A stretch of DNA of 20,000 nucleotides. Origin: an uncultured virus (IMG/VR IMGVR_UViG_3300030085_005071) (Duplodnaviria > Heunggongvirae > Uroviricota > Caudoviricetes). Location of the stretch: positions 56,705-76,704 of the IMG/VR virus record IMGVR_UViG_3300030085_005071, one strand, 5' to 3'. The position numbers and the translations under genes are program-made. Below are positions 1 through 20,000 of this stretch, piece after piece. Within the stretch, counting starts at the first letter, position 1, and every line of letters starts with the position of its first letter. The notes under the pieces are model-generated. The model searched no databases. It was not told the origin of the DNA and worked only from the letters and a program-made list of their open reading frames with translations.

Positions 1-753
1 CATGATCTTCTTTTAGATCTTCAAACAATTATTGGTGGTAAAGTTATTGATAGTGGTTTTGATATGACGTCATTTGAATTAGAAATGTTTGGTTCATGTA
101 AAAAAATAATCATACACAAGAATAAGTCATTGATTATTCGTGATGAGTCAAAGTCTGATAATGAATCAGCTGAGAGAATGAAAGTCATCAAAGAAAAATT
201 GTCATACCCGGGTCTAAGTGAAAACGAAAGGCTTTTGCTTAAATACCGACTCCAGCAATTATCTGGAGGTATAGCCATTCTTAGAGTTGGCGCGGCGACT
301 GAGTCTGAGCTAATCGAGCGCTACGATCGCGTTGATGATGCACTTCATGCAACTCGTGCTGCTTTAGAAGAAGGTGTATTGCCCGGTGGGGGAATAGCGC
401 TGTATCAATTTGCGATCGAACATGAAAGTACTATCGATCATGAACATACTGACAAAGAAGTTATTGTTGGACATGATTTGTTGATCAACGCGTGCAAAGA
501 ACCCTTTAAACAAATTCTAAGTAACGCAGGTTTGTCACATCACAATATCTTAACAAACATACACAAGCACGGTAAAAAAGCTTCTAACGTTGGTTATGAC
601 GTAAGAAATAAACGTTTTGGTGATATGTTTGACCTAGGTGTTATTGATCCTGCAAAGGTTTCTAGGTGTGCTCTAGAAAACGCTGTTTCTGCTGCGACGA
701 TGCTTTTGTCTGCTGATTGTTCTTTAATTGAAGTTAAAAACGAATCTGCTTGA
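1..753 (+). CDS. groEL: Chaperonin GroEL/Cpn60 family, C-terminal part (5' end outside the window); divergent, lacks GGM tail
   Basis: Frame is open from base 1 (HDLLLDLQTIIGGKVI...). GroEL motifs: RLQQLSGGIAILRVGAATESE, RVDDALHATRAA (catalytic Asp equivalent), EGVLPGGG, DMFDLGVIDPAKVSRCALENAVSAA. Ends ...IEVKNESA with no Gly-Gly-Met repeat. Confidence 0.95.
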   Translation, partial: HDLLLDLQTIIGGKVIDSGFDMTSFELEMFGSCKKIIIHKNKSLIIRDESKSDNESAERMKVIKEKLSYPGLSENERLLLKYRLQQLSGGIAILRVGAATESELIERYDRVDDALHATRAALEEGVLPGGGIALYQFAIEHESTIDHEHTDKEVIVGHDLLINACKEPFKQILSNAGLSHHNILTNIHKHGKKASNVGYDVRNKRFGDMFDLGVIDPAKVSRCALENAVSAATMLLSADCSLIEVKNESA

Positions 754-759
754 TATTTA
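753..759 (+). promoter_or_regulatory. ATA(A/T/G)TTA motif (ATATTTA), putative -10-only/late promoter
   Basis: 27 nt before ATG 787. The same motif precedes six other + strand genes at 18-22 nt. Confidence 0.45.
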
Positions 760-786
760 TTTAACACGTAAGCAACAGGAGTAAGT

Positions 787-1116
787 ATGCAAGATTATAA
801 ACTAAAAAGAAAGTTAGCAACTGCAATTGTCAATTTAAAAATTGAGAACGAAGCACACGTTCCTGACTTAATGACTAGAATTAGAATCCTTCCTGGTATA
901 GCCGTTGTCGGTCAAAAAGATAAAGTTGCTCGTTTTTCTGATGGTGACGGCTCACTCTTGCTTAGTATCAAATATTTGCCAGAGTCTGATGAAATATTTA
1001 AAAGTTTAGAAGACATGTCGAAATTAGTTAAACGTTTACCAGGCGTAAAAACAGTAGCAATTGTCACTTTTAATAAGAGGAAAATATCCCTACATGGAAA
1101 AAAATTAATTTTTTAA
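787..1116 (+). CDS. Hypothetical protein (109 aa), weak internal repeat (RILPGIAVV / KRLPGVKTV)
   Basis: AGGAG SD at 777-781, ATG 787; fills the gap between groEL and hsp20. Confidence 0.8.
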   Translation: MQDYKLKRKLATAIVNLKIENEAHVPDLMTRIRILPGIAVVGQKDKVARFSDGDGSLLLSIKYLPESDEIFKSLEDMSKLVKRLPGVKTVAIVTFNKRKISLHGKKLIF

Positions 1117-1145
1117 TTGTAAACACTTTAAACTCAAGATATAAT
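1117..1145 (+). promoter_or_regulatory. Sigma70-type promoter TTGTAA-17bp-TATAAT upstream of hsp20
   Basis: TTGTAA 1117-1122, TATAAT 1140-1145, exact 17-bp spacer. Confidence 0.7.
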
Positions 1146-1190
1146 TCTAGCACCATGTTAAATGGTATACGAAACATAGGAGGAGATTAT

Positions 1191-1586
1191 ATGTTTTTAA
1201 CTGATTTTTTTGATGACAAATATTTTAATTCATACATTTCTGGTAACAATGCCAGACTTAAAACACAGACAAACACACCCTGTAATATCTATCAATCAGA
1301 AGGTTCATACATTTTTGACTTATATTTACCCGGTTTTTCTCGCGATGACTTTGACATAAATATTGATAACAATATTTTATCCGTCAAAGGTACTTCTGAC
1401 TTTGCAAAGAAAAACTACATCCATCAGGAACATGTCCAGGCTGCAAAATTTGAAAGATCCTTTTCTTTGCCGAAAAATGTCAATATTGATAATGTTGATG
1501 CCGACTATACTTCTGGTGTACTGTCAATATCAATTCCAAAATTTGAAGAAAGAAAGCCTCAGGCTAAAAAAATTACTGTTAAATAA
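1191..1586 (+). CDS. Small heat-shock protein, Hsp20/alpha-crystallin family
   Basis: Motifs PCNIYQ, LYLPGFSRDDFDINIDNNILSVKG, FERSFSLP, ADYTSGVLSISIPK and C-terminal IxV (KKITVK). Start moved from 1155 to ATG 1191, which follows a strong AGGAGGAG SD. Confidence 0.93.
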   Translation: MFLTDFFDDKYFNSYISGNNARLKTQTNTPCNIYQSEGSYIFDLYLPGFSRDDFDINIDNNILSVKGTSDFAKKNYIHQEHVQAAKFERSFSLPKNVNIDNVDADYTSGVLSISIPKFEERKPQAKKITVK

Positions 1587-1604
1587 TTAGGTGATTTTAT
1601 ATTT

Positions 1605-1643
1605 TGTGTGCGTTTACATAGAAAATGTAACGCACACATTTTT
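1605..1643 (+). terminator. Intrinsic terminator after hsp20
   Basis: TGTGTGCGTTTACAT (1605-1619), AGAAA loop, ATGTAACGCACACA (1625-1638): a 14-bp stem with one bulge, followed by TTTTT. Confidence 0.75.
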
Positions 1644-1653
1644 ATTGTATAAT
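1625..1653 (+). promoter_or_regulatory. Promoter ATGTAA-17bp-TATAAT upstream of the sigma gene, overlapping the terminator 3' arm
   Basis: ATGTAA 1625-1630, TATAAT 1648-1653, 17-bp spacer; same architecture as the promoters at 1117 and 13235. Confidence 0.6.
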
Positions 1654-1700
1654 ATATACATACAACTACTACAAACTATAAATTAAACATTGGAGACTAC

Positions 1701-2471
1701 ATGGAAAGAACTGTTCTTGAAACATATTTTCGAGATATTAAAAATAAAACTAGTTTACTTACGCGTGAACAAGAAGTTGAATTAGCAAAGCGCATCGAAA
1801 AAGGTGACAAAAGAGCTAGAGATAAGATGATTGAATCGAATCTTCGGCTAGCAATATCAATAGCAAAGCAATACGCAAGGTACGGATCTACGCTAGAAGA
1901 CTTAATTCAAGAATCTAATATTGGTCTCATGAAGGCTGTGGAAAAATTTGATTGGCGAAAAGGTTTTAAATTTTCAACTTATGCATCATGGTGGATCAAA
2001 CAGGCAGTGACTCGTAGTTTAACTTCGAACAGCACACTTCTTAAAGTTCCGTCCCATACTTTAGCAAATGCAAGAAAAATTTGGCAACTCAAGCAAGATT
2101 ACATGGAAGAATTTGGCGTTGAACCTTCTATGGAAGAAATATGTGATGCCCTTGACATGACAGAAAAACATGTCAGATTAGCTATTTCATCGATTAGAAG
2201 TAAAAACATTGCTAGTATCGACCAGCAAATTGGTGAAGAAGGTGCAAGAACACTAGGGGATATTATTCCAGACAATTCATCAACAAACATCGAGCAGATA
2301 CTAGATAATAAAATTATAAGACAGAAGATAATTAAAGCGCTTGGCTCTCTCTCAAAAAGAGAAGAACTAGTTCTTCGTTTGAGATTCGGTCTCGATGAAG
2401 TACTAGAAGACGACAAAAACATTTACGATATCAACGAAAACAACGAAGGAGTTAACAATGGCAATGCCTAA
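1701..2471 (+). CDS. RNA polymerase sigma-70 factor, RpoD/RpoS-like (regions 1.2, 2, 3, 4.1), lacking region 1.1 and the region 4.2 HTH
   Basis: LLTREQEVELAKRI (1.2); MIESNLRLAISIAKQY, DLIQESNIGLMKAVEKFD, GFKFSTYASWWIKQAVTR (2.1-2.4); EPSMEEI, SIDQQIG, TLGDIIPD (3); LSKREELVLRLRFGL (4.1), then an acidic tail and stop. GGAG SD. Confidence 0.93.
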   Translation: MERTVLETYFRDIKNKTSLLTREQEVELAKRIEKGDKRARDKMIESNLRLAISIAKQYARYGSTLEDLIQESNIGLMKAVEKFDWRKGFKFSTYASWWIKQAVTRSLTSNSTLLKVPSHTLANARKIWQLKQDYMEEFGVEPSMEEICDALDMTEKHVRLAISSIRSKNIASIDQQIGEEGARTLGDIIPDNSSTNIEQILDNKIIRQKIIKALGSLSKREELVLRLRFGLDEVLEDDKNIYDINENNEGVNNGNA

Positions 2472-2751
2472 AGGATTTAAATCAGAAAACGGTTATGGTA
2501 CATCAAAACAATTTGACGGAGCAACTTATCATCAAATTGCTGATCAATTAAATGAGAAAGGTTATAAAATGAATCATTCCACAGCAAGAAATGTTTATGT
2601 TAAAGCCCTTATGAAGATTGCATCTGAAGTTACTGATCTTTATGATGTAAGCATGGATCAGAAAAAACTTAAAAAGATCGCTATTAATCCTGAATTCCAA
2701 GAAACCATAAGGGACTTTATGGATGAGTTAGACAATGGTATCGGGAAATGA
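2458..2751 (+). CDS. Small HTH protein resembling sigma-70 region 4.2
   Basis: GAAGGAG SD; overlaps the sigma stop. DGATYHQIADQL...NHSTARNVYVKALMKIA parallels TLEEVG...TRERIRQIEAKALRKLR, with a 5-residue insertion in the turn. Confidence 0.65.
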   Translation: MAMPKGFKSENGYGTSKQFDGATYHQIADQLNEKGYKMNHSTARNVYVKALMKIASEVTDLYDVSMDQKKLKKIAINPEFQETIRDFMDELDNGIGK

Positions 2752-3017
2752 TAGATATATTTTCTATTATAGATGATCTTCGTTTTAGAACATCTTTACT
2801 AGAGAGTCTGGAGTGGGACGAAGATCTGCTCCAGACTTTTTTATTTTACTTTGATGACGCTCTTAAGTCCGACACCGATCCTCAATCTTTACTCTCAGAC
2901 ATTCAAAAATATTTTGGCAGAGGAACTCATGATATTATTGTCAAGCTTTTTAAAGAAGAAGCTTTAAATGTTGATGGATATTTAGATAATATTGATGGAG
3001 AAAATGATGACTATTAG
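2748..3017 (+). CDS. Hypothetical acidic protein (89 aa)
   Basis: ATGA overlap with the upstream gene; D/E-rich and likely helical. Confidence 0.75.
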   Translation: MIDIFSIIDDLRFRTSLLESLEWDEDLLQTFLFYFDDALKSDTDPQSLLSDIQKYFGRGTHDIIVKLFKEEALNVDGYLDNIDGENDDY

Positions 3018-3303
3018 TTTGAATATTATTTTAAAAAAGAATAAGATGTGCCTTGAAGACTTTATTAAGAAAAATAAATTAACTTCATATATATCTTTAG
3101 TAGAATATTGCCAAGGGCGCAGTTTTGTTCCTTGCAGTGAAGAAGATTTTAAAAAAGCGCTAGGCATCAAGGAAAAGGTTAATGTCATCAAGAAAAAACC
3201 TAGTAGGACAACTAGTAAAACACAAGAACCAAAAAAACGTAGGAATCGTCGTAAAAAGCAACAAGACACACCCAAATTACCTGACGGTTCTGACAATGGG
3301 TAA
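3007..3303 (+). CDS. Hypothetical basic protein
   Basis: GGAG at 2997-3000 favours ATG 3007 (or 3004) over 2992. Lys/Arg-rich C-terminus (PKKRRNRRKK). Confidence 0.7.
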   Translation: MTISLNIILKKNKMCLEDFIKKNKLTSYISLVEYCQGRSFVPCSEEDFKKALGIKEKVNVIKKKPSRTTSKTQEPKKRRNRRKKQQDTPKLPDGSDNG

Positions 3304-3338
3304 ATTGGAAGAATGGAGTATTTTTTCAATTGTTCTAG

Positions 3339-3345
3339 ATAATTA
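3339..3345 (+). promoter_or_regulatory. ATAATTA motif, putative -10-only/late promoter
   Basis: GATAATTA 20 nt before ATG 3366. Confidence 0.55.
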
Positions 3346-3365
3346 GTATTAAAAAGGAGTTTATC

Positions 3366-3704
3366 ATGGCAACCAATTGGCCAAATTCAGGAATTAGTAA
3401 TGTAGGTGAATTCCAAGTTTCTGGACACACACTACCCATAACCGGTTCGAGCGCAATTATTAAATTAAACTACGTAGCAAGTTCGATTACTGTAGCTGCT
3501 ATCGATGGTGATAGAGCAGTTACTTTTTATGATGGTTCACATAACGCAGTGAATTTTACAGTACCTGTAGATACAACTGCAAAATTCAAAGGCAAGTTTC
3601 TAACTTTTAAAGTTCCAGCCAACGCGTCAGCATTAGTCGAACTAACTAATATTCCATCCGGATCGTACTCAGTGCCTACATTCACAGATTTGTTTTACGA
3701 GTAA
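3366..3704 (+). CDS. Hypothetical beta-rich protein, possible virion component
   Basis: AAGGAG SD. Rich in small residues and predicted beta strands (GISNVGEFQVSG...); preceded by the ATAATTA motif. Confidence 0.7.
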   Translation: MATNWPNSGISNVGEFQVSGHTLPITGSSAIIKLNYVASSITVAAIDGDRAVTFYDGSHNAVNFTVPVDTTAKFKGKFLTFKVPANASALVELTNIPSGSYSVPTFTDLFYE

Positions 3705-3714
3705 GCCTCACTAA

Positions 3715-3927
3715 ATGAAGTATAAGGTAGGCGATTTAATCTATGTGCCTTCTTACGAGGCTAACGGTATAATAGTCAGTGCATATGTAATTAATGAAAC
3801 ACAAACTATAGATGATTTGTGGAATACAAAAATATTAGTTCAAGAAACTTTGTATAAAGTTCTAATTCAAGGTAAAATAGTAACACTTACAAATCCTTTA
3901 ATTGAGAAAATACAGAGGTTAACATGA
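3715..3927 (+). CDS. Small hypothetical protein, KOW/SH3-like start (MKYKVGDLIYV...GIIV)
   Basis: Typical small phage SH3-like ORF; ATGA overlap with the next gene. Confidence 0.7.
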   Translation: MKYKVGDLIYVPSYEANGIIVSAYVINETQTIDDLWNTKILVQETLYKVLIQGKIVTLTNPLIEKIQRLT

Positions 3928-4517
3928 ATATGTTTGTATTAGATGAGCAGCCTTTAAAAGCTGCTGAATACCACTGCAACAAGCATGTGGTTAAGATGAT
4001 TCTAGAAGCAGGACAAATGTTGTGCGCAGCACACTGGATGAGCTGGCTTGATAAATTTGGAAAAACGCGATCAGACTTTAGATTAATGCGTGACGTCAAA
4101 CAGTTTTTAAAAGATAATGTGCCACAAGATAAACAACCCCCTTGGGGTCTGACACACGTCAATCATCCTTGCACTATCTGGACCAGACAGTCGGCCGAAA
4201 ACTATGGATGGCATATAGAGCTAATGAGGTGTTTGCTACGAGAATATAACTTGAGGTATGACAAGGTTCATAAGTCTACTGAAGTTTATTATTGGCTTGT
4301 ACAAAATAGTCCTGTCAGTTTTCCTGTCAAAGGGAGAACCCCGTTTCCTATCTGCATGAAAGAAGAATATAAAGTTGGTGACGATCCTATACAAAGTTAT
4401 CGAAAGTATTATATTAAAGATAAGGTCAGGTTTGCAAAGTGGGAGCCTAGAGCAAAAACCCCTGACTGGTTTTTACAAGGAGTAACTAATGAAAATGAGC
4501 CAAGAAGACTTGAATAA
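3924..4517 (+). CDS. Pyrimidine-dimer DNA glycosylase / T4 endonuclease V-like family protein
   Basis: Family signature MNMFVLD..P..AAEYHCNKHVVKMILEAGQMLC, THVNHPCTIWTR.S..NY.W, EYNLRYDKVH, TPFPICM, DPIQSYRKYYI. Confidence 0.85.
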   Translation: MNMFVLDEQPLKAAEYHCNKHVVKMILEAGQMLCAAHWMSWLDKFGKTRSDFRLMRDVKQFLKDNVPQDKQPPWGLTHVNHPCTIWTRQSAENYGWHIELMRCLLREYNLRYDKVHKSTEVYYWLVQNSPVSFPVKGRTPFPICMKEEYKVGDDPIQSYRKYYIKDKVRFAKWEPRAKTPDWFLQGVTNENEPRRLE

Positions 4518-4680
4518 AATGCTAGAAATTAGAAAATCACTAGTTTTGGAATTTGAAAATTTAAGAGACTATAAACAAAACCCGAATGCACTTATGAAAG
4601 AAGCCGATCATGCAGTTTTTATCGGTAAAACAATCAATAAAATAGACGAATTTTTAGGTAAGTACGTTCAATTTAGTTGA
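4489..4680 (+). CDS. Hypothetical protein (63 aa)
   Basis: AAGGAG SD at about 4477-4482; overlaps the upstream stop. Confidence 0.7.
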   Translation: MKMSQEDLNKMLEIRKSLVLEFENLRDYKQNPNALMKEADHAVFIGKTINKIDEFLGKYVQFS

Positions 4681-4707
4681 TTAAATTGTTAAACTTTGAT
4701 AACAAGT

Positions 4708-4749
4708 AAGCCTCCGCTATATAGTTAAATTATGTAGAGGAGGTTTTTT
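4708..4749 (+). terminator. Terminator-like hairpin that pairs the GGAGG SD of the next gene and overlaps the ATAGTTA motif (stem top/loop)
   Basis: AAGCCTCC-G-CTATATA (4708-4723), loop, TATGTAG-A-GGAGGTTT (4731-4746); T-run 4744-4749; ATG at 4750. Confidence 0.65.
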
Positions 4750-6333
4750 ATGTACTATTATTTTCTTGTCTTTCTTCTGTTTGCATGCAATGATTATGCG
4801 ATTAAAAACGAATTAAATATCGGCCCTGAATTAGTTGTTTATCCGGAAAATATTGATTTTGGTCACCTCAAGTCAGGAACTGAATCTGGTCAAGAGGTAT
4901 TCGCGGTAATTAACGCTGGTGACGAAGACTTGGTTATAAGTCACCCAGCTCTTATTTCAAATACTGCTAGATTTAGTCTGGACCCAGATTTACAAGAAAA
5001 TTATACAATCTTGCCCGGTGATACGCAAGAATTTAACATTTACTATACACCTGAGACATATGAAACAGGTGAAGCTATCATCAGCCTTGTATCAAATGAC
5101 GAGGATGAGAATCAGTACGAAATACCAGTGACAGGTTTTGGAGATGCCCCAGTTATATCTGTAACTCCGGAGACATTTGATTACGGGCAAATAAGTATAG
5201 GTTGCGATAATGAAGAAAGAATTACTATTCGCAACGTAGGAAACCTAGAGTTGACTGTTGATAACATTACACAAATGGTGACGTCACCACCGGACATCAT
5301 CATGGAAATGGGATCTTTACCTCCACCACCATGGCATTTAGCGCCAGGACAAGAAGTTGATTTTCTCGTATCTTATATACCGATTGATATTAGCTATGAT
5401 GAAAGTGTAATTAGAGTAGAGAGTAACGATCCTATACTACCGCTAGTTGAAGTTGTGCAGTACGGAGAAGGAGACGTTGAACATTGGCATACACAAACGC
5501 ATGTCCAAGAAGAAATTGCACTTTTAGATGTACTTTTTGTGGTCGATAATTCTGGGTCAATGAATATATTTCAGCAAGAGTTAGGAAGTCAAATGAATGC
5601 ATTCATGAATGTATTTGACAGTTCGGGAGCAGATTATCATCTTGCTGTTATAACTACAGATGAAGCTCGATTTAGACAATACGATGGTTATACTTGGATC
5701 GATCAGACTCACAGAGATCCTGTTTTATGGATGCAGAATGTAATAGCTTCAATAGGTATTCACGGAAGTGGTTTTGAAAGAGGGATAGAGATGGCCAAGT
5801 ACGCACTTGAAGATGACGCAGCACCCGGAAAAGACTACAATAGAGAAAACGCAACCATGGTCATTATATACGTATCAGATGAACCAGATCATTCGCAAGG
5901 AGGATTTACTTCGTACCTTAGTTTCTTTGACAATTTTAAAATCTCACCGAGCTTGATGCGTCAATTTGCTGTCATTGGCGATTATCCAACTGGGTGTCAC
6001 TTTCCTTACTTGAATCGTTCTAGAAATATTACTTTTGGTGGCGGCTACTATGAGATGACCCAAAGATACAACGGAGACTGGTATTCAATATGCGCTGTAG
6101 ATTGGGGGCAGCAAATGCAAAACTTAGCAAACACTGTCACAACGCAACGATCTTTTAATATAGATGAAAGTGATCCGATTGAATCAACAATAATAGTAAC
6201 AGTTAATGGACAAGCTAGTAGTGATTGGGCATACGATTCAATTACAAATTCTGTCATATTTAATGAAGCAAGTATACCTGAACCAGGTCAGACAATTATT
6301 ATAGAGTATGCAGTGTGGGGCTGCGGGGGATGA
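4750..6333 (+). CDS. Putative lipoprotein with two Ig-like (ASH / choice-of-anchor-D-like) domains and a vWA domain
   Basis: Lipobox LLFA-C. Two repeats P..IDFG..../INAGDEDLVI..../SND and P.TFDYG..../IRNVGNLELTV..../SND. vWA MIDAS DVLFVVDNSGSM, later AVITTD and IYVSDE.D; C-terminal VTVNG...W.YD..TNSVIF...P..G..I.IEY. Confidence 0.85.
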   Translation: MYYYFLVFLLFACNDYAIKNELNIGPELVVYPENIDFGHLKSGTESGQEVFAVINAGDEDLVISHPALISNTARFSLDPDLQENYTILPGDTQEFNIYYTPETYETGEAIISLVSNDEDENQYEIPVTGFGDAPVISVTPETFDYGQISIGCDNEERITIRNVGNLELTVDNITQMVTSPPDIIMEMGSLPPPPWHLAPGQEVDFLVSYIPIDISYDESVIRVESNDPILPLVEVVQYGEGDVEHWHTQTHVQEEIALLDVLFVVDNSGSMNIFQQELGSQMNAFMNVFDSSGADYHLAVITTDEARFRQYDGYTWIDQTHRDPVLWMQNVIASIGIHGSGFERGIEMAKYALEDDAAPGKDYNRENATMVIIYVSDEPDHSQGGFTSYLSFFDNFKISPSLMRQFAVIGDYPTGCHFPYLNRSRNITFGGGYYEMTQRYNGDWYSICAVDWGQQMQNLANTVTTQRSFNIDESDPIESTIIVTVNGQASSDWAYDSITNSVIFNEASIPEPGQTIIIEYAVWGCGG

Positions 6334-6833
6334 AGAAAGCTTGGCCGTTAACTGCTGCTTTATTCTTAGGATTCTTAATAGGTTTAACCATTAAGAACGT
6401 TTACAATTTAACTGCAAGACAACCTAATCAATGGAAAGATAGACCGGTTATAGTTAACTGCGCTGGTGACGACATTAAAGAATCAACAATAAAAAGGGCA
6501 GTTAATTTTTGGCATGAAAAAGGTGAAGAAATATATTTTTATGAGTATAGATTTATTGAGAGTGTATGCAAAGATGTTAAATTAATGGACGGGTTTATTA
6601 TTATTACGACTTCAAAAAATGCTAAAAATAGTGATCTCACCTTAGCATCAACAACAAGATCAGCTAGGCTAGGCGTAGTTCAGTCAGCAATTATAGAATT
6701 CAAACCAGGTACACATAATTTTATTTTACTATTAGAGCATGAGCTAGGTCATGCCTTTGGCTACACACACCGAAAGATTCCTGGTCATATCATGCACCCT
6801 TACTATGACATGATGGGGGATAAATTTTGGTAA
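6330..6833 (+). CDS. Membrane-anchored metzincin (matrixin/M10-like) zinc metalloprotease
   Basis: HELGHAFGYTH (HExxHxxGxxH) plus Met-turn IMHP; N-terminal hydrophobic helix. Start placed at ATG 6330 (ATGA overlap). Confidence 0.85.
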   Translation: MKKAWPLTAALFLGFLIGLTIKNVYNLTARQPNQWKDRPVIVNCAGDDIKESTIKRAVNFWHEKGEEIYFYEYRFIESVCKDVKLMDGFIIITTSKNAKNSDLTLASTTRSARLGVVQSAIIEFKPGTHNFILLLEHELGHAFGYTHRKIPGHIMHPYYDMMGDKFW

Positions 6834-6836
6834 CAA

Positions 6837-7643
6837 TTAAAGACCCGAAGCAGTCTCAATTGACATTTGTCGATCTGATTGACCTGCTATAGCTGCAATT
6901 TGAGAATCAGTAAGTGCGACACCGTCGCCAATTTGTATTGAGTCTATTTGACCGGTGACTGATTTTGACCCAAACATCTTCCCAGTGCCAGATGCAAAAC
7001 CACCCCAACCTAACGTCGGGTTTGAAAGTGGAGGGAGTATTTTAGTACCTTGGGGCGCAGTATTTTGGCCATTTTGCATTGTTATTTTGGAGCCATTTAC
7101 AAATAGATCTATGTTTAAAGCAGAACCGGTATCCTTGATCCGAATTGCAAAGTGATTCCAGGTGTTTATAAGCGTAACTGAAACACCGTTTTTAAATTTA
7201 GTAATATTACTAGATCCATTATTATGAATAATTCGTGCAGTCATTGAGTTTGAACCAAGCCCCCAATCACAACCGAATCTTCTTGTTCCAGCGTTACCTC
7301 TACCGAATACCGCTTTATTGCCACTTTGATTGTTACTGACGTTTGAAAGATTTTGCCACCACGATATTGTGAATTCGTCATTTACAGTCTCACCTGTACC
7401 ACTATCGTATGCAACGTATCCATTTGAGTTTAAATTGACAGTAAAATTTCCGGCTGGATGTGTACTAGTATCATTAAAGATCGTGTGCCCAGCTTCTTCT
7501 TCAAAAAAAGTACCTGCCACTTCACCACCGCCACCACCAGACGGACCAACACCTAATACTTTTTCGGCATTTTCTACACTAACACTTAAGACTTTTGTGA
7601 TGTTATCTAATGCTACACCAATGACTTTTGTAAATGTAGACAT
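6837..7643 (-). CDS. LamG / concanavalin-A-like lectin domain protein, probable virion/tail accessory protein
   Basis: FTISWW, INTWNHFAI, LFVNG, GQIDSIQI, ALTDSQIAAI are LamG-like motifs; poly-Gly linker. ATG 7643 overlaps the upstream TAA (TAATG). Confidence 0.8.
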   Translation of the reverse strand: MSTFTKVIGVALDNITKVLSVSVENAEKVLGVGPSGGGGGEVAGTFFEEEAGHTIFNDTSTHPAGNFTVNLNSNGYVAYDSGTGETVNDEFTISWWQNLSNVSNNQSGNKAVFGRGNAGTRRFGCDWGLGSNSMTARIIHNNGSSNITKFKNGVSVTLINTWNHFAIRIKDTGSALNIDLFVNGSKITMQNGQNTAPQGTKILPPLSNPTLGWGGFASGTGKMFGSKSVTGQIDSIQIGDGVALTDSQIAAIAGQSDRQMSIETASGL

Positions 7644-8530
7644 TATAATTCCACCCACGCTGATGACGGATTAAAGTAAATAACATTTGACGTCGTTGTG
7701 CAATAACCCACTACTCTAACAAAGTCACCTGCACCAGACGGAGCAGTAGTATCCATTCCTCCAGCAGTTGTGCTTATGTAGACTGCTTTTCCAGCAGAGA
7801 AATTAGATAAGTAACTGTGTGCATCAAAGAACCCTCTAATTAAAACGCCGTCGGAAGATGGACTAGATCCTAACGCAATTCCTAACAGCTGATCTGCACC
7901 TGATGCAACAGCATCTGCGTCAACTTCAGTCCAAGTAGAAGAAGTATTAAGATAATACAGTTTTCCTGCTGTTAGTGTACCAGATCCGAAAGTTACGACT
8001 TCGCCTCCTCCGGTATCATTAGCCAAACTAGTAGGGTTATGATGTATATCTAATTTTGTAACTGGCGTAGTATTTCCAAAACCAACGTTTCCGTCCACAG
8101 TTAAATTTGTTGCATTTAATAATTGCAGTGAATCCGATCTCAGTCTAGCTGTGATAGTTTGACTTCCTGCTTTTATATTTGCAAATTCTATAATGCCGTC
8201 TTCTGTTCCATCACTGGCATCATTGATTTTACCAGTGATTTTTGAGTATGTGATTTGTTGATCGGCATCATTTTCTCCTAAAAATTTAATTTGCCCTAAG
8301 TAATCTGCATCTGCCGGAGATCCACTGTTTCTTTTTAGAGAGAATACTGGGCCTGCTGTGCTACTATCTTCAGTTGTTTCTAGGCTCAACATTGATTCCG
8401 TGGTTGTTCCAACCACACGTGCACTGCCTGTCACTACAAACGAGTATGTGTCTGTACCTGCAGAACCAGATACGATAATACCTTCTGCAAAACGCATCGT
8501 TGCTGTTCCCATATTTTTAATTTTTGGCAT
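7643..8530 (-). CDS. Probable virion structural protein (tail fibre / decoration-like)
   Basis: G/S/T/A-rich. GNVGFGNTTPVTKLDI beta-repeat; C-terminal LLGIAL...GVLIRG...GKAVYISTTAGGM.TTAPSG.GDFVRVVGYC module typical of phage structural proteins. Start ATG 8530 after GGAG (CTCC 8536-8539). Confidence 0.75.
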   Translation of the reverse strand: MPKIKNMGTATMRFAEGIIVSGSAGTDTYSFVVTGSARVVGTTTESMLSLETTEDSSTAGPVFSLKRNSGSPADADYLGQIKFLGENDADQQITYSKITGKINDASDGTEDGIIEFANIKAGSQTITARLRSDSLQLLNATNLTVDGNVGFGNTTPVTKLDIHHNPTSLANDTGGGEVVTFGSGTLTAGKLYYLNTSSTWTEVDADAVASGADQLLGIALGSSPSSDGVLIRGFFDAHSYLSNFSAGKAVYISTTAGGMDTTAPSGAGDFVRVVGYCTTTSNVIYFNPSSAWVEL

Positions 8531-8534
8531 AATA

Positions 8535-8574
8535 ACTCCGTAAAAACATTGTATAATTATACTTGACACGGAGT
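8535..8574. promoter_or_regulatory. Symmetric divergent promoter/RBS element
   Basis: The perfect palindrome GTATAATTATAC (8551-8562) gives TATAATTA on both strands. It is flanked by the inverted repeat ACTCCGT (8535-8541) / ACGGAGT (8568-8574), which supplies the SD for each divergent gene. Confidence 0.7.
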
Positions 8575-8581
8575 GAATAAC

Positions 8582-8956
8582 ATGCTAGCTAAAATAATTT
8601 CTTTTTTCTCACAAGATATGCTGTACGGAATTGGTTTTTTAATAATTGGACATGCGATGGGATGGTTTGCAGGAAATTCTCAATTTGTTTGGGCGTACTG
8701 GGAGGATAAACCTATTTTGGCTACACTTTTATTTGGCACACCTGCAGGATTGGCTTTTTGGTACGGTTCAAAATATTGTTTTGCTGCGACTGGTGGAGAG
8801 CTTTGGAGTGTACGTTTTATCGCTGCAGTTTTCTCTTACACAGTTTTTCCAATCATGACCTGGTATTTTCTGAATGAGTCAATGTTCACACCCAAAACAA
8901 TGATGTCAGTATTTTTAGCACTTTCTATTCTTTTTGTCCAGATTTATTATAATTAA
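8582..8956 (+). CDS. Small 4-TM membrane protein, DMT/SMR(EamA)-like
   Basis: Four hydrophobic helices; C-terminal FPIMTWYFLNE...KT...V.LA pattern of DMT proteins. GGAG 8570-8573 favours ATG 8582. Confidence 0.65.
   Translation: MLAKIISFFSQDMLYGIGFLIIGHAMGWFAGNSQFVWAYWEDKPILATLLFGTPAGLAFWYGSKYCFAATGGELWSVRFIAAVFSYTVFPIMTWYFLNESMFTPKTMMSVFLALSILFVQIYYN
8949..8955 (+). promoter_or_regulatory. ATAATTA motif, putative -10-only/late promoter of the kinase cluster
   Basis: TATAATTA 21 nt before ATG 8977. Confidence 0.5.
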
Positions 8957-8976
8957 TAATAAGACCGAGGATAAGC

Positions 8977-9978
8977 ATGAAAGCTAAAAAAGGGGAATGG
9001 TTTTCTTTAAAATGGGAACCAAAGGATTATTATTGTAAAGAATCTTATTTACAACTGACACATTGTCCAGTTTTTGTTTGTGCAGAAAGAGACACAGAAT
9101 CGATATCGTGTGACTTAGAAAATAAGTACCCGAAACTTTCATTGGCATCAATAAAGCGCACATCAATGTTCATAAGTTTAAAGAACGGTATTAAGGTTCC
9201 GACTCATTATCAGATCGGAATGTTAATGCCAGGAGAAGATTTAAAATACGATACATGGTTGCAAAGATATTTCAATATTGATGATGAAGTTTCTGAACAA
9301 ATTAAAAATAAAAACTTATTACAGCAAAAAAGTATTTACTTAGAACATACAGCAAAAATTATAAGACATGATATGCACAGTGGTATCAACACTTATATTC
9401 CGAGAGGCCTGTCAATACTACTTAACAAGTTACCTGAAGAGGTGATAAAAGAACACAAATTAAGTCTAGGGCTACGACTTCTGGAAGAAGGTCTTAAGCA
9501 CTCACAAAAAGTTTACAAAGGTGTTTATGAGTTTACCAATTTAGTAAAAAGAAAACCAGAATTTAATGTCGAGAATCATAATGTAACTAAAGTTCTCAGT
9601 CAACATCTTGAAAGTACTTCTTACAAAGACAAGGTTAATATTTCGGAATTATGTGACATCGAAATTAATAGCACATTATTTACTATTGCTATTGATAATT
9701 TTATTAAGAACGGCATTAAGTATAACAATAATTTTTGCCCTAGGATTGAAATATTCATGAACGATAATAATGAGATAGTTATACAAGATAACGGTATAGG
9801 TATGTCACAAATGGAATACGACATGCAATGCATGCCTTACATGCGTGAAGAAGTAAGTGATGAAAAACCACAAGGACTAGGAATCAACATTGCAAATTCA
9901 ATCTTAGAGGAACACGGTTTTAAAGTTAGTGTTGAAGAGTTAGAAACGGGGACAGCAATAAAAATAAGAGTAAGATGA
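8977..9978 (+). CDS. Sensor histidine kinase (soluble, unknown N-terminal domain)
   Basis: H-box-like LEHTAKIIRHDMHSG; N-box IDNFIKNGIKY; G1 IQDNGIGM; G2 QGLGINI; TGTAIKI. No transmembrane helix in the N-terminal ~115 aa. Confidence 0.88.
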   Translation: MKAKKGEWFSLKWEPKDYYCKESYLQLTHCPVFVCAERDTESISCDLENKYPKLSLASIKRTSMFISLKNGIKVPTHYQIGMLMPGEDLKYDTWLQRYFNIDDEVSEQIKNKNLLQQKSIYLEHTAKIIRHDMHSGINTYIPRGLSILLNKLPEEVIKEHKLSLGLRLLEEGLKHSQKVYKGVYEFTNLVKRKPEFNVENHNVTKVLSQHLESTSYKDKVNISELCDIEINSTLFTIAIDNFIKNGIKYNNNFCPRIEIFMNDNNEIVIQDNGIGMSQMEYDMQCMPYMREEVSDEKPQGLGINIANSILEEHGFKVSVEELETGTAIKIRVR

Positions 9979-9979
9979 A

Positions 9980-10930
9980 ATGAGTATTGATAAATTAATA
10001 GCAAAATTTAAATTCATGAATATTTTGGTTGATAAGATAAGCACACAGTCAAAAGTCTGCTTGATTGTTTCTCTTTTGATACTTGCTAGCTTGTTTGCAA
10101 TTCAAAGCCTGATTGTGTTTCGTGTTTATGAGCCCAGCTACAATCTTGCTCTAATAGATTATATTTGTGTTGTTATTTTTATGATACCTTTTTCTGTCTT
10201 TATAAGGGATTTTTTACTTAGTGTCAAAAATAATGAGAAAGAGTTATTAAAAGAAGTTCTAGAAAAAAACACTTACTTAGAACACGCTGCAAAAATACTT
10301 CGCCATGACATGCATAGTGGGCTCAACACTTACATTCCAAGAGGAATAAGATCATTAGAGAGAAGATTGCCAGAAGAATTGGTAAAAGAGCACAAGCTTG
10401 AATCACCACTTAGACTTTTAAAGGAAGGCTTGGTCCACTCTCAACAGGTCTACAAAGGTGTATACGAATTTACTAATCTTGTCAGGAAAGATGCAACGCT
10501 TCATTTAGAGTTAGTAGATATTGGGGAGGCACTCGAGACTCACTTAAAAAGAACAAGTTACTGCGATCAAGTTTTATTATCAGAAGACTTACCCACAATT
10601 AATATCAATGAGGCACTCTTTTGCACAGCAATTGACAACTTGATCAGGAACGGCTTGAAGTACAATGACAGCAAAACTAAACAAGTCAGAATAGAAATGA
10701 TAGATACACATACACTTGCAGTCATAGATAATGGTCGTGGTTTGTCTAGTCAAGAATTTAAAGAATTATGTAAACCCTATACACGAAAAACTAATCAAAA
10801 AGAAATAGGCTCCGGATTAGGATTAAACATCTGCGTCGCCATACTTAAGGAACATGGGTTTAGCATATCTGCGCAAAAACTGCAACAAGGCACAATGATA
10901 AAAGTGGGGATCAATAATGGAAATGATTAA
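9980..10930 (+). CDS. Sensor histidine kinase with two N-terminal TM helices
   Basis: Two hydrophobic helices with a short loop; LEHAAKILRHDMHSG; IDNLIRNGLKY; VIDNGRGL; GSGLGLNI; QGTMIKV. Confidence 0.9.
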   Translation: MSIDKLIAKFKFMNILVDKISTQSKVCLIVSLLILASLFAIQSLIVFRVYEPSYNLALIDYICVVIFMIPFSVFIRDFLLSVKNNEKELLKEVLEKNTYLEHAAKILRHDMHSGLNTYIPRGIRSLERRLPEELVKEHKLESPLRLLKEGLVHSQQVYKGVYEFTNLVRKDATLHLELVDIGEALETHLKRTSYCDQVLLSEDLPTININEALFCTAIDNLIRNGLKYNDSKTKQVRIEMIDTHTLAVIDNGRGLSSQEFKELCKPYTRKTNQKEIGSGLGLNICVAILKEHGFSISAQKLQQGTMIKVGINNGND

Positions 10931-11354
10931 TTCAATTTTACTAGTAGACGATGAGTGTTTATTTCATCTGGTATTTGAAGATGCGTGTAGTCTTCTTGAC
11001 ATAACACTTAATTTAGAATCAATTGATTCTGCCGATGAAGCTGCTAGGTTATTTGATGCATGGAAGTCTACACCAGAAAAGAAACCGGACTGCGTTTTTG
11101 TTGATTTAAATATCATAGGCTCATCATTTAACGGCATTGAATTAATTCGTAAGATTAATTTTGAATATGGGAATGGTGTGGTCATTGGTATTATATCTTC
11201 TTCAGCAGACAGTGAAGAAATAGCAAAGGCTGTCCAAGCTGGTGCACAATTTTGGATTGTCAAGTCAGACGATATCGAGCCGAGACTAGAAGAGTTTAAA
11301 AAAGATTACAGCGGTTATGTGGATAGAACAGGAAGTTTTAAGGTATATAAATGA
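10917..11354 (+). CDS. Single-domain response regulator (receiver only, CheY-like)
   Basis: ILLVDD acidic pocket; PDCVFVD phospho-acceptor; NGIELIRKI; IGIISSS; AGAQFWIVK conserved Lys; no output domain. Confidence 0.9.
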   Translation: MEMINSILLVDDECLFHLVFEDACSLLDITLNLESIDSADEAARLFDAWKSTPEKKPDCVFVDLNIIGSSFNGIELIRKINFEYGNGVVIGIISSSADSEEIAKAVQAGAQFWIVKSDDIEPRLEEFKKDYSGYVDRTGSFKVYK

Positions 11355-11914
11355 AAATAACAAGAAGACAATTAAAGAATATTGTTCTAAGGGAGTTTAA
11401 GGAAACCGGGCAGAATTTTTACGATATATTTTCCGATACTCCTCCACCTGAAGCTGTACAAGATCGAGGTGATGGTGGCGGTAGAATTCATCAGGTAGTA
11501 TTTGTTGGTAACGACTATAATGATCCTAGTTCTTGGCGGTCAATTCCAGTAAACATGAGCATTTTAAATGCAATGAGAAACGCTTTTGATTCTCTTTCTA
11601 GAGAAACGCAAAGAACGCTATATTCTTATATGGGTGGTATGATTACAGTACCTGATAATGAGAAAGCCAGTTTAAATGAGTTAGGAAAGTTGTATCGTGA
11701 AATGTTAAATAGTCAATTTGAGACAGTTCCGCAACCTAATATTAGAGAATATTACGCAGTTTTTCACCCAAGTTTTGCAGCTCATGGAAAAAATACACCA
11801 GAAGGCCAAGAAAAAGCATTAGCGTTTTACAGATCAGTTGCAGGATACATGCCTGACAGAGAACTGCTTAGCGAGTATGAATTCATAATGCATAGTTCGA
11901 GTGCGCTATATTGA
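11351..11914 (+). CDS. Hypothetical protein with MKITRRQL leader
   Basis: MKITRRQLKNIVLRE; ATGA overlap with the receiver gene. Confidence 0.8.
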   Translation: MKITRRQLKNIVLREFKETGQNFYDIFSDTPPPEAVQDRGDGGGRIHQVVFVGNDYNDPSSWRSIPVNMSILNAMRNAFDSLSRETQRTLYSYMGGMITVPDNEKASLNELGKLYREMLNSQFETVPQPNIREYYAVFHPSFAAHGKNTPEGQEKALAFYRSVAGYMPDRELLSEYEFIMHSSSALY

Positions 11915-11917
11915 GTC

Positions 11918-12484
11918 ATGAATTTTAGCAAAGAAGATATACAACAGCTTTTACATCTAGCTAAAGAGAGACGCGTTTATCTTGAAGGTAACATCATAAA
12001 AATCATCAAGACAGACAATGAAGATTTTAAAAAGTATCTTAAGGAAGCAAAAGAAAAGGATAATGAAACCAGAAAGAAACGATTAGAAATCACAAGGCAA
12101 GTTCAAGATCAGAACAAACAATTGGCAGCGAAAGCAAAAGAAAATGAGTCGCTGATGTTAGAGCTTAAGGAAGCGTTAGAACAGGCAGAAGGTGCAAAAG
12201 AATCTGCATTAAATGATCTAGACCTCATGCAAAAGAAAACTCAGTTTGAACTAATTGGTAACATTGTCAACGTTGCACTCTGGATCATTGTAGGTGTAGG
12301 AGTCATGACGACAATACTATATATGGTTGCATTATACACCAAAGGCTCCGGAGCTGACACTACGCTTATTGGAAACACATGGTCTAACTTATTAGGCATA
12401 CTATTAACAAACTCTTTTAGCATAATAGGTACTATTATGGGTGTTAAGTACGCTAGTGAAAACAGTAAAAAGGAAGAAAAGTGA
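11918..12484 (+). CDS. Coiled-coil protein with two C-terminal TM helices
   Basis: Long K/E/Q/L heptad region (aa ~35-105), then IVNVALWIIVGVGVMTTILYMVAL and WSNLLGILLTNSFSIIGTIMGV. Confidence 0.8.
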   Translation: MNFSKEDIQQLLHLAKERRVYLEGNIIKIIKTDNEDFKKYLKEAKEKDNETRKKRLEITRQVQDQNKQLAAKAKENESLMLELKEALEQAEGAKESALNDLDLMQKKTQFELIGNIVNVALWIIVGVGVMTTILYMVALYTKGSGADTTLIGNTWSNLLGILLTNSFSIIGTIMGVKYASENSKKEEK

Positions 12485-13233
12485 AAATTTCAAAAAGACA
12501 ATTGATACAATTAATTAATGAGCATGTTTACGGAAGTCGTCAATACAATTCGCGAAGGCGTCCGGTTAATCCAATTGATAGAATATTTGATCCTGAAGAC
12601 AGAGAAAAAGCTCAAAATATGTTTAATGCCCCTGATGATGGCATGGGCTTCGGTGATATGGCATTCGAACTAGGGCGAGGTGCAAACCAAATTATACCTA
12701 ACGAACCTGGTGATGCTCCAATAGAACCTCAGTCAAGAGCACAGTTTGATGCAGATATGGCGAGATATGAATCAGAAGAGTTACGTAATAATATTATGAA
12801 TAGCTATGATTGGCAAACAGAATCACAATTAATAAACAATAATTATGATTATAAAGTGTATCTAGATCAAGTAATGGGCCGGCGGTCATATTATGGAGAA
12901 TGGGGAGCACCAGCTAAAAGCCCGCATGAAGATTATGCAGAAATACTAGGTTGCAATGTAAATGATTTAAGATTTTTATACAATCAAGGACGCTCAGATT
13001 ATCATTATCCTGAATTTAGTTCTATGATGTCCTTACTGTACAAACTTGAAAAAGTCGGGTCATTTGTCAAACGAGGTATTAGGCTTCCTAAAGAAAGAAG
13101 CGAAGATATATTTGGTTACGCCACCACGGTCATGACAATATTTTCTCCAAAGACAGACAAGACAGAACCAACTCGATATAAATATTTGACTATTGATGAC
13201 GGCCATCTTAAATTAATTGTTACGTGCAAATAA
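12481..13233 (+). CDS. Hypothetical protein with MKISKRQL leader
   Basis: GTG start with GTGA overlap; MKISKRQLIQLINE. Confidence 0.8.
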   Translation: MKISKRQLIQLINEHVYGSRQYNSRRRPVNPIDRIFDPEDREKAQNMFNAPDDGMGFGDMAFELGRGANQIIPNEPGDAPIEPQSRAQFDADMARYESEELRNNIMNSYDWQTESQLINNNYDYKVYLDQVMGRRSYYGEWGAPAKSPHEDYAEILGCNVNDLRFLYNQGRSDYHYPEFSSMMSLLYKLEKVGSFVKRGIRLPKERSEDIFGYATTVMTIFSPKTDKTEPTRYKYLTIDDGHLKLIVTCK

Positions 13234-13234
13234 T

Positions 13235-13263
13235 TTGTAAATGATAGAATTAATTGCTATTAT
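13235..13263 (+). promoter_or_regulatory. Promoter TTGTAA-17bp-TATTAT for tmRNA
   Basis: TTGTAA 13235-13240, TATTAT 13258-13263; the mature tmRNA 5' end lies 9 nt downstream. Confidence 0.7.
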
Positions 13264-13271
13264 ATAATTAT

Positions 13272-13611
13272 GGGCCGCTAATGGCTTCGACGGAATAGAA
13301 TCAAGGAGACAGTGCAAGCAGGTGAGACGCGACCTCAACAGTTCAAACAATTTAGTTGCAAATAATAACGCACACTTCGAATCTGTAGCTTTAGCTGCTT
13401 AATCGGGTGGTTGCCTCTGACCATCTTTCCAATAGAGGCTTTAGCAGTTGGAGCTGCCAAGAAATAAAATGACAACAGTCCTCCCACATCACAGCAGAGG
13501 CAAAAAAGCGGTGGATATCCCTGTTATCCGGAGAAAAATGATAACTATGCTTGTGAATGACTAGAACTAAGACTATTGCGGACGTGGGTTCGACTCCCAC
13601 GCGGTCCACCA
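13272..13611 (+). ncRNA. ssrA: tmRNA (one-piece, 340 nt), tag (A)ANNNAHFESVALAA*
   Basis: 5' GGGCCGC pairs with 3' GCGGTCC-A-CCA, including the G3:U alanyl determinant. 5' TGGCTTCGACGG motif; T-arm GTGGGTTCGACTCCCAC. Resume codon GCA 13358 after TAGTT; tag ORF 13358-13402 ends in ALAA-TAA. Confidence 0.95.
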
Positions 13612-13621
13612 TTTTTTTAAT

Positions 13622-13671
13622 TTTTCATATTCAGCCGTATAATTATAGACTGCAGAGGTGGAATATGAAAA
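13622..13671 (+). promoter_or_regulatory. Hairpin occluding start codon 13665, with TATAATTA motif in its loop
   Basis: TTTTCATATTC (13622-13632) is the exact reverse complement of GAATATGAAAA (13661-13671). ATAATTA at 13639-13645, 19 nt before the ATG. Confidence 0.65.
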
Positions 13672-14555
13672 TTACAAGAAGACAACTTATGTCATTGATT
13701 ATCGAAGGATTACGTGACGTAAAGTATTTTGACAAAGACATACAGCAGATTGACGCGTCAGACATGTCAAAAAAAGAATTAATGCAGATGTATGGTAGCA
13801 AAACAGGTAGGTTGGCTATCGGTGCAAAAATTAAAAATTTTAGCAAAATGTTTGGTATGCTAGATCTTGATGTCGATGTTTTTTTTGTTCCTAGGCAAAT
13901 ACTTTACACTGCCTTTAAAGATACGTTTTCTCACCTCTCAACAGGAGATATAGAAAACTTGACTAATCCCATGCAAAGTGTAATTAATAACGAAAAAAGC
14001 ACGACAGCAATTAATTTTAAGTCAAAATTATCTTCGATTGCGACGGGAGCTAAAAGCGAAGAAATCAACAGGTTGACGGACAGTATTAACACAGACGGTC
14101 TGACAATCATAGTTCAGACAAAAGAAGGTACACGGCAGCCTAGCAATAGCTTTTTAGATATTAGTCTACCTTGGATATTGCATGATATAGGACATAGTGT
14201 TATCGACGTCGAGTCACCAGGAATACATAACATATTTAAAAGTGTTAAAGGTGTCTTCGGTAAAACTGGATTAAGAGGACGCGGAGGAGACAAATTAGGT
14301 GGAGAGAGAATGGATCTTATGCTCCAGACAAAATATCCAGATCTATACAAGTTTTTCCAGGAAAACAATTTTACTAATACTCTGCAACCACATGATGTTT
14401 ACGCTTCACTATTCGCTTATTATTTAGTTTATAAAGATTTTCCTCCCCAATTAGATGGAGAAGACAGAGGTAAGCTAGGGTATATTTTCGATAATGTTAT
14501 TGACTCTCTAAAGGGAAGGGTTTATATTATGGACATGTATGAGCTAAATAAATGA
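13665..14555 (+). CDS. Hypothetical protein with MKITRRQL leader; HDxGH motif
   Basis: Start moved from 13557 (inside the tmRNA) to ATG 13665 after GAGGTG. MKITRRQLMSLIIE; PWILHDIGH. Confidence 0.8.
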   Translation: MKITRRQLMSLIIEGLRDVKYFDKDIQQIDASDMSKKELMQMYGSKTGRLAIGAKIKNFSKMFGMLDLDVDVFFVPRQILYTAFKDTFSHLSTGDIENLTNPMQSVINNEKSTTAINFKSKLSSIATGAKSEEINRLTDSINTDGLTIIVQTKEGTRQPSNSFLDISLPWILHDIGHSVIDVESPGIHNIFKSVKGVFGKTGLRGRGGDKLGGERMDLMLQTKYPDLYKFFQENNFTNTLQPHDVYASLFAYYLVYKDFPPQLDGEDRGKLGYIFDNVIDSLKGRVYIMDMYELNK

Positions 14556-14565
14556 GGAACACTAT

Positions 14566-15012
14566 ATGAAAATTACAAGAAGACAATTAAGGCGTTTAAT
14601 CGCTGAAGCTGAGTTTACACCCGGGCGACCGTTAAATCGAGATGCAATGTACTTTGCGCTAGGTATGCATCCATCCCAGATAAAAGAAAAAGAAATAAGA
14701 AGTCACCCTTTTTATGAAGAGGGTCTATATAGCTTATATAGTTTTATTGAGGTAAATGCAACACCTGGGCGATTCTATAGCCCAGAACACATAGACGATA
14801 TTGTTGAATCTGGAACCGCCTATTTGGAAGGACTGTATGAAGGATCAGTCATTGCTGGTAGGGTTGGATTTGAAAGAGAAAATCCTGTTGATGAAGACTT
14901 TACAAGTGCTTTACTTCAAGATCTACTAAGTAACGGTTACGTAGACGTCGATGTTGACGATTTAGTTGTACCCACTTCCGCTGGTGAAAGGTGGTATGAC
15001 GCGCATGCCTAG
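14566..15012 (+). CDS. Hypothetical acidic protein with MKITRRQL leader, possible winged-helix C-terminus
   Basis: GAGGA SD; MKITRRQLRRLIAE; LLQDLLSNGYV...VPTSAGERW resembles a wHTH wing. Confidence 0.8.
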   Translation: MKITRRQLRRLIAEAEFTPGRPLNRDAMYFALGMHPSQIKEKEIRSHPFYEEGLYSLYSFIEVNATPGRFYSPEHIDDIVESGTAYLEGLYEGSVIAGRVGFERENPVDEDFTSALLQDLLSNGYVDVDVDDLVVPTSAGERWYDAHA

Positions 15013-15373
15013 AAAAAAGAAAAAGAAAAAGCTATGGAGTAAACAATCGTTATACGAAAGAAAAGACGGTAGCAAAATTCTCATGGACAGCACGTGGGAA
15101 GTTGCCATGGCAGAGAGACTAGATCATCTTAAAATAGCGTGGGATCGTAGAGAAGATATGAAGCTTAAGTACTTCTCAAAGACAGGTCGAAAAAGAAACT
15201 ACATCCCTGATTTTTATCTGCCTGACCATGATATATATATTGAGGTGAAAGGTTACTGGACCGATGCCGCACGTTACAAGATGAAAAACGTAATGGAAGT
15301 CAATGAGGTAAAAATAGTAATTCTTGAATCCCTTGAGGCGATTAAAAAATTTAGTAGGAGAAAGTTAAAGTGA
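15005..15373 (+). CDS. PD-(D/E)xK endonuclease (T7 endonuclease I / TnsA-N-like)
   Basis: DSTWE..MA..LD...I.W, RNYIPDFYL, IYIEVKGYW. Start placed at ATG 15005 (AAGGTGG upstream). Confidence 0.8.
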   Translation: MPRKKKKKKLWSKQSLYERKDGSKILMDSTWEVAMAERLDHLKIAWDRREDMKLKYFSKTGRKRNYIPDFYLPDHDIYIEVKGYWTDAARYKMKNVMEVNEVKIVILESLEAIKKFSRRKLK

Positions 15374-15738
15374 AAATTACAAAAAGAAAATTAAGAAATA
15401 TCTTGCTAAAGGAAGGGCTAATTAACGAAGGCGATATGATTAGCATGGTAGCTTTATTAGCACAAGCTGCCATAGCAGTTTTAGCCGTAGGTACACCAGC
15501 TGCAATACTTTACGCACACAACATGCTTGATGAGCGCATGAAGAAAGCTTTTACTAGAAGAGATCTTGAAAAGATCAGGCAGTCACCTAATCCTGATGAG
15601 GTCGCGAAAGAAATACTCCAGCAAAAGGGTTTAATGATGGGTGACTACGGAATTCCCACAATGGACTTAGAAGATCCGGATGCTGCAAGAAGAAGAAAAA
15701 ATTATTTTAAAACAGCACATCCTTTTGATAAGAAATAA
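15370..15738 (+). CDS. Hypothetical protein with MKITKRKL leader and one hydrophobic helix
   Basis: GTGA overlap; MKITKRKLRNILLKE..INE; MVALLAQAAIAVLAVGTPAAILYA. Confidence 0.8.
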   Translation: MKITKRKLRNILLKEGLINEGDMISMVALLAQAAIAVLAVGTPAAILYAHNMLDERMKKAFTRRDLEKIRQSPNPDEVAKEILQQKGLMMGDYGIPTMDLEDPDAARRRKNYFKTAHPFDKK

Positions 15739-15757
15739 TAAGATATATCGGTGCTAA

Positions 15758-16867
15758 ATGAAAATAAGTAAACAACAACTACGAATGATTATTAATGAAG
15801 TGTTAGGCAGTGACTTAACTTCTGACATTTCTCAAAATGCCCTAAGTCTTTTACAAACTTTACTCAGACCTGCTATTAAATCAAAGATAATTAATAACGT
15901 CGAAGATTTTTTATCTCGGGCAACATTACTAATAGCAGATGATCCATATACCGGTCTTGACATGGTATTGAAAATTGATGATGTGGCAGCTGCTTATGTT
16001 GAATATAAACGATTAGGGCGGGAGGAAGCAAGGTACGGTGTCCATTGCAGACCAGATCCTTACGCACAACAACCTACTTACATGTTAACTAGAATAGCTA
16101 GTTCATCATCTTTTAGAGGTGGTGGCTTTGGTCAAATTTTAGGATTTTTGTCTGTGTGCTTTGTTAATAAAGAAGGGCGGACAGTTACATCTGACCGAAA
16201 CACCAGCGATCTAGCTGGAAAAGCTTTAGTAGACGCTCTAGATTCAATTGGTGCACAAAAGTCAGAAAGTTTTGACTATGTGGGGTGGCTACTCGGTTCA
16301 ATGCACAGAGCACTTTACAAAAACAGAGAACTTAACACAGACACTTTATCATATCATTACGATGATGTCATAAACACATCAAAATCTGGTGCGAAAGGTG
16401 TAAGACAAAGTAGAAAATTAGAATCAGAGTACAACAAAGAAATAGAATTTTTAATTAAAAAGTTTTTTGCAAAACACAAACCACTAACACAAAAACTTTC
16501 TGACGACTGTGTTCCTTCTCTTAACCTTACTTTTGGAAGTAAAAACCATCCTGTCGCAGATATTTACAATCGCTCATCTTTTAAACAGTTTCTAGAAAAA
16601 TATATCGATCTACCAACAGAACAGTTGCAAAATGATTTAAACGCTGACGAAAGAGTTCAAGGATATACTTTTATTTTAAATAGTGAAGTAATAAACATTG
16701 GGCTCGAGATTGTCAACGTTATTAACAAATCCGAAAAATATAATGATAAAGTATTCGATAAAGCATTTGATGATGCACAGGATATGTTTGGCGACGAATA
16801 TGAAAAGAGTGTAACTGAACCAGGTGTAGGATATAGAAATATAGGTAATCAGTCTAACGATCCTTAA
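15758..16867 (+). CDS. Protein with MKISKQQL leader and a putative GNAT-like acetyltransferase domain
   Basis: MKISKQQLRMIINE; LTRIASSSSFRGGGFGQIL matches the GNAT motif A R-x-x-G-x-G; followed by VTSDRNTS. Confidence 0.7.
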   Translation: MKISKQQLRMIINEVLGSDLTSDISQNALSLLQTLLRPAIKSKIINNVEDFLSRATLLIADDPYTGLDMVLKIDDVAAAYVEYKRLGREEARYGVHCRPDPYAQQPTYMLTRIASSSSFRGGGFGQILGFLSVCFVNKEGRTVTSDRNTSDLAGKALVDALDSIGAQKSESFDYVGWLLGSMHRALYKNRELNTDTLSYHYDDVINTSKSGAKGVRQSRKLESEYNKEIEFLIKKFFAKHKPLTQKLSDDCVPSLNLTFGSKNHPVADIYNRSSFKQFLEKYIDLPTEQLQNDLNADERVQGYTFILNSEVINIGLEIVNVINKSEKYNDKVFDKAFDDAQDMFGDEYEKSVTEPGVGYRNIGNQSNDP

Positions 16868-16895
16868 AATATTTTAATTTTACTAACGACAGAAG

Positions 16896-16902
16896 ATAAT
16901 TA
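16896..16902 (+). promoter_or_regulatory. ATAATTA motif, putative -10-only/late promoter
   Basis: GATAATTA 18 nt before ATG 16921. Confidence 0.5.
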
Positions 16903-16920
16903 AGGCATGTGGAGAAACAT

Positions 16921-17535
16921 ATGTCTTTTTTATTATCTGAGGGTATGAATTATCATATTGACAATGACATTCCCATTAGGGAGAGTGTCTACAGGCCTGG
17001 GTCAAAATCATTCTTTGCTTTTATTTTAGAAGCAAAAAGAGCTTATCGAGCAGGGTTAATTGAAGCTGATGAGTATGATCATGATTTGTTAACGTCAGAC
17101 ATAGGAGAATACGGAGAGTTTAACGGAGGGTTTGTTCCCCTTGATTACCCTATCCCTGCTGAGTTAGATGAATCTGTTGACAACGTGGACAATATTGATG
17201 AGAAGCGAAAAAGAAAGCGAAAAAAGAAAAAATCTAAATCAAAGTCAGGCTCGTTTTATCAGGGAAAGAAAGTTCAATTGAATAAGCCAAAACGTGGTGG
17301 CTCTAAGAAATTCTATGTATACGTAAAAAATCCAAAGACAGGCAAGGTTAAAAAAATATCTTTTGGGTCAAAAGGTATGTCAGTCGGTCTCAAAGATCCT
17401 GCTCGTAGAAAATCTTTTGTCGCACGCCATAAGTGCAAAGAAAAGAAAGACAAAACAAAAGCTGGGTATTGGGCGTGTAGAATTGGTCGATACCCACACT
17501 TGTTTGGTGGTAAGCAGAAGTATACTTGGTGGTAA
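16921..17535 (+). CDS. Phage-type protein: acidic N-terminal domain plus very basic C-terminal domain
   Basis: GGAG 16911-16914, ATG 16921. C-terminal YQGKKVQLNKP..GSKKFYVYVKNPKTGKVKKISFG...RRKSFVARHKC...KAGYWAC, a pattern I recognise from large dsDNA viruses; family name not assigned. Confidence 0.8.
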   Translation: MSFLLSEGMNYHIDNDIPIRESVYRPGSKSFFAFILEAKRAYRAGLIEADEYDHDLLTSDIGEYGEFNGGFVPLDYPIPAELDESVDNVDNIDEKRKRKRKKKKSKSKSGSFYQGKKVQLNKPKRGGSKKFYVYVKNPKTGKVKKISFGSKGMSVGLKDPARRKSFVARHKCKEKKDKTKAGYWACRIGRYPHLFGGKQKYTWW

Positions 17536-17536
17536 T

Positions 17537-20000
17537 GTGAAATTTAGTAGAAATCATTTAAGTCTTATTCTTGAGTATGTCATTCTCGAGACAAGAGCAG
17601 CAAGGCAGTGGATCAATAAAAACGTGGATCCTCAGGATCTAACAGAAGGAGCTGATCTGCTCATTGCTTACAACTCAGGCATTACAGATATCAACATACT
17701 CTCTTGGATCAAGAAAATTAGAAAGATTGTTCCTAAAAATTATAGGGAACTGCGCATTCCTCTCTCTGCAGGAGAGGTCTCTAGAGAAGGCATACCTTTG
17801 TTCGAGAAGTCGATAGAGATAAACTTTATAGTAAAAGCGATCAATGAATTTAGAAAACCAAAACATCAAGCCATATTAAAATCTAACGGGTACCCCACTA
17901 ATCTATCGACAAGAACTTACTCTGATATACTTGCCCTAGTAAGTGTAAATGCACAAGTTGATAGCGCAATAAAAGCAAAAGAAGCTGCAAAACGTAGAAA
18001 AAAGTCTGGTGATGCAGGCCTAAATTACGATCCAACTAGCGTAGACTTTATAGGGGATTTTGGCCCATGGACAGTGTTAATGCCTAATACAGTTGAAGGT
18101 TCGATCAGTTGTGACATGAGCACTGCAAGGACAACAACTTGGTGTACAACAAAATCAGCAGGGGAAAATCTCTTTAATCAGTACGTTGGCAATATATCTG
18201 AAGATGAAGACACTATTCTTTTTTATGTCATGGATTATAATCGTGTTCCTGATAACCCTAAGTTGCAACGCGAGAAGGCTGCCACGTACAATAATGACAG
18301 TAGAATGTCAATTGGTTTTCGTGGCGGAGAACCTCAACTCACCGGCGCTCATGGAAGCTTGTCAGTCGATGCATCAAATGCCGGTCTTACGGAAAAGGTT
18401 GTTAAGGATAAGCTAGGTATATTTTACCAACCGATCATGTTTGCAATGACAAAAAAAGCTCGGATAGTAGGGACTAATCACCCAGCAAAACAAATTATGA
18501 GAAATGCTGCCCAAAATTTATTAGTGCTTAAGCAGATCATTAAAGATTACAAACCTGTATCTAAAAGGGCATTTTTTACCGATTTGAGAAACTATTACCA
18601 TAATAAGCCTGAGGCTTTTTCACCTCAAGTTGTTGATTACATTACCTTTGGTGTGAGTTATGAAGAACACAGAAGTCTTCTTCCTACCTATATAAATAAA
18701 GCAAGCGTCCAAGAAGTTGCTAAGTATGTTGACATGGTTGAGAAGTCAAATGGTAGTGAGCCGTGGATAAAACACTCAGCGTTTGAAGACAGCACAGAAA
18801 TAGTTGATGCTGACTTTAATGTTGTTAAGAACACCCTTGATTACAGAAAGTGGACATGTCTAAGTGATGTACTGGTTAATCGTGGACACAACCTTCCAAA
18901 AGACTTACTCACCAAAACATATCTTCTAGCAAGAGAATATTTTAAAGAATATATTCCAAAATTTCGCGAATTTCTTCCTCCGGGCCTGTTACCGGAAGAA
19001 GAGCGCAAAGGTTACCACAGCGATCAGTTTATCTTCCAATTACTGATGGATAGTGGAGTTCCTAAGGAAGGTATTCCCGATGAATTGGCGATAAACTTAG
19101 AAAAAATAAATGAGCTCCAATCGTCTGAGGCTTACTTAGACTCTGTAGAGCAGGCAATTAAAGACTTAAATTTAACAGAGCACGAACAAGCACCGCAACA
19201 TATTTCAAAAATTGTGACCACCATAGCAAAGGTTGATAGTCAACAAACAGAACAAAGCTCGAGGCTTGCTGACAGGTTTAATGTAAAAGAAAAATTTAAG
19301 GATTATTTTGCCCTGCAGAAAGAATATGACGTCAGAGGCACAAAATTTATGGACAGAATAATTCCTCCAGAGTTGATTTTTGGAGTTAGAGTTTACAATT
19401 CCATAACAAGTTTTCGGAATCCTGTGCGAGTCCACGATCTCCCCGAAGATATTAAGACTACTGATACCCATATTGCAGATTACGATTCAATTGTAGACTA
19501 TTTATTTGAACTGTTTCCCCAATTGAAAACTCTACCACTAATGGAACCTGATAAACTAGAACCCACCCTAGAAGATGCAGGAGCAATAGGTTTGCTTAAA
19601 GCAACTAATTTTATTGGTAAGCTCATTGCAGGCTCACCTAAACCAGAGACGGTACGAAGAGTTTTTGACATGTCATCCGGTGTCTTCTATCAATATTTAC
19701 TATACACAACCAGAAATTATTCTATTCCAGATGATATCTATTATGATTTTTTCAAGAAAGCTGAAACAAACAATCTGAATCCTGACCGGTGTGATTTATT
19801 TGTAAGAAGTCTAGGAGACACACTCATGTTTAGAATAGAACGCAAATACGCTATGAGAGTAGGTATGACTATGCCTAACTTCGTAAGAAGGCTTGACATT
19901 CCACCCGATGAACCTGAGTATAAGTTAAGAGAAGAAGTCGAAGAGATGATGGCGCAGAAAAACGAAGCTCATAAAGGAACTAAACCAGATAGATACATTG
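17537..20000 (+). CDS. Large hypothetical protein (>821 aa, runs off the window) with a variant leader and a T-x-W-C-T domain
   Basis: GTG 17537 two bases after the upstream TAA. I read the frame codon by codon to base 20000 and found no stop. MKFSRNHLSLILEYVILE...; GPWTVLMPNTVEGS...TTTWCTTKSAGENLFNQY...ILFYVMDY. Missing from the ORF track because it has no stop codon in the window. Confidence 0.88.
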   Translation, partial: MKFSRNHLSLILEYVILETRAARQWINKNVDPQDLTEGADLLIAYNSGITDINILSWIKKIRKIVPKNYRELRIPLSAGEVSREGIPLFEKSIEINFIVKAINEFRKPKHQAILKSNGYPTNLSTRTYSDILALVSVNAQVDSAIKAKEAAKRRKKSGDAGLNYDPTSVDFIGDFGPWTVLMPNTVEGSISCDMSTARTTTWCTTKSAGENLFNQYVGNISEDEDTILFYVMDYNRVPDNPKLQREKAATYNNDSRMSIGFRGGEPQLTGAHGSLSVDASNAGLTEKVVKDKLGIFYQPIMFAMTKKARIVGTNHPAKQIMRNAAQNLLVLKQIIKDYKPVSKRAFFTDLRNYYHNKPEAFSPQVVDYITFGVSYEEHRSLLPTYINKASVQEVAKYVDMVEKSNGSEPWIKHSAFEDSTEIVDADFNVVKNTLDYRKWTCLSDVLVNRGHNLPKDLLTKTYLLAREYFKEYIPKFREFLPPGLLPEEERKGYHSDQFIFQLLMDSGVPKEGIPDELAINLEKINELQSSEAYLDSVEQAIKDLNLTEHEQAPQHISKIVTTIAKVDSQQTEQSSRLADRFNVKEKFKDYFALQKEYDVRGTKFMDRIIPPELIFGVRVYNSITSFRNPVRVHDLPEDIKTTDTHIADYDSIVDYLFELFPQLKTLPLMEPDKLEPTLEDAGAIGLLKATNFIGKLIAGSPKPETVRRVFDMSSGVFYQYLLYTTRNYSIPDDIYYDFFKKAETNNLNPDRCDLFVRSLGDTLMFRIERKYAMRVGMTMPNFVRRLDIPPDEPEYKLREEVEEMMAQKNEAHKGTKPDRYI

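What the first reader, a model, noticed from the sequence alone, without database searches (positions are those of the whole stretch)
8977..12484. Apparently phage-encoded two-component signalling system: two paralogous kinases, a stand-alone receiver and a membrane coiled-coil protein
Seen: two tandem kinases share an unusual His-rich H-box (YLEH-x-AKI-x-RHDMHSG-x-NTYIPRG) and an identical VYKGVYEFTNLV segment but have different inputs. One has a soluble N-terminus with four Cys; the other has two TM helices with almost no external loop. They are followed by a receiver with no output domain. Known: complete two-component systems are standard in cells but unusual in phages; described phage sensing relies on arbitrium peptides or LuxR-type receptors. 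Inference: a viral phosphorelay that integrates a cytoplasmic and a membrane signal and acts through protein-protein contact, for example on lysis timing, superinfection sensing or hijacking host signalling.
Basis: partly seen in the sequence, partly recalled or inferred. Interest (0 to 1): 0.82.

Follow-up and report, generated by a model that had tools for sequence, protein, structure and literature searches.

The report
Phage two-kinase relay to membrane hairpin
A giant marine phage carries its own bacterial-style sensing circuit (two sensor kinases, one small phospho-receiver and a virus-only membrane protein); hundreds of uncultured phages share this set, often beside their cell-bursting genes, so it probably lets the virus time host lysis by what it senses, though nothing has been tested at the bench.

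Summary
Window 8977-12484 encodes two paralogous histidine kinases (52% identical over 217 aa), a 145-aa receiver without an output domain, and a coiled-coil protein ending in a two-helix membrane hairpin (TMCC). One unrelated gene lies between receiver and TMCC.

The contig is viral: an IMG/VR record, about 31% complete, colinear with a 236.6-kb relative that has terminase, portal, capsid, two sheaths and baseplate.

Kinase(s), receiver and TMCC form a fixed module. Every testable locus in two independent samples has it (72 of 72 and 67 of 67). Receiver and TMCC genes overlap in 61 of 72. Only 1 GTDB species genome matched the pattern scan.

Relatives swap the kinase sensor (membrane-only, PAS, GAF+PAS). 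Some fuse kinase to receiver. Others fuse GAF or PAS directly to the hairpin with no kinase or receiver nearby. So the hairpin is the likely output.

In 34 of 65 non-identical loci an endolysin lies within 5 kb (35 hits near, 1 far). It is directly adjacent in 19 of 33.

Best reading (inferred): a phage circuit that gates a holin-like membrane effector to time lysis.

Caveats: this phage has no endolysin nearby, the four Cys are not conserved, and there is no biochemical evidence. The scan has found this module before on other DNA.

The parts
8573..8956 (+). Small polytopic membrane protein (127 aa from GTG 8573; an in-frame ATG lies at 8582). It is the first gene of the same-strand run that contains the module. 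Its association with the module is loose.
   Evidence: ORF. It sits 20 nt upstream of HK-A. It is 83% identical in the colinear relative G005. A homologue lies near the module in 3 of 81 loci and in 8 of the 80 loci of the second sample. No Pfam or PHROG family.
8977..9978 (+). HK-A: a soluble histidine kinase. Residues 1-~105 form an unassigned alpha/beta domain. Then come the DHp helices, with H131 in RHDMHSG as the likely phospho-acceptor, and the HATPase_c domain.
   Evidence: HATPase_c E 6.8e-12. No hydrophobic segment. The AF2 model has mean pLDDT 72.6; residues 107-333 align to solved DHp-CA kinases with Z 14-16. The N-domain has only 22 homologues, all kinases of 330-348 aa. Its invariant residues are W8, F9, W13, VPTHY74-78, MPG84-86, YD91-92 and W94, not the Cys.
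9980..10930 (+). HK-B: a membrane histidine kinase with two membrane helices and a very short outer loop (the intramembrane-sensing type). H109 in RHDMHSG is the likely phospho-acceptor. The ATP-binding boxes are intact.
   Evidence: HATPase_c E 9.3e-14. Hydrophobic segments within residues 20-51 and 52-83. Invariant in 32 family members: H102, R108, H109, D110, M111, H112, G114; N220/N224; D250, N251, G252, G254; G279, L280, G281. The family profile matches HK853 (2c2a) at E 1.3e-11 over the second DHp helix plus the CA domain. Its start lies 1 nt after the HK-A stop.
10917..11354 (+). Stand-alone receiver (145 aa), with D63 as the likely phospho-acceptor Asp, plus a conserved C-terminal tail of about 25 residues. 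No output domain.
   Evidence: Response_reg 45.6 bits against a 30.2 cut-off, residues 7-117. Invariant in 50 orthologues: D11, D12, D63, S94-S96, W113, K116, and the tail residues D118, I120, E121, P122, R123, L124, F127, D130, F141, Y144. Mean column identity 81%. It overlaps the HK-B stop by 14 nt. Natural kinase-receiver fusions exist.
11351..11914 (+). Inserted 187-aa gene that is not part of the conserved module. It carries the N-terminal leader MKITRRQLKNIVLRE, which at least 9 genes of the contig share.
   Evidence: No homologue in any related locus (0 loci) and no family hit. The leader family is shown. G005 has a different leader-bearing gene in the same slot.
11918..12484 (+). TMCC, a virus-only membrane protein and the proposed output of the module. 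[quoted passage not shown]
   Evidence: Alignment of 55 orthologues. AF2 model with mean pLDDT 83.9: helices 5-18, 26-29, 35-144 and 148-187. The family has 271 representatives among 1.84 billion proteins. Atlas clusters are 100% Viruses/Uroviricota. The only BFVD fold match at E <= 0.001 is a family member. It lies downstream of the receiver in every testable locus.

Best explanation
This is a genuine phage-encoded two-component module of an uncultured marine jumbo myovirus.

Two paralogous class-I-type histidine kinases, one soluble (HK-A) and one intramembrane-sensing (HK-B), autophosphorylate on the His of RHDMHSG. Both pass the phosphate to D63 of one stand-alone receiver. The receiver has no DNA-binding or enzymatic domain, so it acts by contact.

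Its most likely target is the small cytoplasmic N-domain of the virus-only protein TMCC. That domain's coiled coil runs straight into a two-helix membrane hairpin. The hairpin is the effector. It works like a regulated holin or antiholin in the host inner membrane, so the phage can advance or delay membrane permeabilisation and lysis according to cytoplasmic and membrane cues.

Shown here:
- gene content, domains and catalytic residues;
- viral origin;
- fixed linkage of the three module parts;
- domain-swap variants;
- linkage to endolysin genes in relatives.

Inferred:
- phosphotransfer;
- receiver-TMCC contact;
- the membrane action and its direction;
- the signals sensed.
For: Viral origin:
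- G000 is an IMG/VR virus record, 31% complete by CheckV.
- 67 of 86 ORFs are colinear with G005.
- G005 has a terminase large subunit (phrog_2, 1e-53), portal (phrog_213, 3e-72), major head protein (phrog_138, 6e-74), two tail sheaths and baseplate parts.

Intact two-component parts:
- Both kinases have HATPase_c and the receiver has Response_reg, all above cut-off.
- H-box and ATP-box residues are invariant in 32 kinases.
- D11, D12, D63, S94-96 and K116 are invariant in 50 receivers.
- The HK-A model has a DHp-CA fold, Z 14-16.

Cognate pair:
- 3 of the 5 longer relatives of the receiver are kinase-receiver fusions.
- One of them, P0313, has the same H-box and a receiver 74% identical to this one.

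Fixed module:
- In 81 loci found through HK-B, the receiver is present in 76 and TMCC in 72. The other nine loci end within about 950 nt of the last module gene detected.
- In 80 loci found independently through TMCC, the receiver lies upstream in 72 of 72 testable and kinase(s) in 67 of 67. There are 36 loci with one kinase and 31 with two.
- The receiver stop and TMCC start overlap by 4 or 1 nt in 61 of 72.
- Flanking genes are not shared. Apart from the four module genes, no ORF of this contig matches more than 13 of the 81 loci.

Hairpin as the output:
- GAF-coiled coil-hairpin (P0162) and PAS-PAS-coiled coil-hairpin (P0197, P0201) fusions exist.
- P0162 is full length on three IMG/VR contigs with no kinase or receiver hit in the flanks held, 1.9 to 6 kb a side.
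- Its GAF part is 44-68% identical to matches in other IMG/VR loci, some on contigs that hold the module; those matches were not mapped onto the kinase genes. The PAS-PAS part of P0197 is 32-52% identical to matches in loci that carry the module.
- The TMCC N-domain plus coiled coil is also found fused to HATPase_c kinase cores, so it behaves as a signal-input domain. This holds for 5 of the 13 long hits given to Pfam; 3 of those 5 also hit HisKA weakly, below its cut-off.

Link to lysis:
- 34 of 65 non-identical loci have an endolysin homologue of varying enzyme class (GH19, GH24, GH108, Amidase_3, PG-binding) within 5 kb.
- That is 35 hits in 514,639 nt near, against 1 hit in 333,019 nt at 5-10 kb.
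- Replicated in the second sample: 17 of 63 new loci.
- The endolysin is directly adjacent in 19 of 33 loci, with at most one gene between in 27 of 33. This includes TMCC followed by the endolysin with a 4-nt overlap in L021.
- 2 of the 3 one-component GAF-hairpin loci also have GH19 within about 1 kb.

Marine DNA: near-identical sequence occurs in runs of two further studies (X3, X4).
Against: - In this phage and in G005, the only endolysin homologues that the six query types found lie 38 kb (a PG-binding-domain protein) and 58 kb (Amidase_2) from the module, so the lysis link rests on relatives.
- 31 of 65 loci showed no endolysin within 5 kb. Only six endolysin query types were used, so this is a lower bound on linkage.
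- TMCC matches no known holin family or solved or viral fold.
- 7 of 33 endolysin-linked loci have another small membrane ORF beside the endolysin, by a crude hydropathy test. TMCC may therefore regulate a holin rather than be one.
- The fusion of the N-domain to kinase cores could mean that it senses something other than the receiver. Their genomic context could not be obtained.
- HisKA (Pfam) does not match the DHp region at E <= 0.01.
- No phosphotransfer, binding, expression timing or lysis phenotype is known.
Confidence: 0.5

Rival explanations
1. TMCC is an accessory co-sensor for the loop-less membrane kinase, in the way intramembrane-sensing kinases use partner membrane proteins. The free receiver acts elsewhere, on a host protein such as a host signalling, motility or proteolysis component. 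The phage would then be hijacking host physiology, not gating its own membrane effector.
For: - HK-B has two membrane helices and almost no outer loop. Kinases of that build typically depend on partner membrane proteins (recalled: BceS-BceAB, LiaS-LiaF).
- The receiver is far more conserved than kinase or TMCC: mean column identity 81% against 58% for TMCC, across phages that share almost no other gene. This would fit a conserved host target.
- The TMCC N-domain occurs as the input domain of kinases.
Against: - GAF- or PAS-coiled coil-hairpin fusions that stand alone, without kinase or receiver, make sense only if the hairpin is an output.
- Many module kinases are PAS or GAF proteins that need no membrane co-sensor, yet TMCC is always present.
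- Receiver and TMCC genes overlap in 61 of 72 loci.
Confidence: 0.2
2. The module does control the membrane hairpin, but for a purpose other than lysis timing. Examples would be tuning host membrane potential or ion flux during the long infection of a jumbo phage, superinfection exclusion, or countering a host defence that signals through small molecules read by the GAF or PAS sensors.
For: - This phage and its 236.6-kb relative keep the module far from their endolysin homologues.
- 31 of 65 loci lack a detected endolysin nearby.
- TMCC resembles no holin family.
- Sensor domains vary widely, as expected when the input is under diversifying pressure.
Against: - Endolysin density is about 20-fold higher within 5 kb than at 5-10 kb, across four or more unrelated endolysin classes.
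- TMCC sits in the holin position directly before the endolysin in L021, L028, L054 and L070.
- Only 7 of 33 linked loci have another candidate holin beside the endolysin.
Confidence: 0.2
3. The stretch is cellular DNA: a host two-component operon on a misclassified contig, or a recent passive pick-up with no phage function.
For: - Kinase and receiver belong to superfamilies that are overwhelmingly cellular.
- No virion gene was found on the 76.7-kb contig itself.
- One relative lies in a genome bin labelled Verrucomicrobia.
Against: - The contig is colinear with a record that encodes a full virion module.
- 259 (kinase) and at least 461 (TMCC) IMG/VR contigs carry relatives, against 1 locus in 185,579 species genomes.
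- That one locus is a 13.5-kb one-strand contig with phage-type topoisomerase genes.
- TMCC clusters are 100% viral.
- Closest family members are 50-84% identical across phages that share little else, which is not the pattern of a recent passive capture.
Confidence: 0.02

Closest known systems
Class I (HisKA-type) two-component systems with a single-domain receiver, for example Thermotoga maritima HK853-RR468 (PDB 2c2a, 3dge, 5uht)
   Same: - Same DHp-CA kinase core. The family profile matches 2c2a at E 1.3e-11 and the HK-A model aligns to 5uht_A at Z 14.2.
- H-D/E motif at the phospho-acceptor.
- An adjacent receiver without an output domain.
   Different: - Carried by phages, not cells.
- The H-box is a distinct invariant RHDMHSG.NTY.PRG, and Pfam HisKA does not match it.
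- Two kinases feed one receiver.
- The module always includes a virus-only membrane protein.
Phage T4 lysis inhibition: holin T with antiholins RI (periplasmic) and RIII (cytoplasmic)
   Same: A phage delays or triggers lysis in response to a sensed signal through proteins that bind the holin. This includes a cytoplasmic regulator and a holin with a small cytoplasmic N-domain (abstracts of PMC8385771 and PMC11413866).
   Different: - No kinase, receiver or phosphorylation is involved in T4.
- T has one membrane helix and a large periplasmic domain; TMCC has a cytoplasmic coiled coil and a hairpin.
- There is no sequence or fold relation.
- The T4 signal is superinfection; here the sensors are PAS, GAF, membrane-only or unknown.
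LytSR two-component system with the holin/antiholin-like LrgAB and CidAB proteins of staphylococci
   Same: A two-component system tied to holin-like membrane proteins and autolysis (PMC2996381 and PMC5717393, seen as search listing and start of abstract only).
   Different: - Cellular, not viral.
- LytR is a DNA-binding regulator that acts on transcription (recalled). The receiver here has no output domain, and the control is inferred to be post-translational.
- LytS belongs to another kinase family (recalled).
Previously reported phage-borne two-component genes: agrC of C. difficile phage phiCDHM1, and phoR/phoB-annotated genes on soil viral contigs
   Same: Histidine kinase genes carried by phages (PMC6127314 passages; PMC10987575 passages).
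   Different: - phiCDHM1 has no response regulator.
- The phoR and phoB genes are host-like copies proposed to act on the host Pho regulon.
- Neither forms a phage-specific kinase-receiver-effector module, and neither is linked to lysis genes.
CheA-CheY and other pathways in which a stand-alone receiver acts by binding a target protein
   Same: An output-less receiver whose phosphorylated form would bind a partner. The conserved aromatic three residues before the Lys (W113, K116) sits where CheY has its switch Tyr (recalled).
   Different: The kinase is not CheA-like, and the proposed target is a membrane hairpin protein rather than a motor switch. The similarity is one of working logic only.

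Membership tests
Sensor histidine kinase (class I, HisKA-type) | HATPase_c catalytic domain with N, G1 and G2 boxes | tested here: met
   Pfam PF02518 at 46.3 and 52.2 bits against a 26.4 cut-off. N220/N224, D250-N251-G252-x-G254 and G279-L280-G281 are invariant in 32 sequences.
Sensor histidine kinase (class I, HisKA-type) | DHp helical hairpin carrying the phospho-acceptor His followed by an acidic residue | tested here: inconclusive
   - Pfam HisKA gives no hit at E <= 0.01.
- R-H-D is invariant (H109 in HK-B, H131 in HK-A).
- The second DHp helix aligns to HK853.
- Model residues 107-333 align to DHp-CA structures at Z 14-16, but pLDDT is below 50 for residues 107-135.
- Which of the three His is phosphorylated is inferred from the motif.
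Sensor histidine kinase (class I, HisKA-type) | Autophosphorylation and transfer to a cognate receiver | not testable with these tools
   Indirect evidence only: adjacency in all testable loci and natural kinase-receiver fusions.
Response regulator receiver (CheY-like), stand-alone | Receiver fold with acidic pair, phospho-Asp, Ser/Thr and Lys | tested here: met
   PF00072 at 45.6 bits against a 30.2 cut-off. D11, D12, D63, S94-S96 and K116 are invariant in 50 sequences. The roles of these residues are assigned from established knowledge of CheY (recalled).
Response regulator receiver (CheY-like), stand-alone | No output domain | tested here: met
   The protein is 145 aa and the only Pfam hit covers residues 7-117. 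The rest is a conserved tail of about 25 residues.
Holins (any described family) | Sequence or profile match to a described holin family | tested here: not met
   - No holin family in Pfam (only weak DUF2207_C and GLE1, below cut-off), PHROGs or NCBIfam.
- Atlas neighbours are unnamed viral clusters.
- The only BFVD match at E <= 0.001 is an uncharacterised family member.

TMCC is therefore not filed as a holin. The claim is only that it may work like one.
Holins (any described family) | Small membrane protein encoded beside the endolysin | tested here: inconclusive
   - Two membrane helices, with both ends inferred to be cytoplasmic.
- The module is directly adjacent to an endolysin in 19 of 33 linked loci, and TMCC sits immediately before it in L021, L028, L054 and L070.
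- In this window and in G005 no endolysin is near.
- TMCC, at 188 aa, is larger than typical holins (recalled).
Holins (any described family) | Forms membrane lesions that release or activate endolysin | not testable with these tools
   This needs expression and lysis assays.
LytSR-type control of holin-like genes | Response regulator with a DNA-binding (LytTR) output that controls transcription | tested here: not met
   The receiver has no second domain.
Tailed jumbo phage (Caudoviricetes, contractile tail) | Terminase, portal, major capsid protein, tail sheath | tested here: inconclusive
   - None lies on the 76.7-kb contig itself.
- All are present on the colinear relative G005.
- The contig holds phage-type replication and nucleotide genes, a ClpP-like head maturation protease hit and endolysins.

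The most novel reading that the evidence does not exclude
Many large aquatic phages run a programmable lysis clock. A phosphorylation switch of their own (kinase to receiver) docks on the cytoplasmic domain of a new class of holin-like hairpin protein and gates hole formation after translation. Evolution re-aims the clock simply by swapping the sensor: membrane-only, PAS, GAF, a new soluble domain, or a direct sensor-hairpin fusion. This would be the first two-component system whose output is a membrane-permeabilising protein, and the first general signal-controlled lysis mechanism in phages beyond T4-type lysis inhibition.
Probability: 0.4. Interest if true: 0.88.

Novelty: new variant of a known kind. 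Interest (0 to 1): 0.78.

Why it matters
Lysis timing sets burst size and phage fitness. It has been seen mainly as a holin-intrinsic clock, with T4-type lysis inhibition as the special case.

A phage-owned, sensor-swappable phosphorylation circuit wired to a membrane effector would show that large phages take physiological decisions during infection using bacterial signalling hardware. It would add a new output class to two-component signalling and a new family of candidate holins or antiholins. It would also offer a compact, modular part set (sensor, receiver, membrane effector) for controlled lysis in laboratory strains.

The module is abundant, on at least 461 IMG/VR contigs. I found no description of it in six full-text searches:
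- searches returned no paper on such a module, judged from titles, abstract starts and passages of four papers;
- the four exact phrases about phage- or virus-encoded kinases, two-component systems or response regulators, and 'viral histidine kinase', occurred in no paper;
- concerned LytSR only.

Subscription journals are not covered by these searches.

Tried and rejected
- **Complex prediction.** Complex prediction (receiver plus TMCC 1-112) was not available. Receiver-TMCC contact therefore stays untested.
- **Terminase and capsid on the contig.**
  - Pfam Terminase_6N hit only G003 among five records.
  - That terminase protein found nothing in G000, G001, G002 or G004.
  - Terminase_6C hit none of five records.
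  - Viral identity was settled instead by fetching G005 and scanning it with PHROGs.
- **Cultured relatives.**
  - blastn of the region against 50,697 phage records found no match.
  - tblastn of HK-B found one weak hit, 32.7% over 34% of the query.
  - DnaE is at most 29.7% identical to any record.
  - No cultured relative was identified.
- **Context of the N-domain-kinase fusions.** The IMG/VR scan with P0286 found none. The metagenome scan with P0273 returned only distant kinases (24-34%) and N-domain pieces. Their neighbourhood is unknown.
- **Fold of the HK-A N-domain.** Atlas feature scores of 0.76-0.77 (STAS, PAS) are at chance level. The all-PDB structural search was filled by kinase cores covering residues 107-333, so the N-domain was effectively not tested. 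It remains unassigned.
- **Four-Cys metal or redox sensor.** Rejected, because the Cys are not conserved.
- **Promoter and terminator scan.** 45 promoter-like sites against 26.8 +/- 5.7 in shuffles, and 4 terminator-like sites against 3.9. These are too unspecific to define the operon. A TATAAT at 8552-8557 before the first gene is noted but not relied on.
- **Expression.** One marine metatranscriptome library (X20) held a 146-nt piece of a 156-nt contig inside HK-B and a 198-nt contig inside the inserted gene. Such libraries can contain DNA, so this does not show transcription.
- **Likely assembly chimeras.** A TMCC N-half fused to a FecCD permease (P0219, one 1,478-nt contig) and one fused to an RNA-polymerase domain (P0159) were set aside.
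- The hydropathy script stopped on a mis-framed start for the 8573 gene. The values for HK-A, HK-B, the receiver, the inserted gene and TMCC had already printed and are the ones used.
- **Earlier notes.** The look-up by place for this genome held nothing.

Full report
**What is there.** The window is the last 20 kb of a single 76,704-base contig. On the + strand, tightly packed, lie six genes:
- a small polytopic membrane protein (8573-8956);
- HK-A (8977-9978, 333 aa);
- HK-B (9980-10930, 316 aa);
- a receiver (10917-11354, 145 aa);
- a 187-aa gene (11351-11914);
- a 188-aa coiled-coil membrane protein, here called TMCC (11918-12484).

Gaps between them are +20, +1, -14, -4 and +3 nt, and the next gene overlaps TMCC by 4 nt, so they look like one transcription unit. 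The consensus promoter and terminator scan is too unspecific to prove this.

Both kinases hit HATPase_c and the receiver hits Response_reg, all above Pfam's cut-offs. HisKA does not hit. HK-A has no hydrophobic segment. HK-B has two, with a loop of roughly ten residues.

**Is it viral?** The genome search states that G000 is an IMG/VR virus record with a CheckV completeness of 31%. The contig itself encodes:
- DnaB, ribonucleotide reductase and a DnaE-type polymerase;
- ThyX, thymidine kinase and dCMP deaminase;
- two 5'-3' exonucleases and a ClpP-like head maturation protease hit;
- two endolysin-type proteins;
- GroEL, Hsp20 and a sigma-70 factor.

Nearly all genes lie on one strand and more than half have no family. 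No terminase or capsid hit was found.

The TMCC search led to a 236,652-base IMG/VR record, G005. Its TMCC is 89% identical. Of the 86 ORFs of the contig, 67 have homologues there in the same order. G005 encodes a terminase large subunit (phrog_2, 1e-53), portal (3e-72), major head protein (6e-74), two tail sheath paralogues, and baseplate hub and wedge proteins (sheath).

The window therefore belongs to an uncultured jumbo myovirus. Near-identical DNA occurs in marine metagenome runs of at least two studies besides the possible source. No cultured phage is close.

**The kinases and the receiver look functional and cognate.**
- In 32 kinases of the family, the motif Y-L-E-H...I.R-H-D-M-H.G.N.Y.P.G is invariant, and so are the ATP-binding boxes.
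- The family profile aligns the stretch holding VYKGVYEFTNLV to the second DHp helix of HK853 (2c2a, E 1.3e-11). This places the RHD histidine about where HK853 has its phospho-acceptor (the spacing argument is mine).
- An AlphaFold model of HK-A (mean pLDDT 72.6) aligns over residues 107-333 with solved DHp-CA kinases at Z 14-16.
- In 50 receivers, D11, D12, D63, S94-96, W113 and K116 are invariant. A conserved C-terminal tail follows, and mean column identity is 81%.
- Among five longer relatives of the receiver, three are kinase-receiver fusions. P0313 has the same H-box and a receiver 74% identical to the one here. This argues that this kinase family serves this receiver family.

**A fixed three-part module in otherwise unrelated phages.** A pattern scan with HK-B found 259 IMG/VR contigs. 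In the GTDB species genomes it found one locus, a 13.5-kb contig of a Verrucomicrobia bin that has the whole module plus phage-type topoisomerase genes.
- In these 81 loci the receiver is present in 76 and TMCC in 72. The nine exceptions end within about 950 nt of the last module gene detected.
The receiver was upstream in 72 of 72 testable loci and kinase genes in 67 of 67. There were 36 loci with one kinase and 31 with two.
- The receiver stop and TMCC start overlap by 4 or 1 nt in 61 of 72 loci.
- By contrast, apart from the four module genes, no ORF of this contig matches more than 13 of the 81 loci.
- The 187-aa gene between receiver and TMCC is an insertion special to this lineage. G005 has a different gene with the same leader in that slot.

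**What the variants say about the wiring.** Kinases of related modules carry different sensors: two membrane helices only, PAS, PAS-PAS, or GAF+PAS. The soluble N-domain of HK-A is a narrow subfamily with 22 homologues. Its conserved residues are aromatic and Pro/Gly positions, not the four Cys.

A full HMMER search with the TMCC profile found only 271 representatives among 1.84 billion proteins. Thirteen of the long hits were given to Pfam:
- P0162 is GAF-coiled coil-hairpin.
- P0197 and P0201 are PAS(-PAS)-coiled coil-hairpin.
- Five (P0266, P0273, P0283, P0286, P0292) have the TMCC N-domain and coiled coil fused to a HATPase_c kinase core in place of the hairpin. Three of the five also hit HisKA weakly, below its cut-off.

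The GAF-hairpin protein is full length on three IMG/VR contigs, with no kinase or receiver hit in the flanks held, 1.9 to 6 kb a side. Its GAF part is 44-68% identical to matches in other IMG/VR loci, some on contigs that hold the module; I did not map those matches onto the kinase genes. The PAS-PAS part of P0197 is 32-52% identical to matches in loci that carry the module.

The simplest reading is that the hairpin is an output domain and the N-domain of TMCC is an input domain. A cytoplasmic sensor drives the hairpin either directly (one component) or through kinase and receiver (the module). The TMCC model fits this reading: a small helical N-domain, then one unbroken helix 35-144 that continues into the first membrane helix, a turn, and the second helix (mean pLDDT 83.9). 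The second helix is nearly invariant and unusually polar (W155, N157, T164, N165, S168, T172, K177, Y178).

**Link to lysis.** I used six endolysin proteins taken from these loci as queries (GH19, GH24 phage lysozyme, GH108, Amidase_3, Amidase_2, and a PG-binding protein).
- Of 65 non-identical loci, 34 have an endolysin homologue within 5 kb of the module. That is 35 hits in 514,639 nt, against 1 hit in 333,019 nt in the 5-10 kb zone of the same loci.
- The second locus sample gave 17 of 63.
- The endolysin is the direct neighbour in 19 of 33 loci: 15 just before the first kinase and 4 just after TMCC. At most one gene lies between in 27 of 33.
- In L021, TMCC and the lysozyme gene overlap by 4 nt, the classical holin-endolysin arrangement.
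- The enzyme class changes while the linkage stays.
- Two of the three one-component GAF-hairpin loci also have GH19 within about 1 kb.
- Only 7 of 33 loci have another small membrane ORF beside the endolysin, by a crude hydropathy test.

This is the basis for proposing that the hairpin works like a holin or a holin regulator.

**Evidence against, and limits.**
- In this phage and G005 the endolysin homologues that these queries found are 38 kb and 58 kb from the module.
- 31 of 65 loci showed no nearby endolysin with my limited query set.
- TMCC matches no holin family and no solved or viral fold outside its own family.
- The N-domain-kinase fusions could mean that the N-domain senses something other than the receiver, and their context could not be found.
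- The complex predictor was unavailable.
- The RNA evidence is two short contigs in one library and does not show transcription.

**Comparison with what is known.**
- The kinase-receiver pair works like, and largely qualifies as, a class I two-component system with a stand-alone receiver, such as HK853-RR468.
- The proposed control of lysis resembles T4 lysis inhibition in logic: antiholins RI and RIII act on holin T (abstracts of PMC8385771 and PMC11413866).
- It resembles LytSR-LrgAB in linking a two-component system to holin-like proteins (search listing only). It differs from both in parts and mechanism.
- Phage-borne kinase genes have been reported: agrC in phiCDHM1, without a regulator (PMC6127314 passages), and phoR/phoB-type genes on soil viral contigs (PMC10987575 passages).
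- A jumbo-phage comparative review mentions only a divergent receiver-like domain that lies outside histidine-kinase systems (PMC7824862 passages).
- Searches turned up no paper describing this module, judged from titles, abstract starts and passages of four papers. In one search the four phrases about phage- or virus-encoded kinases, two-component systems or response regulators, and 'viral histidine kinase', occurred in no paper. Subscription journals are not covered.

**Earlier notes of this scan.** After my own analyses I looked up earlier notes. The same module has been reported repeatedly on other genomes, with the same reading. These are unchecked AI notes and do not count as independent support.

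**Verdict.** That the module is a real, conserved, phage-specific signalling unit is very likely (about 0.9). That the receiver signals to TMCC is likely (about 0.6). That the outcome is lysis timing is plausible (about 0.5).

Noticed in passing
window 13272-13611 (+): A full-length tmRNA gene encoded by the phage. ARAGORN gives the tag peptide ANNNAHFESVALAA. Rfam RF00023 scores 83.9 bits, E 1.4e-31, covering model positions 1-374 of 374. It overlaps the listed start of ORF 13557-14555, whose real start is probably the ATG at 13665.
   Followed up: partly
window 11351, 13665, 14566, 15758 by pattern; 12481 and 15370 by eye; contig positions 28627, 35386, 47235: At least nine genes of the contig begin with the same leader of about 15 residues, MK(I/L)(T/S)+++L..hh.E. 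Seven matched the pattern and two more were seen. Their bodies are unrelated.

G005 has five such genes, one of them inside its virion module. Metagenome contigs match only the stretch at about 11349-11375, the start of this leader, with unlike flanks (table 7).

The leader may be a capsid-targeting or protease-cleaved propeptide, like the leaders of T4 internal proteins. That comparison is recalled and was not tested.
   Followed up: partly
window 1-2471 (+): A chaperone and transcription cluster: the GroEL C-terminal part (the full gene is 536 aa on the contig), a 109-aa ORF, Hsp20, and a sigma-70 family factor with regions 1.2, 2 and 3 and only a weak, sub-threshold trace of region 4. The contig also holds an Fe/Mn superoxide dismutase C-terminal domain, NifU, Fpg and a ClpP-like protease.
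   Followed up: no
window 6315-6833 (+): A 172-aa protein with an N-terminal hydrophobic anchor and a metzincin-type motif, HELGHAFGYTH (Pfam Peptidase_M10, E 8.7e-6). It is the only candidate envelope-degrading enzyme within 3 kb of the module in this phage. Whether it has any role in lysis is unknown.
   Followed up: no
window 6837-8569 (-): Two Gly/Ser/Thr-rich, fibre-like ORFs (273 and 308 aa) are the only long minus-strand genes in the window. They coincide with a local reversal of GC skew. They have no homologue in the related loci and only a 36-aa match in G005.
   Followed up: no
window 4750-6333 (+): A 527-aa protein with a hydrophobic N-terminus, ASH/HYDIN-type Ig-like domains and a weak von Willebrand A domain. 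It may be a surface or adhesion protein.
   Followed up: no
proteins P0266, P0273, P0283, P0286, P0292 (no locus held): The N-domain and coiled coil of TMCC occur fused to HATPase_c kinase cores, three of which also hit HisKA weakly, below its cut-off. The P0273 cluster was seen on contigs up to 100,868 nt. Their genomic context could not be retrieved.
   Followed up: partly
L049:10686-11210: In one related phage a YceI-like gene (Pfam E 2.2e-45) sits between the GAF-PAS kinase and the receiver. This is another example of genes being inserted inside the module.
   Followed up: no
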